A stretch of DNA of 64,000 bases from an uncultured virus (IMG/VR IMGVR_UViG_2671180412_000004) (IMGVR_UViG_2671180412_000004); one strand, 5' to 3'; positions 1-64,000 are shown, counted from the first letter of the stretch. Translations and numbers: made by a program. Notes: a model not told the origin generated them from the sequence alone.

Positions 1-284
1 GACCGGACTGCGATACCGCGAGTGAGCGGTTTGCTAAAGAGATGTGAATCGATACTCAAAGTGGAATTTTCTTCCAGCTGACCATCACTGAGAGTGAATG
101 TAACAACAGCAACGGGATCGCCAGGTGCAGGGTTACCTTCAAACTGGGCACCTTGTCCGGTCATCAACCAGCGCAGGCTGGCCCCTGTGTCCAGTGCACA
201 TTGTACCGCGAAGTCGTAGGAGATGGTGCCGCGCGCGTAGCGGTTCTGAAGGGAACTGGCGGCAATATTGAGGTGCCGCGCAAG
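1..284 (-). pseudogene. cI: 5'-truncated 186/P2-type CI repressor fragment, runs off the left edge
   Basis: Manual minus-strand translation gives LARHLNIAASSLQNRYARGTISYDFAVQCALDTGASLRWLMTGQG, which aligns with the intact CI proteins at 4975-5556 and 36536-37102. There is no start codon and the N-terminus is replaced by terminase DNA. Confidence 0.8.
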
Positions 285-763
285 AATGCCAAGTCCACCG
301 TGGCCGCCATGCTGGCTAACTGGTTTCTGGTGATGGAGAAGGGCCAGCAGGATATCTACACGGCTGCGGTGAGCCGGGATCAGGCCCGAATCGTGTTCGA
401 CGATGCCCGCCAGATGTGCCTGCTGTCAAAACCGCTAAAAAAGCGCGTCAGTATTCAGGCGCATAAGGTCATTTTCCCGAAGAGCAACAGCCTGTTAAAG
501 CCGCTGGCGGCAAAACGGCCACCATTGAGGGGACTAACCCCAGCTTGGCGATTGTCGATGAATACCACCTTCACCCGGATAACGGCGTTTATTCCGCGCT
601 TGAGCTGGGTATCAAACCCAACAAGAAGAAGTCTTCCAACAAGATTGACCCAGCAGTATCAGCGCTAATGGCAATTGGAACATTTCAGGCTGAGCATGAG
701 GATTTTGTATTTGAGACGAGTGTGAGCCATAAAAAAAGGTTGGCGAGATTTAACGGTATCTGA
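267..763 (+). pseudogene. Broken HK97/lambdoid-type terminase large subunit
   Basis: Walker A-like IEVPRKNAKST, then a frameshift near 515 into ATIEGTNPSLAIVDEYH (Walker B). The sequence then jumps straight to the C-terminal KIDPAVSALMA motif, implying a large internal deletion. Confidence 0.85.
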
Positions 764-927
764 TAGATGGTAAAACGACAAATACAACGTATTATCGGAC
801 CATGGGCGTGATTATTTTGGCGTCCGCTAGAACCAATTTTGGAAGGAAGTGACTAAGCATAAAATGAGCTTGTTGATAATATTTTTATGAAAAAAATACC
901 AAAAATCAATGTATTAAATGGTTAATG

Positions 928-954
928 AATCAGGCACACGATGTGTGCCTGATT
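928..954. terminator. Perfect 12-bp-stem hairpin downstream of the TIR gene
   Basis: aatcaggcacac-gat-gtgtgcctgatt, 3 nt past the TIR stop codon. Confidence 0.6.
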
Positions 955-957
955 ATA

Positions 958-1836
958 TCAGTTAGTTTGTCTAATTAATCTTCTCGAACGGAGCCTTTTA
1001 GCGCCGCCGTAACTACTAGATAAGTAATTTATTGGCCGTTTAAGAACTTCGATTGATTTTCTTAATTCAGAAAGATTTATATCTGTCGAAAGCTCCAATT
1101 CAAGCACTGTTGTTTCCAGATCCTTTAGTCTATCCACGGCATCACTAATGACGTCTGGCAATTCTCCTGAAAGATCTTTATTAACATTGGTTAAAATATA
1201 ATCTAAATAATCTTTAGGTAAAATTGCTTCAGGAGAGCGCAACAGTTGATGATTGGTTCGGCTAAGATCTAATAATTCTTCAAAGATTTTAGAGAATCTC
1301 TCTAGATCTGCTGATTTTCCTGTGCCTTGTTTAGTTGCTGGCTGCTCAACTACCTCTTGAGGAATATCCTTCAAATTTTGCTCTAAATTTGGCCACCAAA
1401 CTTCAAATATCTTACTTAACCTCTCATTATCAAGGGTCTGCTCACCACAGGAGGTGTTGATGGACATCATCAGTTTATAGATGTCATCTTTTTCATGCCG
1501 AGTTGACTGATATTGTAAGAGTGGTCCATTGACATCTGATGGATTCATTCGAAATAGAAAAGGGCTGACCTTGCTTTTATCAACACTTTTTCCTAATGCA
1601 CCAGCTTCAAAATTGATCCATGGTGCGTGAATATTCTGTTTTGTAAGACAAATAATACCATAAGATGATTTATCAAGTTCTGTCGCTATGTCACTGGACC
1701 ATCTGGTCCCTTTGTCAATATCTTCTGAAGAAACATAAGGCTCAACGGCTTGAATAACACTAGGTATCCAGCCCCTTAGCACTTTTGCAACACGATGACT
1801 TGTATCGCCAGACCAACTTATGAATACGTTCATCAA
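958..1836 (-). CDS. TIR-domain protein, candidate anti-phage
   Basis: N-terminal VFISWSG...EDIDKGTRW...GIICLTKQNIHAPWINFEAGAL with the catalytic-position Glu; helical C-terminus; AT-rich. Confidence 0.85.
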   Translation of the reverse strand: MMNVFISWSGDTSHRVAKVLRGWIPSVIQAVEPYVSSEDIDKGTRWSSDIATELDKSSYGIICLTKQNIHAPWINFEAGALGKSVDKSKVSPFLFRMNPSDVNGPLLQYQSTRHEKDDIYKLMMSINTSCGEQTLDNERLSKIFEVWWPNLEQNLKDIPQEVVEQPATKQGTGKSADLERFSKIFEELLDLSRTNHQLLRSPEAILPKDYLDYILTNVNKDLSGELPDVISDAVDRLKDLETTVLELELSTDINLSELRKSIEVLKRPINYLSSSYGGAKRLRSRRLIRQTN

Positions 1837-1975
1837 GAATCCTGCTTTTGTAAAATTGGGAGGTGTGTAGCAATGGCAAGGATATTTACAAAGATACTCC
1901 TGATTACTTAACTACGGTATCCTATAGGTATCCTGGCTGAAGTGTCACTTAAAGAATTTTTCTGTAACTCATTGA

Positions 1976-2026
1976 AAAATTTGGTGGCCCCTGCTGGACT
2001 TGAACCAGCGACCAAGCGATTATGAG
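1976..2026 (-). repeat. att core 1: 3' half of tRNA-Ile2(CAU), ileX/ileY type
   Basis: Reverse complement reads CTCATAATCGCTTGGTCGCTGGTTCAAGTCCAGCAGGGGCCACCA; the identical 51 bp recur at 34469-34519; homology ends at the anticodon loop. Confidence 0.95.
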
Positions 2027-2121
2027 AACCATGTTAAAACATGTAAATTCAATGGTTTGATTTGAAATCAATGAGATAAAAAATCAATATCCACCAAAGT
2101 TGGCCAATAATCTAAAGTTTG

Positions 2122-2140
2122 TGCGACACTTTTGCGACAC
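2122..2140. promoter_or_regulatory. Integrase arm-type site (TGCGACAC direct repeat)
   Basis: tgcgacacttttgcgacac; an identical copy at 34388-34406 lies inside the other end of prophage 1. Confidence 0.75.
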
Positions 2141-3939
2141 TAGAACGACTTTAACGCAGGGTGTAGTACAAGCCTTTCTATCCTGTATTGATCTAATCCG
2201 CTATGTAATGCCGCTTTAATTAGGAGATTATCACTGACCGTTTGCACCCATTGCTGTTCATTAGCAAGATTGTTATGTGCTGCGCCTCTGTAACGCGCAT
2301 TTAAGATCGAACCAACCTTACTCCATAGTTCAACAGGAAGTTTAAGCCAGTGATCAATGAAATTGTCGGGGTCAATATAATTCATAATATCTATATTAGA
2401 ATATAATCCAGCTTCATTGGAAGTACCAATCAGTAACTTTTTAAAATAGTCTATATTAGTATCTAATGCTTCAAGTATTTCATTAGCATAAATGGGATAC
2501 CTTTGAATTTTTGCTGTTTTTCTACATTTTCGTATATGGTCAACGATTTTGTTAATGTAATCTCTGTATGAGTCGCTTATCCAGTACATATGTGAATATG
2601 AACGCTCGTATACATCATCCATGAATGGATCGGGATTTAATGGTTCAGGGAGTAACAAATCTTTTTCTAAAAGAGTGTCAATGTAATTTATTTGAGCGTT
2701 AAATAAATCGTCAAAACTATATTTAATCTCTTTTTTTTCAGAGAGCATATAAGACAAGCAGTAGCTGTGCATTATTTCTCCTATGTCTGTCATTGTATTT
2801 TCTTTAAACTTATCAAACATTTCAACAATGGCTGACCTTACATTTGCGCTCTCTTGATTATCAAAGTTAATTATTGTTAGCCAAGGTGGGTTATCAAACT
2901 TCTGAATAAAGAACTTTGATACACCTAGAGACTTTATGATTTCTTCTTTTGGATAATCACCAGTTTTAATTATTTTGGCAGTTAACTCGAAATCTAAGAT
3001 ATCGCTTCTTAAATCCATGTCATTATACTTGCGATAAAATGCTATTCTTTTTTTTGTCGGTTCATCTAATGCAGGTTGGTGGGCTTCGTCTTGTTGTAAG
3101 ATAATTGCATATTGAATATAGTCTTGTGGGATTTCTTCTATATCATCAGTACTTATGTTCCCCATTTTATGTTCAATGTTAACTATGCAAAAGAAATTGA
3201 AGAGCGCTTTCATTGCTATAGTGTGTTTTAAATGAATAGGCTCAAGACACTCAAGAAGTCTGTGACAATCATTGATTAAATATTTCAATATTCTCAGTGA
3301 CTTACAATTTGTTTTTAAAAATGCACCAATTATTACTGGCTTTATGGCGTTGAAATTATTTAATTTGAATTTTTCACTAAAGAAAACACCTGCTGCATCA
3401 TCAATTTGAGGTTCTATTTGTATTGTGTGACCAATGATTTTCTCTTTGGTTTTGATGAAATCATTATGAGTTTCTTTGTCATGAGCTAGTATGATTACTT
3501 TACATTGATGATGTTCAATATACTGATTTATAACGCCAAATATTTCTTTGTTCGACATTGGGCAACGCTCAAGGTCATCAAAGATTATTACTTTATTCCG
3601 ATCTACAGTTAGTTTGATTAGTGGACTAAGTATATTTCCGGCTAAGGAGCCAGCGCCGAAGGTAACTCCATTCAGTTCGGCAGATAGATCCTTTGTTATG
3701 TCTAGTAACTTCTTGGCAAGGTTTTTGCCAGGAAACATTTTAGCAAATACTGTGTTATAAACCTCTTGGGAGTCGCTGATTCCGAATAAACTTACATGAC
3801 ACTGTAATTCATGAGGTATTGCATTCATAACTTGGAACGTCTTTCCTGAACCCCACTCACCAGTAACTAGAACAGCAAAACCCGGGGCGTCCAGTCCTAG
3901 ATAATAATCTAAATATAGTTCTAGGTTAGTTTTGTTCAT
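2140..3939 (-). CDS. KAP-family P-loop NTPase
   Basis: Walker A VTGEWGSGKT and Walker B IIFDDLERC; ends with KEKIIG KAP-type motif region; start overlaps the int stop (ATGA); very AT-rich. Confidence 0.85.
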   Translation of the reverse strand: MNKTNLELYLDYYLGLDAPGFAVLVTGEWGSGKTFQVMNAIPHELQCHVSLFGISDSQEVYNTVFAKMFPGKNLAKKLLDITKDLSAELNGVTFGAGSLAGNILSPLIKLTVDRNKVIIFDDLERCPMSNKEIFGVINQYIEHHQCKVIILAHDKETHNDFIKTKEKIIGHTIQIEPQIDDAAGVFFSEKFKLNNFNAIKPVIIGAFLKTNCKSLRILKYLINDCHRLLECLEPIHLKHTIAMKALFNFFCIVNIEHKMGNISTDDIEEIPQDYIQYAIILQQDEAHQPALDEPTKKRIAFYRKYNDMDLRSDILDFELTAKIIKTGDYPKEEIIKSLGVSKFFIQKFDNPPWLTIINFDNQESANVRSAIVEMFDKFKENTMTDIGEIMHSYCLSYMLSEKKEIKYSFDDLFNAQINYIDTLLEKDLLLPEPLNPDPFMDDVYERSYSHMYWISDSYRDYINKIVDHIRKCRKTAKIQRYPIYANEILEALDTNIDYFKKLLIGTSNEAGLYSNIDIMNYIDPDNFIDHWLKLPVELWSKVGSILNARYRGAAHNNLANEQQWVQTVSDNLLIKAALHSGLDQYRIERLVLHPALKSF

Positions 3940-4973
3940 TGGATTTCTCTTTTGTTTATATTATTTAAAGGATTTAATCTCAATGCTTCTTCTAAGTGGT
4001 TTGGCGCGAAATGAGCGTAACGCATTGTCATTTTGATATCGGTGTGTCCGAGGATTTTTTGAAGGACTAATATGTTGCCACCGTTCATCATAAAATGAGA
4101 AGCAAATGTATGTCTCAAGACGTGTGTTAACTGCCCAGCAGGTAAGTCTATCCCAGCTCGTTCCAGAGCAGATCTAAAAGCGTAATAACATGGACTAAAA
4201 AGCGCGCCATTCTTTTTTGGCAGCTCGGCTATGATGGCGGGGTCTAATGGGATTGTGCGGTTGCGCTTACCTTTGGTTTTTATAAATGTGACCTTTCCAG
4301 CAGAGATTTGGTTGCGCTTCAACTTCTCAGCCTCTCCCCAGCGAGCGCCAGTAGACAGGCAAATTCTTACAATCATCTCCAAATCTTTAGCTGAGCTATG
4401 GCGACTTTCCTCTAAGAGCTTGTCAATCTGCTCTTTAGTAAGATAGGCCATCTCACTTTCTTCGGTTCTGAATTGACGAACATTCTCTAAAGGGTTTGGT
4501 GCGTCCCATTCCCCAAGTCGTTTTAATTCATTAAATACAGCGAGGAAATAAGCGTGCTCCAGGTTCATGGTTCGCGGCGAAACCTGAGAGACGCGCTTTG
4601 TCCGTGCAAAATGGCCATCCAACCTTTTAGATCTATAAGCGGTGAACAACTGCGCGGTGAACTCAGTAGCCATTGGAGAACCCATGCACTCGTCAGCCCA
4701 TAGCATGGCGCTTTTACGCTTTTCACCATCGCGCAGGGTTATCCCGTGACGCTCGAACCAGAGGTGTATTAGATCTGAAAGGCGGCGTTTATCTTTTCCT
4801 TGTCCAAGCCAGGGTGTGTCCTCAACTTTTTGAAGGGTGTAGTTTTCGAATGCTAACGCCTCGCCTTTCGTCGCGAACTTTCTGCGAACTCTCTTCCCTT
4901 GTTTGCCATCGCTACGGTTGACGGGATAGAAGTCAGCAACCCATTGGCCATTACTTAGTTTTCTTACGGTCAT
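3936..4973 (-). CDS. int: Tyrosine integrase (HP1/186 type)
   Basis: TGARWGE, HVLRHTFASH and LGHTDIKMTMRYAH catalytic motifs; next to att. Confidence 0.97.
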   Translation of the reverse strand: MTVRKLSNGQWVADFYPVNRSDGKQGKRVRRKFATKGEALAFENYTLQKVEDTPWLGQGKDKRRLSDLIHLWFERHGITLRDGEKRKSAMLWADECMGSPMATEFTAQLFTAYRSKRLDGHFARTKRVSQVSPRTMNLEHAYFLAVFNELKRLGEWDAPNPLENVRQFRTEESEMAYLTKEQIDKLLEESRHSSAKDLEMIVRICLSTGARWGEAEKLKRNQISAGKVTFIKTKGKRNRTIPLDPAIIAELPKKNGALFSPCYYAFRSALERAGIDLPAGQLTHVLRHTFASHFMMNGGNILVLQKILGHTDIKMTMRYAHFAPNHLEEALRLNPLNNINKREIQ

Positions 4974-4974
4974 A

Positions 4975-5556
4975 TCACTGAATCGTCAGAACAACGCGCC
5001 CAATCACGGTTATGTCGTCGAGAGCACAATCAAAAGCCATACCAACTCCGCTAACTCTAACTTTCTTAATCGGAATACGCGTAAGGGTGCGGATACTCAC
5101 TTTCCCTTCAATCTCTACAAGCCACTGATCGTCATAAACTTCAGTGAATGAGGTATCAACGATGAACTGATTATTACCTTCCACCACACATACGGGAAAG
5201 GTAGGTAAAGGGACACCGGGTAAAAAAGAGACTTTATCTAGCATGTACATCCCTGCGTCATACATCAGGCCGTCAACGATTTTACGCCGTGGTATTTTGA
5301 GGATATCCACTTCTTCATCCTCAAATTTTCTACCTTGACCTGTTGCCAGCCATTCAAGTGTTACGCCTGTTTCAGCCATGCATTTGAGCATTATGTCAGC
5401 AGGAAGCCCACCGCGTTTATAACGCGCAGACATTGAACTGGAAGCAATTCCAAGATGCTCGGCAAGCTGTAGTTTTTGCGTGAAGCCGTAAGCCTCAAGC
5501 ACCCGATCAAGTACTGGGGCGCTATCCGATTCTGGGTCTAGTCTAAATCTCGCCAT
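4975..5556 (-). CDS. cI: 186/HP1-type CI immunity repressor
   Basis: AYGFTQKLQLAEHLGIASS HTH and LEWLATGQG; located upstream of int. Confidence 0.92.
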   Translation of the reverse strand: MARFRLDPESDSAPVLDRVLEAYGFTQKLQLAEHLGIASSSMSARYKRGGLPADIMLKCMAETGVTLEWLATGQGRKFEDEEVDILKIPRRKIVDGLMYDAGMYMLDKVSFLPGVPLPTFPVCVVEGNNQFIVDTSFTEVYDDQWLVEIEGKVSIRTLTRIPIKKVRVSGVGMAFDCALDDITVIGRVVLTIQ

Positions 5557-5568
5557 AAATAAAGGGTG

Positions 5569-5646
5569 TGTAGATATAATCTACATGGTATTGACATGTA
5601 GATATTATCTAATTAACCTTGCTCCTGTGTTTAGATATTGACTAAT
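5569..5646 (+). promoter_or_regulatory. Early lytic promoter with three CI-operator-like palindromes
   Basis: TTGACA (5591-96), 17-bp spacer, TAACCT (5614-19); TAGATA-n-n-nCTA repeats at 5569-85, 5597-613 and 5630-46. Confidence 0.7.
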
Positions 5647-5689
5647 AACGGTGGATATTGGCGTATCCACAACCTTAGGAGTTTGCATT

Positions 5690-5911
5690 ATGCGTCCCAA
5701 CATTACAATCGTGATCCCAGATCCATACATCCCTCTGGATGAGTATTGCCGTCGTACTGGCATGTCCAGAAGTACAGCTGAAAACCTGATTTCATACGGA
5801 AAACTTCCTATTAAGCCTAAAGGAGCACAGAAAAAAGGGCTGGTTGAAGTGAACATGGCCGCCTTAACCGTGATGGCGTTAAGCGAATGTGATGTTTCGC
5901 TTAACGCGTAA
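5690..5911 (+). CDS. cox: Cox/Apl excisionase-repressor
   Basis: PYIPLDEYCRRTG wHTH; divergent from cI; AGGAG RBS. Confidence 0.85.
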   Translation: MRPNITIVIPDPYIPLDEYCRRTGMSRSTAENLISYGKLPIKPKGAQKKGLVEVNMAALTVMALSECDVSLNA

Positions 5912-5941
5912 TTCATCGTACGGATTAGGGAGGAGCTAACA

Positions 5942-6445
5942 ATGTTTGATTATCAGACTTCTAAACATGCTCACTTTGATGCAGCTTGCCGAGCGTTTGC
6001 GCTATCGCACAATCTGGAAGATGTCGCCGCTGCCGTTGGTATGCGTCCTCAGATCCTACGCAATAAGTTGAACCCGATTCAACCGCATCGCCTGACCTGT
6101 GACGAGCTACTGGCTATTACCGATTACACCGAAGATGCACGTTTACTGGATGGGATGCTGGGGCAGATTAACTGCCTCCCGTCCGTTCCGGTCAATAACG
6201 CCACTGAAGCGAACATGCAGTTTTGCGCATTAAGCGCCACTGCAAACGTGGGTGCGATCGCTGGGGAAGCCGTTTCAACTGAGCACATGACCGCTGCACG
6301 CCGCACACAAATTCTTGATCGTGCCCGTGATGCCATCCGTTCCCTTTCCGTTCTGGCTTACACCGTTGAAAGCCGCCTCCAGTCTGCGCCGGTTCTTGCT
6401 GCTGCCGTCGATATTGTGACTAACAGCGCCAGCAGCATGATGTGA
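5942..6445 (+). CDS. cII: CII (186 CP76-like) establishment activator
   Basis: MFDYQTSKHAHFDAAC...LRNKLNP motif and position. Confidence 0.9.
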   Translation: MFDYQTSKHAHFDAACRAFALSHNLEDVAAAVGMRPQILRNKLNPIQPHRLTCDELLAITDYTEDARLLDGMLGQINCLPSVPVNNATEANMQFCALSATANVGAIAGEAVSTEHMTAARRTQILDRARDAIRSLSVLAYTVESRLQSAPVLAAAVDIVTNSASSMM

Positions 6446-6454
6446 GGGTTAACC

Positions 6455-6649
6455 ATGAAAGCTTTCGTCACCTATCTGAAAAAAGAATCTCCGGCCATGC
6501 AACTGGCCAGCGGATCAAATGGTTGGCTTGAACTGCCAAATGGCCAGCGCTGGAACCCTGGGCACCAGTACAAATTTAATGCCCGCTCGTCTCGTCGTCC
6601 ATGGTGGTTTCGTTTGTTCGGGATTATTAGGGGGCGTTATGGCCATTAG
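6455..6649 (+). CDS. Small early protein (Fil-like)
   Basis: LKKESPAMQL...GW...GQRWNP, similar to 38047-38271; position after cII. Confidence 0.6.
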   Translation: MKAFVTYLKKESPAMQLASGSNGWLELPNGQRWNPGHQYKFNARSSRRPWWFRLFGIIRGRYGH

Positions 6650-7067
6650 CGAAAAGCAGCAGGAAATTGGCCTGAAGTGGCTTGGGAATATCCGCCGTAA
6701 ATACTGGAGTGAGAAAAGCGAAGCCGCCGAATGGTGGGACAAATTAACACCAGAATGGCGCGGGGTTGTTTTACATGCGGCCGCAGTAGCTTCCGGAATG
6801 GACGTTTTCAAAGCCCATCTGAGCAAATGCTACTGGTCAGAGTTATTCGAACGCCTGGACTACCGGGCAATGATTCAGCTGCGCCAGGGCATATCCAGGG
6901 CGCGTCTGACGTTTGAAGGGTTCGGGAATCTGAGCGACAGCGATTTCTCAAAGCGCAGCGCTAACCGCCAGGTGAAAAAGGCACATCCGATCCACAGCAG
7001 TAATGGCGTGCAGATGATTATCGCGCCTCATATCGTTCATAAGATGCAACAGCAGGAGAATCATTAA
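6639..7067 (+). CDS. Hypothetical early phage protein
   Basis: ORF coupled to neighbours in the early operon. Confidence 0.6.
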   Translation: MAISEKQQEIGLKWLGNIRRKYWSEKSEAAEWWDKLTPEWRGVVLHAAAVASGMDVFKAHLSKCYWSELFERLDYRAMIQLRQGISRARLTFEGFGNLSDSDFSKRSANRQVKKAHPIHSSNGVQMIIAPHIVHKMQQQENH

Positions 7068-7468
7068 TGTCCATTATCTCTGTAAACGCCAAAGAACTGG
7101 GACAGGAGCTGGCTGCGTGGGGTGTTCCACACAATTACGCCATTCTCTTTCTTGAGAAAAGCACCGTTAAAAATGGCCGTGTGGCCTTACATCCGTTTTT
7201 CTTTAACGACACCGAGCACATGACAAACAAACGCCACTGGCTGGCTGTAAATGTTGCGTACTGGTGCTGCGTCTATCGTGAGGCGGAAAGCCAGTACCAG
7301 CAGGTTGAAGCGCTGGCCAGTATTCGTTCCATGTATTACATCGCCGGGTCATTGGGCGCTGGGGAAATCAAAGCGCTGATCCAGGAGTGGTGGCGCAATA
7401 CATACGAGCTTCACCAGATACCCGCGCCGAGCTACTCAGCCGCGCCCGTTACCGTCTCTTTCCACTAA
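7067..7468 (+). CDS. Hypothetical early phage protein
   Basis: TAATG overlap with the previous ORF; AGGAG RBS. Confidence 0.65.
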   Translation: MSIISVNAKELGQELAAWGVPHNYAILFLEKSTVKNGRVALHPFFFNDTEHMTNKRHWLAVNVAYWCCVYREAESQYQQVEALASIRSMYYIAGSLGAGEIKALIQEWWRNTYELHQIPAPSYSAAPVTVSFH

Positions 7469-7534
7469 TTAACTGCCTGAATTTTTGGCCATCCCTGCGG
7501 TGGCCGGGGATTCTTTTGCCCTGAGGAAACCAAA

Positions 7535-7768
7535 ATGCAAACAACACGCATGTCTTTACCCGTCAGCCAATCCGGTACTGACCTGCTGGCAATGCTGGCA
7601 AAAGCTACTGAGGAAGGTAAAGCAGCCTCCGCCGATCTGTGTTCTGCCCGTCTGGATAAGCTGGCCGCGTATGCCGCGAACGAAGGTTTAAGCGCTGCCG
7701 AAATCGTAGAGCTGATCCGTGAAGAAGCTGCGGCCATTTGCAGTAAAGGCGGTGCAGCATGGCAGTAA
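7535..7768 (+). CDS. DUF2732-like small phage protein
   Basis: SARLDKLAA...LSAAEIVELIREEA, homologous to 38525-38764. Confidence 0.7.
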   Translation: MQTTRMSLPVSQSGTDLLAMLAKATEEGKAASADLCSARLDKLAAYAANEGLSAAEIVELIREEAAAICSKGGAAWQ

Positions 7769-8625
7769 AAACGCCTCTTAAATGGGTGGGCAGCAAAGTC
7801 CGCCTCATGCCGCAGCTGCGTGACCACTTGCCGGAAGGTAAGCGCCTGGTTGAACCGTTCGCGGGTTCCTGCGCCGTCATGATGAATACGGACTATGAAG
7901 AATACCTGATCGCTGACCTGAACCCGGATTTAGTCAATCTGTATAAGGCGATGGCCTACCATACCGACGCGTTTCTTGTGGAGCTTGAAACCCTGTTTTC
8001 TGCCGGGGCGTTAGGTGAACAGGAGAGCCGCGCTATTTTTTACTATGCCGTCCGGGATGCGTTCAATTTGTCGGGAAAGGCACTTGGAGCTGAAAGCGTT
8101 GAAGCCGCTGCCCGTTTCATGTACCTGAACCGCCACGGCTTTAACGGACTTTGCCGTTACAACCGCCGTGGCCAGTTCAATGTCCCTTTCGGGAAGTACA
8201 AAAAAAATTATTTCCCGCTTAAAGAAGTCCGCGCATTTGCTGAAAAGGCAAAGCGTGCAACGTTCATCACCGCGCATTACTCCGAAACGCTTGCGCTGGT
8301 TCGTGCCGGGGATGTGGTCTATTGCGATCCGCCATACCTGACGGAATCAGGAAATTTCACCTCATACACTGAAAGCGGTTTTTCACATCTTGATCAGGGG
8401 CGGCTGGCCAGAAAGCTGCGCCGTCTTGCTGAAAAGGGCGTGAGTGTTGTTGCTTCAAACAGCGATCTGGAAATGGTGCATTACCTTTACGCCGGGTTTG
8501 AGGCGATGAAGGTCAAAGCGCCCCGCAGTGTTGGTGCCGCAGCTGCCAGCCAGAAATCTGCCGCAGAGTTGATCCTGAAATCACCAGTTTCCACAGCCTC
8601 CAGCGCTGGGGTGGTGGCGAAATGA
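7759..8625 (+). CDS. dam: Dam-family DNA adenine methyltransferase
   Basis: LKWVGSK, LVEPFAGS, YCDPPY and RYN...FNVPFG motifs. Confidence 0.93.
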   Translation: MAVKTPLKWVGSKVRLMPQLRDHLPEGKRLVEPFAGSCAVMMNTDYEEYLIADLNPDLVNLYKAMAYHTDAFLVELETLFSAGALGEQESRAIFYYAVRDAFNLSGKALGAESVEAAARFMYLNRHGFNGLCRYNRRGQFNVPFGKYKKNYFPLKEVRAFAEKAKRATFITAHYSETLALVRAGDVVYCDPPYLTESGNFTSYTESGFSHLDQGRLARKLRRLAEKGVSVVASNSDLEMVHYLYAGFEAMKVKAPRSVGAAAASQKSAAELILKSPVSTASSAGVVAK

Positions 8626-8834
8626 TGATTGAACCCATGGCCGGGCTGTATGCGCTGACGGTATTTGCGGCTTTCATCTTCTTTTCCTGGGAAGAGCGCC
8701 GGGACGCGGAGACTTCAGATGATGCAGACTTTATTTTGGTCGCTATCTCTTCCCTCGTCTGGCCTGTACTGGTCGCGGTATGTGTCGCTGCTTACATGAT
8801 TAATGCCTGGAAGAAGTGGGTTAATCGTGACTGA
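8622..8834 (+). CDS. Small two-TM membrane protein
   Basis: Two hydrophobic segments; overlaps the dam stop and the repA start. Confidence 0.6.
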   Translation: MMIEPMAGLYALTVFAAFIFFSWEERRDAETSDDADFILVAISSLVWPVLVAVCVAAYMINAWKKWVNRD

Positions 8835-10851
8835 TCTGTCTCTTGCTGGTCAACATCATGCCATCGATATCTGGCGGCGTGATACTTTTGCGCCAGGAAC
8901 GCCAGCGAATGCAACAATCACAGAGCGCCGTTTGTGGGCAGTTAACCCACAGGACTACGAATGGCGCTCACAGTTCCTTCATGAGATACCCGACTGGCTA
9001 GCCGGGTATTTTGGCAACCGTTACGAAAAGCTGTTTGCTGGTCGTGACGGCCGCCGCCGTGCCAATACATTCCTGCGCAAAACAATCGGTGAGAATGTAT
9101 TGCCACGTCTGCGGAAAGTGGCTGCGCGTTACCAGCTGGCCGCTGATGTATTCGATCTCCCTTTTGGCAAATCATTGCAGCGTTTGCCGTCGCTTGACCG
9201 TACCGATCTCAAAAAGCTGTCTGGCCAGGTCTCTGGCTGGATAGCTCAGATGTTTTATGACTTCACCGACACGCTGAAGGGTAAACCCAAAGACGAAAGG
9301 GAAATGCGCCAGCGCACGCTGGAGGCTTACCGCAAACTCTGTTCACTTTCCCTCATGCTGAACAATCAGCCGCCGTACTGGGCAGAGCACGAAGCCAATG
9401 ATGGCCACCTGGAAACCCGAAAGGCGGAGTCCGGGATTTTGCGTCTCATGGCACCGGAATGGTGGTATCAGCGTCTGAAGCGTGCCCGTGATCTTCAACG
9501 TGAGCACCTGGCCATCGCCGTTGGCCAGGTGCAGAAATCTGCAAGCGCTTACGTATCGCGCAAAACCCTGGGCGAATGGATAGACCAGAAAAAGCGCAAT
9601 CTGGAATTTTTCAAGAAGTTTGATCTGATGGACGATGAGGGCAACCGCATTGCGCTGGACAGTATGGTTCATCGCAGTGTGGCTAATCCTGCGATCCGTC
9701 GCTGTGAACTGATGGTTCGAATGAGAGGATTTGAAGATATGGCAAATGAAGAAGGGCTGGCTGGTGAGTTTTACACAATCACCGCGCCATCACGTTATCA
9801 CGCGGTACACAGTAAGGGCGGCTTTGTGTCTCAGTGGAATGGCTTAAACCCACGGGACACGCAGCGTTATTTATGCAACGTCTGGGCAAAAGCACGTGCG
9901 GCGATCTCCCGTGCCGGTATTCATGTTTTTGGTTTTCGCGTGGTGGAACCGCACCACGACGGAACACCGCATTGGCATATGTTGCTGTTTATGCGACCGC
10001 ATGACGTTGAGACGGTGCGCGATATTCTTTGCTATCACGCCAGGATTGCCGATTCAGAAGAGCTTCAGACATCCAACGCGCTTAAGGCGCGTTTTCACGT
10101 TGAGCCTATCGATCCCGCTAAAGGTTCGGCAACGGGTTATATCGCTAAGTACATCTCAAAAAATATCGACGGCTTTGCGCTCGATGGCCAGCAGGATGAA
10201 GAAACCGGGGAAAACCTGCGCGATATGGCCAAATCCGTATCGGCCTGGGCATCCCGCTGGCGGATTCGCCAGTTTCAGCAAATTGGTGGTGCGCCTGTGA
10301 CTGTATGGCGTGAGTTGCGCCGCCTGGGTGATCAACGCCTGACTGACAGCCGTATGGATGCGGTGCTGGCGGCGGCTGATGTCGGGGACTGGGCGGCCTA
10401 TACCCAGTTGCAGGGTGGCGCACTGGTTGCACGTCGCGATCTGGTTGTACGTCTGGCCTATGAAATCACTGAACAGGGTAACGAGTACGCAGAAGATGTT
10501 CAGCGTGTGCAGGGTATCTATTCGCCTTTGATCCCTGATTCCGAAGTTTGCACCCGTCTGGTTAAGTGGCAGAAGGTTGCGAAGTTGGCCGAAGCGCCAG
10601 CGGAGGCGGGTTTTTCTGGCGGCAGCGCCGCCCCTTGGAGTTCTGTCAATAACTGTACGGAGGGAGGAACCCGGAGACGGTTAAAGCTGGAATTGAACCA
10701 GCGAGGTTTTGCCGGAACGGATGAAGAAATCGACATTCTGAAGCGGGGAGGCGGCCTCAAATTTGGCCGTTCAGCCCTGATTTACCGTAAAGGGCGGTTG
10801 CAAGAGAAGCGGAACAGTCCGGAAAACGAACAATGGCCAGGCTGGCAGTAA
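8827..10851 (+). CDS. A: Rolling-circle replication initiator (P2 gpA family)
   Basis: TITAPSRYH, VEPHHDGTPHWH (HUH) and GYIAKYISKNIDG (two Tyr); start uncertain (8803 or 8827). Confidence 0.95.
   Translation: MTDLSLAGQHHAIDIWRRDTFAPGTPANATITERRLWAVNPQDYEWRSQFLHEIPDWLAGYFGNRYEKLFAGRDGRRRANTFLRKTIGENVLPRLRKVAARYQLAADVFDLPFGKSLQRLPSLDRTDLKKLSGQVSGWIAQMFYDFTDTLKGKPKDEREMRQRTLEAYRKLCSLSLMLNNQPPYWAEHEANDGHLETRKAESGILRLMAPEWWYQRLKRARDLQREHLAIAVGQVQKSASAYVSRKTLGEWIDQKKRNLEFFKKFDLMDDEGNRIALDSMVHRSVANPAIRRCELMVRMRGFEDMANEEGLAGEFYTITAPSRYHAVHSKGGFVSQWNGLNPRDTQRYLCNVWAKARAAISRAGIHVFGFRVVEPHHDGTPHWHMLLFMRPHDVETVRDILCYHARIADSEELQTSNALKARFHVEPIDPAKGSATGYIAKYISKNIDGFALDGQQDEETGENLRDMAKSVSAWASRWRIRQFQQIGGAPVTVWRELRRLGDQRLTDSRMDAVLAAADVGDWAAYTQLQGGALVARRDLVVRLAYEITEQGNEYAEDVQRVQGIYSPLIPDSEVCTRLVKWQKVAKLAEAPAEAGFSGGSAAPWSSVNNCTEGGTRRRLKLELNQRGFAGTDEEIDILKRGGGLKFGRSALIYRKGRLQEKRNSPENEQWPGWQ
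10627..10659 (+). other. Replication origin (gpA nick site) of prophage 1
   Basis: gccgccccttggagttctgtcaataactgtacg resembles P2 ori inside gene A; near-identical copy at 41718-41750. Confidence 0.8.
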
Positions 10852-10932
10852 TGGTATGTAAGTACGTGATAAGTAATGCGTAAATTTTCATTTGCGCTAA
10901 TTATCATTTCACATATTGTGCGTTTAGGTATA

Positions 10933-10948
10933 CTGTATGCTTATACAG
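10933..10948. promoter_or_regulatory. LexA (SOS) box
   Basis: CTGTATGCTTATACAG fits CTG-N10-CAG; upstream of the tum-like gene. Confidence 0.85.
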
Positions 10949-10972
10949 TGTTTTATTTTGTGGGAGGGCTGC

Positions 10973-11179
10973 ATGGATATCTTAGAGGCATCAGCAAAGC
11001 TGGAGCGCATCGAATTACTGGCGAAAATTGCCCATGTAAGTGAGATAAGCACGAAGGAAAAAACTATTGCCTTAACCTGGATCGGCGAGATTGCCGAAGA
11101 AATGCGTAGCGTTGTCAGGGGGGAAATAAAAAACCCCCAGAGCGGGGGTTTTTCAGGCGGCGGGCGCAGCCTTCAATAA
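10973..11179 (+). CDS. Tum-like SOS antirepressor
   Basis: KLERIELLAKIA...EKTIALTWIGEI aligns with 43199-43387; behind a LexA box, downstream of A as in 186. Confidence 0.65.
   Translation: MDILEASAKLERIELLAKIAHVSEISTKEKTIALTWIGEIAEEMRSVVRGEIKNPQSGGFSGGGRSLQ
11128..11153. terminator. Bidirectional terminator at the convergent tum-like/ogr ends
   Basis: aaaaaaccccc-agagc-gggggtttttt. Confidence 0.6.
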
Positions 11180-11422
11180 ATCAAGCGCCATTTGCTTTTG
11201 ATCGGGTGACAAGTTTTTCAGCAAGGTTTGCACCAAAGTATCACCCGTTTTAGCGCTGGGGCTGAGAGTGTGGGAAAACGACAAATTCATAACAAAAGTG
11301 TGCCCACACTCCACATCAGCACAGGCACAGTAAATATCGGCAATCTGGCGGTGTTTCCGGTTAGTCTTGCGAATTACAGCCTTAGAGCCGCACTCCGGGC
11401 ATTCAATCTTCAGGACTCTCAT
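11153..11422 (-). CDS. ogr: Ogr/Delta-like zinc-finger late activator
   Basis: CPECG...YCACADVECGHTF C4 motif. Confidence 0.9.
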   Translation of the reverse strand: MRVLKIECPECGSKAVIRKTNRKHRQIADIYCACADVECGHTFVMNLSFSHTLSPSAKTGDTLVQTLLKNLSPDQKQMALDLLKAAPAA

Positions 11423-11472
11423 ATTCCATTCTCCGGCTGTCAAATAATGCCTGGATTTTAGCCTTTTTTGCA

Positions 11473-12525
11473 TCATGCTGCACCCTTCACCGTTGTTTCT
11501 TCAGCAAAATTCAAATGCAGGTGGCGCGGAATTTCCGGATCGCTGTTGATGGCCGTCGCCAGTCGGCGCTGAATGGGCAGGACTTCATTCTTTTTGTAGG
11601 TGCGTTCAACCTTTTCCGGGTCGCCCAGTCCGGCAGTATTCTGCGGAACGATACCCGCAAGCCCGGCCGGGAAGCGGTGCGCGTTCAGAATGTCCTGGGC
11701 ACTGATGTTCTTCACGCTCGCAAATTCATCTTTGGCCGAAATATCCCCCATCTCAATAAACTTGATCGCGTCGCCGTCGCCGCCAGGGATGTTTACCAGG
11801 ATGGTGGAGAAGTTGCCGATCCCCTTGCTGTCCCGCAGCTGCTGTTCAATCTCCTCCTCCATTTCGTCCGTCATGCTGGGATCACGGGTATACAAAATGC
11901 CGCCCGTGTGTGCGCCGTTGTGGTAGTAGCGACGGCGGAAGATAACCGCCTCACTGTTCAGCAGGGCAGAGTGAACGCCGCCGATGTAGTCCGGCAGACC
12001 ATAGATGTGCTGCTGCGGGTCGTACATCTTGATGAAAATGATATCTTCAGGCGGAAACGCCAGCGGCTCGCCTTCCTGTAAAACCACATAATCCCCGGGC
12101 ACAGTCTCCGCGTTTTCTCTCTCCTTTCGTCGGCGGAGGTAAAGCCCCGGCAACGGCTGAAGCCCGATCACATCTCCCCAGCCATTACGGATTTTGGCCA
12201 CAGCGATATCACCAAACGTCAGGTAATCAAAAACAGCGGCCTCCAGCTCGTCGAACGTCAGGCCGCCGCCCTGATAGTCTGCTGTAACCATGTTTTTACG
12301 GGCGTGGATAATCCCGCCGTGCTGGCCGTTCAGGTTGATTAGCTGAGCCAGCGCCAGGCGGTCAATCGGCTGGGTGTAGTGATCGGCGGCGTTGTCATAC
12401 CAGATATCCCGGTAATCGGTTCCGGTAGTCAGTACCGGTTCTGGTTTGCCAAAGCTGATAATGCTCATTTTTTTGGACTTTTCGCCGCGCTGTTCACGCT
12501 TCACAAAACGTTTCTTTTTGCTCAT
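11473..12525 (-). CDS. Portal protein (PBSX/gpQ family)
   Basis: IYGLPDY, FRRRYYHNGAH, AHRFP motifs; homologous to 46973-48034. Confidence 0.93.
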   Translation of the reverse strand: MSKKKRFVKREQRGEKSKKMSIISFGKPEPVLTTGTDYRDIWYDNAADHYTQPIDRLALAQLINLNGQHGGIIHARKNMVTADYQGGGLTFDELEAAVFDYLTFGDIAVAKIRNGWGDVIGLQPLPGLYLRRRKERENAETVPGDYVVLQEGEPLAFPPEDIIFIKMYDPQQHIYGLPDYIGGVHSALLNSEAVIFRRRYYHNGAHTGGILYTRDPSMTDEMEEEIEQQLRDSKGIGNFSTILVNIPGGDGDAIKFIEMGDISAKDEFASVKNISAQDILNAHRFPAGLAGIVPQNTAGLGDPEKVERTYKKNEVLPIQRRLATAINSDPEIPRHLHLNFAEETTVKGAA

Positions 12526-14297
12526 GCTGCCTGTTTCCTTACACCCCAGCGGGATTTTGGTTTGTTTTCGTAGTTAAGTGGTTCGTTATGCAGGGCGTGG
12601 GTAATTGCCCAGAATGCCTCTGCGTGGCCAGTGTCCTGGCTGCGGTCTGCGACAAAGGTCATGGCGTTACCGCTCTGCGTGGTGGTACGCCGCACGGACA
12701 TAAAGCTGGCCGGGATTTCCTTCAGATTTTTGTCCCACTCGATACGCTGGCTTTCCACCACGTCCGCGGCCTTCAGTACCAGCTGGTTTTTGGTGTTCAT
12801 GTCGTAGCGAATCGGAACAACAACCTTCATGGCAAAGTGCTGGATGTTGTCAAACACCCCCTGGCCGATCCCGGTCACGTCCACGCCCAGATACGTGAAG
12901 TTGTACTGGTCAAACAGCTTTTCGATCTGCTTTGCCTGGTAGCGGAAGTTCATTCCTTTCCAGTAAATCACCTTCAGCACACGGAATTTTTCCACGGCAA
13001 ACATCGGCGGGGCGACGATGACGAAACACGACAAATCGCCGCTGCGTGCCGGGTCAAAGCCGCCCCAGACTGGCCTGTCACCAAACGGCCGTTTTGCGTC
13101 CGGGTCGTGATCCTGCCAGGTGTCCACCTCCACGCCGCACGCTTCCAGATCGGAAAAGCTGAAAACAGAATCCTTGCTGTCCACGAACACGCACATGTAA
13201 AGCATGTCGAACGTGGCGGTGTTGTAGCGGTTGCGCAGCTTCTCGATGTTGGCCAGATTGAAGCCACCCGCAATGGCATCTTCCATGGTGATGACATAGC
13301 GCCACTGGCCATCCGGACAGAGCCGGCCACCGTCCCGCATCTCATCGAACAGCGGAAATTTGATGGCCGCGCGTTTCTTGCTGCCCTGTTTCCACTCTTC
13401 ACCCGTCCAGAACGGATACGCCTGGTGTGTTTTGGCCGATGGCGTGGAAAAGTAGGTGGTGCGCCATTTGTCATGTGTGGCCATCGCACTGGCCACTTCA
13501 TTAAGTTTTGCGAAGTTGGGCACCCAAAAATATTCATCACAGTAAAGATGGCCACTGTATGACTGGGCGGTGTTTTTGTTGGTCGACAGAAAACGCAGTT
13601 CTGCGCCGTTGCTTAAGCGGATCGGGTTCCCGGTCAGCGTGATACCGAAATACTGTTCGGCAATGTTGACGATGTAAGACCGGAACACTTCCGCCTGGGC
13701 TTTGGACGCGGACAGGAAGATTTGCGGATCGCCCGTCATTACCGCGTTTTCGAACGCCTCAAACGCAAAGTACCAGGTTGCACCGATCTGGCGACTTTTC
13801 AGGATGTTCCTGACCAGCTGGCCAATGTTGCGGCGCAGGTGTTTCTGATATTCAAAAAGATGTTCGTCCGCCCAGGTGTCAAAATCTTCCTGGGTCAGAG
13901 ACGAAATATCGTTTTTCTTGTACTTGCGTTTGCCGCGCGGTTCATCCTCGCTATCCCCTCGTGCAGCTGCCTGCCGTTCCCCCTGGCTGGAGGCCAGCTT
14001 TTCTTTATGCTTATTGCTCTGGGCGCGCAGCTTTGTGGCGTGAGCAATAAGCAAATCCATCTCTTTTAAATCCAGGTCCGTTTTATTGTCGCGGGATGCT
14101 AACAGCTGGTAACGGCGCTCAATTGCCTCCTCTGTACTTTCGAAACTGAGCAGGTCAGCCCATTTATATTTCTCCGCCCAGTAGTAAACGATCCGCGCAT
14201 TCGGCAGATTTAATTCTGATGCAATTTCTTTAGGCGTATAGCGGCGCAGGTAAAGTGCGCGGACAACGCCTCTTAATTCGTCTGAGTATTTAGCCAT
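12522..14297 (-). CDS. Terminase ATPase subunit (gpP family)
   Basis: KSRQIGAT, LYCDEYFW, GFDPA motifs. Confidence 0.95.
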   Translation of the reverse strand: MAKYSDELRGVVRALYLRRYTPKEIASELNLPNARIVYYWAEKYKWADLLSFESTEEAIERRYQLLASRDNKTDLDLKEMDLLIAHATKLRAQSNKHKEKLASSQGERQAAARGDSEDEPRGKRKYKKNDISSLTQEDFDTWADEHLFEYQKHLRRNIGQLVRNILKSRQIGATWYFAFEAFENAVMTGDPQIFLSASKAQAEVFRSYIVNIAEQYFGITLTGNPIRLSNGAELRFLSTNKNTAQSYSGHLYCDEYFWVPNFAKLNEVASAMATHDKWRTTYFSTPSAKTHQAYPFWTGEEWKQGSKKRAAIKFPLFDEMRDGGRLCPDGQWRYVITMEDAIAGGFNLANIEKLRNRYNTATFDMLYMCVFVDSKDSVFSFSDLEACGVEVDTWQDHDPDAKRPFGDRPVWGGFDPARSGDLSCFVIVAPPMFAVEKFRVLKVIYWKGMNFRYQAKQIEKLFDQYNFTYLGVDVTGIGQGVFDNIQHFAMKVVVPIRYDMNTKNQLVLKAADVVESQRIEWDKNLKEIPASFMSVRRTTTQSGNAMTFVADRSQDTGHAEAFWAITHALHNEPLNYENKPKSRWGVRKQAA

Positions 14298-14351
14298 AGA
14301 TTTAATTATGCCGTGATAATGATGAAAAAACGGTGGGGTTAATTCGGGGCT

Positions 14352-14376
14352 GTTCGGTAATGGCTTATAACCGAAC
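14352..14376. promoter_or_regulatory. Palindrome between divergent late operons, candidate late-activator site
   Basis: gttcggt-N11-accgaac centred in the terminase/scaffold intergenic region. Confidence 0.45.
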
Positions 14377-14469
14377 TGTTCAGAATAAAGCGTGATGCGG
14401 GGATGCGTTTAATTAGCAATAATCAAACCCACAGCACGGTAAACAGTAAATCGACAGAGGGGGAAATAT

Positions 14470-15273
14470 GTGTCGCATTTAAAAACTGACTGGCTGTGTG
14501 TTGCCACCGAAGGGGATACGGTAGACGGAAGAGTCATTGAACGGCAATGGATTATAGATATGGGGGAAACCTATGACTTTAATCATTACGTAGCATTGCT
14601 CTGGCCTGAACACGATCATTCTGGAGCCAGTTTCGGGGAGGTGCTTGAAGCTACCTGGCGCGATGGTGATGATGGTCTTGCCCGTTTATATGTCAGCCTC
14701 TGCCCGAACATACGTCTGCTGTATGCAAATGAAGAGGGGCAGTTACTGTTCTTTTCTATTGAGCCAGAAGAGGACTGGCGGGGGACTGGTCGTTTTTACC
14801 TTAAAGGCCTGGCAGTAACGAACCGTCCGGCAAGTGTTGGCACTACACGAATGCGTTTCAGTGAGCGCAGATTATCTAAACAAGGTTATTACCGTTGTGT
14901 ATTGACCACAGAAGGCAAAATTAAGCAGGGAGAAAAAATGTCAAAGAAAAAATGGCAGTCGTATTTTGGTATTAAGCCGAAGTTTGAAGAAGAGTCCCCG
15001 TCAGAGGAAGCGCCGCAGGGAGACGATAAATTACAGGCTCTTGCAAATGCGGTGAATGAAATCGAAGGCCGCCTGGCCACGATTGAAAATACGCTACAGG
15101 AAATGCAGGGTGATGTTGATACCATTGCAGAAGTTGTAGACACGGAAGAGTTTGCAGAATTGCGTTCCAACGCAAAAGAAATCGTTAACCGCTTTAACGA
15201 TCTGGGTAGTAAAGGCGGTCAGCGCAAACAGCGTCAGGTGCCGTCCAAATCCGGGAAATTCAATTTCCTGTAA
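14470..15273 (+). CDS. Capsid scaffolding protein (gpO family)
   Basis: VATEGDTVDGR and YLKGLAVTNRPASVGT motifs. Confidence 0.9.
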   Translation: MSHLKTDWLCVATEGDTVDGRVIERQWIIDMGETYDFNHYVALLWPEHDHSGASFGEVLEATWRDGDDGLARLYVSLCPNIRLLYANEEGQLLFFSIEPEEDWRGTGRFYLKGLAVTNRPASVGTTRMRFSERRLSKQGYYRCVLTTEGKIKQGEKMSKKKWQSYFGIKPKFEEESPSEEAPQGDDKLQALANAVNEIEGRLATIENTLQEMQGDVDTIAEVVDTEEFAELRSNAKEIVNRFNDLGSKGGQRKQRQVPSKSGKFNFL

Positions 15274-15334
15274 TTTGCATAAAAGCAAAAAAGTAAAAAC
15301 AAGTTAAATAATCGCGTAAATGCGAGGGAGTTTT

Positions 15335-16357
15335 ATGCACCTTAATAACCGTGGGCGGGATTTACTGGATAAATATACGGCTGGAATGGCGCAGCAGTTC
15401 GGCGCACGTGATACCAGTCGCTATTTTTCCCTGAATGACCCGCAGGAAAATGCGCTGCGTCTGGCGCTGCTGGAGTCGGTCGAGTTCCTGGACATGCTCA
15501 CATGCCTGGACGTTGACCAGCTGAGTGGTCAGGTGATCTCTGTTGGTTCATCTGTTCTTCACACCGGGCGCAGTGAGAACGGCCGTTTTGTCCGTCAGGT
15601 AGGCGTTGACGGTAATGATTATTCGCTGGTTGAAACGGACAGCTGTGCGGCGCTGCGCTGGGATTTGCTTTCCGTCTGGGCTAATGCTGGCAAAGACGAA
15701 AACGAGTTTTACAACCTGGTTCAGGCTTTCACTACCCAGGCTTTCGCACTGGATATGCTGCGCATTGGTTTCAACGGGAAGAGCCGCGCTAAAACCACTG
15801 ACCCTACTGCTAACCCGAACGGCGAAGATGTGAACATTGGCTGGCATGAGCGTATGAAAACGCTGTTGGGTGGCAATCAGATTATGACCGATCCGGTCGT
15901 TCTGGATGAAGCGGGGGATTACAAATCGCTGGATGCGATGGCCTCCGATCTGATTAACGCCAAAATCCCGGCACAGTTCCGCAATGACCCGCGCCTGGTG
16001 GTGCTGGTAGGTGCTGACCTTGTGGCCGCTGAACAGTACCGACTGTATCAGGCCGCTGATCGCCCAACGGAGAAAATCGCGGCGCAGATGCTGGGAAGCA
16101 CTATTGCTGGCCGTCCGGCAATCATTCCGCCGTTCATGCCGGGTAAACGCATGGTGGTTACTCCGCTGAAAAACCTGCACATCTACACCCAGCGCAACAC
16201 CCGTATGCGTAAGGCTGAGTTTGTGGAGGATCGCAAACAGTTCGAAAACAAATATCTGCGCAACGAAGGCTATGCGGTTGAAGTGCCGGAGCTGTACGCG
16301 GCGATTGATGAAAATGCCGTGACCATCGGCAAGCCGTCAGAGCCAGTGGAGGGTTAA
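15335..16357 (+). CDS. Major capsid protein (P2 family)
   Basis: ALDMLRIGFNG, DVNIGW motifs; synteny. Confidence 0.93.
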   Translation: MHLNNRGRDLLDKYTAGMAQQFGARDTSRYFSLNDPQENALRLALLESVEFLDMLTCLDVDQLSGQVISVGSSVLHTGRSENGRFVRQVGVDGNDYSLVETDSCAALRWDLLSVWANAGKDENEFYNLVQAFTTQAFALDMLRIGFNGKSRAKTTDPTANPNGEDVNIGWHERMKTLLGGNQIMTDPVVLDEAGDYKSLDAMASDLINAKIPAQFRNDPRLVVLVGADLVAAEQYRLYQAADRPTEKIAAQMLGSTIAGRPAIIPPFMPGKRMVVTPLKNLHIYTQRNTRMRKAEFVEDRKQFENKYLRNEGYAVEVPELYAAIDENAVTIGKPSEPVEG

Positions 16358-16360
16358 TCA

Positions 16361-17062
16361 ATGTCTCTTTCACCCGCGCAGCGTCATAACCAGCGCATTG
16401 CGATGGAGCAAAAGCTGAAGCAAAGCCTGGCCGTTGGCACCACGGAAAGCATGCACCTGCTGATTAAGGCGCTGGAAACAGACGTGGAACAGGTGCGAAG
16501 CCTGCCGCTGATTGCGGATCGCGTTGAGCATAAGCGCAATGTTTTGCTGCCGAAATGGCTTCCGACAGTGGAAGCGTATCTGGCCAGCGGTCAGGTGTAT
16601 GCCAATCCGGTTCTGGCGTGGTGCGTGATCTGGCTGTTTGATGTGGGCGATCTGGATAAGGCGCTGGAATGGGCTGATATCGCTATTGCCCAGCAACAGG
16701 CTACACCGGAACGGCTGCGCAGCAATTTTCCAACGTTCGTGGCCGATACGATGCTGGCCTGGGCGGAGGAGTCTGCGGGGCGCGGGGAAAGCATTGAGCC
16801 GTATTTTTCACGCACGTTTGAGAACGTGGCCACCCGGTGGCGGCTGCATGAGCAGGTGACAGCGAAATGGTACAAGTTCGCCGGGTTGCAGCTGCTGCGC
16901 GGTGAGGATGGCCAGAAAACAGCTGCGGGTGTGGACGATGTGGAAACACTTCAGAAAGCCGATCAGCTGCTGGCCACCGCAGAACAGTATTACCTGAAAA
17001 TCGGCGTTAAAACGCAGCGGCAGACCATCGCCGCACGTATCCGAAAACTGACGCAGGGTTAA
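16361..17062 (+). CDS. Terminase small/endonuclease subunit (gpM family)
   Basis: LSPAQRH, IWLFDVGD, GVKT motifs; synteny. Confidence 0.85.
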   Translation: MSLSPAQRHNQRIAMEQKLKQSLAVGTTESMHLLIKALETDVEQVRSLPLIADRVEHKRNVLLPKWLPTVEAYLASGQVYANPVLAWCVIWLFDVGDLDKALEWADIAIAQQQATPERLRSNFPTFVADTMLAWAEESAGRGESIEPYFSRTFENVATRWRLHEQVTAKWYKFAGLQLLRGEDGQKTAAGVDDVETLQKADQLLATAEQYYLKIGVKTQRQTIAARIRKLTQG

Positions 17063-17160
17063 AGACTACCGCAAGCCAGGCGGGCGCGGTGGAGGGCAGA
17101 AACACGATGTGAAGCTGCGCCGTGGAAACCGGACAGCCCGCCTATTTTTTCGGGGGAGCC

Positions 17161-17613
17161 ATGTTTAGTGGAAAGCCGCTTGATTATCAGGACGAGCCGC
17201 TAAAAAACGAAGGATTCTGGCCAGACCTGAACCTGAAGGATTTTCAGGCACAGCGAGCGATCCCGGCTTATGTTGAGGCGGACACCGTTGCCCAGGCGCT
17301 GCTGGCGGCCGTGGCGGAGGTGAATGCGGAGCTGGAAAAAGTGGAAGCCAGCTGGAAGGCAAAAGGGGTTCTGAGCGCAGGGGACGCGCCGGGGGCACGG
17401 ATGGGGGAGTTAAACGCCCTCTGTGCGCAGTACATGAAGGCGGTTTTTGCCAGGGCAAAAGCGGATCTGTTGGGGGAGTTTGCCACCGTTGGGCGGCGTG
17501 ATTCTCACCCCGGCCAGGAAAGCACGGAAACCCGCGCCGGGTTACTGGCAGAGGCATCTGTTGTGATCCGCCGCATGAAGGGGCTGAAAAGGGCAACGGT
17601 GAAGAAAGTATGA
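17161..17613 (+). CDS. Head completion protein (gpL family)
   Basis: NEGFWPDL, AVAEVNAEL, AVFARAKA motifs. Confidence 0.85.
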   Translation: MFSGKPLDYQDEPLKNEGFWPDLNLKDFQAQRAIPAYVEADTVAQALLAAVAEVNAELEKVEASWKAKGVLSAGDAPGARMGELNALCAQYMKAVFARAKADLLGEFATVGRRDSHPGQESTETRAGLLAEASVVIRRMKGLKRATVKKV

Positions 17614-18116
17614 GCCAGACACAGCTTGAAAACCTGACTGCGTTCTTTACCAGCAACGTGCCAGCCCGTGCGATGCAGTCGTTTAACAGCGTGGTGGATG
17701 AAATGGAGTTCGTACCGGCTGCAAAGGATATGGGGCTGGGGCAGTACCGCCAGGCGGTAATTCGTTATGACGCGGTACTGAGCTGGGAGCGTTTCCCGTA
17801 TCGCCTGTGTCCGCCGCAGCTGCTTATGTCGCTGATGGCTGCCTGGCTCGATGAGGCAGACCGGGAGTTACTGGACGACATCGGGGTAACAGAGGCCGAT
17901 CCGCAGTGGGATGTGTCGGTGGCCGATGAAGAAACTGCCGATATCGTCCTGACGGTTCCCATGGCGGAAGAGCTGGTGATCCGGGAGGACGAAAAGGGAT
18001 TGATCCCCTGGCAGGGCAAGCGCTGGTCACTGGTTGAACCGGAAATCTGGACGGCGCTGACCGCAACGATTTACGGCGTGGATGAATCCGGTGCGCCTGT
18101 GGGCGATGCGTCGTGA
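17610..18116 (+). CDS. Tail completion protein (gpR-like)
   Basis: Synteny and coupled ORF. Confidence 0.65.
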   Translation: MSQTQLENLTAFFTSNVPARAMQSFNSVVDEMEFVPAAKDMGLGQYRQAVIRYDAVLSWERFPYRLCPPQLLMSLMAAWLDEADRELLDDIGVTEADPQWDVSVADEETADIVLTVPMAEELVIREDEKGLIPWQGKRWSLVEPEIWTALTATIYGVDESGAPVGDAS

Positions 18117-18820
18117 TAGCCGGGGGCGAACTTAACAAGCGCCAGCTGGCGGAGCTGAAAAAGGCGCTGGCCAGCATGGAGCTGCCGCCCAAAAAACGGC
18201 AGCGGCTGCTGTGGCGAATGGCGAAATACGGCGTGATTGCCGCCGCCAAACGCAACGTGCGGAACCAGGAAACGCCGGACGGGGAAGGCTGGGAAGGGCG
18301 CAAAACGAAGCGCAAAGGCAAGATGCTGCGCAGCATGCCGAAACTGCTGCATATCCGGGAGATGCCTGAAATTCAGGCCGTGCGGATTTACTTGCAGGGT
18401 GGCGGCTACCGGAACGGGGAAACGCCTGTCCCCGCTGGCACGGTGGGCTATTCGCATCAAAATGGCATGCGCGTCCGGGTGAGTCGCGCCAGCCAGCCAG
18501 GGAAGGCACAGGCGGGAAAAATGGCCACCGCTGCGCAGGGAAAGAAGCTGCGTGCGCTGGGCTACCGGGTGCGCCGGGGTAAGCGCTGGAAAAAGCCCAC
18601 TATCCGGGAAATAACCAGCGAAATGCCATACGCACAGGCGGGTTTACTTATCCGCAAACTGAGCGGCAAGGCCGTGAAAACGAGCTGGACTATCGATCTC
18701 CCTTCCCGCGTATTCTTGGGAATGGGTGATGAAGACTTTAACAAGGCGCTGGCACGCCAGCTTCAGGCCATTGGCTTTGGCTGGGATGTAAATGCGCAGG
18801 ATATCAGGGGGAGAACATGA
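18113..18820 (+). CDS. Virion morphogenesis / tail completion protein (gpS-like)
   Basis: NQETPDGEGWEGRK and LPSRVFLG motifs. Confidence 0.75.
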   Translation: MIAGGELNKRQLAELKKALASMELPPKKRQRLLWRMAKYGVIAAAKRNVRNQETPDGEGWEGRKTKRKGKMLRSMPKLLHIREMPEIQAVRIYLQGGGYRNGETPVPAGTVGYSHQNGMRVRVSRASQPGKAQAGKMATAAQGKKLRALGYRVRRGKRWKKPTIREITSEMPYAQAGLLIRKLSGKAVKTSWTIDLPSRVFLGMGDEDFNKALARQLQAIGFGWDVNAQDIRGRT

Positions 18821-19944
18821 CCTGGCCAAATGTGACCGTTAACCAGGTAAACCAGCTACTGGGCGAGACCAATGAGGTGGAACGCACGGTGCTGTTTATC
18901 GGTACGGGAACCAAAAATACAGGCAAGACCCTGGCTGTGAACACCCAGAGCGATTTTGACGCGCTTCTGGGTGAGGCGGACAGCCAGTTAAAACGGGACG
19001 TGCTGGCGGCAGTGTCGAATGCTGGCCAGAACTGGTGGGGGTTCGTCCATGTGCTGGCCGCTGACAGCGAGCCGGACGCATGGGTTAAAGCGGTGCTGGC
19101 CGCGCAGGTCTCGTGCTCTGTTGAAGGCGTGGTGCTGTGCAATGACATTTCCACAAAGGCGGAAGTTAACCAGGCCATTACGCTGCGTGCGGATCTGATC
19201 GCCAAATACGGCCGCTGGGTGTGGTTCATTCTGGCCACGCAGGGAATGCAGGATGAAGAGGGACAGGTGGATTACCTTGCGCGTATGTCCATTCTGCAGG
19301 ACGGCATTGCGGAAAAAGCGGTGCAGCTGGTTCCCCGCCTCTGGGGGAATGAGCCGGGTGTGCTGGCTGGCCGTCTGTGCAGCCGCGCCGTTACCATGGC
19401 TGACAGCCCGGCGCGAGTGAAAACAGGAGCGCTTGTCAGCCTGGGCAGTGATGAACTGCCGCTGGATGGCACAGGCGCGGTGCTGGAGCTTGCCACGCTT
19501 CAGGCGCTTGAGGCGCAGCGCTTCAGCGTGCCGATGTGGTATCCGGACTATGACGGATTCTACTGGTCAGACGGCCGCACGCTGGACGTGGAAGGGGGCG
19601 ATTATCAGTCCATTGAAACACTGCGCGTGGCCGATAAAGCCGCACGCCGGGTGCGTCTGCTGGCCATCGGCAAAATTGCAGACCGTTCACTGAACAGCAC
19701 GCCGGGCAGCATTGCCGCACACCAGACGCTGTTTGCAAAGCCGCTGCGCGAAATGTCCACGGCAGCAAACATCAACGGGGTTTCATTCCCCGGCGAAGTG
19801 AAGCCGCCGCAGGATGGTGATGTCACCATTGTCTGGAAAAACAAAAAGGCGGTGGAGATTTACATTGTGGTGCGCACCTGGGAAGTGCCGCTGCAAATCA
19901 CCATCAGTCTGTTACTGGATGCCAGCCTGGAGGCCGCCGCATGA
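18817..19944 (+). CDS. Tail sheath protein (HP1-type, DUF2586-like)
   Basis: 375 aa before the tube gene; GRLCSR, ADSPARV, YPDYDGFYW motifs. Confidence 0.8.
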   Translation: MTWPNVTVNQVNQLLGETNEVERTVLFIGTGTKNTGKTLAVNTQSDFDALLGEADSQLKRDVLAAVSNAGQNWWGFVHVLAADSEPDAWVKAVLAAQVSCSVEGVVLCNDISTKAEVNQAITLRADLIAKYGRWVWFILATQGMQDEEGQVDYLARMSILQDGIAEKAVQLVPRLWGNEPGVLAGRLCSRAVTMADSPARVKTGALVSLGSDELPLDGTGAVLELATLQALEAQRFSVPMWYPDYDGFYWSDGRTLDVEGGDYQSIETLRVADKAARRVRLLAIGKIADRSLNSTPGSIAAHQTLFAKPLREMSTAANINGVSFPGEVKPPQDGDVTIVWKNKKAVEIYIVVRTWEVPLQITISLLLDASLEAAA

Positions 19945-20396
19945 CCAAGCGTATTTCGGGGATGTCGTTTGATGCTTATGTTGACGGCGATCTGATCCAC
20001 ATTGAAAAAATATCTCTCGATATCACGGATAACAGCGCCGCCGCGCAAACCCGTGGTGTGCCGGATGGCCACGTTGATGGTGATGTTGCCGCAGAGGGAG
20101 AAATTGAAGTCAGTTCCAAAGTGCTGGGTGTACTGACAGCAAAAGCCCGATCTGCGGGTTCATGGCGCGGTATTGAGCCTGTGGATTTCCTCTTCTATGC
20201 GAAAGCGGGGAATGAGGAAGTCAAGGTGGAGACATTCGGCTGCAAGCTTCAGCTGAGTAACCTGCTGGATATCGATCCGAAGGGCGGCAGCGTGGCCACG
20301 CACAAAATCAAATATTTCGTGACCAGTCCGAAGTTCGTAAACATCAACGGCGTTCCGTATCTGGAAGCGGAAGCCACGGAAAACCTGATCGGTTAA
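19941..20396 (+). CDS. Tail tube protein (HP1-type, DUF2597-like)
   Basis: 151 aa after the sheath gene; TRGVPDG motif. Confidence 0.8.
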   Translation: MTKRISGMSFDAYVDGDLIHIEKISLDITDNSAAAQTRGVPDGHVDGDVAAEGEIEVSSKVLGVLTAKARSAGSWRGIEPVDFLFYAKAGNEEVKVETFGCKLQLSNLLDIDPKGGSVATHKIKYFVTSPKFVNINGVPYLEAEATENLIG

Positions 20397-20405
20397 GGGG
20401 CAGGG

Positions 20406-20699
20406 ATGCAGGAGTATGAAAAGGGGTTTATCGCACTGGCTCTGATGGGGGCGCTGATTGCCCTCGGAAAAATGCTGAACAGCGATGAGCCGATCACGTT
20501 GCGCCTGGTTCTGGGGCGCGTCATTGTCGGCAGCGCCTTATCGCTTGCCGCAGGGGTTGCACTGTACTTTGTGCCGGACATTCACCCTCTGGCGCTTGCC
20601 GGGATTGGTTCTGCGCTGGGTATTCTGGGGCTGAATGGTGTTGAAGCCTGGCTGCGCAAAAAAGGGATTAACTTTTTGGGTAAAGGAGTGGGTAAATGA
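20406..20699 (+). CDS. Holin
   Basis: Three hydrophobic helices and basic C-terminus; directly before the endolysin. Confidence 0.8.
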   Translation: MQEYEKGFIALALMGALIALGKMLNSDEPITLRLVLGRVIVGSALSLAAGVALYFVPDIHPLALAGIGSALGILGLNGVEAWLRKKGINFLGKGVGK

Positions 20700-21037
20700 C
20701 GTTAAGCGAGAAACAGCAGCTGTTTACCGTGATGGTGGCCAGTCTGATCCACTGGGCTGAAGAGCATGGCTATCGCCTGACTTTTGGCGAGGCGTACCGC
20801 ACGCCGGAACAGGCGGCGCTGAACGCTAAAAAAGGCAGCGGTATCACCAACAGTCTGCACACTCAGCGTCTGGCCGTGGATTTTAACCTGTTCGTGAATG
20901 GCCAGTACAAAACGGACACGGCTGATTATCTGCCGCTGGGTGAATACTGGGAATCGCTGGGCGGAACGTGGGGCGGCCGCTTTAAATCCCGTCCGGACGG
21001 TAATCACTTCAGCCTGGAACATAACGGGGTGCGCTGA
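20696..21037 (+). CDS. M15-family peptidase endolysin
   Basis: YRTPEQ, SLH...LAVD, WGG, DGNHF zinc-peptidase motifs. Confidence 0.85.
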   Translation: MTLSEKQQLFTVMVASLIHWAEEHGYRLTFGEAYRTPEQAALNAKKGSGITNSLHTQRLAVDFNLFVNGQYKTDTADYLPLGEYWESLGGTWGGRFKSRPDGNHFSLEHNGVR

Positions 21038-21405
21038 TGACAAACGGCCAGTGGCTGGTAGTGGTTGCGCTGGCGTTTGTCTGGGGCTGGCTGACCGCTG
21101 ACTGGCGGCGTGACAGTCTGGAACTGGCAATCAACTCCGCTGCGCAGGTTGCGGGTAACAAGTCCCGCAAGGCAATGATGGAGATTGCCAGCGAGTCCGC
21201 CAGGGGACTGGAAGAGAAGCTGGAGGCGCTGGAAAGTGGCAGACCGAAGGAAATCAGGACGGAAATCCTTAAGCCGGTATTCACTAATGTTTGCGTGTCT
21301 GATGAATTTATCCGGATGTATAACGCAACCGTCGAAAATACCGAACGTACCCTATCAGGAAAACCTGAAGCGAAAATGCCCAACGGAAAATCTTCCGCGC
21401 ATTAA
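21037..21405 (+). CDS. Inner-membrane spanin (Rz-like)
   Basis: N-terminal TM then coiled coil; follows the endolysin. Confidence 0.7.
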   Translation: MTNGQWLVVVALAFVWGWLTADWRRDSLELAINSAAQVAGNKSRKAMMEIASESARGLEEKLEALESGRPKEIRTEILKPVFTNVCVSDEFIRMYNATVENTERTLSGKPEAKMPNGKSSAH

Positions 21406-21541
21406 AGGTAATACCGGGGCGGATATTGCTGCCCCTGCAATTGAATATCAGGATTTATATTCTGTGTGTGCAGCACGTCATAACGCGCTGATTGATGAAA
21501 TGAATAAACGAGAGAGTGTATTAAATGGAACAGAAAATTGA
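21185..21541 (+). CDS. Outer-membrane spanin lipoprotein (Rz1-like); true start probably further downstream
   Basis: Overlapping frame with lipobox LSGC. Confidence 0.65.
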   Translation: MPASPPGDWKRSWRRWKVADRRKSGRKSLSRYSLMFACLMNLSGCITQPSKIPNVPYQENLKRKCPTENLPRIKGNTGADIAAPAIEYQDLYSVCAARHNALIDEMNKRESVLNGTEN

Positions 21542-21785
21542 ATTATCCGTGTGTGGTAAAATCATTGTATTTGCACCAAACCAGACCGCCTATAACAAAT
21601 TCATTAATGAAATGGCGATGGATAACAAAGTCGCCCCGGCGCATAGCTATCTTATGCGTATTGTTGAACCAGAAAGTAAAGACGCGCTGACGGAAATCTT
21701 AAAACGTCCCGGTGCTGCGTTACAGTTGACGGGCAAGGTTAATGAAATTTACGCACCAGAGCTGGAAATTGAAGTAAAAAACTGA
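21525..21785 (+). CDS. Tail assembly chaperone; -1 frameshift extension to 21976
   Basis: Ends A-AAA-AAC-TGA; the -1 frame stays open to a TGA overlapping the tape-measure ATG. Confidence 0.8.
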   Translation: MEQKIELSVCGKIIVFAPNQTAYNKFINEMAMDNKVAPAHSYLMRIVEPESKDALTEILKRPGAALQLTGKVNEIYAPELEIEVKN

Positions 21786-21972
21786 CAAGGCGAGTCCGGG
21801 CTATTGAGCGAAACGGACTCGATCAGTATTTAATTTTACGCCGTCATTATTTACCCCACGGGGAAGATTCCATTGATGATATTGCCGCCGCTGTCTGGCT
21901 GGATAATCGTTACTGGGAAAACATGCGTATTGCTACGGCAAACGGAATAGGCACTGCTTTTAAAGGCGCTGA

Positions 21973-24180
21973 ATGAAACAGTTAGATTTTACATTAAGCC
22001 TGATCGATAAATTGTCCCGCCCGTTAAAACAGGTGCAGAACAATGTGACCGGCTTTGCGGATAAATCAAAAGCAGCGTTTATGCAGATTGGCGGCGGCGT
22101 GCTGGCGCTGGCCGGAACGGGAATGGCCATAAAAGGCGCATTGTCTCCGGCCATTGAAATGTATGACGCACTGAATGAGGCGGCTGCAAAAGGCATCGAC
22201 AATTCAGCGCTTAAAACTGTTCAGCGTGATGCACTGGCGTTCAGCACCACATACGGAGCCAGCGCGTTGGAGTTTGTACAGTCCACTGAATCAATCAATG
22301 CGGCCATCGCCGGGCTGACCGGGAATGAACTGCCGAAAGTGACCAAAGTCGCCAACGTCCTGGCGTTTGCCATGAAATCAACCGCGGCGGAAACGTCGGA
22401 ATTCATGGGGCAGATGTTCGGTAACTTTTCGTCTGATGCCGCACGCCTGGGCAAAGTGCAGTTTGCTGAACAGCTGGCCGGAAAGATGGTTTACATGCGC
22501 AAGACGTTCGGCGCGGAAATGGCCACGATCAAAGACCTGATGGAAGGCGCTCGCGGGGTGGGGACAAACTACGGTGTCGGGCTGGATGAACAGCTGGCCG
22601 TGCTGGGGCAACTGAGCCGCACGCTGGGAACGGAGGCGAGCAGCGCTTACGAAGGCTTTATGACGGGCGCGATTGATGGCGCTAAAAAGCTGGGGCTGTC
22701 CTTCACCGACGCTACCGGAAAAATGCTGTCCATGCCTGAAATGCTGACGAAGCTGCAGGGCAAATATGGCAAGAGCCTGGAAGGGAACCTGAAGGCACAG
22801 GCGGAGCTGGATGAAGCCTTTGGGGACAGTTCAGCGGTGGTTAAACAGCTGTATGGAAATGTGGCGTTACTTCAGCGCAATATCACCGAACTGGGCGGCG
22901 CGGACGGCCTGAAGCGTACCCAGGAAATGGCGGTCAAAATGGTTAAACCGTGGGATCGCTTTATTGCCATCCTGACGGCCATTAAAACCGTCATTGGGCT
23001 GACGCTGATCCCGGTGCTTTATCCCCTGCTGAATCGCCTGGCGGATATGGGGCAGACCTTTGCCCGCTGGATGCAGTTGTTTCCCAACATTGCGCGGGTG
23101 GTGGGTTATGCCGCACTGGCACTGCTGAGTTTTGCCGCTGCGGGTGCTGTGGCCAATATCATTATGGGTGTTTCTGCCTTTGTAATGGGGGGGCTGCGTG
23201 GCATCTGGAAATCCCTTACATCGGTAACGAAGATTTACACTGCAACAATCTGGCTGGCGCAAAAAGCAGTGCTGGTCTGGAATATCACGCTGGGCGCTCT
23301 GCGCGGAATTCTGCTGGCGGTTCGCATGGCAGCGGTGATGGCCGGGATCGGTATCAACTTTATGAGCTGGCCTATTCTCCTGGTGATTGGAGCAATAGCG
23401 TTACTTGTGGCCGGGTGCTATCTCCTGATAAAGCACTGGGACGCTATCAAAGCGGCGGTAATGAATACTGAAGCTTTTACAGCTGTGGCCGCAGTGGTTC
23501 AGTGGCTGGCGGGTATCTTTGCCAGTGCCTGGCAGTTTATCAGTGATGGCTGGAATAATTTTATCGCACTGCTTAAGGGATTCTCACCTTCCGAAGCATT
23601 AAGCGGAATGGCCAGCGGTATTGTCTCGATGTTTGATAAGGTCTGGCAAACCATTAAAGGTAGCTTCCTGAAATCATGGAACTGGATAGTAGGGAAATTA
23701 AACAAAATACCCGGTGTGGATATAGCACTGGCGGGAGAGCCTGAGGCAGATATTAAAAAAAATATTCCGCAGCAGCCATTAGCCAATAACGCTGTTATGC
23801 CTGTAAGCATGCCTCCGCAGCCATTAGCTAAAAATATTGTTCCGCCTGTAAATATTCCGTCAATGCCGTATGACGTTAAACAGGTTGAGCAACCAGCCAT
23901 AGCAGCGCCAGAAATAAAACAAGTGACGTATGGCGCGAATATAACTCAGCAGTTAACGCAAAATACGGTGCTGCCTGAGCCACCTCCGGCAATCGCCCCT
24001 AATGTGCTTTTAACGGGTGGAGAGCTTAAAGGGATTGATCGTGGCGGTATCAGTAAAACCATAAACAGTAATTCTAAGTCTGTTACGGACAACAGCCGCA
24101 AAATTGACACGGTGAATATTTATCCGAAAGAAACACTTTCACCGGGACAGTTGCAGGAGTGGCAGGAGCTAAACCCATGA
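21973..24180 (+). CDS. Tail tape measure protein
   Basis: Long Ala/Gly-rich helical ORF with hydrophobic central region; follows the chaperone. Confidence 0.92.
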   Translation: MKQLDFTLSLIDKLSRPLKQVQNNVTGFADKSKAAFMQIGGGVLALAGTGMAIKGALSPAIEMYDALNEAAAKGIDNSALKTVQRDALAFSTTYGASALEFVQSTESINAAIAGLTGNELPKVTKVANVLAFAMKSTAAETSEFMGQMFGNFSSDAARLGKVQFAEQLAGKMVYMRKTFGAEMATIKDLMEGARGVGTNYGVGLDEQLAVLGQLSRTLGTEASSAYEGFMTGAIDGAKKLGLSFTDATGKMLSMPEMLTKLQGKYGKSLEGNLKAQAELDEAFGDSSAVVKQLYGNVALLQRNITELGGADGLKRTQEMAVKMVKPWDRFIAILTAIKTVIGLTLIPVLYPLLNRLADMGQTFARWMQLFPNIARVVGYAALALLSFAAAGAVANIIMGVSAFVMGGLRGIWKSLTSVTKIYTATIWLAQKAVLVWNITLGALRGILLAVRMAAVMAGIGINFMSWPILLVIGAIALLVAGCYLLIKHWDAIKAAVMNTEAFTAVAAVVQWLAGIFASAWQFISDGWNNFIALLKGFSPSEALSGMASGIVSMFDKVWQTIKGSFLKSWNWIVGKLNKIPGVDIALAGEPEADIKKNIPQQPLANNAVMPVSMPPQPLAKNIVPPVNIPSMPYDVKQVEQPAIAAPEIKQVTYGANITQQLTQNTVLPEPPPAIAPNVLLTGGELKGIDRGGISKTINSNSKSVTDNSRKIDTVNIYPKETLSPGQLQEWQELNP

Positions 24181-24506
24181 GTGATTTGCTTTACATCGAT
24201 CTGCTGATTGAAAACGGTAATTTTGTTCTGAATACCGGGAAAGAGCCTGAGCTGTGTAATAACCGCAAAAGCATCGGGCAGGACATTATTCACAGCATTC
24301 TGGAAAGCGGTCTGGCCACGCAGCTGGTCGGCGAACGTAGCCCGACTTTACGCGCGGATATCTTCACGCAGCTGGAACTGCTCATTGAAGAGGATGAACG
24401 CATTGTGCCGGGTACGGTGGATGTGAGCGAGGAAAGCCAGAAGCGGTTATGGATAACGGCGAGCACGTATGACTTTGGCGGAATATCTGCACAGGTGGAG
24501 CTATGA
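24177..24506 (+). CDS. Baseplate protein (DUF2590 / gpW-like)
   Basis: SIGQDIIHSILESG, DERIVPGT motifs; synteny. Confidence 0.7.
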   Translation: MSDLLYIDLLIENGNFVLNTGKEPELCNNRKSIGQDIIHSILESGLATQLVGERSPTLRADIFTQLELLIEEDERIVPGTVDVSEESQKRLWITASTYDFGGISAQVEL

Positions 24507-25687
24507 CGGAAAAGCCGCAGGTAGATTTTGAAGAGGTGGTGAAGTCCAGCGGGATGCCCGTTACGGAAGAGGCGGTGCGCACCCGTTTCAACGCCATCGC
24601 CGCAGACGAAGGACTGATTACCAACACGTCGCGCATGTCTCCGTTCTGGCGGCTCATTACCGCCATTGTGACCGCGCCAGTGATGTGGCTGAAGGATGCG
24701 CTGGTTTCGGTGGTCATGGCCAATATGTTTGTGGCCACTGCGGGTGGGCAGATGTTGCGTCTGCTGGCCTGGGCGGTGAACGTCACGGCTAAACCTGCCA
24801 GCGCTGCGGAAGGTGTGATCCGCTTTTACAAAGAAGATTCAAAACAGGCCGTCACCGTGACGGCGGGAACGGTAGTCCAGACCGAAAGGATTAACGGCAA
24901 AGTTTATGCCCTGGCCACCGTGGCCGATGTGGTGATCCCGTCCGGCACGGCAAGCGCTTTACTTGCCGTCAAGGCAACCGGAACGGGCGGGGCGTACAAC
25001 CTTGCGCCGGGCTATTACCGCATTTTGCCCGTGGCCGTGGACGGTATCAGCCATGTGGCCAGTGAAGAGGACTGGCTGACCGTGCCAGGTGCGGACGAAG
25101 AAAGCGATGACGAGCTGCGCGAGCGTTGCCGGAACCAGTTCAACCTGGTGGGGAACTATCACACGGACGCGGTTTACCGTTCGATGATTGCGAGCGTGGC
25201 CGGACTGAGCATTGAGCGGATTTTCTTTCTCCATGACGCGCCACGTGGTCCGGGTACAGCGAACGCGTATCTGTTGCTGGACAGCGGGGTCACGTCAGAG
25301 CCGTTTATTGAAGCCGTTAATGACTATATCAACACGCAAGGCCACCACGGGCACGGGGACGATATGCAGTGTTTTGCCATGCCGGAAACCCGCCACGATC
25401 TGAGTGTGACGGTATATGTCAGGAACCTGAATAACCTTGAAGCGGAACAACAGGACGCGCTGAAAAAAGGGATTGAAAACCTGATCCGCTGCGCCTTCAG
25501 GGAAAACACGGATTATGACGTGAAAAAGACGTGGCCATATTCCCGCTTTTCGTTTTCGCAGCTGGGGCGCGAGGTGCACAAAACCTTCCCGGAGTCGGAT
25601 TCCATTGAGTTTTCGCTGAAGGATATCACCAGCGAACTGAGCGTACCGCGCCTTAACTCCTTAACGGTGAGCCTGAAAGATGACTGA
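24503..25687 (+). CDS. Baseplate J-like protein
   Basis: GADEESDDELRER and RGPGT motifs. Confidence 0.88.
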   Translation: MTEKPQVDFEEVVKSSGMPVTEEAVRTRFNAIAADEGLITNTSRMSPFWRLITAIVTAPVMWLKDALVSVVMANMFVATAGGQMLRLLAWAVNVTAKPASAAEGVIRFYKEDSKQAVTVTAGTVVQTERINGKVYALATVADVVIPSGTASALLAVKATGTGGAYNLAPGYYRILPVAVDGISHVASEEDWLTVPGADEESDDELRERCRNQFNLVGNYHTDAVYRSMIASVAGLSIERIFFLHDAPRGPGTANAYLLLDSGVTSEPFIEAVNDYINTQGHHGHGDDMQCFAMPETRHDLSVTVYVRNLNNLEAEQQDALKKGIENLIRCAFRENTDYDVKKTWPYSRFSFSQLGREVHKTFPESDSIEFSLKDITSELSVPRLNSLTVSLKDD

Positions 25688-26267
25688 TTTTCTGAAGAAA
25701 CTGGCCAGTCTGGCGCTGCCGTCCTGGATGAATAAAGGTGAGCCACTGGCTTTATTGCGCACGGCGCGGACTTTTTGGGCTGAGGTCTACGGCTGGATCA
25801 CGTGGCCATTAAGGCAGTTTGATCCGCTGACCTGCATTGAACCGGTACTCAATTTGATCGCGTATGACCGTGACATAAGCCGCTTCAGTGGCGAACCGCT
25901 GAGCCTGTACCGCAAGCGCGTGGCTTATGCCTTCATCAACGCGCGTGATGCGGGTTCGGTTGAGGGGTTCATCAACATCTTTTCACGGCTGGGGATTGGA
26001 TACGTGGAGCTGGTAGAACGCCAGCCGGGTATTGACTGGGACGTGATCATGGTGCGCGTCACGGACAGCCAGATCGCAGACAACACGCAGCTGATGATTC
26101 AGATAATCCGGCAGTACGGGCGAACCTGCCGCCGTTATCAGTTTGAAGTGATCACATCTGAAAGTCTTGCTATCCGGGCGGGATGGGATCAGGGGGAATA
26201 CGTGGTTTATCCGGCACGCCTGAGCAGCGCGGAAGCCAGCGGCGCAACGTTTAGCGCGAGTTTATAG
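25680..26267 (+). CDS. Tail/baseplate protein (gpI-like)
   Basis: DPLTC...LNLIAYDR; lies between J and the fibre gene. Confidence 0.75.
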   Translation: MTDFLKKLASLALPSWMNKGEPLALLRTARTFWAEVYGWITWPLRQFDPLTCIEPVLNLIAYDRDISRFSGEPLSLYRKRVAYAFINARDAGSVEGFINIFSRLGIGYVELVERQPGIDWDVIMVRVTDSQIADNTQLMIQIIRQYGRTCRRYQFEVITSESLAIRAGWDQGEYVVYPARLSSAEASGATFSASL

Positions 26268-26276
26268 GGAGAATTT

Positions 26277-28763
26277 ATGTCACAGACAGCTATCACACAG
26301 GCCTTTGAGCAGTGGAAAGCCAGCCAGGCAGTTACGGGTGAACCCGTTCTGCTGGATGAGTTTGTTTTTGCCAACGTGCCGGCGCTGGATGCCAGTAAGC
26401 CAATTGACCGCAGCGAAACGCTGCCACCTGCCGCACAAATCGTTCACCGTCAGGCCGTCAGCCGTAAAGGCGTGGTAAATGAAAATGCCGTGGTTCACTC
26501 CGTTGTACTGGGCGCGGACGTGGGCGATTTTTCGTTTAACTGGATTGGCCTGATTAACAAGGCGAGCAACACGCTGGCCATGATTGTTCATGCACCCCTA
26601 CAGCAGAAGCTGAAAACGAAAGATGGCCAGCAGGGCAATGTTCTCACCCGTTCGTTTTTGATGGAGTACAACGGCGCACAGGCTGAAACCGGAATCAACA
26701 CACCAGCGGAAACCTGGCAGATTGACTTCACCGCCCGTATGGCCGGAATGGATGAGCGTCAGCGTCTGGAAAACATCGACCTGTACGGCGCGGCGGCTTT
26801 TCTGGGGAATGGCTACCTGGTAGCAAAAAACGGCACGCAATTTTACGTTACTGCCGGAGCGGGGTATGTCAGTGGCTTACGTGCGCAGCTGGCCGCTAAC
26901 CAGAACATTACGGTAAACACGAAGCCCATAAAGGTCTGGCTGGATGTGGCATGGACGGGCACGCTGACGAGTGCATGGGGCGTGTCCAGTAAAATCACGG
27001 TGGCGGCTGACCTGGCTGATTATGTGCAAAACGGTGTGCAGCACTATGTTTTTGCGGTGGCCAGTATCGATGCCAGCGGCAATATTACCGATTTGCGTCC
27101 CAAAGGCTCGCTAAACGATCAGGCCGCCAGTGATGCGCTGAAAAAGCATGAGCAGTCACGTAACCATCCGGACGCTACTACGCAAGCTAAAGGATTTACT
27201 CAACTGAGCAGCGCAACGGATAGCTCATCTGAATCGCTGGCTGCAACGCCGAAAGCGGTCAAGGTAGTTAGCGATGATCTGAAAAAGGTCAAGGAGTCTC
27301 TGGGTACTGCAGCATCTCGTGATGTTACTGCCAACAGATATGATGCTACATCGGGGCGGGTTTTGCAGGTCGGGGATTATGGACTGGGAACTTCCGTTGG
27401 GTTATCGCTTCTATCCTCAATATTTAACATCACGTGCACGGCTAAATACGCAGCACTTGGCGCAGGAGCAGGTAGTTCAGCCACCGAAGGAATGCCAGCA
27501 AACTCTGGAAATACGAGGTTTTCAGTTGATGTTGACAGCATCTATACGAACCAATATTGGGTAACGCTACGTAGTTCAAATGAGTGTTATGTGGGGCTAG
27601 TCAACACCAGTACGAAGACTGCAACCTGGTCTCAACTCTATAGTACGGCGTTCAAACCAAAGCCCGCGGATATCAATGCCGTAGACAAAGGCGGCGACAC
27701 CATGACCGGACCGTTGAAGGTTAATGGTGAAGTTCAGGCAACCACCGCTAACGGTTTCCGCATTGCGTATGGTGGTTACGGCGCATTCTGGCGTAATGAT
27801 GGCTATAACCTTTATCTGATGCTGACCAATAAAGGGGACGCTAACGGCGCGTATAACAATTTGCGGCCATTACGCGTAAGCCTTGAAACTGGTGCGCTGC
27901 AGTCAGAAACGCCACTGACTGTAGGCAACACAATTTATGCATCAAAGGAAATTACAGCGGGTTATAGCGGCAATTATGGCTGGGTTAATCAATATGACAC
28001 GAAAGCGCCGTTCTTTAATTCATATTCAACCACTGGAGCAAGTGAGTACCATCCGGTAATTAAACAACAGGCTACCATCACCGGTAAAAACTCTTGGGCT
28101 TTTTCAATGGGTTCTCTTGTATCCAGTGATGCTCTTTCCTGGCACCTGCATATGAAAGGAAGTGGCGTACAGGATATTAATTTCAAGTGGGATACTAACG
28201 GTAACTTTTATGCGCCGGGTCAGCTCATTCCGGGTAGCTTTGCGAACTTTGACAACCGTTATTACACCAAAACCCAGTCCGATGCCGGGTACATGCCGAA
28301 AACAGGCGCGTACACAAAAGCCGAGAGTGACGGGCGTTTCCAGCCAAAAGGGAGTTATACCCCAGCTGGACAGGCTTATACCAAAGCAGAGTCTGACGGG
28401 CGTTTCCAGCCAAAAGGCAATTACACTCCGGCAGGTCAGGCGTACACCAAAGCCGAGTCTGATGCGCGTTACGGGGTTGGTAAAACAACTACTGGCAATA
28501 ATAGCGCTTATTATACCCACGGCAATGGTGCTGTATTTATGCAGTCTATGAGGAATATCTCTGTCGGCAATAATGCCACCGTGACTGTAACGCTGCCCAC
28601 GTCATTCCCTAATGGGATTCTGGGTATAGGTTCAAGCTATTACGGAACGGGCGGGAATAACTCTGCGTCATACTGGTTCTGTACGCCTGTGGGTAAAAAC
28701 CAGGTGAAAATTGAAACGAAAAACTGTAGTGGGACATTTTTCTTAAACGTTACGGGCTACTGA
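26277..28763 (+). CDS. Tail fibre protein
   Basis: HPDATTQAKGFTQLSSAT, LGTAASRDV, RVLQVGDYGLG fibre motifs; C-terminal PTSFP...TGY domain. Confidence 0.92.
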   Translation: MSQTAITQAFEQWKASQAVTGEPVLLDEFVFANVPALDASKPIDRSETLPPAAQIVHRQAVSRKGVVNENAVVHSVVLGADVGDFSFNWIGLINKASNTLAMIVHAPLQQKLKTKDGQQGNVLTRSFLMEYNGAQAETGINTPAETWQIDFTARMAGMDERQRLENIDLYGAAAFLGNGYLVAKNGTQFYVTAGAGYVSGLRAQLAANQNITVNTKPIKVWLDVAWTGTLTSAWGVSSKITVAADLADYVQNGVQHYVFAVASIDASGNITDLRPKGSLNDQAASDALKKHEQSRNHPDATTQAKGFTQLSSATDSSSESLAATPKAVKVVSDDLKKVKESLGTAASRDVTANRYDATSGRVLQVGDYGLGTSVGLSLLSSIFNITCTAKYAALGAGAGSSATEGMPANSGNTRFSVDVDSIYTNQYWVTLRSSNECYVGLVNTSTKTATWSQLYSTAFKPKPADINAVDKGGDTMTGPLKVNGEVQATTANGFRIAYGGYGAFWRNDGYNLYLMLTNKGDANGAYNNLRPLRVSLETGALQSETPLTVGNTIYASKEITAGYSGNYGWVNQYDTKAPFFNSYSTTGASEYHPVIKQQATITGKNSWAFSMGSLVSSDALSWHLHMKGSGVQDINFKWDTNGNFYAPGQLIPGSFANFDNRYYTKTQSDAGYMPKTGAYTKAESDGRFQPKGSYTPAGQAYTKAESDGRFQPKGNYTPAGQAYTKAESDARYGVGKTTTGNNSAYYTHGNGAVFMQSMRNISVGNNATVTVTLPTSFPNGILGIGSSYYGTGGNNSASYWFCTPVGKNQVKIETKNCSGTFFLNVTGY
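28311..28472 (+). repeat. About 2.5 copies of a 66-bp in-frame repeat in the tail fibre
   Basis: Unit YTKAESDGRFQPKG(S/N)YTPAGQA starts at 28311, 28377 and 28443. Confidence 0.9.
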
Positions 28764-28764
28764 A

Positions 28765-29199
28765 ATGGATAAATTTTTTAGCAATTCAGAAAATAGTTTT
28801 TATCTGGAGGAAACTGTCATTTCCTATGAGGCGCAGGGTATTCCTGTTCCCTCTGACCTGAAAAAAATTACTGACGAAGAATATGAAACTTTCATGGTTT
28901 CACCTGACAGGAAAGCACCATATTACAGTCTTAAATCAAAATGTATGGTGTGGGTTGATATTGCGCCACCTACGCGGGAAGAGGAAATTGAAAGCGCAGA
29001 GTTATTAAAGTCGCAGCTGTTGACTGGCGCGGCAGAGGCTATTTCCCCGCTTCAGGATGCTGTTGATTTGTCTATGGCTTCTGAGGCGGAAACAGCAAGT
29101 CTGTCGGCATGGAAAAAATACCGGGTTTTACTAAACCGTGTTGATACCAGTAAAGCACCGGATATTGAGTGGCCAGAGGTGCCTGACAATGTGGCGTGA
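28765..29199 (+). CDS. Tail fibre assembly chaperone (Tfa)
   Basis: PLQDAVDL...WKKYRVLLNRVD...IEWPEVP signature. Confidence 0.92.
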   Translation: MDKFFSNSENSFYLEETVISYEAQGIPVPSDLKKITDEEYETFMVSPDRKAPYYSLKSKCMVWVDIAPPTREEEIESAELLKSQLLTGAAEAISPLQDAVDLSMASEAETASLSAWKKYRVLLNRVDTSKAPDIEWPEVPDNVA

Positions 29200-29914
29200 A
29201 GCACGAATTGCATTTAGTGATTCCGTGGCCGCGCTGAATTGTTCCGTTATCCCGGTACATCCTTGGGTGTACGGGGTAGGGCAACAGACAGAAAACGGCG
29301 CGTATCTCAGCCCGGTAAACGCCATCAATTACCTGGCTGACAAGCTGGCCGGAACGGGTGGGGCGGCGGATATCGTGATCATGATGGTTTCTGGCCAGAC
29401 GCATGACAGCTTTATGGCCAGCCTGAACAAGCTTGTGGATGTATTCCCAAGCCCGGCATTTACCCAGGTGCGGAGGCTGGCGCAGTCCGCCGCGCAGCTG
29501 GCTGCGGAGAAGATGCAAATTCCGGCGAAATACAGTCAGAGTTTGCCCGCGGCGATCCCGCTTTCTGTGCCTACAAGCCGCACTGCTCTGGCGGCCGCAG
29601 CGGTGAAGAAAGCCCAGCAGGAGGCCGCAGCCGTCGCGGATTTGACGGGCGTAAAAAAGCTGATGGGGGATTTTAAACAGCAGCGCGAAAGCCTGATTTC
29701 TGGCATTGCCAGCGGATTAGCGGATTTGCAGGGAAAAAGCGCCAGGGCATGGGTGTTTACTGCCAGCGGCGATCTGCCGTCCACGCTTCTGGAGCTGGTA
29801 AAAGGGATTCCACTTCAGTCCTCTGTGTACACCGCCGCCATGATGCTGGTTGGCGACAATCTCGACGGCATAAAAGGAATGATACATGACCTCGAACCCG
29901 ACACTGGCGCTTAA
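29189..29914 (+). CDS. Hypothetical tail-region protein
   Basis: Coupled ORF in the HP1-like position after the fibre chaperone. Confidence 0.65.
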   Translation: MWREARIAFSDSVAALNCSVIPVHPWVYGVGQQTENGAYLSPVNAINYLADKLAGTGGAADIVIMMVSGQTHDSFMASLNKLVDVFPSPAFTQVRRLAQSAAQLAAEKMQIPAKYSQSLPAAIPLSVPTSRTALAAAAVKKAQQEAAAVADLTGVKKLMGDFKQQRESLISGIASGLADLQGKSARAWVFTASGDLPSTLLELVKGIPLQSSVYTAAMMLVGDNLDGIKGMIHDLEPDTGA

Positions 29915-30434
29915 CGGTGAAGCCATTCTGCTGAAGAACATGCGCGTGACCGTATCGCAGCAATTCCAGGACAAAGACCAGTCCGGCCAGACGAGTGCAA
30001 CCACGAAATCCGAGCAGGGCATCAAAGGCAAGGAGCTGCGCGTGTCCGGCGAAATTCCGTATAAAAATCCGGAGATCCTGCGCCGTATCTTTGAGCTGGC
30101 CAGCGCGACGGAGGCCAGCGGCCAGCGCCAGAAATACCGTGTTGCACATGAGGCAGCGCGGGCGGTGAATTTCCGTGAGGCTATTTTTACCGGAACACTG
30201 GACGCGCCGCCGCAGGACGGGCGCATGTCCTGGCTGGTTACGTTCACCCTGACCGAACATATCAGCGTGCAGGAAAAACGCGAGGCCAGGGCAAGCGGCA
30301 AAACCAAAGCCGTGAAGCAAACGGCGGGAAGTGGCGGAGGCCAGAACGGTGGCCAGGCCGCTGGCGAGGATGGCGAAAAATTGACGTGGTTTGAAAGCAA
30401 CGTGCTCAAGCCCGTAAATGACGCACTGGCATAA
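29886..30434 (+). CDS. Putative baseplate/tube initiator protein
   Basis: Coupled ORF; WLVTFTLTE motif; synteny. Confidence 0.6.
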   Translation: MTSNPTLALNGEAILLKNMRVTVSQQFQDKDQSGQTSATTKSEQGIKGKELRVSGEIPYKNPEILRRIFELASATEASGQRQKYRVAHEAARAVNFREAIFTGTLDAPPQDGRMSWLVTFTLTEHISVQEKREARASGKTKAVKQTAGSGGGQNGGQAAGEDGEKLTWFESNVLKPVNDALA

Positions 30435-30436
30435 TC

Positions 30437-32113
30437 ATGAAACCAATTAAACGTTTATATCTTTCAACGGATGAAATTCACCTGGCTGATGCCAGCCTGG
30501 TGCTGGAGCTGAACAGTTGCGGCCGGGGGTTTATTACGGCCGGAACAACGCAGGACTATACGGGGAAGCTGGTGCGTCTCGATGTGGGTTACACCGATCT
30601 GGTGTTGCGCTGGTTTACCGGGTACGTGGAACGCTCGCAACCTGCTGAAAACGGCTTTCAGCGTCTCTTTGTCCGTGAGCTGGTCGGCGTATTTGAACGC
30701 CTCTGGCCATGTTCGTTTCAGCACCCCACGCTGCGCGATGTGGCCAGCTGGCTTACAGAGCACAGCGGCCTGACCTTCAGCGTGCCGGATGCAGATTATT
30801 CAGACCGTCCGATCCCACATTTCACCCACAGCGGGACGGGGTATCAGCTGCTTGATAATCTCGGAAAGGCTTTCGGCATTACGGATTACGTCTGGTATCA
30901 GCTGCCGGACGGCGCGGTATATGTTGGCGGCGCGGAAAAAGCCCTGTTTGCTGGTCGCCCGATTGAGATCCCACATGAATTTAATCAGGGGGCGGCCGGG
31001 GGGAACTCAATGACGCTTCCCCTGGTGCAGAGTCTGCGCCCCGGCGTGGAGCTGAACGGGGAACGGGTAACAAAAGTCCACCTGCAAAATGATACGATGG
31101 CTGTCACCTGGACACCACGCAACCGTGCGACGGGTAAGCCACTGCAAAAAACACCCGTTCAGCGCCAGATTGAAAGCCATTATCCGGAGCTGGCATCCGG
31201 GATGCATTTGCCAAAGTTTGGCCGTGTGATGAATCCCGTTGAGGCAGTGAAAAGCGGCAATTTCTCCGATCCGTTCCGTCCCCGCTATGCGGTTGACGTG
31301 CAGCTGCTGGACGCGGACGGCAACCCGGAAAAAGACACGCCTGTTTATTCGGCCGTTCCGCTACCGGTTCCTATGGCGGGTAATGATTCGGGGATGTTCC
31401 AGTTTCCGCCTGAAGGAACGCTGGTCGAAATCGCTTTTACTGGCGGACGGCCGGATAAGCCTTTTGTACGGCAGACCGTGCCGGACGGAACCAGCCTCCC
31501 GGATATCCAGCCTGGCGAACAGCTGCAACAGCAGCGCGCGGAAGTATCGCAGCGCGTCACCCAGGCGGGGGACTGGGTGAGGCAGACAGACCAGACGATC
31601 AGTGAAACCTCAATGGCGCGGGTGGTTAAGGCCGATACAGAACAGCGGGAGCTGGTCAGCCGCGAAACCACGGTTAAAGCCACGGATAAAATTACCGTGC
31701 TGGGCACGTCCACGCTGATGGCTGGAGCAATTCAGCAGGTGTGTACGGGGGATTACAGCCAGGCTGTGAATAACCGCGTGGCGAGTATCGGCGGCAATGA
31801 TGAAACGGACATAGCCGGGAGCCAGACAGTCACAACGGGTAAAGACCTGATCGAGAAAATTGGCCAGATTCGTAAAAGCGTGGCGGCCGTGCAACAGCAG
31901 ATTATTGCCCCGGTGGTGTGGATTGGCTCTGGCACTATCAACGTGGCACAGCTGATGCTCGACACGCTCGACGTGGTTAAAGAGCTGGCAGAGCAAACGG
32001 CAAGCCACACGCACAGCAATACGGGAGCACCGACTAACGCGGGAGCAATCCGGAACACCGGAGCGAAAGCGGACACGCTGAACGGCAAATACTCCCCGGT
32101 GATTGGCAAGTAA
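30437..32113 (+). CDS. Baseplate hub/spike protein
   Basis: C-terminal beta-repeat region ending in an HTH (HxH) spike-tip motif. Confidence 0.65.
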   Translation: MKPIKRLYLSTDEIHLADASLVLELNSCGRGFITAGTTQDYTGKLVRLDVGYTDLVLRWFTGYVERSQPAENGFQRLFVRELVGVFERLWPCSFQHPTLRDVASWLTEHSGLTFSVPDADYSDRPIPHFTHSGTGYQLLDNLGKAFGITDYVWYQLPDGAVYVGGAEKALFAGRPIEIPHEFNQGAAGGNSMTLPLVQSLRPGVELNGERVTKVHLQNDTMAVTWTPRNRATGKPLQKTPVQRQIESHYPELASGMHLPKFGRVMNPVEAVKSGNFSDPFRPRYAVDVQLLDADGNPEKDTPVYSAVPLPVPMAGNDSGMFQFPPEGTLVEIAFTGGRPDKPFVRQTVPDGTSLPDIQPGEQLQQQRAEVSQRVTQAGDWVRQTDQTISETSMARVVKADTEQRELVSRETTVKATDKITVLGTSTLMAGAIQQVCTGDYSQAVNNRVASIGGNDETDIAGSQTVTTGKDLIEKIGQIRKSVAAVQQQIIAPVVWIGSGTINVAQLMLDTLDVVKELAEQTASHTHSNTGAPTNAGAIRNTGAKADTLNGKYSPVIGK

Positions 32114-32127
32114 ACCAGTCCAGAACA

Positions 32128-32151
32128 TAACCCGCGAAAGCGGGTTTTTTT
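32128..32151 (+). terminator. Rho-independent terminator of the late operon
   Basis: aacccgc-gaaa-gcgggtt followed by a T run. Confidence 0.88.
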
Positions 32152-32337
32152 ATGCCCTTCATCCCCAGGCGGGGATATCTCTTTTCTTACCTCTTCGGCT
32201 ATCGCTACGCGCTGTCAGCGGCGCTCTGGCGCGTTCAGCTTTTTCGTACACTCATAGCCACCCTTAAAACAGATCGTGTCCACAGCGGGGCGCTGGCGCG
32301 TCACAGCACGGCCAAAAAAATCTTTCGCAGACCAAAA

Positions 32338-32363
32338 TCGCACTACACCGCACCCGCCTGCGG
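32338..32363 (-). other. Candidate cos site of prophage 1
   Basis: Minus strand GCAGGCGGGTGCGGTGTAGTGCGA resembles the prophage 2 cos context GCAGGCGTGGCGGGGCTACGA; flanked by repeated TTTTCAG/CTGAAAA motifs; HP1 has cos near attP. Confidence 0.45.
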
Positions 32364-32777
32364 TTTTTGGATCATAAAAATTTTTCAGTTTTATTTTTCT
32401 ACAAACCAGACCGCCAGACCGCGCCAGTGCTGGCGGCTTTGTGTAAAACCAGAACTGAAAAGATTGAAAAGAATTTCAGTGTTTTTCAGTTGATAGGATC
32501 TATGGATGAATTCACGAAGTTTGTAATGCTCAGTTTATTAAGGTTTTTTTGTTTTTTTTGTGGCTTACTAATGATCAAGTGTCATATGTGTCGCAACAGT
32601 TCAAACACCTAACACTTGGGACGTGGTGTGGCTTTGCGAGAAAAATGCGAATGTGACTGGACTGAAAAATCGTCCTCACCATACTTTTTTCATGCACAGC
32701 ATAATGAGGAGGATATATGAATAGCTTAATTTTAGGCGAAGCCAAAATTCGGGTATAGACACATGATTAACTTGTTA

Positions 32778-34205
32778 TTAAGTTAATCTGTAAATTATTT
32801 TTGTCGTGTTATCAACCGCTCCTTTGAGCCTTGATACCTTGGAATAGAGGGAGCCTGTTAAATGTGAAACTATATCAACTTTTTTCTCACTCTCGTTGAT
32901 GATATCTAAACGCGATCTTACATTTTCAACAATTTCAGAAGCATCACGAAACGAAGCGTTCAGTTCTCGCTTACAACTTAAATATTTGTCTGCGCCAACT
33001 ATGTTTATTATTTCGTTTCGGTATAGGCGTAGATTTGAAAGCAACTTCTCAGCTTCATGTGAAATGGAGTCATATTCTTCTAAAATAGAAACATGCATAC
33101 TGATGGCCGCATTTAAGTCTTTTGGCGAATGGATTAAAAAATTCCTGATATTTTTACTGTTGAGATCGAATGATGAATCTACCATCAAAAATTTATTGTT
33201 ACTATTTTGGAGTTTTTCAATGAGTTGTCCATCGTAATAGTCGATGTGTAAATGTTCGATTGTGTTGTTTTTAGATAGACCTTCAACCTCTTTTAATGAT
33301 TCATCGCTAACATTAATATTCTTTAAATATGTCTTTGCATCTAATAGAAAAGTTGACTGACTTATCAATTTGAAGTTTTCAATGCTAGATTCTTTGCATA
33401 TTTCTGTCTTAAGCGCTTCCAGAGGGCCGTGTGTTTCGCCAGAGTATACATACCACCAATCTTCTTTTGTATCATCACATATGAAAACAACGTTTTTAAT
33501 GTTATCCGCTTTTGCCTTGGTGATGATTTCTTTCCACAAATATAAATCACCAAATTTATCTTGGAAATGTACCCCCGAAAAGAAAGAAATGTCCTTTTTA
33601 GGTGCATCTTTAAAGCCTGGTGGGATTTTTTTTTCATATCGACTCTCGCCTTCTTTATTGATTTCATCAATAAATTGTTGAGTAGGAATAGGGCCAACAT
33701 TATTGTTTATTATTGAATCTATTTGATCGCGAATAAAATCATGTTCTGAAATGCGTAATTTACTCTCGATTCTAGGTGTGATTTTCTCGTTTATGAAAGC
33801 TTCTATGGGTTCTTTTAATTGTAATTGTAAGGCAGTGACTTCATTATTTAATGAGTTATATAAGTGCTTTTTTACGCTGCCATGAGATAAAATATTATCA
33901 TTATATATTCTATGGAGGCCTTCTTGGATTTTTCGTAAGCTCGCTATACTTTCAGCAATGACTGTTCGTCTATTTCTTTGATATTCAAATCCGACCTGGA
34001 ATGGAATCCAAGTCCGGCTAGAGACTGCATTCATTACTTTTAATATTTCTTCTCGTGTGTGATCTTCGCAACGATACAAGTTCAGTAGACAATTTGTATC
34101 AAAAACAAACAATGTAGAATCCGCCTCCCAAATCTCTTTAAGTACTTCATCAGAAGTGCTGTAAAAACCTGTATAAGTCGACCTCATAGGCTTGTCCCTT
34201 CTCAT
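32778..34205 (-). CDS. PIN-like domain protein (PIN_8/DUF4935 type), candidate defence nuclease
   Basis: FVFDTNCLLNLY, IPFQVGFE, PPGFKD, GDLYLWKEI and DDTKEDWW motifs; AT-rich; long helical C-terminus. Confidence 0.82.
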   Translation of the reverse strand: MRRDKPMRSTYTGFYSTSDEVLKEIWEADSTLFVFDTNCLLNLYRCEDHTREEILKVMNAVSSRTWIPFQVGFEYQRNRRTVIAESIASLRKIQEGLHRIYNDNILSHGSVKKHLYNSLNNEVTALQLQLKEPIEAFINEKITPRIESKLRISEHDFIRDQIDSIINNNVGPIPTQQFIDEINKEGESRYEKKIPPGFKDAPKKDISFFSGVHFQDKFGDLYLWKEIITKAKADNIKNVVFICDDTKEDWWYVYSGETHGPLEALKTEICKESSIENFKLISQSTFLLDAKTYLKNINVSDESLKEVEGLSKNNTIEHLHIDYYDGQLIEKLQNSNNKFLMVDSSFDLNSKNIRNFLIHSPKDLNAAISMHVSILEEYDSISHEAEKLLSNLRLYRNEIINIVGADKYLSCKRELNASFRDASEIVENVRSRLDIINESEKKVDIVSHLTGSLYSKVSRLKGAVDNTTKIIYRLT

Positions 34206-34387
34206 AAATATTATGTTTTAAGTAACATAATGTAAACAAGTACCGAAGGCTAAATCAATAGGTTTAGCGAGCAATATGGGCTAAAGAAAGGTAAACGAAA
34301 TCCAGTCACACAATGGTTGCTCTCTTCGAAAACCACTATAAAAAGTGGGTTGGCTCTTCTGAGGCAGTCTTCATGCCGAGAAACTCA

Positions 34388-34406
34388 TGCGACACTTTTG
34401 CGACAC
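34388..34406. promoter_or_regulatory. Integrase arm-type site (TGCGACAC direct repeat)
   Basis: Identical to 2122-2140. Confidence 0.75.
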
Positions 34407-34468
34407 CTAAAACGTCACCATTGGAATGTATTAATGGATATTTTGGTTAACTGCATGATTTTAAAGGT

Positions 34469-34521
34469 AAAATTTGGTGGCCCCTGCTGGACTTGAACCA
34501 GCGACCAAGCGATTATGAGTC
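34469..34521 (-). repeat. att core 2: 3' half of tRNA-Ile2(CAU), junction of prophages 1 and 2
   Basis: 34469-34519 is identical to 1976-2026; the tRNA match extends 2 nt further (gagtc). Confidence 0.95.
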
Positions 34522-34560
34522 CGAAACTTATCTTAATGAAAACAATAATTTACAGTAAAT

Positions 34561-35646
34561 TCAAGCGCATATAATTTCGTATATTGTCGAAAAGTATTGC
34601 ATAGTGCTGCGCTGTGCTGCCATTTTGCTGCCACCAATTAGGTTTAAGGGGTTTAGTTGAACCGCTTCTGTTAGATGGTCGGGGGCAAAGTGAGCATACC
34701 GCATAGTAACTTTGATATCCGTATGTCCGAGGATGCGTTGTAAGACCAAAATATTGCCGCCGCCCATCATGAAATGACTGGCAAAAGTATGTCGAAGAAC
34801 ATGCGAAAGCTGACCATCAGGCAGCTCTATCCCCGCGCGTTTTATCGCGCTTCTGAATGCTGAATAACATCCGGTAAAGAGTGGTTTCGAAGTTCGGCTT
34901 TTGGGTAGCAGTTCGTAAAGCTCATCACTGATTGGAACCGCTCGGTTCTTCTTTCCTTTCGTTTTGATAAAAGTGATCTTGCCAGGGCTTATCTGTTTGC
35001 CAGTTAAGCTTTCGGCCTCTCCCCATCTTGCGCCGGTCGCAAGGCAGATTTTAACAATCGTGGCTAAATCCGCTGCTTTGCTTTTCTCGCACTCTTCAAG
35101 CAAGCGTGTTGCTTCCTCAACTGTAAGCCAGGCCAGCTCAACTTCAGCAATCTTAAACTCTCTGACGTTTTCGAGAGGGTTTGGTGCTGTCCAATCATCA
35201 AGTCTTTTCAACTCATTGAACATGGCCCGAAAGTAAGCCAGTTCAAGGTTTACCGTGCGAGGCGTTACGGACTTCACGCGATCAGAGCGGGTTATTTTTC
35301 CGCTCAACCGCTGCTCCCTATATGTTGAGAACAATTTAGCGTTGAATTCAGTTGCGAGAGGATCACCCATAGCGAGACAGGCAAACTCCATTGCGCCTTT
35401 ACGCTTCTCGCCATCAGCAAGTGTTACACCATGTGCGTTATACCAGGCTGTAACCAAATCCCGAACGCGGCGTTTGTCTGTTTTCTCACCCAGCCACGGC
35501 TTATCTTGGGCTTGTTCCTTTACATGACGCTCGAATGCAAGGGCCTCGCCCTTCGTGGCAAACTGGCGACGGATGCGTTTACCATCGCGCCCATTTGGGA
35601 AAACTTGTGCCTGCCACTTTCCATTCGACAACTTACTAACAGACAT
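34561..35646 (-). CDS. int: Tyrosine integrase
   Basis: TGARWGE, HVLRHTFASH, LGH...MRYAH; clearly homologous to 3936-4973. Confidence 0.97.
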   Translation of the reverse strand: MSVSKLSNGKWQAQVFPNGRDGKRIRRQFATKGEALAFERHVKEQAQDKPWLGEKTDKRRVRDLVTAWYNAHGVTLADGEKRKGAMEFACLAMGDPLATEFNAKLFSTYREQRLSGKITRSDRVKSVTPRTVNLELAYFRAMFNELKRLDDWTAPNPLENVREFKIAEVELAWLTVEEATRLLEECEKSKAADLATIVKICLATGARWGEAESLTGKQISPGKITFIKTKGKKNRAVPISDELYELLPKSRTSKPLFTGCYSAFRSAIKRAGIELPDGQLSHVLRHTFASHFMMGGGNILVLQRILGHTDIKVTMRYAHFAPDHLTEAVQLNPLNLIGGSKMAAQRSTMQYFSTIYEIICA

Positions 35647-35659
35647 ATCGTTTTCTGTC

Positions 35660-36526
35660 CTATACGCCGACTTCTACAATTTCATCCAACTCAGGATGAC
35701 TTTCAGGGTATTTGAAGAAAGCACTCTTGCCATATTTAAAGATAAAGAGCAGTTCCCCGTTTGCAGTTTCTATAGAATCAAGCTGACCGAGCATTACTAA
35801 TGTCCGCTGATTCATATAAGTTCTGCCGATTAAATCGTTCGGTTGATTTGTTTTTATTTGCTCAATTAAATAAGAAACACGAGGCCTAAATGACGTGGTT
35901 TTGCTGTTGCTGTAAACTTTTTTGGGTTCATCGATTTTATTTAAAATCTGATTTAACGTTTCAAAAATCAAAGTGTCTTGTTTGCTTAACTGTGTTTTTT
36001 CGCCCACTTTCGCTGGTTCAATACTTAGAAGCTGAACAATAGAATTAACATCGTTTGAATCTGCTTCAAAGGTGCTGGATATGGCTTTTTCTAAGGATTT
36101 AATATTGTTGAAAGCGTTGTCAATGCGCAGCGAGCTATCATATTCACAATATCTGAAAGCTTGCACATCAAACGGACTAATTGTCCTGTCATCCTTTATC
36201 AATACTGTTTTTTTATTGAAAGCCTGTCTAAGTCCTAGCTCATACATCACATTAGGATTTCTGCCGCTCAAATCGCATATAGCAATATCTGATTCAACAA
36301 TTCTTTTTAAAATATCTAAAACAATTAAATTAGAGTTATTAACTTCATCGGCTCTTACTGGTTTAAAGCCAGAAGCAAGACATGCTGGCTTTATCAGATG
36401 GCTATATACCCTGTCAAAATGACGTGGATCATAACCAGCCATGTCAGCGATAGGCATGATGACAAAGCAAGAGCGCTCAAGTTTTTCAGCTTCTTGCTCT
36501 GTCGTTGCTTTAGTTGCAGACGTCAT
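35660..36526 (-). CDS. Nucleoside 2-deoxyribosyltransferase-like / TIR-like domain protein
   Basis: CFVIMP...RADE...SDIAICDLSGRNPNVMYELGLR...SPFDV motifs; inserted between cI and int; AT-rich. Confidence 0.75.
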   Translation of the reverse strand: MTSATKATTEQEAEKLERSCFVIMPIADMAGYDPRHFDRVYSHLIKPACLASGFKPVRADEVNNSNLIVLDILKRIVESDIAICDLSGRNPNVMYELGLRQAFNKKTVLIKDDRTISPFDVQAFRYCEYDSSLRIDNAFNNIKSLEKAISSTFEADSNDVNSIVQLLSIEPAKVGEKTQLSKQDTLIFETLNQILNKIDEPKKVYSNSKTTSFRPRVSYLIEQIKTNQPNDLIGRTYMNQRTLVMLGQLDSIETANGELLFIFKYGKSAFFKYPESHPELDEIVEVGV

Positions 36527-36535
36527 ATTCTATCC

Positions 36536-37102
36536 TTAAATTAAATGTTCTGTTTTGAGGATGACTTTCCCAAACACCTTTATGTCCTCAGCTTTACATT
36601 CAAAAGATGCTTTACCATTTTCGACGCGTATACGGCCCCCAGGAAATCTAAATATTTCCCTAATACTATATAGCCCATCAATCTCAATGACCCACCAACC
36701 ATCATTTATCTCCCCTTCATGTTCATCAATAAGGTAAAGGGAGTTTTCATAGGCGACTAAAGATGGATTCGAAAGACCGGAGGGGAGCAAACTACCGTCA
36801 TAGTAGATGTCGTTATGTGATGACAAAACCCCATCTGTAATTTTGAAGTGTTTTAAAGCTAAAGCTTGATGTTCGACCTCATCTTGGTACATCGCTCCTT
36901 CCCCTGAGATTAACCACTGCAGTGACGCACCCGTTTCGATACTACAGATGATTGTCCAATCTGAAGGGAAGGTATTGCGGGCATATCTGTTTGCCATCGT
37001 ACTTTGGGAAATCCCTAGGTGGTTGCATAGGGACTGTCGAGTTGTAAAACCGTAGGCTTTCAGAATTCGCTCAATGACCGGCTGGCCGCCAGTATTTTGC
37101 AT
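36536..37102 (-). CDS. cI: 186-type CI repressor (start uncertain)
   Basis: GGQPVIERILKAYGF, ETGASLQWLISGEG motifs. Confidence 0.9.
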   Translation of the reverse strand: MQNTGGQPVIERILKAYGFTTRQSLCNHLGISQSTMANRYARNTFPSDWTIICSIETGASLQWLISGEGAMYQDEVEHQALALKHFKITDGVLSSHNDIYYDGSLLPSGLSNPSLVAYENSLYLIDEHEGEINDGWWVIEIDGLYSIREIFRFPGGRIRVENGKASFECKAEDIKVFGKVILKTEHLI

Positions 37103-37128
37103 AATGTTACTTTGCAACTTCTGTGGCA

Positions 37129-37229
37129 TATGGCGATTTGTGATGTTTCGTGTTGACATTGGCGTTTTGTGATCCTATTCTCCGTTGTGTGAAGCAACGA
37201 ATAGTGATTAACAGTCTCGAATAGTGTTG
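37129..37229 (+). promoter_or_regulatory. Early lytic promoter with operator-like repeats
   Basis: TTGACA (37153-58), 17-bp spacer, TATTCT (37176-81); tggcgwtttgtgat twice and cgaatagtg twice. Confidence 0.65.
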
Positions 37230-37258
37230 AGACAACCCAAAATGAGGATTATTGCATC

Positions 37259-37495
37259 ATGCATCGTCAACTTTCAATGCGTCCTAGCATCAATCTTGTG
37301 GTGTCAGAGCCATTCATAACTCTTGATGAGTTCTGTCGTCGTACCGGCTACAAGCTTAGTTATGCCCGGCAAATGATCCGTGAAGGACGTTTACCTATCC
37401 GCAAAAAAGAAGGGGTAAACAGCCTTATCGAAGTAAACATGTTTGCATTGACGATGGAAGCGGCTCAAGGCTGCGAAATCGCAATGCAAGCCTGA
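37259..37495 (+). CDS. apl: Apl/Cox excisionase-repressor
   Basis: PFITLDEFCRRTG; homologous to 5690-5911. Confidence 0.85.
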   Translation: MHRQLSMRPSINLVVSEPFITLDEFCRRTGYKLSYARQMIREGRLPIRKKEGVNSLIEVNMFALTMEAAQGCEIAMQA

Positions 37496-37529
37496 TAGTT
37501 CCATTTTGGGATGAAATAGGATTAAGAAC

Positions 37530-38039
37530 ATGTTTGATTTTCGCATTTCCAAACATCCTCACTTTGATGAAGCCTGCCGCGCTTTTGCACTGCGTCACAA
37601 TATGGTGAAGCTGGCAGACCGCGCAGGAATAAAGGTCCAGACGCTGCGCAACAAGCTTAACCCTGAGCAGCCCCATCAGCTTACGCCGCTGGAAATCTGG
37701 TTACTGACGGATATCACTGAGGATTCCACGCTGGTTGATGGCTTCCTGGCTCAAATTCATTGCCTGCCGTGCGTTCCTACGAACGAAGTGGCAAAAGAAA
37801 AACTTCCGCATTACGTCATGAGCGCGACAGCTGAAATTGGTCGTGTGGCTGCAGGTGCTGTGTCCGGTGAAGTAGGGACTACAACTGGCCGCCGTGATGT
37901 GATCAGCAGCATCAACTCTGTCACCCGCCTTATGGCGTTGGCTGCGATCTCCATGCAGGCACGTCTGCAGGCTAACCCAGCTATGGCTAGCACTATTGAT
38001 ACGGTTACAGGTATCAGTGCGACTTTCGGGTTTATGTGA
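37530..38039 (+). CDS. cII: CII establishment activator
   Basis: MFDFRISKHPHFDEAC...LRNKLNPEQPH motif. Confidence 0.92.
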   Translation: MFDFRISKHPHFDEACRAFALRHNMVKLADRAGIKVQTLRNKLNPEQPHQLTPLEIWLLTDITEDSTLVDGFLAQIHCLPCVPTNEVAKEKLPHYVMSATAEIGRVAAGAVSGEVGTTTGRRDVISSINSVTRLMALAAISMQARLQANPAMASTIDTVTGISATFGFM

Positions 38040-38046
38040 GGTGGTC

Positions 38047-38271
38047 ATGCTGAAAAATGAACCTTCTTTTGCCTCGCTCCTGAAAAAGCAAAGTCCGGCA
38101 ATGCACTACGGCCACGGCTGGATTGCAGGAGATAACGGCAAGCGCTGGCACCCATGCCGCGATCAGTCCGAATTATTAAACGGGCTGAAAACAGAAACGG
38201 CGAAGCCGTTAGCTTTTTTAATTATTCGCATTTTTCGCTTGGTTATGAAAGGAGTGAAGCATGTCTCGTAA
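38047..38271 (+). CDS. fil: Fil-like early protein
   Basis: PSFASLLKKQSPAMHYGHGWI...GKRWHP; 186 synteny. Confidence 0.7.
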   Translation: MLKNEPSFASLLKKQSPAMHYGHGWIAGDNGKRWHPCRDQSELLNGLKTETAKPLAFLIIRIFRLVMKGVKHVS

Positions 38272-38461
38272 TGACCTGAGAATTATTCTAGGCGTAATCA
38301 TCCCAAATATGGCTGACGGTTTTGAGATTAAAACCCGTGACGGTGCTGTTTTGCGTGTCGATCCTGAATGGGATTGCTGCAAGGCATTTAAAGAAGGGTT
38401 GCAGACTGAAATCATTAACCAGCTTAAAAGTATGCCGGTCCCTGTTTCTGGATATATCTAA
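38261..38461 (+). CDS. Dhr-like small early protein
   Basis: 66-aa ORF after fil, as in 186. Confidence 0.55.
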   Translation: MSRNDLRIILGVIIPNMADGFEIKTRDGAVLRVDPEWDCCKAFKEGLQTEIINQLKSMPVPVSGYI

Positions 38462-38524
38462 GTAATTAATCCGTTTTTTTTGGCGTAAACCCGCCGGGCA
38501 TTTTTTTGCCCGAATTCTGAGGAA

Positions 38525-38764
38525 ATGAATATGAAAAATACTAAAACCCACTCAACGAAAACAGGCCCAGACGATGCTGGCCTGTTCGCTTTGTTAAATG
38601 AAACGCGCATGGATGAGCGCCGTTGCCGTGCTGATGCAATGGCGGCTCGTCTGGATAGTCTGGCCGTGCGCATCGTTTCCCGTCAGTTGAGCCATATCGA
38701 GGCGGCCGAACTGCTTCGCGTTGAAGCGGTACGCATCCAGAACGAAGCGCAGGAGCTGCATTAA
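38525..38764 (+). CDS. DUF2732-like protein
   Basis: MAARLDSLA...EAAELLRVEA motif. Confidence 0.75.
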   Translation: MNMKNTKTHSTKTGPDDAGLFALLNETRMDERRCRADAMAARLDSLAVRIVSRQLSHIEAAELLRVEAVRIQNEAQELH

Positions 38765-38991
38765 TGGCTGATTCAATGGACCTCGCACAGCTGCGCGAAC
38801 AGGAAGATCGTGAGCGCCATATCAACAATGCCCGCGCCAAAGTGCCGGGCGTTTCCCGTGTTCTATGTGCGGAGTGTGATGCTCCGATCCCGCCAGCGCG
38901 CCGCCGCGCTATTCCGGGCGTGCAGTGCTGTGTGACCTGTCAGGAAATCGCAGAGTTAAAAGGCAAGCACTACAACGGAGGCGTTGTATGA
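38764..38991 (+). CDS. TraR/DksA C4 zinc-finger protein
   Basis: CAECDAPIPPARR...CVTCQ. Confidence 0.9.
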   Translation: MADSMDLAQLREQEDRERHINNARAKVPGVSRVLCAECDAPIPPARRRAIPGVQCCVTCQEIAELKGKHYNGGVV

Positions 38992-39845
38992 GCACTATCC
39001 TGAAATGGGCGGGAAACAAAACCGCCATTATGTCCGAACTGAAAAAGTATCTCCCAGCTGGCCCGCGATTGGTTGAACCTTTCGCGGGTTCCTGCGCTGT
39101 GATGATGGCAACAGACTATCCTCATTATCTTGTCGCAGATATCAATCCAGATTTAATTAATCTGTATCGTTCTATTGCAGAAGATACAGAAAACTTTATT
39201 AATCTTGCTAAGGCGGTTTTTGAAAGTTTTATTGTCGCTGAAAATTATTATCGTGTGCGTGAAGCGTTTAACCACGATCCGCAATTAGACCGACTGCACC
39301 GTGCTGTATATTTTCTTTATCTAAACCGCCATTGTTATCGTGGGTTATGCCGCTACAACCTAAGCGGTGTATTCAACGTCCCTTTCGGTAATTATAAAAA
39401 GCCGTATTTTCCTGAGAGTGAAATCCGCGCATTTGCTGAGCAAGCGAAGCGAGCCACCTTTGTTTGCGCTAACTACGAAGAAACGTTGTCTTTGTTGCAG
39501 ACGGGCGATGTGATTTATTGCGACCCTCCTTATGACGGGACTTTTAGTAATTACCACACTGCCGGTTTTACAGAGGACGATCAGTATCGCCTGGCGTCTA
39601 TTCTTGAGCGCCGCGCGTCAGAAGGCCATCCGGTCATAGTTTCAAACAGTGACACCTCACTTACTCGCTCCCTTTATCGGAATTTCACCCATCACCGCCT
39701 TACCGCAAACCGCAGTATGGGCGTTGCGGCTGGTGACGGTAAGTCTGCCGTGGAAATCATTGCTACTTCAAAATCGTGTCACTGGCTTGGATTTGATCCT
39801 GCAACCGGACCTGACTGCAGCGTGAAGTATGAGGTGCAGGCGTGA
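38988..39845 (+). CDS. dam: Dam-family DNA adenine methyltransferase
   Basis: LKWAGNK, LVEPFAGS, YCDPPY motifs. Confidence 0.93.
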   Translation: MSTILKWAGNKTAIMSELKKYLPAGPRLVEPFAGSCAVMMATDYPHYLVADINPDLINLYRSIAEDTENFINLAKAVFESFIVAENYYRVREAFNHDPQLDRLHRAVYFLYLNRHCYRGLCRYNLSGVFNVPFGNYKKPYFPESEIRAFAEQAKRATFVCANYEETLSLLQTGDVIYCDPPYDGTFSNYHTAGFTEDDQYRLASILERRASEGHPVIVSNSDTSLTRSLYRNFTHHRLTANRSMGVAAGDGKSAVEIIATSKSCHWLGFDPATGPDCSVKYEVQA

Positions 39846-39887
39846 GGGCAACGGCGTTTATTCGCGCTTACATTATGGGGTGTCAGA

Positions 39888-42257
39888 ATGTCTGACACCG
39901 TTTTCCCCTACGCATGGAATGCCCCGCGCCCTGCAATCGGTGGTTTTAAGCAAGCCGATGCGGCGCCGGGGATCATGTATCTGACGCCGGACGGCAATCG
40001 CAAGCGTTTGTCGATTGCCGAACTGGCAGAAACGGATGAAGCACCAGACCGGGGCCGGGCGGTTCGTCGTCGCCTGGCTTCGCTGCCTCATTTTGTCCGT
40101 CGTATGTATGCTCAAAAACTTGAACAGGTAGACCGTAAAGGCAAACAAGCGGCTGATGCCTGGCTTATCAATACCTTTGAACGATTCGTTCTGAGTCGTA
40201 TAGATCAGGTTAACGAGCAGTATCTGCCGCAGGGGGTTATGCCTGCGGCTTTGTTGCCTCTGCGTGAACAATTCTGGCGCCTGCTTTGGGCTGGCAAAAG
40301 AGAGCTGAAAAGACTGGCGCATAACCTTGCTGACCTGTTGGGTAGCGAGTTTAACCGCGAGTTTGATTTCCAGATGGCCCGCACGTCCGATCCCCATTTC
40401 GCCACCCTTTCAGGTTATGGCCGCATGGGGTTTCTTGCCAATCACCTAAAAACGTCGGTCCCGTGCTGGACGGCCTACTGCAAAGAAGAACTGGAGGCGG
40501 AAGACGCACTGAAAGCAGTGGCCCGCCTGCAGTCTCCGCAGTGGTGGCTTAATCGTCTGCGCCGTATGCATGCTCGCTGGCGTGAGCATCTGATGGTTGC
40601 GGCCGGGTATGTACACAAAAAATCCGCACCGTACTGCAGTGACCCATGTTTGCAGGAATGGACGGCGCAAAAGAAAGCCAACCGCGAATTTCTGAAAGCG
40701 ATGGAGCTGGAAGATGAGGACACCGGAGAGCGCGTATCGCTGATTGATAAAGTGGCCGGCAGTGTTGCCAACCCAGCCAACCGACGCCGTGAACTGATGG
40801 CGCGCATGCGTGGGTTCGAAGATTTAGCGAATGAGGCCGGACTGGCCGGGGCGTTCTTCACGCTTACCGCTCCATCCAAATACCACTCAATGCAGTACGA
40901 CGGGCGCCGGAACAACAAATACAGCGGCGCGTCACCGCGTGAAACGCAGAAATATCTTTGCAAAGTATGGGCGCGCACGCGTGCGGCCTGGCTGCGCAAT
41001 GGTATTCGCGTGTTTGGCTTTCGCGTTGTTGAGCCTCACCACGACGAAACCCCGCACTGGCACCTCCTGCTTTTCATGCGCCCGGAGCATATCGAACCGG
41101 CAACAGCAATCTTTCGTAAGCACGCCATGCGTGAGGATGGGAATGAGCCAGGCGCCGCTGAAAACCGCTTCGAAATGAAACCCATCGAGAAAGAGAAGGG
41201 CAGCGCAACGGGCTATATCGCCAAATACATTTCAAAAAATATTGATGGCTATCAGCTTGATGACGATCTGGATGATGAAACCGGCAAGCCTCTGAAAGAA
41301 ATGGCTCGCCGCGTAAGTGCCTGGGCGTCTCGCTGGGCGATCCGCCAGTTCCAGCAAATAGGCGGCGCACCGGTAACTGTTTGGCGTGAATTACGTCGCC
41401 TCGGTGATCGTGAGCTGGTCCTGCACCCCGAAATTGAGCCAGTGCGTCAGGCTGCCGACAGCAGCGCGTGGGATTTGTACGTAAGTGCGCAGGGTGGCCC
41501 GCTGGTTCCCCGCGATCTCCTGCGCGTGCGCCTCAGCTATGAAGTCACCGAAAACGGCAATCTCTACGGGGATGACGTATCCAAAATTTCCGGCGTTTAC
41601 TCCCCAATCCGTGGGCCGGAATCGCTGATTCATACGCGCACTACCAAATACAAAATTGTGCCGAAACGTCAGGCCTACGGCGTTTCAGGTTTTGACCTTG
41701 ATTTTTCAGGCGGCCCCGCCGCCCCTCGGAGTTCTGTCAATAACTGTACGCGGGAGCCGCGGGAGGTTGAAAAACGCGCCGATCCTGGCGGCACGGTCAT
41801 GAATGACTGTGCCAGCTGGGCGGATATGGGCTCTTTATCCCGGAAAGAAAAACGGGTGATAGCGCAGCGGCTGAGCGAAGCGGCAAAGGCATCCAACAAG
41901 CGCGTAAAAGTGAGGCCAAAAGCCAGCCCTATGACGGAGCAGGAAAAGCAAATTAGTGAGCTGCTGGCTCTGCGTGGTGTGGATGCCAGTGCCGGAATGG
42001 TCCGTTCGTTGATTTCTGGCGCGGTGGTTGCCTTTGGCGATCAGGTGTTAACGGTTGAAGAAGGGCGCCTTACTGTCCGAAACCGTACTGCGGCAGGTGT
42101 TGAGCGTCTGCCGTCCCAGATTGTGGAGATTAAACAGCAGGCGGATGACCTTTTGAACCGAATGAAGCGTGCATTTTCAGCGCGTGAATGGCCCGTGATC
42201 AACATGGTCAGGTCTGACGGTGTGGTACCGCGTTCCGTCATTCACCGTCAGAAATGA
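39888..42257 (+). CDS. A: Rolling-circle replication initiator gpA
   Basis: TLTAPSKYH, EPHHDETPHWH, GYIAKYISKNIDG motifs. Confidence 0.95.
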   Translation: MSDTVFPYAWNAPRPAIGGFKQADAAPGIMYLTPDGNRKRLSIAELAETDEAPDRGRAVRRRLASLPHFVRRMYAQKLEQVDRKGKQAADAWLINTFERFVLSRIDQVNEQYLPQGVMPAALLPLREQFWRLLWAGKRELKRLAHNLADLLGSEFNREFDFQMARTSDPHFATLSGYGRMGFLANHLKTSVPCWTAYCKEELEAEDALKAVARLQSPQWWLNRLRRMHARWREHLMVAAGYVHKKSAPYCSDPCLQEWTAQKKANREFLKAMELEDEDTGERVSLIDKVAGSVANPANRRRELMARMRGFEDLANEAGLAGAFFTLTAPSKYHSMQYDGRRNNKYSGASPRETQKYLCKVWARTRAAWLRNGIRVFGFRVVEPHHDETPHWHLLLFMRPEHIEPATAIFRKHAMREDGNEPGAAENRFEMKPIEKEKGSATGYIAKYISKNIDGYQLDDDLDDETGKPLKEMARRVSAWASRWAIRQFQQIGGAPVTVWRELRRLGDRELVLHPEIEPVRQAADSSAWDLYVSAQGGPLVPRDLLRVRLSYEVTENGNLYGDDVSKISGVYSPIRGPESLIHTRTTKYKIVPKRQAYGVSGFDLDFSGGPAAPRSSVNNCTREPREVEKRADPGGTVMNDCASWADMGSLSRKEKRVIAQRLSEAAKASNKRVKVRPKASPMTEQEKQISELLALRGVDASAGMVRSLISGAVVAFGDQVLTVEEGRLTVRNRTAAGVERLPSQIVEIKQQADDLLNRMKRAFSAREWPVINMVRSDGVVPRSVIHRQK
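41718..41750 (+). other. Replication origin of prophage 2
   Basis: gccgcccctcg^gagttctgtcaataactgtacg resembles P2 ori. Confidence 0.82.
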
Positions 42258-42342
42258 CAGTGCTGGCCATTCATCGAGTAACGTCATTTTCGACTGTGCT
42301 GCAGGTGAATTAAAACGAAATCAGTAGTTGAGGAAAACAGAA

Positions 42343-43038
42343 ATGACCTATCTGGGAAGCAAGGCCGCAAGCGGTGTTTTTCAAAAGATTATTGCGGAAA
42401 TGCCGCCGCATGATACCTACATTGAGACGCACCTGGGCGGTGGCGCTGTCATGTTGCGTAAGCCACCGGCCCGCCGTAATTGGGGCATTGATATTGATCC
42501 CCTGACGGTTGAAGCGTTCTGCCAGGGCAATGCTGATTTCCTTGATAACGTGGGCGATAGCCTTTTTATCGATGTTGCCGATGCGGTGCAGTTTTTAAGG
42601 GACTTCGATTTTTCCTCTGCCGGTCGTGTGCTGGTTTACGCGGACCCTCCTTATTTGCATGAAACGCGGACCAGTGCCGCGCGGTATCGCAATGAATATA
42701 CCGTAGCCGATCATGAGCGGCTGCTGGCCTGCCTTAAAAGCCTGCCAAAAAATGTCAGTGTAATTTTGTCCGGCTATCCGTCAACGCTTTATGACGAACT
42801 GTTAACGGGCTGGCGCCAGAAAGAATTTCAGGCCATGACGCGCGGCGGTGTGCGCACAGAGAAAATCTGGATGAATTACCCGGAGGGGAAAGCCTACTCG
42901 CACACTTTCGCGGGTAAGGATTACAACGACAGGGAGCGCATCAAACGCAAGGCGAAGCGCTGGCGCGAAAAATTCGCAGCACTACCACACCCGGAGCGGC
43001 TGGCAATAATGACCGCCCTGAGCGAAGTTGATGATTAA
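42343..43038 (+). CDS. Second DNA adenine methyltransferase (D12-class-like)
   Basis: YLGSK, YIETHLGGGAV (SAM motif), YADPPY, ILSGY motifs. Confidence 0.85.
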   Translation: MTYLGSKAASGVFQKIIAEMPPHDTYIETHLGGGAVMLRKPPARRNWGIDIDPLTVEAFCQGNADFLDNVGDSLFIDVADAVQFLRDFDFSSAGRVLVYADPPYLHETRTSAARYRNEYTVADHERLLACLKSLPKNVSVILSGYPSTLYDELLTGWRQKEFQAMTRGGVRTEKIWMNYPEGKAYSHTFAGKDYNDRERIKRKAKRWREKFAALPHPERLAIMTALSEVDD

Positions 43039-43104
43039 CCTCAGCAAACAGACTCATCTGATTGATTGATAGAAAGTATTTTACAACCTCAAAATCCTCC
43101 TATA

Positions 43105-43181
43105 CTGTATATATAAACAGTGGATATATATACAGCGCGTCAATATCTCTTCCTGGGGATATTGGCTGGTTTATCCCGTAG
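43105..43181. promoter_or_regulatory. LexA boxes of the SOS operon
   Basis: CTGTATATATAAACAG (43105-20); one-mismatch copies at 43120-35 and 43166-81. Confidence 0.88.
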
Positions 43182-43198
43182 TGAGGATAGGAGGGAAA

Positions 43199-43387
43199 AT
43201 GCAGGACTATCTTTTGGAGTCGTTGAAACTCCAGCGTATTGATTTCTTTATCAAGCTTGTAGCGGCTAGTGAGTGTAGCGAAGAAGAGAAACGCCTTGCG
43301 ATCCAGTGGGTGTCGGAACTGACGGACGAGCTGATGGCGAAAATTCGTAACCATGATTACGGCCAGGCAATGGACGTTATCAACTAA
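43199..43387 (+). CDS. Tum-like antirepressor
   Basis: Behind LexA boxes in the 186 tum position; homologue at 10973. Confidence 0.7.
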   Translation: MQDYLLESLKLQRIDFFIKLVAASECSEEEKRLAIQWVSELTDELMAKIRNHDYGQAMDVIN

Positions 43388-43397
43388 AGGGGGCTTT

Positions 43398-43631
43398 ATG
43401 CGCATTGAAATAATGATCGATAAAGAGCAGAAGATAAACCAGGCAACACTGGAAGCCCTTGAATCCGAGCTTTACCGAAATTTGCGCCCTCTCTACCCAA
43501 AAACGGCAATCCGCATACGCAAGGGAAGCGCTAACGGCGTTGAGCTGAGCGGGTTAAAACTGGATGAAGACAAAAAGCGAGTGATGGAAATTATGCAGAA
43601 GGTCTGGGAAGACGACAGCTGGTTACATTAG
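43398..43631 (+). CDS. DinI-like protein
   Basis: MRIEIMIDK...ALESEL...IRIRKGSANGVELSG...VWEDDSW. Confidence 0.88.
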   Translation: MRIEIMIDKEQKINQATLEALESELYRNLRPLYPKTAIRIRKGSANGVELSGLKLDEDKKRVMEIMQKVWEDDSWLH

Positions 43632-43917
43632 CGAACGTTGCGGACGATAAAACTGGTTTTTACCGTCCGCAAGGTTGAACAACGAGCCGTTCGAGGCGTT
43701 AGAAATTGTCTTTGTTAGTGCCTACTTCTCATAAGAGGCACTATATATGCTAAATGCAGCGGTTTAAGGCAGAAACATCTTGCGCGATTAGGGGCAATGA
43801 ACTTAAGTTAAGTAACGCAACCAACTGTTAAAACGGTTGTCTTAGTTATAAGGAATTTGCTGTTGTGGTTGCTGGTGACGAAGTGTACACTTCCGCGCCA
43901 TATAAGAAGGAGGGGTT

Positions 43918-44136
43918 ATGTCAAGTATCGCCGCATTGAGGCTGGGTAATCCAGTTGAACGTTTGGCACGGGTTCTGAAAGAGAACCAGGACAAGCTCAA
44001 TCTGAGTAAAGACGGTTTTGTGTCCGTAGATTTGTCCAACGAAGAAGCTATGAAAGCCATCAGAGATCAGATGGATAAGCTTGAAGCCGTCAAAACGAGC
44101 ACTGTTAAAGCAAAATATTATTACAGAACCCGATAA
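43918..44136 (+). CDS. Hypothetical 72-aa protein in the P2 variable locus
   Basis: AGGAGG RBS; TAATG coupling to the next ORF. Confidence 0.8.
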   Translation: MSSIAALRLGNPVERLARVLKENQDKLNLSKDGFVSVDLSNEEAMKAIRDQMDKLEAVKTSTVKAKYYYRTR

Positions 44137-44978
44137 TGGCAACATTACTTTTAGCAGTGATTTTGGTTAGTGGTTTTATTTATGTAAACCTATCACTTTC
44201 AACACGTTATAGATATAAGCGTTCCAATGGCTGGGACGCTTATTTTTTTGTGGCTGCATGGGGAATTGTCTTTTTCCTCGCTGGCGGCTTCCTTACCTTC
44301 GCTCTTAACATCAGCGGTGGGTTTCGCTGGCTTTCTAATGCGCTGAATCTGACTCCAGACAGCTTTAACGGGATGTTATCCACCACAACCGATAAACCGC
44401 AGCGCATCAATGAAATTAAGCAAATCGCGTGGGTTGTGATTTCAATAGTTCTGGCGGCACTGTTCGGTTGGCTAAACAAACGTCGTACTTCAAAGGGGGA
44501 TCGCCGTTGGGATGCACTGGCAAAGGCAGTGGGAAACAATTCTTTTGAATCGCTGCTCATGGAAGCATCAGCTCGCCAGTTTCCTATCATCGCTACACTT
44601 TCATCACGCAAAATCTATGTAGGGCTGGTGACTTGCCCTGCGTTGGAAAATGGATTGTCGGAACACCTTGAAATTCTCCCCATGCTGAGCGGATATCGTG
44701 ACAAAGACGACCTAACGATAAATATCACGACAAACTATCATCAGCACTATCTTGAAAGCGGCGTTATCAGTGGGATGTCGCGCCTGAATATCCAGGATTT
44801 CCGTGTGCTGATCCCTAAAGACGAAGTTGAAACCATCTCGTTTTTTGATACTGAAACGTATAACAAATTTAAAGAAGACGAAGCGCGTGACCGGAAAGAC
44901 TGCCGCAAGTTGGGTGGCAAAAAACCATCCACGCGCAGGAGAAGGACTGCTGGCGACGCAGAGCAGGGTAGTGCATGA
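44136..44978 (+). CDS. Hypothetical membrane protein (about 3 TM plus a soluble C-terminal domain)
   Basis: Three hydrophobic segments in the N-terminal half; family not recognised. Confidence 0.8.
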   Translation: MATLLLAVILVSGFIYVNLSLSTRYRYKRSNGWDAYFFVAAWGIVFFLAGGFLTFALNISGGFRWLSNALNLTPDSFNGMLSTTTDKPQRINEIKQIAWVVISIVLAALFGWLNKRRTSKGDRRWDALAKAVGNNSFESLLMEASARQFPIIATLSSRKIYVGLVTCPALENGLSEHLEILPMLSGYRDKDDLTINITTNYHQHYLESGVISGMSRLNIQDFRVLIPKDEVETISFFDTETYNKFKEDEARDRKDCRKLGGKKPSTRRRRTAGDAEQGSA

Positions 44979-45120
44979 CTATGCTGCATGAATGCGCATG
45001 ATCGTTTAAGGATCGTTTTTGCTGAGGCCCGCCAGAAATGGCGGGCTTTTGCTTATGTCATGCATGTGCATGAAAACCACTACACAAAGCGGGCAGGCGT
45101 GGCGGGGCTACGAGCGCGCG
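44972..45120 (+). other. cos region of prophage 2 (19-nt cohesive end about 45096-45114)
   Basis: GGCGTGGCGGGGCTACGAG resembles the P2/186 cos (GGCGWGGCGGGGAAAGCAY); preceded by repeated GCATGA and a hairpin at 45026-45050. Confidence 0.75.
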
Positions 45121-45190
45121 GTTTTGGTTGTCAACGCACTATTAATGCTATAGAACAGTGCTACTTAAACGATTTTCTAAGGTGGCCTCA

Positions 45191-46936
45191 ATGGAACTGC
45201 AAGCAAACGCCAGGACATTAACCAATGTATTATCAGTCAACAAAAAATATATCGTCCCTAGGTTTCAAAGAGAATATTCATGGGGAAAGGAACAAGTAAG
45301 TGAGCTGTGGAATGATATAATATCTAATATCCATTTGCAGCAGGATGGACAGTATCATTATGATGAGTATTTTATTGGTGCGCTCGTTTTAGTTGGTCAA
45401 GAGACAAGTTCAGAATTAATGATAGTAGATGGTCAGCAGCGTCTAACTACTCTAACAATTTTGCTTTCTGCTTTATGCGATAAATTTAAACAGAATAATG
45501 AACAGGCAGTTGCGCAATCTATTTACAATAATTATATATCTGGCATCGATGATGATGGCAAACCATTCTTTAAATTAGTAAATGAAACTCCGAAACCATA
45601 TTTTCAAAACAATATACAACATATTGATAAAAAAAGTGATGGTCCTGAGTCTCTTGAGGAAAGAAATCTGCAGTCCGCATATAATGATTTGACTGAGTAT
45701 CTTTCTGAGGAGTACCTCTCTAAGATGTTAGGAATTGATGGGAGGGAGTTTAATTATCTGGAAGCTTTGAAAGCAGTAAGAGATCAGGTCCTTCGTTATC
45801 TAAAGGTGATTTACATTACAGTAAACGATGAAGATGAGGCGTATACTATTTTTGAAACTCTCAATGCGAGAGGGTTAAATCTTAGTTATGTTGATTTGAT
45901 AAAAAATAAATTATTCAAAAAACTCAATGGTACGCATCCTGATGATGATGCGAAAACCAAGTGGAACAAAATCAGACAGATTATATCTAGCCGTAATGGG
46001 GTAGGTTCGATTGAAACCTTTATACGTCATTGGTGGGTGTCTAAGTATTCTTACGTCAGTAGTGATACTCTTTATAAAGCATTTTTGGATAAATGGAAGA
46101 AAGGGGAAATTGATGCTGCAGGGTTCATTGATGAGTTGCTCTCAGATGCTGAGATTTATGTGAAAATCTCTGCTCCGACTGAACAGGATTTTCCTGAGAT
46201 AGAAATGAAACCAGTTTATAGAGGGCTGCAGGCGTTAAGATTGTTCAATATATCTCAGAATAAACCATTTCTGTTGTCTTTGTTTAAGGCAAGGGCCAGT
46301 GGTAAATTAAAGCTTGTTGATATGAATAATGCTATTTTATCGATTGAGCGCTTTCACTTTATGTTTAACGCTATTTGTTCATTGCGCCCTTCTGGTATTG
46401 AAAGTGCTTATGCTAAAGCAGCGAGGGCTTTGGTAGATGAGGCTGCGACGAAAGCTAGTAATCGACAGGTTATAATAGCTTTACTAGATATGCTTGTGAA
46501 AAGAAAGCCTGAGTTTAACGTGTTTGTGGAAAAATTTATTATGCTAAGGTTTTCTAATCAAGAATTAAAAAATAAAAGGTTGATTCAGTATATTTTTAAT
46601 AGGCTTGAGTTGCATTATATGAAAACGGGTGAGTATATGCCTGACTCATTAACATTAGAACACATACAGCCGCAAAGTGTTGGTGAACCAGATGCTTATA
46701 GCATGATAGGTAATCTTTTGCCCTTGTCAAAGGAATTGAATGAAAAAGCGGGAAGTAAACCGGTGAAAGAAAAGATTGATATTTATAAGAAATCAAAATT
46801 TGCATTGGTTCAAATTTTCGTAGATGAGTTTGAAAATAAATATCAAGGGGAATGGAAACCTGATTCTATGATGTCTAGGGCTATTGAATTATGCATGTTA
46901 TCTTATAATACGGTTTGGAAATTAGGAAGGGATTAA
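45191..46936 (+). CDS. DUF262-DUF1524 (GmrSD/SspE-like) nuclease
   Basis: VPRFQREYSW, IVDGQQRLTT, IFETLNARG; C-terminal LEHIQPQ...IGNLLPL...N His-Me finger. Confidence 0.9.
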   Translation: MELQANARTLTNVLSVNKKYIVPRFQREYSWGKEQVSELWNDIISNIHLQQDGQYHYDEYFIGALVLVGQETSSELMIVDGQQRLTTLTILLSALCDKFKQNNEQAVAQSIYNNYISGIDDDGKPFFKLVNETPKPYFQNNIQHIDKKSDGPESLEERNLQSAYNDLTEYLSEEYLSKMLGIDGREFNYLEALKAVRDQVLRYLKVIYITVNDEDEAYTIFETLNARGLNLSYVDLIKNKLFKKLNGTHPDDDAKTKWNKIRQIISSRNGVGSIETFIRHWWVSKYSYVSSDTLYKAFLDKWKKGEIDAAGFIDELLSDAEIYVKISAPTEQDFPEIEMKPVYRGLQALRLFNISQNKPFLLSLFKARASGKLKLVDMNNAILSIERFHFMFNAICSLRPSGIESAYAKAARALVDEAATKASNRQVIIALLDMLVKRKPEFNVFVEKFIMLRFSNQELKNKRLIQYIFNRLELHYMKTGEYMPDSLTLEHIQPQSVGEPDAYSMIGNLLPLSKELNEKAGSKPVKEKIDIYKKSKFALVQIFVDEFENKYQGEWKPDSMMSRAIELCMLSYNTVWKLGRD

Positions 46937-46940
46937 GAAT

Positions 46941-46967
46941 ATCAGGGGCTAATATTTAGCCCCTGAT
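46941..46967. terminator. Hairpin between the convergent nuclease and portal genes
   Basis: atcaggggctaa-tat-ttagcccctgat. Confidence 0.7.
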
Positions 46968-46972
46968 GTTTA

Positions 46973-48034
46973 TTAATTGGTGCTATTATCAATCTCTAAA
47001 GAATATGCCTCAAAGCGGATCAATTCTTCTCCCAGCCATTCGTTTATTTCCTGCATTCGCTTCTGCAGCGGCATCAATTCGTTGCGGACAAATACTCGGC
47101 TTGCTTTCTCAACGTCACCAAATCCCCCTGTATTCGTTGGAATAATCCCCATCAGCTGCGGCGGCACGCGGTGAGCTGCCAGCATGTCATCACGGCTCAC
47201 ATTCTTGATGTTAAGAAACTCATCTTTCGCTGCGACCTCTGACAGTGGGATGATCTGAATGCCGTCTTTCTTGCCGTTCGGGCTGTACATAAACAGGTTG
47301 CGGAAGTTGCCCGGCCCTTTCGATTTTTTAAGTGCTTCGCGTATGTTGTCCACGTCTTTCTGATCGGCGGCGGGGTCGCTCATGTACATGATGAAACCAG
47401 CATGGCTACCGTTGAGGTAATACTTACGACGAAACAGCGTTGCCGATTCATTCAGCAGTGCGGAAGGAATGGCAGAAAGGTATTCCGGCATCCCGTAAAG
47501 CTCCTGGTTAACGTCGGGTTCCATCAGATGAAACACGCTTCCCTCATCGAACTGATATGGCTGTGAGTTGTGACCATACTGTGCAAACCAGTAGGTGTCC
47601 TGGTCAATGCCACGACGGGTATATTTGGCAAGCGAGGCGCGCAGCTCCATGATCTGCCCTAACCGGTTCATGCGTTTTTCAAGGTAGGCATTACCGAATA
47701 CCAGAAAGTCCTGGGCGAACCGGGAAAAGGCTTGTTTAGACAGCCAGCGGTGAGGGATGAAGGTACTGGTAAGAATATTGCGTTTTACCTGAATAGCGCT
47801 GGAGTGATGCACGGCGGCGCGGTAAGTTCGCGCCAGGCCATCCATGCTGATCGGTGGTTCGTACCAGCGGTCTACCTGCACGCACTCCAGGTAATCAAAT
47901 AACTCTCGGCGGTCCATCACGGGGATCGGATCGCCAAACGTAAACGCCTCCGCATGTGCATTACTGACCATGCTGGGCGTATCGGTGGCGGTCTGGCCGC
48001 GCGGTGTCTTGCTGCGGTTTTTGCGGTTAGCCAT
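46973..48034 (-). CDS. Q: Portal protein gpQ
   Basis: EAFTFGDP, LYGMPEY, FRRKYYLNGSHAG motifs. Confidence 0.95.
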   Translation of the reverse strand: MANRKNRSKTPRGQTATDTPSMVSNAHAEAFTFGDPIPVMDRRELFDYLECVQVDRWYEPPISMDGLARTYRAAVHHSSAIQVKRNILTSTFIPHRWLSKQAFSRFAQDFLVFGNAYLEKRMNRLGQIMELRASLAKYTRRGIDQDTYWFAQYGHNSQPYQFDEGSVFHLMEPDVNQELYGMPEYLSAIPSALLNESATLFRRKYYLNGSHAGFIMYMSDPAADQKDVDNIREALKKSKGPGNFRNLFMYSPNGKKDGIQIIPLSEVAAKDEFLNIKNVSRDDMLAAHRVPPQLMGIIPTNTGGFGDVEKASRVFVRNELMPLQKRMQEINEWLGEELIRFEAYSLEIDNSTN

Positions 48035-49797
48035 TAAAAAATCTCCACGATGTTGCTGGTACTGGCGGAAGCTCCTGCCAGTGGTTCGTTATAAAGTGCG
48101 TGCATGGTTGCCCAAGCTAAATCCGCGTGGCTGGCTTCCTCTGTGCGGGCTGCTTCGTAGGTTGGCCGGTTGCCGCTGGCGGTGGTTGAACGGCGAATGG
48201 ACATAAAGGACTGCGCGATATCCAGCATCCCTGCGTCAAATTCCAGACGGCGCCCGCTGATGATGTCGTAGGCTTTAAGCACCAGGGCATTTTTAACGGT
48301 CGGGTTGTAGACAAACTCGCGCGCCGCAGGGAAGAACTGCTTAACCGTTTTGTAAACGCCATCGCCTACGCCGGTCGAGTCAATGCCGATGTAGGTCACG
48401 TTGTAGCGTCTGGTGATTTCCTCAATCGCTGAGGCCTGGGCGCGAAAGTCCATCCCGCGCCACTGGTGACGCTCAAGGATGCGAAATTTACCCCCGGGGA
48501 CGACGGGAGGCGCAATGACCACGCAACCGGCGCTGTCACCATTCTGCGTTCCTTTTGCCGGGTCATAGCCGATCCAGACAGGGTGGTATGCAAACGGCCG
48601 CAGTAATAGCGGTTCGAAATCGTCCCACACATCCCAGCTGTCAACCATGCAGGACTGCAGCAACGCCAGCGGGAACACGGACGCCAGGTCGTCAACAAAC
48701 TGACACATCAGCAGGTTGTTGTATTCGTCTGGGCTGTACTCCAGGCGCAGCTGGTCCAGGTCGAAAAGGTTACACCCGCCGTTTACGGCATCTTCGATGG
48801 TGACTATCTGGCGGTACTGGCCGTCAGGACATAAAACGCCGTGCGCCAGGCTACTGTGAGAAAGGTCAAATTCTACCCTGTCGGCTTTCGGGCGCCCTTT
48901 ATTGAACAGGGCACCAGACCAGAACGGGTATGCGCTGTGCGTCAGGCTGGAAGGTGTTGAGAAATAGGTCTGACGCCATTTTTTGTGCAGCGCCATACCG
49001 GAGGCCACCTTGCGCAGCTCCTGGAATTTCGGTATCCAGAAATACTCATCAAGATACAGATTGCCGTGATAGCTCTGCGCGGTACGGGCATTTGTACCGA
49101 GGAAGTAAAGACAGGCGCCGTTAGGCAGCACCATCGGATCGCCTTTCAGCTCAACATCCACCTCTTTTGCGAAGTCGATAATGTACTGTTTAAAAACGTG
49201 TGCCTGAGCTTTACTCGCTGACAGAAAGATTTGATTTCGGCCCGTGGTCAGGGCGTCTATCAACGCTTCACGGGCGAAATAGTAGGTTGCACCGATCTGG
49301 CGTGACTTTAAGAGGTTGCGGATACGGTGCTTGATGCCAGCGTCCCACCAGTGGCGCTGGTACTCGAACATACCGGCGCGGAAAATCTCTTCCAGCTTTT
49401 CGATCTGTTCGTCGGTAAACAGGTTTTTTTCCGGCGGCTTGCGCGGACCTTTATTGCGGTTCGCAACGTTCGGATTCAGGTCTGCTTCATTCCCGCCATT
49501 GTTAAATTTGCCGATTCTGGCCTGTCGTTCGGACTGACGCGCCAGCAGGTCAATTTCTTTAAAATCCTTTCCTTCCTTCTGCTCCTTCATGACGAGCTGG
49601 CAGTAACGTGCGGCGGTGGTGAGCTGCATCTGATCCAGTGGGCCATATTCGCCCCACTTATCGCGTTTTTTCCAGCTGTGAACGGTTGCAACTTTCTCGC
49701 CCAGCATTTCAGCAATGCGGGCTACGCGGTATCCCTGAAAGTACATCAGCATTGCCTGACGACGGGGATCGAGGTCTGCGGGGGTCAGTGTTGTCAT
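48034..49797 (-). CDS. P: Terminase ATPase subunit gpP
   Basis: DLDPRRQAML, KSRQIGAT, LDEYFW motifs; start placed at MTTLTP. Confidence 0.95.
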   Translation of the reverse strand: MTTLTPADLDPRRQAMLMYFQGYRVARIAEMLGEKVATVHSWKKRDKWGEYGPLDQMQLTTAARYCQLVMKEQKEGKDFKEIDLLARQSERQARIGKFNNGGNEADLNPNVANRNKGPRKPPEKNLFTDEQIEKLEEIFRAGMFEYQRHWWDAGIKHRIRNLLKSRQIGATYYFAREALIDALTTGRNQIFLSASKAQAHVFKQYIIDFAKEVDVELKGDPMVLPNGACLYFLGTNARTAQSYHGNLYLDEYFWIPKFQELRKVASGMALHKKWRQTYFSTPSSLTHSAYPFWSGALFNKGRPKADRVEFDLSHSSLAHGVLCPDGQYRQIVTIEDAVNGGCNLFDLDQLRLEYSPDEYNNLLMCQFVDDLASVFPLALLQSCMVDSWDVWDDFEPLLLRPFAYHPVWIGYDPAKGTQNGDSAGCVVIAPPVVPGGKFRILERHQWRGMDFRAQASAIEEITRRYNVTYIGIDSTGVGDGVYKTVKQFFPAAREFVYNPTVKNALVLKAYDIISGRRLEFDAGMLDIAQSFMSIRRSTTASGNRPTYEAARTEEASHADLAWATMHALYNEPLAGASASTSNIVEIF

Positions 49798-49843
49798 GGC
49801 ACAAACATACGGCCTCAAATCAGCACTTTCCCCGGCTTCGCAT

Positions 49844-49861
49844 TGTGTGGGAGTTCGCACA
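49844..49861. promoter_or_regulatory. Ogr-family activator site for the divergent P/O late promoters
   Basis: TGT-N12-ACA (tgtgtgggagttcgcaca). Confidence 0.8.
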
Positions 49862-49946
49862 AGCCCAACGCGTTGTTTACACGCGCCCATCACCGCAAAC
49901 ATAAGGCTCTGAACGTGTTACGAACTAACTAACCGGAGCCGGACCG

Positions 49947-50774
49947 ATGGCAAAAAAATCTAAGCGTTTTCGTATTGGGGTCGAAGGGGCCACTACTGAC
50001 GGGCGCGTTATTGAGCGTGAATGGCTCACCCAGATGGCGGCGAGCTATAACCCGCAGGTATACACCGCGCTGATCAATATGGAACACATCAAGGGCTTCA
50101 CCCCTGATGGGCCTTTCCGTCGTTTTGGCATGGTGGAAAAGCTGGAAGCGGAAGAAATCACCGAAGGGGCATTATCCGGGAAAATGGCGCTGTATGGCTG
50201 GATTGCCCCGACTGACGACCTGGTCACGATGACCAGCAACTGGCAGAAGCTTTTCACCTCAATGGAAGTTAACACCAGCTTTGCCGATACCGGCTCCGCT
50301 TATCTGGTTGGCCTGGCGATTACTGACGATCCGGCAAGCCTCGGCACTGAAATGCTGCAGTTCAGTGCCAGCGCAGAACATAACCCCCTGGCGCGCCGCA
50401 AGCTGGACAAAGACAACCTGTTTACCGCTGCTGTTGAAACGCTGATCGAGTTTGAGGACGTGCCGGAAAAAACCAGCCTGTTTACCCGCGTGAAAGAGCT
50501 GCTGTCCCGCAAAGGCGCCGATGATAACGCCCGCTTTGCTGATGTGAATCAGGCTGTTGAAACCATCGCGCGTGAGCATCAGACGCTGGCGGAGCAGGTC
50601 AGCACCCATCAAACCGATTTCAGCAACAAGCTGAGCGATATGCAGAAGGTTGTTGATGAGACAACCAACGCACTCTCCACCCTGCGTGAGCAGCTTTCCA
50701 CTCAGGACAGCCGCAGCGAACGCCGCCCTAATGCGACCGGCAATAACGGCGCAGAACAAACCACCGATTGCTGA
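49947..50774 (+). CDS. O: Capsid scaffolding protein gpO
   Basis: FRIGVEGATTDGR, GLAITDDPASLGTE motifs. Confidence 0.95.
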   Translation: MAKKSKRFRIGVEGATTDGRVIEREWLTQMAASYNPQVYTALINMEHIKGFTPDGPFRRFGMVEKLEAEEITEGALSGKMALYGWIAPTDDLVTMTSNWQKLFTSMEVNTSFADTGSAYLVGLAITDDPASLGTEMLQFSASAEHNPLARRKLDKDNLFTAAVETLIEFEDVPEKTSLFTRVKELLSRKGADDNARFADVNQAVETIAREHQTLAEQVSTHQTDFSNKLSDMQKVVDETTNALSTLREQLSTQDSRSERRPNATGNNGAEQTTDC

Positions 50775-50789
50775 TGGAGCAAAAGCACA

Positions 50790-51938
50790 ATGAAAAAAGA
50801 GACGCGTTTTAAATTTAACGGCTATCTGACGCAGCTCGCTACACTTAATGGCGTGCCTGTGAGCGGTATCACCTCAAAATATACGGCAGAGCCGTCCGTT
50901 GCGCAGACGCTGGAAACGAAAATCCAGGAGTCTTCCTCGTTCCTGCAGAAAATCAACATTATCCCGGTTGATGAGCAGTCCGGCGAACGTCTGGGGCTGG
51001 GGATTGGCGCCAGTATCGCCGGAAATACTGATACCACCCAGAAAGACCGTGAACCCGTTGATCCGACCTACATCGACGGTGAAGGGTACAAGTGTACCCA
51101 GACTAACTCTGATACGGCGCTGCCTTATGCAAAACTGGATTTGTGGGCTAAATTCCAGGACTTCCAGACGCGCATCCGTGACGCCATCATTATTCGCCAG
51201 GCGCTTGACCGCATCATGATCGGCTTTAACGGCGTGAAGCGTGAAAAAACGTCAGACCGCAAGACCTATCCGCTGCTGCAGGATGTGAATATCGGCTGGC
51301 TGGAGAAAATCCGCCAGGAGAAACCCGTTCAGGTTCTGGACAAAATTGTGTCCGAGGGCGAGGTGGTTTCTCAGACTATCCGTGTCGGTAAAGGCGGCGA
51401 TTTCCTGAATCTGGACGCGCTGGTTATGGGCGCCGTGAATGAGAAAATCGCGCCGTGGTATCAGGAAGATACAGAGCTTGTGGTTATCGTCGGGCGCCAG
51501 TTGCTGGCGGATAAATATTTCCCGATCGTCAACCGCGACCAGCCAAACAGCGAAGCGATGGCGGCCGATCTCATCATCAGCCAGAAGCGTATCGGCAACC
51601 TCCCGGCCGTTCGCGCGCCGTTCTTCCCGGCTAACGCCATGCTGATCACCCGTCTGGATAACCTGTCTATTTACTGGCAAGCCGGTACCCGTCGTCGTTC
51701 GGTTATCGACAATCCGAAGCGTGACCGCGTGGAGAACTACGAATCCGTTAACGAGGCGTATGTTGTCGAAGATTACGACGGCGTTTGCCTGGTTGAGAAC
51801 ATCGAGATGTTACCAGCGCAGGCAGACGGCAATCCGGGCGCGGCGCTGACGGCTGAAAATATTCAGACCATCGTTGCTGCAGCAGTGCAGGGCGCGCTTG
51901 ATGCTCAGAATACGGGCGGCACTGGCGCCGGAGCGTGA
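50790..51938 (+). CDS. N: Major capsid protein gpN
   Basis: ALDRIMIGFNG, LQDVNIGWL motifs. Confidence 0.95.
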   Translation: MKKETRFKFNGYLTQLATLNGVPVSGITSKYTAEPSVAQTLETKIQESSSFLQKINIIPVDEQSGERLGLGIGASIAGNTDTTQKDREPVDPTYIDGEGYKCTQTNSDTALPYAKLDLWAKFQDFQTRIRDAIIIRQALDRIMIGFNGVKREKTSDRKTYPLLQDVNIGWLEKIRQEKPVQVLDKIVSEGEVVSQTIRVGKGGDFLNLDALVMGAVNEKIAPWYQEDTELVVIVGRQLLADKYFPIVNRDQPNSEAMAADLIISQKRIGNLPAVRAPFFPANAMLITRLDNLSIYWQAGTRRRSVIDNPKRDRVENYESVNEAYVVEDYDGVCLVENIEMLPAQADGNPGAALTAENIQTIVAAAVQGALDAQNTGGTGAGA

Positions 51939-51941
51939 TAA

Positions 51942-52595
51942 ATGAATCCGTTCCGTGCTCACACTCAGTATGTACAGGCACAGGATGCCGCCCGGCAGGG
52001 CGGCAGTAAAGCCAGTATGACGGGTTATAACCAGATGCTGTTACAGCTGACAGAACACCGCAGGCGCCTTAAAACCGTCCAGTCAAATGAGCGCAAGGCT
52101 CAGCTCAAACGTGAGTTTCTTCCCGCTTATGCCTCATGGATTGCCGGTTTGCTGGATGCTGACGCGTCAGGCCAGGACGACGTGGCGATGTACGTCATGA
52201 TCTGGCGCATTGATGCCGGAGACTATACCGGCGCGCTGGACATTGCCCGTCATGCCATTAAACACGGCTGGGTCCTGCCGCAGCGCTTCAACCGGACCTG
52301 CGGGACCGCTGTTGCCGAAGAGTTTGCCGACGCGGCAATGCGCGCTTTTTCTGCCGGTGAATCATTCAATGCCGCCATTCTTACCCAGGTGCTCGATATC
52401 GTTGAAGGTCAGGATATGCCGGATCAGTCCCGCGCCCGACTTCATAAGGCGATGGGCTACGCGCTGCGGGATAACGATCAGGCAGTGGCGGCACTTAACC
52501 ATCTGAAGCGTGCCCTGCAGCTGGATAACAGTTCTGGCGTCAAAACCGAAATCAACAAGCTTGAAAGCCGATTGCGACAGGCAATGTCGGCTTAA
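51942..52595 (+). CDS. M: Terminase small subunit gpM
   Basis: VMIWRIDAGDY, DMPDQSRARLHK motifs. Confidence 0.92.
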   Translation: MNPFRAHTQYVQAQDAARQGGSKASMTGYNQMLLQLTEHRRRLKTVQSNERKAQLKREFLPAYASWIAGLLDADASGQDDVAMYVMIWRIDAGDYTGALDIARHAIKHGWVLPQRFNRTCGTAVAEEFADAAMRAFSAGESFNAAILTQVLDIVEGQDMPDQSRARLHKAMGYALRDNDQAVAALNHLKRALQLDNSSGVKTEINKLESRLRQAMSA

Positions 52596-52693
52596 CGAAT
52601 CGTGCCAACGCGCGGGGCGGCACGGGGTGGCGACAGGCTTTATGCCGCGTCAAAACCCCGTCCACCGCCCAACTATTTGGGAGTGCCAGAAAT

Positions 52694-53161
52694 ATGCAAT
52701 TCGTTTCGCCGGAACAGGCCGGGGAAAGTACCCAGGACGTTATTAAAAACACCAGTTTCTGGCCTGATGTCAGGGTTTCAGAGTTCCGCCGTGATATGCG
52801 CATGGATGGGAGTGTCACCGATCCACGCCTGCGTCTGGCGTTGCTGACAGCGATTGCTGAAGTTAACGCCGATCTTTATGAGTTCCGCGAGAAACAACGG
52901 GCGCAGGGGTATGCGAGCCTTGCCGACGTCCCTGCTGATGTGATCGACGGCGAAAGCCAGCGGCTCATGCTGTATCGCCGTGCGGTGTTTTGCTGGGCAA
53001 AAGCAAACCTGGTTGAGCGCTATCGCGATTTTGACGCAACCGGCGACGGTAGCAAGAAAGCCGAAGATATCGAAACAACCTTAGGCGAGCTGTGGCGCGA
53101 TGTGCGCTGGGCGGAGTCCCGCCTGCGCGATATGCCACATATGACGGTGGAGCTGATTTGA
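52694..53161 (+). CDS. L: Head completion protein gpL
   Basis: IKNTSFWPD, LYRRAVF motifs. Confidence 0.9.
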   Translation: MQFVSPEQAGESTQDVIKNTSFWPDVRVSEFRRDMRMDGSVTDPRLRLALLTAIAEVNADLYEFREKQRAQGYASLADVPADVIDGESQRLMLYRRAVFCWAKANLVERYRDFDATGDGSKKAEDIETTLGELWRDVRWAESRLRDMPHMTVELI

Positions 53162-53364
53162 TGAAAGTGCGTGCGCATCAGTATGACACGGTGGACGCAC
53201 TCTGCTGGCGCCATTACGGGCGCACGCAGGGAGTCACTGAACAGGTGCTGCAGGCGAATCCGGGGCTGGCTGAATATGGCCCCTTTTTACCGCACGGGCT
53301 GCAGGTGGAGCTGCCGGACATTACGGCGTCAACCACTGCGCAGACTGTCCAGTTATGGGACTGA
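53161..53364 (+). CDS. X: Tail protein gpX
   Basis: DTVDALCWRHYGRT...TVQLWD. Confidence 0.92.
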   Translation: MKVRAHQYDTVDALCWRHYGRTQGVTEQVLQANPGLAEYGPFLPHGLQVELPDITASTTAQTVQLWD

Positions 53365-53367
53365 ACT

Positions 53368-53583
53368 ATGACGCTTGAACGAATCAGCGCCTTTATCACT
53401 TACTGCGTTGCCCTGCTTCTGGCATGGCTCGGCGATTTGTCTCTTAAAGATGTATCGACCATTACCGGTCTTGCGCTGGGGATTATTACTGCAGCGGTGA
53501 CCTGTTATTTACGCTGGAAAGCCTACCAGCTGCTGCGGGACGGCAGAATATCCAGGGGGGAATATGAGTCCTTCAATCGTTAA
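53368..53583 (+). CDS. Holin
   Basis: Two TM segments; precedes the lysozyme. Confidence 0.8.
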   Translation: MTLERISAFITYCVALLLAWLGDLSLKDVSTITGLALGIITAAVTCYLRWKAYQLLRDGRISRGEYESFNR

Positions 53584-54079
53584 GCGTTGCCTGGTCGGCG
53601 CGGTGCTGGCGATTGCCGCCACGCTGCCAGGCTTTCAGTCGCTTCATACCTCCGTTGAGGGGCTGAAACTGATTGCTGATTTCGAAGGGTGTCGCCTCCA
53701 GCCATACCAGTGCAGCGCCGGGGTATGGACTGACGGGATCGGCAATACGTCCGGGGTAGTACCGGGCAAAACCATAACGGAGCGACAGGCCGCGCAGGGG
53801 CTGATTAATAACGTGTTGCTGACGGAAAAAAGGATTGAAGCCTGCCTGCAGGTTAAGCCACCTCAGCATGTTTACGATGCCCTGATCAGTATCGGTTTTA
53901 ATGTCGGAACGGGGGCCATCTGCCGGTCAACAATGGTTTCTTACATCAATCGCCAGCAATGGTGGCAGGCGTGCAACCAGCTCCCCCGCTGGATTTATGT
54001 AAATGGTCAACGGAATAAAGGGCTGGAAAACAGGCGCGCCCGTGAGCTTGCCTGGTGTCTTAAAGGGGCAGGGGCATGA
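53564..54079 (+). CDS. SAR-type lysozyme endolysin
   Basis: N-terminal hydrophobic anchor; EGCRLQPYQCSAGVWTDGIG; GLENRR. Confidence 0.92.
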   Translation: MSPSIVKRCLVGAVLAIAATLPGFQSLHTSVEGLKLIADFEGCRLQPYQCSAGVWTDGIGNTSGVVPGKTITERQAAQGLINNVLLTEKRIEACLQVKPPQHVYDALISIGFNVGTGAICRSTMVSYINRQQWWQACNQLPRWIYVNGQRNKGLENRRARELAWCLKGAGA

Positions 54080-54504
54080 CGCGCGCGCTGGCGGTGATCC
54101 TGGCTCTGGTGCTGGCATTGCTGGGCTGGCAGTCATGGCGGCTTAACAATGCCGGTCACACCATCGGGACGCAGGCTGAGGCGCTTAAAAAGAACAAGCA
54201 GGAGCTGGCGAAGAAAAACAGCCAGCTCATCAGCCTGTCCATTCTTACCGAAACCAACAGCCGGGCGCAGATGCAACTTTATGCTGCAGCGGAGGAGAAT
54301 TCCTCGCTGTTGCGGAGTCGCCAGCGCCGGATCGAGGAGCTAAAACGTGAAAACGAGGATTTACGCCGCTGGGCTGACACTCCTTTGCCTGCTGACATTA
54401 TCCGGCTGCGGGAGCGCCCGGCTCTCGCCGGAGGTGCAGCTTACCGTGAGTGGTTGTCCAAAAGTGACGCAATGCCGCCTGGACAGGTCAGCGCCGCGCA
54501 GTAA
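54076..54504 (+). CDS. lysB: LysB i-spanin
   Basis: TM then coiled coil; WADTPLP motif. Confidence 0.88.
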   Translation: MTRALAVILALVLALLGWQSWRLNNAGHTIGTQAEALKKNKQELAKKNSQLISLSILTETNSRAQMQLYAAAEENSSLLRSRQRRIEELKRENEDLRRWADTPLPADIIRLRERPALAGGAAYREWLSKSDAMPPGQVSAAQ

Positions 54505-54637
54505 TGGGGATTTGAACCAGGTGCTGGATGAGACTGAGGCCGCCTGGGCAGTATGTGCCGACAAAGTGGACACGATCATAGCGTGTCAGGAGCGAGACAG
54601 TGAACAAGCCGCAGTCCTTACGCAACGCCCTGAATAA
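54347..54637 (+). CDS. lysC: LysC o-spanin lipoprotein
   Basis: Lipobox LSGC; CPKVTQC; overlaps lysB. Confidence 0.85.
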   Translation: MKTRIYAAGLTLLCLLTLSGCGSARLSPEVQLTVSGCPKVTQCRLDRSAPRSNGDLNQVLDETEAAWAVCADKVDTIIACQERDSEQAAVLTQRPE

Positions 54638-55031
54638 ATCGGTGGCGTATGTCCGTGACAACCCGGACAAACTGCACCTTTTTGTTGATAACGGTTCGCT
54701 GGTCGCAACCGGCGCCCGTTCAATGTCATGGGAATATCGCTACACCCTGAATGTGGTGATTGAAGACTTTAGCGGCAACCAGAATTTAGTGATGGCGCCC
54801 GTATTGCTCTGGTTAATGACCAATCAACCGGACGCTATCAACAACCCGGAGCTGCGCGAAAAACTTTTTACCTTTGACGTCGATATCCTGAGCAACGATC
54901 TGTGTGATATCAGCCTCAATCTGCAGCTCACGGAGCGCGTGATTGTCAGCACAGACGGCACCGTATCGAGCGTTGAAGCGGTGCCGGAACCCGACGTACC
55001 CGAAGAAATGTGGACGGTGAAACGTGGATGA
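54600..55031 (+). CDS. R: Tail completion protein gpR
   Basis: MNKPQSLR...NPDKLHLFVDNG. Confidence 0.9.
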   Translation: MNKPQSLRNALNKSVAYVRDNPDKLHLFVDNGSLVATGARSMSWEYRYTLNVVIEDFSGNQNLVMAPVLLWLMTNQPDAINNPELREKLFTFDVDILSNDLCDISLNLQLTERVIVSTDGTVSSVEAVPEPDVPEEMWTVKRG

Positions 55032-55470
55032 CCTGCAAAGGGTGGATGACTGGCTGGCGGCCCTGCTGGCGAATCTGGAACCGGCAGTCCGCAACCGTAT
55101 GATGCGACAGCTGGCGCAGGAGCTGCGCCGGTCGCAACAGCAAAATATCAGGCTGCAGCGCAATCCAGACGGCACCACCTTTGAGCCGCGCCGGGTGACG
55201 GCCAGAAGTAAAAAGGGGCGCATCAAGCGCCAGATGTTCGCCAAATTGCGCACCACTAAATACCTGAAAACCGCAGCCACTGCGGACTCTGCCAGCGTGC
55301 AGTTTGATGGGAAAGTCCAGCGCATCGCCCGTGTTCACCATTATGGTCTGCGTGATCGAGTCAGACGCAACGGCCCGGAGGCCCGGTACCCGGCACGCCG
55401 TCTTTTGGGCGTGAATGATGAGGTAGAAACCATCACCCGTGACACGCTGTTGCGCTGGCTGTCGGAGTGA
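55024..55470 (+). CDS. S: Tail completion protein gpS
   Basis: QRNPDG, RIARVHHYG, YPARRLLG motifs. Confidence 0.9.
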   Translation: MDDLQRVDDWLAALLANLEPAVRNRMMRQLAQELRRSQQQNIRLQRNPDGTTFEPRRVTARSKKGRIKRQMFAKLRTTKYLKTAATADSASVQFDGKVQRIARVHHYGLRDRVRRNGPEARYPARRLLGVNDEVETITRDTLLRWLSE

Positions 55471-55474
55471 AATT

Positions 55475-55532
55475 TGTGTCACGGACGGCACAAAACCCAA
55501 CGCTGCCTCCCTTTTCCCTCTGATGGCAACCT
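55475..55532 (+). promoter_or_regulatory. Late promoter pV (Ogr site plus -10)
   Basis: TGT-N12-ACA at 55475-92; CAACCT at 55527-32; ATG of V at 55539 (leaderless, as known for P2 V). Confidence 0.8.
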
Positions 55533-55538
55533 TTCGTT

Positions 55539-56117
55539 ATGAACGCACAACTAACCGAAATCATGCGCCTTATCACCAACCTGATCCGCACCGGCACCGT
55601 AACCGAAGTGGACCGGGAAAACTGGCTGTGCCGGGTGAAAGTGGGCGAGCTTGAAACCAACTGGATTAACTGGCTGACACTGCGCGCAGGCGGTGCCCGT
55701 ACATGGTGGTGCCCGTCGCCGGATGAGCAGGTGGTGGTGCTGAGTATGGGCGGCAATCTTGAAACCGCTTTTGCCTTACCTGCGATCTATTCCAACCAGT
55801 TCGCCCCGCCGTCGGACTCTGTGGACGGCTCCGTAACGGAATACCCGGACGGTGGCTGGTTTGAATATGAACCAGCGACCGGCCGCTGGCATGTGCGGGG
55901 CATCAAATCCATGGTGATCGAGGCTGCAGATAACATAACCCTGAAAACGGGGGAATTTGTGGTGGAAGCAAGCAACACGCGCATAAACAGCGAAGTGGTG
56001 ATCAATGGTGGCGTCACCCAGGGCGGCGGCGCCATGAGTTCTAACGGGATCGTAGTCGATAAACACGGTCATACCGGCGTTAAATCCGGCGGTGATACAT
56101 CGGGAGGCCCGGTATGA
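55539..56117 (+). CDS. V: Baseplate spike gpV
   Basis: NLIRTG, WWCPSPDEQV; C-terminal HGH. Confidence 0.93.
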   Translation: MNAQLTEIMRLITNLIRTGTVTEVDRENWLCRVKVGELETNWINWLTLRAGGARTWWCPSPDEQVVVLSMGGNLETAFALPAIYSNQFAPPSDSVDGSVTEYPDGGWFEYEPATGRWHVRGIKSMVIEAADNITLKTGEFVVEASNTRINSEVVINGGVTQGGGAMSSNGIVVDKHGHTGVKSGGDTSGGPV

Positions 56118-56473
56118 CGCTGTATATCGGCATGAGTCAGGGCAACGGCAGGGCCATTACCGACACGGACCACCTGCGCCAGTCGGTCCGGGATATTCTG
56201 CTGACCCCGCAGGGGAGCCGCATTGCCCGGAGGGAATACGGCTCGCTTCTGTCTGAACTGATAGACCAGCCGCAGAACCCGGCGCTGCGCCTGCAGGTTA
56301 TGTCTGCGGTCTATGTGGCTCTGAGTCGCTGGGAGCCACGGCTTACCCTGGATTCCATCACCATAAACAGCAGTTTTGATGGTTCGATGGTGGTTGAGCT
56401 TACCGGGCAGCGTGATAACGGCGCGCCGGTTTCACTTTCGGTATCAACAGGAGCAGACAATGGCAGTCATTGA
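56114..56473 (+). CDS. W: Baseplate gpW
   Basis: DILLTPQGSR...YGS, RWEPR motifs. Confidence 0.92.
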   Translation: MTLYIGMSQGNGRAITDTDHLRQSVRDILLTPQGSRIARREYGSLLSELIDQPQNPALRLQVMSAVYVALSRWEPRLTLDSITINSSFDGSMVVELTGQRDNGAPVSLSVSTGADNGSH

Positions 56474-57368
56474 CCTTTCCCAGCTGCCCGCCCCGCAGAT
56501 AGTGGATGTGCCAGATTTTGAAACGCTGCTAAACGAACGGAAAGCCGCGTTTGTAGCCCTTTATCCGGCAGACGAGCAGGACGCGGTAAGGCGCACGCTT
56601 GAGCTGGAGTCTGAACCCGTGACCAAGCTCCTGCAGGAAAATGCGTATCGTGAAATCCTCCTGCGTCAGCGCATTAACGAGGCGGCGCAGGCGGTCATGG
56701 TGGCTTATTCCATGGGGAGTGATCTCGATCAGCTGGCCGGTAACTGCAACGTAAAACGTCTGACGGTTATTCCTGCAGATAACGACGCGGTACCGCCGGT
56801 TGCTGCCGTGATGGAAAGTGACGAGGCTCTGCGTCAGCGTGTTCCTGCAGCTTTTGAAGGGCTGTCAGTTGCAGGCCCAACGGGAGCTTACGAGTTTCAC
56901 GCTAAAAGCGCTGACGGGCGAGTGGCTGACGCCAGCGCAACCAGCCCGGCCCCGGCGGAGGTGGTGCTTACTGTGCTGAGCCGTGAGGGCGACGGAACGG
57001 CTGCGGCGGATCTGCTGGCTGTGGTTGAACAGGCGCTTAACAGTGAGAACGTGCGGCCGGTTGCTGACCGTCTGACGGTGCGCAGCGCTGAAATCATTCC
57101 GTACAGCGTGGATGCGACGATCTTTCTTTACCCTGGGCCAGAAGCTGAGCCGGTGATGGAGGCGGCAAAAGCCAGCCTGCAGAAATATATCGCCAGCCAG
57201 ACGAGGCTGGGGCGTGATATTCGCCGCAGTGCTATTTATGCCGCGCTGCATGTTGAGGGTGTGCAGCGTGTTGAACTGGCCTCGCCGCTCGCTGATGTGG
57301 TGCTGGATAAGACACAAGCCGCTTCATGTACGGAATGGAGCGTAACCAACGGGGGAACGGATGAATAG
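56460..57368 (+). CDS. J: Baseplate gpJ
   Basis: IDLSQLPAP, SVAGPTGAY motifs. Confidence 0.94.
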   Translation: MAVIDLSQLPAPQIVDVPDFETLLNERKAAFVALYPADEQDAVRRTLELESEPVTKLLQENAYREILLRQRINEAAQAVMVAYSMGSDLDQLAGNCNVKRLTVIPADNDAVPPVAAVMESDEALRQRVPAAFEGLSVAGPTGAYEFHAKSADGRVADASATSPAPAEVVLTVLSREGDGTAAADLLAVVEQALNSENVRPVADRLTVRSAEIIPYSVDATIFLYPGPEAEPVMEAAKASLQKYIASQTRLGRDIRRSAIYAALHVEGVQRVELASPLADVVLDKTQAASCTEWSVTNGGTDE

Positions 57369-57966
57369 CCTGCTTCCTCCTGGTTCATCGCCGCTTGAGC
57401 GCCGCCTGGCTCAGACCTGCAGCGGAATTTCCGATCTGCAGGTGCCGCTGCGGGATTTATGGAACCCGGCAACATGCCCGGTCAAGTTTCTGCCGTATCT
57501 GGCGTGGGCCTTTTCGGTTGATCGCTGGGACGAAGGATGGGCGGAGAGCGTGAAGCGCCGTGTGGTGCAGGATGCTTTCTATATCCATCAGCACAAGGGC
57601 ACAACCAGTGCTGTGCGGCGTGTGGTGGAGCCGTTCGGCTTTCTGATCCGCATTATTGAATGGTGGCAGACCGGCGAGGCGCCGGGCACGTTTCGCCTGG
57701 ATATCGGGGTGCAGGACCAGGGCATAACAGAGGAAACCTATCTGGAGCTGGAGCGCCTGATTGGTGACGCCAAACCCTGCAGCCGGCATCTGATCGGCAT
57801 GTCCATAAACCTGCAGACGAGCGGACCATATTTCGTTGGGGCTGCCACTTACACCGGCGAAGAAATCACGATTTACCCGTATATCAACGAAACCATCATT
57901 TCCGGTGGCTCTGCCTACGAGGGCGGCGCCGTCCATGTTATCGACACAATGAGAGTGAACCCATGA
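57361..57966 (+). CDS. I: Tail protein gpI
   Basis: LWNPATCP...LPYLAWAFSVDRW. Confidence 0.94.
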   Translation: MNSLLPPGSSPLERRLAQTCSGISDLQVPLRDLWNPATCPVKFLPYLAWAFSVDRWDEGWAESVKRRVVQDAFYIHQHKGTTSAVRRVVEPFGFLIRIIEWWQTGEAPGTFRLDIGVQDQGITEETYLELERLIGDAKPCSRHLIGMSINLQTSGPYFVGAATYTGEEITIYPYINETIISGGSAYEGGAVHVIDTMRVNP

Positions 57967-59351
57967 GCGCAAAATTTTATACCCTGCTGACGGATATTGG
58001 CGCGGCGAAACTGGCAAGCGCTGCCGCGCTCGGTGTGCCGCTGAAAATTACCCAGATGGCGGTGGGGGATGGCGGCGGCGTGCTTCCAACTCCCAGCGCA
58101 CAACAGACGAAGCTGGTTTCCGAAAAGCGGCGCGCTGACCTGAACATGCTTTACATCGATCCGCAGAACAGCAGCCAGATCATTGCTGAGCAGGTGATTC
58201 CTGAAACTGAGGGCGGTTGGTGGATTCGTGAAGTTGGGCTGTTCGATGAAACGGGCGCGCTGATCGCAGTGGGAAACTGCCCGGAGAGCTACAAACCGCA
58301 GCTGGCAGAAGGGAGCGGCCGCACGCAAACAGTGCGCATGGTACTGATTACCAGCAGCACCGATAACATTACGCTGAAAATTGACCCGTCCGTAGTGCTG
58401 GCTACCCGCAAATATGTGGATGACAAGGTGCTGGAACTGAAGGTGTATGTAGATGAGCTGATGGCGGCGCATCTTGCTGCAGCTGATCCGCATACGCAAT
58501 ATGCGCCAAAAGCCAGCCCGACGTTTACCGGCACCCCAAAAGCCCCGACTGCAGCTGCAGGTAACAATACCACTCAACTTGCCACAACTGCGTTTGTTCA
58601 GGCGGCTCTGATCGCCCTGGTGAATGGTGCCCCGGCTACACTGGACACGCTGAAAGAAATTGCTGCGGCTATCAACAACGATCCTAATTTCAGCACCACC
58701 ATTAATAACGCGCTTGCACTCAAAGCCCCACTGGCAAGCCCGGCCCTGACCGGAACGCCGACAGCCCCCACGGCTGCGCAGACTGTCAACAATACGCAAA
58801 TAGCCACTACTGCTTTCGTAAAATCAGCTCTGGCTGCGCTTGTTGGCTCATCACCTGCGGCGCTTGATACCCTGAACGAGCTGGCGGCGGCGTTAGGAAA
58901 CGATCCTAACTTTGCAACCACCATGACAAATGCGCTGGCAGGCAAGCAGCCGCTGGATAGCACGCTGACAACTTTGTCTGGAAAAACCGCAGATGGGATT
59001 ATCGAATACCTTCGTTTGGGGGAAGCGGCGAAAAGGACTGTTGGAACCGGTGCAAATCAGATACCGGATATGACTGCATTCACATCTGATCTGCGATGGT
59101 TCAAATTACCTAGCGGCCATATTGTGCAGGTTTTTTCGGTTGATGTTTACAGCTCGGATGTAGAGGGAACGCCTGCGGTTTATCCAATAGCTTTCCCTTA
59201 TTCGTTACTGGCTATATCCGCCATATGGGTAGACCCAACGCAGACAGAAGCACCGACGTACAAAATCATCGGTGGTGATCGAACGCTCGCAAAAATTAAA
59301 ACATCAAAGGCAGGAAAGTACGGGACCATGATTATAGCCATCGGTAAATAA
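57963..59351 (+). CDS. H: Tail fibre gpH: constant region plus currently expressed variable tip
   Basis: P2 H N-terminal domain, duplicated LDTLxELAAALxNDPNF module; crossover site at 58999-59024 is in frame. Confidence 0.95.
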   Translation: MSAKFYTLLTDIGAAKLASAAALGVPLKITQMAVGDGGGVLPTPSAQQTKLVSEKRRADLNMLYIDPQNSSQIIAEQVIPETEGGWWIREVGLFDETGALIAVGNCPESYKPQLAEGSGRTQTVRMVLITSSTDNITLKIDPSVVLATRKYVDDKVLELKVYVDELMAAHLAAADPHTQYAPKASPTFTGTPKAPTAAAGNNTTQLATTAFVQAALIALVNGAPATLDTLKEIAAAINNDPNFSTTINNALALKAPLASPALTGTPTAPTAAQTVNNTQIATTAFVKSALAALVGSSPAALDTLNELAAALGNDPNFATTMTNALAGKQPLDSTLTTLSGKTADGIIEYLRLGEAAKRTVGTGANQIPDMTAFTSDLRWFKLPSGHIVQVFSVDVYSSDVEGTPAVYPIAFPYSLLAISAIWVDPTQTEAPTYKIIGGDRTLAKIKTSKAGKYGTMIIAIGK

Positions 59352-59355
59352 CGTT

Positions 59356-59697
59356 CGTTTGGGAGAAGCGGCAAAAATGGAGGCGGCCACCGCCCAGATC
59401 GGTGCTAATGGCTGGCTATATATTCCCGTTTCTGGCGGCAAAAAAATGCTGCTGCAGTGGGGGCTTTTAACCGGTGCGAGTAATTATTCTTTTAAATTCC
59501 CAATTGCATTTCCCGTAGGTGGTTTATGCCTGGTTGCAATGGCCCATACAACTGATTCCGCTGATGTGAGCATGGTAACTATGACTAATGGATTTATCAG
59601 GGATAAAACCAGCGCGTTTGCTTTGTGCGCCAGAACAGTGAACGGCGTGCAGCAACCTTTTGAACGTAGCGTTTACTGGGTCGCTGTTGGCTACTGA
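59356..59697 (+). CDS. Silent alternative fibre C-terminus (cassette 2)
   Basis: Begins RLGEAA at the site; LQWG...FPIAFP...AVGY. Confidence 0.88.
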   Translation, partial: RLGEAAKMEAATAQIGANGWLYIPVSGGKKMLLQWGLLTGASNYSFKFPIAFPVGGLCLVAMAHTTDSADVSMVTMTNGFIRDKTSAFALCARTVNGVQQPFERSVYWVAVGY

Positions 59698-59708
59698 CGT
59701 CAAAAAAT

Positions 59709-59766
59709 TGTGTGATTACTGACACATGGTAGCTAGATAATTATTTTACGAAACCGCACTTACGAT
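59709..59766 (+). promoter_or_regulatory. Ogr-type late promoter for the chaperone inside the shufflon
   Basis: TGT-N12-ACA at 59709-26; TACGAT at 59761-66, same spacing as pV. Confidence 0.7.
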
Positions 59767-59792
59767 CTGAGTCTCAAACTAAGGAGTGCGTT

Positions 59793-60266
59793 ATGAACTA
59801 TTGGTTTAGCCCTGCAAATAATGCTTTTTACCCCGTAGCTTTAAAGGAGTCTTATGTAAATGCAGGTAGTCTTCCTAATGATTTAATCGAAGTGGAGGAT
59901 AGTGTTTTTAGCGAATTTTCCGCGACGCCACCAGAAGGGAAATTGCGTGGCATTGGATCTGATGGTTTTCCGATCTGGATTGATATTCCCATTGTGGAAG
60001 AAAGCCCGGAACAAATCCAGGCACGCGCCCGTGCTTTGCGGGATGAATTCATCGTCAGTACAGATCGAATGCTTGTTTCTGATTACACTATCAACAATGT
60101 TTTATTAACCTCTGAGCAGCAAGCGGAACTTTTGGATGTAAGGCAAAAGTTTAAAGTTTGGCCTGAGAGTGAGGGATGGCCGCACATAGCGTTGCCTGCG
60201 ATACCTCAATGGATTCTCATTGAGGCAGTAAACAACGGTTACGTAGTAAAAAATTGGCCTGAGTGA
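59793..60266 (+). CDS. Tail fibre assembly chaperone
   Basis: FSPANNAFYP...PEGK...DGFPIWID N-terminus; AAGGAG RBS. Confidence 0.82.
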   Translation: MNYWFSPANNAFYPVALKESYVNAGSLPNDLIEVEDSVFSEFSATPPEGKLRGIGSDGFPIWIDIPIVEESPEQIQARARALRDEFIVSTDRMLVSDYTINNVLLTSEQQAELLDVRQKFKVWPESEGWPHIALPAIPQWILIEAVNNGYVVKNWPE

Positions 60267-60291
60267 AATAAAGCCCGTAAGGGCTTTATTT
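60266..60291. terminator. Bidirectional terminator
   Basis: aaataaagccc-gtaa-gggctttattt. Confidence 0.85.
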
Positions 60292-60321
60292 TTATACAGT
60301 CGGGTTAGCTACAGGATTAAA

Positions 60322-60690
60322 TTAAAACCCTATTGCAAACCACGTAAACATACGGGAATTACCAGGCAGAGTATCGTCAAGGAAAAACTGAGCGTTAACA
60401 CCCGTTTTCGTTGGGTAGCCGATTGAAACAGCTTGCCTTAAAGTTCTATAGATTGGCACATAATCATAATCGGATGCCCTCACGCCTGCGCTTGAATAGA
60501 CGCCGAAGCAGGCCGCAGGAAACGCTACGGGAAAAGTTATATCACACTTATAAGTAGTGCTTGTTACACCTCCCTCCCATCGTCCCCACTGCACCATTAA
60601 CGTAATACCGCCGATTAATGGGAATTTCGCCCAGCCGCTATTAGACAAAACGCCGCTCGCTGCGGCGAGTTTTGCCGCTTCTCCCAAACG
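60322..60690 (-). CDS. Silent alternative fibre C-terminus (cassette 3)
   Basis: RLGEAA...VQWG...FPVAFP...AIGF. Confidence 0.88.
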   Translation of the reverse strand, partial: RLGEAAKLAAASGVLSNSGWAKFPLIGGITLMVQWGRWEGGVTSTTYKCDITFPVAFPAACFGVYSSAGVRASDYDYVPIYRTLRQAVSIGYPTKTGVNAQFFLDDTLPGNSRMFTWFAIGF

Positions 60691-60695
60691 AACGT

Positions 60696-61064
60696 TTAAA
60701 ACCCTATAGCTGTAAACCGTGTTCCGGCATTACTTCTGGTTGAAAAATTTCGCGCCATTACCGATTTACGGGAATCAGTAACAGATTGAGCATCTACCCC
60801 GATAGAGATCGGCACGGTCGAATCTGCCGATCCGGCCGCGGTAAAAATCACGAAACACATTTGAGTTGGAAACGCTATTGGATAAAAAACCTCAATGGAC
60901 GTTCCAGCGGGGATGGAAGTTATTGCCCCGGTTTGAATGATTAACCCATTCGGGAACTTCGCGTAAGAGTTTGCACCCCCTGCAAAATTTGCAGCAAAAA
61001 GCCCCATATCTGGAAGTTGCCCGCTTGATGCACCAACCCCTCTTTTTGCCGCGTCCCCCAAACG
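60696..61064 (-). CDS. Silent alternative fibre C-terminus (cassette 4)
   Basis: RLGDAAKRGVG...QLPDM...YPIAFP...AIGF. Confidence 0.88.
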   Translation of the reverse strand, partial: RLGDAAKRGVGASSGQLPDMGLFAANFAGGANSYAKFPNGLIIQTGAITSIPAGTSIEVFYPIAFPTQMCFVIFTAAGSADSTVPISIGVDAQSVTDSRKSVMARNFSTRSNAGTRFTAIGF

Positions 61065-61076
61065 AACGTTATTTGC

Positions 61077-61436
61077 TTAATAGCCAATGGCTATAAACCG
61101 GAATGACACGTTTGCATTTAACGCATTTAGAACGGCTCCAGCCTGAGATAACTTAACCGCTCTTGTAGTAAAAGTTGAAAGGGTTGCAGGCGCTGCAGAA
61201 CCAAACCCAACGCCAGCATCCTCAGGATTATTATGCGTAACATATACTTGTGCAAACACGGATGGGAACGCGACAGGAAGCGAAGATGTGTAGACCTCTC
61301 CACTACCTGCTGTATTAACACCACCTTGCCCCCATTGAAGAATTAAATTTTTGTTACCACTCATCGGGATTTTGGCCCATCCGTTATAGCCAATAACACC
61401 GCTAACAGCTGGCAGCGTTGCCGCTTCCCCCAAACG
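61077..61436 (-). CDS. Silent alternative fibre C-terminus (cassette 5)
   Basis: RLGEAA...LQWG...LPVAFP...AIGY. Confidence 0.88.
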   Translation of the reverse strand, partial: RLGEAATLPAVSGVIGYNGWAKIPMSGNKNLILQWGQGGVNTAGSGEVYTSSLPVAFPSVFAQVYVTHNNPEDAGVGFGSAAPATLSTFTTRAVKLSQAGAVLNALNANVSFRFIAIGY

Positions 61437-61558
61437 AAGGTTTTTTATCCGCCACGGTCATGATTGTCCGTGTTGGCCATTCTCTGCAGTACAGTCAGAA
61501 ATGACCATGCTCGATAAAATGGTGGCATCATTCACCACTTTTTTAAGGGCGAAAAATC

Positions 61559-62146
61559 ATGCAAATCGGTTACGTGAGGGTGTCAACAAATGACCAAAAC
61601 ACGGCTTTACAACGAAATGCGCTGGAGTGCGCAGGATGTGAGCTGATATTTGAGGACAAAATGAGCGGAAAAACCTCAGATCGGCCAGGGCTAAAGAAGG
61701 TCCTGCGCACACTCTCAGAAGGTGACACGCTGGTAGTCTGGAAGCTGGACAGATTAGGCAGGAGCATGCGACATCTTGTTACGCTGATTGAAGACCTGCG
61801 CGGGAGAGGGGTAAATTTCCGCAGCCTGACAGACAGCATTGACACATCAACTCCAATGGGGCGTTTCTTTTTCCATGTTATGGGCGCCCTGGCTGAAATG
61901 GAACGTGAGCTAATCGTTGAGCGTACCCGCGCCGGGCTGGCAGCGGCCAGACAGCAAGGGCGTATCGGTGGCAGGCGGCCAAAACTGACAGAGCAGCAAT
62001 GGGCGCAGGCCGGGCGACTCCTTGAGGCAGGGGAAAGCAGGAAGCGTGTTGCGCTAATTTTTGATGTGGGTATCTCCACTCTGTACCGTAAATTTCCCGC
62101 GTCTGCCGTGGCGCCATTGTCTGAGCGGTCAGACACCCCTGTATAA
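61559..62146 (+). CDS. Serine DNA invertase (Hin/Gin/Pin/Min family)
   Basis: IGYVRVST catalytic Ser, KLDRLGRS, GGRRPK and C-terminal HTH. Confidence 0.95.
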   Translation: MQIGYVRVSTNDQNTALQRNALECAGCELIFEDKMSGKTSDRPGLKKVLRTLSEGDTLVVWKLDRLGRSMRHLVTLIEDLRGRGVNFRSLTDSIDTSTPMGRFFFHVMGALAEMERELIVERTRAGLAAARQQGRIGGRRPKLTEQQWAQAGRLLEAGESRKRVALIFDVGISTLYRKFPASAVAPLSERSDTPV

Positions 62147-62175
62147 ATGAACATGCTTTCTCATTTATGTAACCT
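62118..62175 (+). promoter_or_regulatory. Ogr-type late promoter upstream of the methyltransferase
   Basis: TGT-N12-ACA at 62118-35; TAACCT at 62170-75, same spacing as pV. Confidence 0.7.
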
Positions 62176-62204
62176 GAAATCAGGCACATAAGAGAGGCAA
62201 AGCT

Positions 62205-62957
62205 ATGCAAAAAGCGGTTATTGGGGCGGCAACGATTTACTGTGGTGACAGTCTGGAAATTTTGCGCGAACTCACTGGCGAATTTGATGCAGTAATTACT
62301 GATCCGCCTTATTCCAGCGGTGGTATGACGCGCAGTGATCGGCAGGCCAAACCCTCAGGGAAGTATGTAGGCAATAACAACTACCATGAGTTTTACGGCG
62401 ATAACAGAGACGTGCGATCCTGGGCGTTCTGGATGACGCAGTGGATGAGTCAGGTTAACCGCCTGGTCAAGTCAGGCGGGTATGCCATGGTTTTCACTGA
62501 CTGGCGGCAGCTTCCAACGCTTACTGACGTTTTCCAGGCTGGCGGTTTTGTATGGCGGGGGCTGATTCCGTGGGATAAAACCCTTTCAACCCGTGCGCCT
62601 CATACCGGTTATTTTCGCCATCAGTGCGAATACGTTGTCTGGGGAAGTAACGGACCATTGCCTAAAAGTCTGCATGGTGGACCCTGGCCGGGTATGGTGA
62701 CTCGCCGGGTTATTCCGTCTCAAAAACTCCATATGACCGGCAAACCGATTGAGCTTATGGAAAGCCTGATTGCCCCCGTTCCCCCTGGAGGCCATATTCT
62801 TGATCCATTTATGGGGAGTGCATCAACTGGCGTTGCCGCGCTGAGGAAGGGATATAAATTTACCGGGATTGAGATGAGCCAGCAGTATTTTGATATCTCA
62901 TGTGAACGCCTGGAAAAAGAAAACGCAGATATCCGCGCGGGCGTATTGTGTGATTAA
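62205..62957 (+). CDS. N6A/N4C DNA methyltransferase (beta class)
   Basis: ITDPPY precedes H...KP and ILDPFMGSASTG. Confidence 0.92.
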   Translation: MQKAVIGAATIYCGDSLEILRELTGEFDAVITDPPYSSGGMTRSDRQAKPSGKYVGNNNYHEFYGDNRDVRSWAFWMTQWMSQVNRLVKSGGYAMVFTDWRQLPTLTDVFQAGGFVWRGLIPWDKTLSTRAPHTGYFRHQCEYVVWGSNGPLPKSLHGGPWPGMVTRRVIPSQKLHMTGKPIELMESLIAPVPPGGHILDPFMGSASTGVAALRKGYKFTGIEMSQQYFDISCERLEKENADIRAGVLCD

Positions 62958-63004
62958 GGGAACAATGCCGCGTAGCTGTCTGCGCGGCCCATTCAATTCA
63001 CCAT
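62947..63004 (+). promoter_or_regulatory. Late promoter pF
   Basis: TGT-N12-ACA at 62947-64; CACCAT at 62999-63004. Confidence 0.75.
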
Positions 63005-63037
63005 AGGGCGAAACCTAAACACCGGAGGGTTCGCCGT

Positions 63038-64000
63038 ATGGCTCAGGATTATCACCACGGTGTGCGCGTCGTTGAGGTCAACGATGGCACCCGCCCCATT
63101 TCAACAGTAAGCACGGCAATTGTCGGTATGGTCTGTACCGGCGATGATGCAGATGCGTCCGTGTTCCCCCTCAATAAACCGGTCCTGCTCACCGACGTGC
63201 TGACCGCCAGCGGTAAAGCAGGCGAGTCCGGCACGTTGGCCCGCTCGCTGGATGCAATTGCCGACCAGGCTAAACCCGTGACCGTCGTTGTGCGCGTGGC
63301 TCAGGGTGAAACCGAAGCGGAGACAACCTCCAACATTATCGGCGGCGTGACAGCTGACGGTAAAAAAACGGGCATGAAAGCGCTGTTATCTGCGCAGTCT
63401 CAGCTCGGCGTTAAGCCGCGCATTCTGGGCGTGCCGGGGCATGACACGCAGGCGGTTGCCACTGAGCTGCTGAGCGTGGCGCAGAGTCTACGCGGGTTCG
63501 CCTATCTGTCAGCCTACGGCTGCAAAACGGTAGAGGAGGCCATTGCCTACCGCGCTAATTTCAGCCAGCGCGAGGGAATGCTGATCTGGCCTGATTTCAT
63601 CAGTTTTGACACCGTGCTGAATGCTGACGCAACGGCCTACGCCTCAGCCCGTGCGCTTGGTCTACGTGCCAAAATTGACGAGCAGACCGGCTGGCACAAA
63701 TCCCTGTCCAACGTGGGCGTGAACGGCGTCACCGGCATTTCTGCGGATGTGTTCTGGGATTTGCAGGACCCGGCAACCGATGCGGGGCTGCTGAACCAGA
63801 ACGATGTCACCACGCTGATCCGCAAGGACGGTTTCCGCTTCTGGGGCTCCCGCTGCCTCAGTGACGATCCTCTGTTTGCCTTTGAAAACTACACCCGCAC
63901 CGCGCAGGTACTGGCTGACACCATCGCCGAAGCGCACATGTGGGCGGTTGATGGCGTGCTTAACCCTTCGCTGGCCCGCGACATTATCGAAGGTATTCGC
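63038..64000 (+). CDS. FI: Tail sheath protein gpFI (truncated by the window end)
   Basis: Manual translation MAQDYHHGVRVVEVNDGTRPISTVSTAIVG; absent from the ORF track because no stop lies in the window. Confidence 0.93.
   Translation, partial: MAQDYHHGVRVVEVNDGTRPISTVSTAIVGMVCTGDDADASVFPLNKPVLLTDVLTASGKAGESGTLARSLDAIADQAKPVTVVVRVAQGETEAETTSNIIGGVTADGKKTGMKALLSAQSQLGVKPRILGVPGHDTQAVATELLSVAQSLRGFAYLSAYGCKTVEEAIAYRANFSQREGMLIWPDFISFDTVLNADATAYASARALGLRAKIDEQTGWHKSLSNVGVNGVTGISADVFWDLQDPATDAGLLNQNDVTTLIRKDGFRFWGSRCLSDDPLFAFENYTRTAQVLADTIAEAHMWAVDGVLNPSLARDIIEGIR

What the first reader, a model, noticed from the sequence alone, without database searches (positions are those of the whole stretch)
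58999..62146. Five-way tail-fibre shufflon in a P2/186-like prophage
Seen: five 26-bp sites read, in fibre orientation, TTATCGAATACC, CGGTAAATAACG, GGGTTTTAAACG, AAGCAAATAACG and GGATAAAAAACC, each followed by TT-CGTTTGGGRGAM. Two face forward and three face backward. Each is followed in frame by a different roughly 112-122 aa tip domain (RLG[ED]AA...P[IV]AFP...A[IV]G[YFK]), and a serine invertase lies next door. Known: Mu Gin and P1 Cin switch between two tips, and p15B Min uses six sites. Inferred: any forward/reverse pair can be inverted, so all five tips can be fused to H. Three single-cassette segments plus one double-ended central segment give 4! x 2 = 48 isomers, a combinatorial host-range switch.
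Basis: partly seen in the sequence, partly recalled or inferred. Interest (0 to 1): 0.8.

Follow-up and report, generated by a model that had tools for sequence, protein, structure and literature searches.

The report
Five-tip invertible phage tail-fibre switch
A P2/186-type prophage carries five swappable tips for its tail fibre and a DNA-flipping enzyme that shuffles them, which is a real and apparently active host-range switch but a larger member of an already well-known kind.

Summary
Five 26-bp sites (2 forward, 3 reverse) lie exactly where stated. All have a TT core and a conserved half-site that opens an in-frame tip cassette of 112-122 aa. A serine invertase 77% identical to Mu Gin lies next door.

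A breadth-first model confirms 48 reachable isomers and all five tips fusable to H.

The locus appears active in nature. Contigs of four public runs and the nearest genome carry the same cassettes joined in other orders: H fused to B, D before B, and A next to the invertase flank. In two isolate runs every cassette is its own contig, and short junction contigs have fractional depth.

The kind is known:
- Min of p15B.
- A three-site P2-like prophage shufflon in EPEC (PMC4272514).
- The Gin-dependent FRphi shufflon, with relatives holding up to six paralogs (PMC13418256).
- Five- and six-cassette arrays that this scan noted earlier in E. coli P2-type prophages.

Two points are added here. Cronobacter phage JK004 has nine such sites. 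The single chaperone gene in the always-flipping central segment sits behind its own P2-type late-promoter box and before a hairpin terminator.

The parts
57963..59351 (+). Tail-fibre gene H as it reads in this isomer. The constant part runs 57963-59012 (ending GIIEYL) and tip A runs 59013-59351.
   Evidence: 462-aa ORF. Pfam Phage_tail_fib N-terminal domain at E 6.8e-64, and a weak Gp53-like_C match at 381-454.
58999..59024 (+). Crossover site 1 (forward), at the junction of constant H and tip A.
   Evidence: It matches Mu gix at 19 of 26 positions in register.
59342..59367 (+). Crossover site 2 (forward). Its left half holds the stop codon of tip A.
59356..59697 (+). Silent tip B cassette (113 aa counted from RLG).
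   Evidence: Gp53-like_C at 39.1 bits. It lies directly upstream of tfa in 14 of 17 related central segments.
59708..59726 (+). P2-type late-promoter box (TTGTGT-N10-ACA), 66 nt before the tfa start codon.
   Evidence: One of 4 matches in the window against 0.42 expected, with 0 of 100 shuffles reaching 4. The other three lie before O, V and FI. The box is kept before tfa in the diverged phage ENT90. The consensus comes from a PMC3931495 passage.
59793..60266 (+). The single tail-fibre assembly (chaperone) gene, inside the central segment.
   Evidence: Pfam Caudo_TAP at E 1.2e-6. PHROG 188, tail fibre assembly protein, at E 6.4e-37.
60264..60295 (.). Hairpin between tfa and tip C, flanked by an A run and a T run. 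It is probably a two-way terminator.
   Evidence: Free energy -26.6 kcal/mol, z-score -5.65, and 0 of 200 shuffles fold as well. The simple terminator scan did not list it.
60322..60690 (-). Silent tip C cassette (122 aa).
   Evidence: Gp53-like_C at 42.9 bits.
60679..60704 (-). Crossover site 3 (reverse). Its left half holds the stop codon of tip D.
60696..61064 (-). Silent tip D cassette (122 aa).
   Evidence: Gp53-like_C at 48.7 bits.
61053..61078 (-). Crossover site 4 (reverse).
61077..61436 (-). Silent tip E cassette (119 aa).
   Evidence: Gp53-like_C at 42.3 bits. It is 98% identical to a forward-oriented cassette in G001 and 90% identical to one in phage JK004.
61425..61450 (-). Crossover site 5 (reverse), the fixed right border of the invertible region.
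61559..62146 (+). Gin-family serine DNA invertase.
   Evidence: Resolvase and HTH_7 domains. Matches PDB 3uj3, Gin, at E 2e-90. Identical to Mu Gin at 139 of 181 residues.
62205..62957 (+). N6/N4 DNA methyltransferase lying between the invertase and sheath gene FI. It travels with the module but has no shown role in the switch.
   Evidence: Pfam N6_N4_Mtase. The related provirus G002 has neither an invertase nor this gene between tfa and FI.

Best explanation
This is a Min-type multiple DNA-inversion system on the tail-fibre gene of a P2/186-like prophage.

A Gin-family serine invertase pairs one forward and one reverse 26-bp site, cuts both at the shared TT core, and rejoins them. The DNA between the two sites is thereby inverted.

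Each cassette begins with the conserved half-site, which encodes RLGEAA. Any cassette brought next to the constant part of H is therefore fused in frame and becomes the expressed receptor-binding tip.

Three cassettes (A, D, E) are single-ended. The fourth segment (B-tfa-C) has a tip at both ends. All forward sites lie to its left and all reverse sites to its right, so every inversion flips this central segment.

The one chaperone gene inside the central segment has its own P2-type late-promoter box and is followed by a two-way hairpin terminator. It can therefore probably be expressed in either orientation.

The likely result is a prophage population that releases virions with different tips, which is bet-hedging on host range.

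Shown: the sites, frames, domains, invertase family, the 48-state model, and alternative junctions in nature. Inferred: catalysis by this invertase, dependence on Fis, the promoter function of the box, and the effect on host range.
For: Sites and frames are set out. The invertase is 77% identical to Gin and keeps the N-terminal YVRVSTNDQ serine motif. Site 1 matches Mu gix at 19 of 26 positions in register. The model gives 48 states, every tip can be fused to H, and every inversion includes the central segment.

Natural isomers:
- G001 contig C157 reads H-end, tip X, tip E (forward, 98% identical), tip Y, then tfa and tip B reversed. Its contigs stop at sites.
- In run X7 one contig joins 59010 to 59354, fusing H to B. 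Tip A there is preceded by the end of tip E.
- In run X2 one contig reads D forward, then B-tfa-C. Loose ends place E and then A, both reversed, before the invertase flank. This state is one of the 48, four inversions from the window's.
- In isolate runs X9 and X12 each cassette is a separate contig. Junction contigs of 43-50 nt have partial depth (X12: 5.9 and 8.7 against 14.4 for the flank), as a mixed population would give.

Family picture: 23 IMG/VR contigs carry the site. By site count they split as 7 with one, 6 with two, 5 with three, 4 with four and 1 with five. Single cassettes occur on either side of a 1.3-kb central segment.

Published experiments on related systems: in FRphi, long reads show three isoforms, deleting gin locks them, and only one isoform infects (PMC13418256, sections 8 and 32 read). 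In the EPEC P2-like prophage, three inverted repeats give four variants, checked by PCR (PMC4272514, passages).

Promoter box. Hairpin.
Against: - All four runs laid are assembled contigs, not raw reads. Frequencies cannot be measured, and within-sample mixing is inferred from contig breaks and fractional depths. The output listed 30 pieces and left 46 unshown.
- Differences between strains could in part reflect old, fixed rearrangements or exchange of cassettes rather than ongoing flipping.
- H-C and H-E junctions were not seen. H-D in X2 is inferred from a 144-nt contig with exactly the two mismatches expected for the tip-D half-site, and by elimination.
- A Fis enhancer could not be shown. 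Only one Fis-like 15-mer lines up with Mu gin at +71.
- Overall, TGT-N12-ACA occurs 16 times in the window against 15.6 expected. Only the longer TTGTGT form is enriched.
- 14 of the 17 related central segments are near-identical to the window's, so their agreement adds little.
- The simple promoter scan found no more sites than shuffled sequence gave.
Confidence: 0.88

Rival explanations
1. This is a fossil array. The sites and cassettes are relics, and the arrangements seen in different strains were fixed long ago or arose by homologous exchange between prophages. No flipping happens now.
For: Only contigs were available, not reads. Related loci differ in cassette content as well as order: G001 has tips X and Y in place of A, C and D. 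The module has lower G+C (41-49%) than the backbone (55-62%), as a horizontally moved block would.
Against: The invertase frame is intact and 77% identical to Gin. All five cores are identical and all five tip frames are open. Cassettes at least 99% alike in most laid pieces stand in different orders in four runs. In X9 and X12 the assemblies break at every site, with junction contigs of partial depth. Close relatives flip in the laboratory (PMC13418256, PMC4272514).
Confidence: 0.07
2. The switch is restricted. Only some site pairs recombine, for example those with the best left halves, so far fewer than 48 isomers and fewer than five tips are ever expressed.
For: The left half-sites are poorly conserved, matching the reverse complement of the right half at only 4-6 of 12 positions. 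H-C and H-E junctions were not observed. In FRphi the isoform shares are unequal at 50/25/25%.
Against: All five left halves were seen joined to a right half other than their own in the window. The tip-A right half was seen with four of the five left halves. Published Gin-family sites also have one weak half; that point is recalled, not tested here.
Confidence: 0.25
3. The chaperone serves tip B only, and the other tips fold without it. The box before tfa would then be a chance match or an operator rather than a promoter.
For: Tip B and tfa travel together in 14 of 17 related central segments. TGT-N12-ACA as such is not enriched in the window. The -10 and -35 scan gave only a 9-of-12 match nearby.
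Against: The longer box occurs 4 times against 0.42 expected, and the other three stand before the late operons O, V and FI. ENT90 keeps the box 69 nt before its tfa although the surrounding sequence does not align. In JK004 the chaperone follows a different, C-like tip.
Confidence: 0.3

Closest known systems
Min multiple-inversion system of plasmid prophage p15B (Sandmeier, Iida, Arber 1990-92)
   Same: A serine invertase of the Gin/Cin/Hin/Pin family acts on several crossover sites in both orientations inside the 3' part of a tail-fibre gene. Many isomers and several alternative fibre ends result. A passage in PMC6109161 confirms the serine recombinase, the multiple inversions and the variable fibre types.
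   Different: Min sits on a P1-related plasmid prophage; this system sits in a P2/186-type chromosomal prophage. The six sites usually quoted for Min are recalled, because the primary papers are not held. No p15B sequence was on hand, so homology of the cassettes could not be tested. The 93.8-kb Cronobacter phage JK004 has nine sites and shares tips A (92%) and E (90%), which may be the closer link.
FRphi tail-fibre shufflon of an Enterobacter prophage (PMC13418256; bioRxiv 2025.07.22.666180)
   Same: A constant fibre N-terminus with alternative C-terminal cassettes and gin directly downstream. Heterogeneity is seen in long reads and in public data sets. Deleting gin locks the state, and the isoforms differ in infectivity. 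The authors note related loci with up to six paralogs (sections 8 and 32 read).
   Different: FRphi has three isoforms; this locus has five. FRphi's neighbour is a fliC-tldR module; here it is a DNA methyltransferase and then the sheath gene. I could not compare sequences: the FRphi genome was not among my hits, and the extended-data figure is not held as text.
Three-site shufflon in a P2-like prophage of EPEC E2348/69 (Goldberg et al. 2014, PMC4272514)
   Same: A P2-like prophage in which more than two inverted repeats give several coexisting variants and alternative carboxyl termini of one tail protein. The variants were validated by PCR (passages read).
   Different: That locus has three repeats, four variants and three termini. 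This one has five sites, 48 modelled states and five termini.
Mu G segment with Gin, and the P1 C segment with Cin
   Same: The invertase is 77% identical to Gin. The sites are 26 bp, and site 1 matches gix at 19 of 26 positions. The crossover lies at the junction of the constant and variable fibre parts, and the invertase gene lies just outside the segment.
   Different: Mu has two sites, two tips and two chaperones (U and U'), all read from the outside promoter (annotation). Here there are five sites, five tips and one chaperone with its own late-promoter box.
R64 shufflon (pilV, Rci)
   Same: Several invertible segments swap the C-terminal end of one adhesin-type protein.
   Different: Rci is a tyrosine recombinase (stated in titles listed); the enzyme here is a serine invertase. 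For this locus 'shufflon' is only a loose label.

Membership tests
Gin/Hin/Cin/Pin/Min (Din) serine DNA invertases | Small serine recombinase with an N-terminal catalytic domain and a C-terminal helix-turn-helix. | tested here: met
   Pfam Resolvase at E 1.7e-51 and HTH_7 at E 3.1e-14. Best solved relative is Gin, 3uj3, at E 2e-90. Identical to Mu Gin at 139 of 181 residues, including the N-terminal YVRVSTNDQ motif.
Gin/Hin/Cin/Pin/Min (Din) serine DNA invertases | 26-bp crossover sites made of two 12-bp half-sites around a 2-bp core that is identical in the partner sites, with the sites in inverted orientation. | tested here: met
   Five sites have a 12+2+12 layout and a TT core in all, with 2 forward and 3 reverse. 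Site 1 matches the Mu gix sequence, read at the annotated G-segment borders, at 19 of 26 positions in register.
Gin/Hin/Cin/Pin/Min (Din) serine DNA invertases | A Fis-bound recombinational enhancer in cis, in known systems inside the 5' part of the invertase gene (recalled). | tested here: inconclusive
   One 15-mer fitting a recalled degenerate Fis motif lies at +71 in both this gene and Mu gin. No second site at the expected spacing was found, and synonymous-site conservation is not raised in the 5' part.
Gin/Hin/Cin/Pin/Min (Din) serine DNA invertases | Inversion actually occurs and depends on the invertase. | tested here: inconclusive
   Alternative junctions are present in contigs of 4 of 4 public runs laid and in G001. 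Dependence on the invertase is not testable with these tools.
Min-type multiple inversion system (tail-fibre 'shufflon') | More than two crossover sites, in both orientations, within one locus, giving overlapping invertible segments. | tested here: met
   Five sites. The model gives 48 states, and each state offers 4 or 6 possible inversions.
Min-type multiple inversion system (tail-fibre 'shufflon') | Several alternative 3' gene ends, each in frame with one constant 5' part. | tested here: met
   All five cassettes open with CGT TTG GGN GAN in the same frame relative to the core and run 112-122 codons to a stop.
Min-type multiple inversion system (tail-fibre 'shufflon') | Sequence homology to p15B Min itself. 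| not testable with these tools
   No p15B record turned up in the collections I searched (I did not look one up by accession), and the primary papers are not held.
R64-type shufflon (Rci) | The recombinase is a tyrosine recombinase. | tested here: not met
   The only recombinase at the locus is a serine recombinase.
P2/186-like prophage (Peduoviridae type) | Gene order Q-P / O-N-M-L ... V-W-J-I-H ... FI, with late promoters carrying TGT-N12-ACA. | tested here: met
   PHROG and Pfam assignments follow that order, together with an integrase, a repressor, a CII-like gene and the A replication gene. Late-promoter boxes lie before O, V and FI. The consensus comes from a PMC3931495 passage. An ogr/B gene lies outside the window and was not looked for.
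Gp53-like_C tail-fibre tip domain (Pfam PF21882) | Score above Pfam's gathering cut-off of 24.9 bits. | tested here: met
   Four of 5 tips pass: B 39.1, C 42.9, D 48.7, E 42.3. Tip A scores 16.8 and does not pass, but it aligns with the others over the invariant P-A-F-P and A-G columns.

The most novel reading that the evidence does not exclude
The central segment is a self-contained expression unit inside the shufflon. It holds one chaperone gene with its own Ogr/B-type late promoter and a two-way terminator. It flips at every recombination event, yet stays expressed and insulated in both orientations. One chaperone would then serve a freely growing library of Gp53-like tips. That could explain how such arrays scale from 2 to 9 cassettes, and how cassettes move between P2-type prophages and a 94-kb phage (JK004), where the box is absent and a different promoter would be needed.
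Probability: 0.45. Interest if true: 0.45.

Novelty: new member of a known kind. Interest (0 to 1): 0.3.

Why it matters
The locus is a clean, compact example of a combinatorial host-range switch. It has five receptor-binding tips that share only 22-36% identity, one enzyme and 2.5 kb of DNA, in a prophage whose relatives turn up in soil, root and food samples.

It does not open a new question, because Min, the EPEC P2-like shufflon and FRphi already establish the principle. It is still useful in three ways:
- It shows that draft assemblies break or freeze such loci arbitrarily. Tail-fibre annotations and host predictions from single assemblies can therefore be wrong.
- It gives a testable idea for how one chaperone can serve many tips.
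- It points to an unannotated nine-site array in a sequenced phage (JK004) as the largest member seen here.

Tried and rejected
- Scan of genome contigs with a 15-base site pattern.
- Pattern scan of 401 species-representative genomes of the family. Only 3 had a match (G001 with 4, G249 with 2, G444 with 1). The site type is therefore sporadic among those searched, and the scan says little about how common multi-site arrays are.
- Fis enhancer search using a recalled degenerate motif and synonymous-site conservation against Mu gin: inconclusive.
- Generic sigma-70 scan. It found 4 promoter-like sites against 4.7 in shuffles, which is uninformative. Its terminator list missed the strong hairpin at 60264-60295, which folding then showed.
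- Papers not held: Sandmeier 1990, Sandmeier 1992 and Johnson 2015. Details of Min such as six sites and its isomer count are therefore recalled only.
- Raw reads: none of the 22 listed runs is kept as raw reads. Isomer frequencies could not be counted.
- Earlier notes of this scan by place and by sequence gave nothing.
- I rejected the reading as an R64-type shufflon because the recombinase class is wrong.
- I rejected the view that the five sites are a chance repeat, because they are exact, in frame and recur in relatives.
- No structure prediction or complex prediction was run. The Pfam assignment sufficed, and I make no binding claim.

Full report
**1. What is in the sequence**

The five sites are real. 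The conserved 14-mer occurs five times in the 64-kb window, always without a mismatch and nowhere else even at two mismatches: twice on the + strand (59011, 59354) and three times on the - strand (60692, 61066, 61438). The shuffle control of that call is weak (1.57 expected at up to 2 mismatches; 4 of 100 shuffles gave at least 5). The 19-nt form is also exact at all five places.

Written as 26-mers, the sites are 58999-59024, 59342-59367, 60679-60704, 61053-61078 and 61425-61450. Each has a variable 12-bp left half, a TT core and a conserved 12-bp right half.

The right half opens a reading frame, RLG[ED]AA, that runs 112, 113, 122, 122 and 119 codons to a stop. The five tips share only 22-36% identity. 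They keep 13 invariant columns, among them P-A-F-P and A-G near the end. Four of the five pass Pfam's cut-off for Gp53-like_C (PF21882); tip A falls below it.

The stop codons of tips A and D lie inside the left halves of sites 2 and 3, and tip E ends just before site 4. The cassettes are therefore packed head to tail.

Between tip B and tip C lie one tail-fibre assembly gene (59793-60266) and a strong hairpin.

**2. Context**

The surrounding genes follow P2/186 order. They are integrase, repressor, CII-like gene, replication gene A, portal, terminase, scaffold, capsid, small terminase, head completion, lysis, tail completion, V, W, J, I, H, then the sheath after the switch.

The switch with its invertase and a DNA methyltransferase has 41-50% G+C against 55-62% for the backbone.

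The nearest provirus record, G002, has the same fibre up to GIIEYL. It then continues with a fixed glycine-rich end, a chaperone and the sheath, with no site, no invertase and no methyltransferase. The module boundary therefore coincides with crossover site 1.

**3. The enzyme and the sites belong to the Gin family**

The 195-aa protein has Resolvase and HTH_7 domains. Its best solved relative is Gin (3uj3, E 2e-90). It is identical to Mu Gin at 139 of 181 residues, including the N-terminal serine motif.

I read the Mu gix sequence from the annotated G-segment borders of NC_000929. Site 1 matches it at 19 of 26 positions in the same register.

A Fis enhancer could not be shown or excluded.

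**4. The combinatorics**

I modelled inversion between any two oppositely oriented sites, keeping the orientation of the two recombining sites and flipping those in between. The search reaches exactly 48 states, at most four inversions from the present one.

- The tip behind H is A, D or E in 12 states each, and B or C in 6 each.
- In every state all forward sites lie left of the B-tfa-C segment and all reverse sites right of it.
- Every inversion therefore includes that segment, and the chaperone gene changes strand at each event.

Deletions between direct sites are assumed not to occur, as in the Gin family (recalled).

**5. Is it active?**

The nearest genome, G001, carries a sister locus on a 2.1-kb contig. 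It reads: end of H, site, tip X, site, tip E (98% identical, but forward and on the H side), site, tip Y, then tfa and tip B reversed, then a site at the contig end. The neighbouring contigs stop inside the first and last sites. This is the mirror placement that the model predicts for a single cassette and for the central segment.

Of the 22 public runs listed for the stretch, I laid four (X2, X7, X9, X12). All are kept as contigs only.

- **X7.** One 3.4-kb contig joins 59010 to 59354, so H is fused to tip B. Tip A is preceded by the end of tip E and followed by 340 letters unlike the window.
- **X2.** One contig reads tip D forward, then tip B, tfa and tip C. Loose ends put the end of E behind C, the start of E behind the end of A, and the invertase flank next to the start of A. 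A 144-nt contig at the H junction has exactly the two mismatches expected for the tip-D half-site. Together this gives H-D-[B tfa C']-E'-A'-invertase, which is one of the 48 states and four inversions from the window.
- **X9 and X12.** Every cassette is a separate contig. Short junction contigs have partial depth (X12: 5.9 and 8.7 against 14.4 for the flank; X9: 17.7 and 20.8 against about 61). In X12 tip A follows the end of D. In X9 tip A abuts the invertase flank.

Across these data the tip-A half-site is joined to four of the five left halves and the tip-B half-site to three. That cannot come from the outermost pair alone.

Limits of this evidence:
- Contigs give no frequencies.
- 46 pieces were not shown.
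- H-C and H-E were not seen.
- Dependence on the invertase is untested.

**6. The family**

The 19-nt site pattern finds 23 IMG/VR contigs in 34 listed stretches. With up to three substitutions, they hold 1 site (7 contigs), 2 (6), 3 (5), 4 (4) or 5 (1). Many are cut at a site, so these counts are lower bounds. The forward/reverse splits vary: +--, ++-, +++-, ++--, +---, +++--.

In GenBank phages, a tblastn search with tip E finds only three records.

- **Cronobacter phage JK004** (93.8 kb, genes unannotated) has nine sites, six in fibre orientation and three reverse. It has at least eight tips, including one 92% identical to tip A and one 90% identical to tip E.
- **Erwinia phage ENT90** (Peduoviridae; the other two records are two entries of this phage) has five related sites with a different base next to the core.

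A tblastn search with tip D finds 76 plasmid records, many of 90-100 kb.

Among 401 species-representative genomes of the host family, 3 have the site pattern.

**7. One chaperone for five tips**

Mu has a chaperone for each tip. Here there is one, and it flips at every event.

The sequence offers an explanation. TTGTGT-N10-ACA occurs four times in the window against 0.42 expected, and 0 of 100 shuffles reached four. All four are on the + strand, 46-85 nt before the start codons of O (49947), V (55539), tfa (59793) and FI (63038).

P2 late promoters PP, PO, PV and PF carry TGT-N12-ACA and depend on Ogr (PMC3931495, passage).

The looser motif alone is not enriched: 16 occurrences against 15.6 expected. 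A fifth, looser copy lies 70 nt before the methyltransferase gene.

ENT90's intergenic sequence does not align with the window's, yet it keeps the box 69 nt before its tfa. JK004, which is not P2-like, has none in its array.

Fourteen of 17 related central segments have an intergenic region nearly identical to the window's and the same tip B upstream. They are too similar to count as independent support.

Downstream of tfa, a hairpin flanked by an A run and a T run folds at -26.6 kcal/mol (z-score -5.65). It would stop transcription from either side.

I therefore propose that the chaperone is an autonomous late gene inside the invertible segment. This is inferred, not shown.

**8. Comparison with what is known**

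The kind is established.

- **Min of p15B.** A serine-invertase system makes multiple inversions that give variable fibre types (PMC6109161, passage). The primary papers are not held, so its six sites are recalled.
- **EPEC P2-like prophage.** Goldberg et al. 2014 showed three repeats, four coexisting variants and three alternative termini, checked by PCR (PMC4272514, passages).
- **FRphi.** The study showed three isoforms by long reads, locking on deletion of gin, and infection through FhuA by only one isoform. It mentions relatives with up to six paralogs (PMC13418256, sections 8 and 32). Its extended-data figure and tables were not seen.
- **Milman et al. 2023.** Tail-fibre genes are listed among the families enriched for programmed inversions (PMC9881135, passages).
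- **This scan.** Earlier notes on other genomes describe five- and six-cassette arrays in E. coli P2-type prophages and judged them larger members of a known kind. I did not re-test those loci.

**9. Verdict**

The locus is almost certainly an active Min-type tail-fibre switch. It is a new member of a known kind, and interest is modest.

The parts that go beyond what I found in the library searches I ran:
- The chaperone's own late-promoter box.
- The rule that every inversion flips the central segment.
- The nine-site array in JK004.

Noticed in passing
L059 plus L057 (Cronobacter phage JK004, MZ188976.1, record 91800-93825 and 1-3300): A nine-site array (six sites in fibre orientation, three reverse) with at least eight Gp53-like tips and one chaperone. 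All genes are annotated as hypothetical. Under the same rules it would allow 8! x 2 arrangements. It shares near-identical cassettes with this P2-type prophage.
   Followed up: partly
L060 plus L058 (Erwinia phage ENT90, NC_019932.1, across the record's start): Five related sites with TTGG in place of TTCG, and two copies of a 1427-bp tip-tfa-tip segment in opposite orientation, about 400 bp apart. This may be a real duplication, or two isomers assembled into one record.
   Followed up: no
window 62118-62957: A DNA methyltransferase gene (62205-62957) lies between the invertase and the sheath gene. A looser late-promoter-like dyad (TTGTCT...ACA, 62118-62135) sits inside the 3' end of the invertase gene. 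The related provirus G002 lacks both genes.
   Followed up: partly
window 38925-39845 and 42328-43038: Two further DNA methyltransferase genes lie in the early region of the same prophage, making three in one 30-kb phage.
   Followed up: no
L023 (G002:C1:30000-38500), fibre gene at 5793-7445 on the minus strand: A sister provirus has the same fibre shaft up to GIIEYL, then a fixed 200-aa glycine-rich end. The module swap falls exactly at the position of crossover site 1.
   Followed up: partly
window 59011-59376, as laid in run X7 (record 17): In X7 the tip-A cassette is followed by 340 letters unlike anything in the window, probably a sixth tip type. The loose end at 61443 shows another cassette end (AIGF-type) that differs from tip D's.
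   Followed up: no
window 59000-61550: The whole invertible region has 41-49% G+C against 55-62% in the flanking phage genes, as expected for a horizontally exchanged module.
   Followed up: yes
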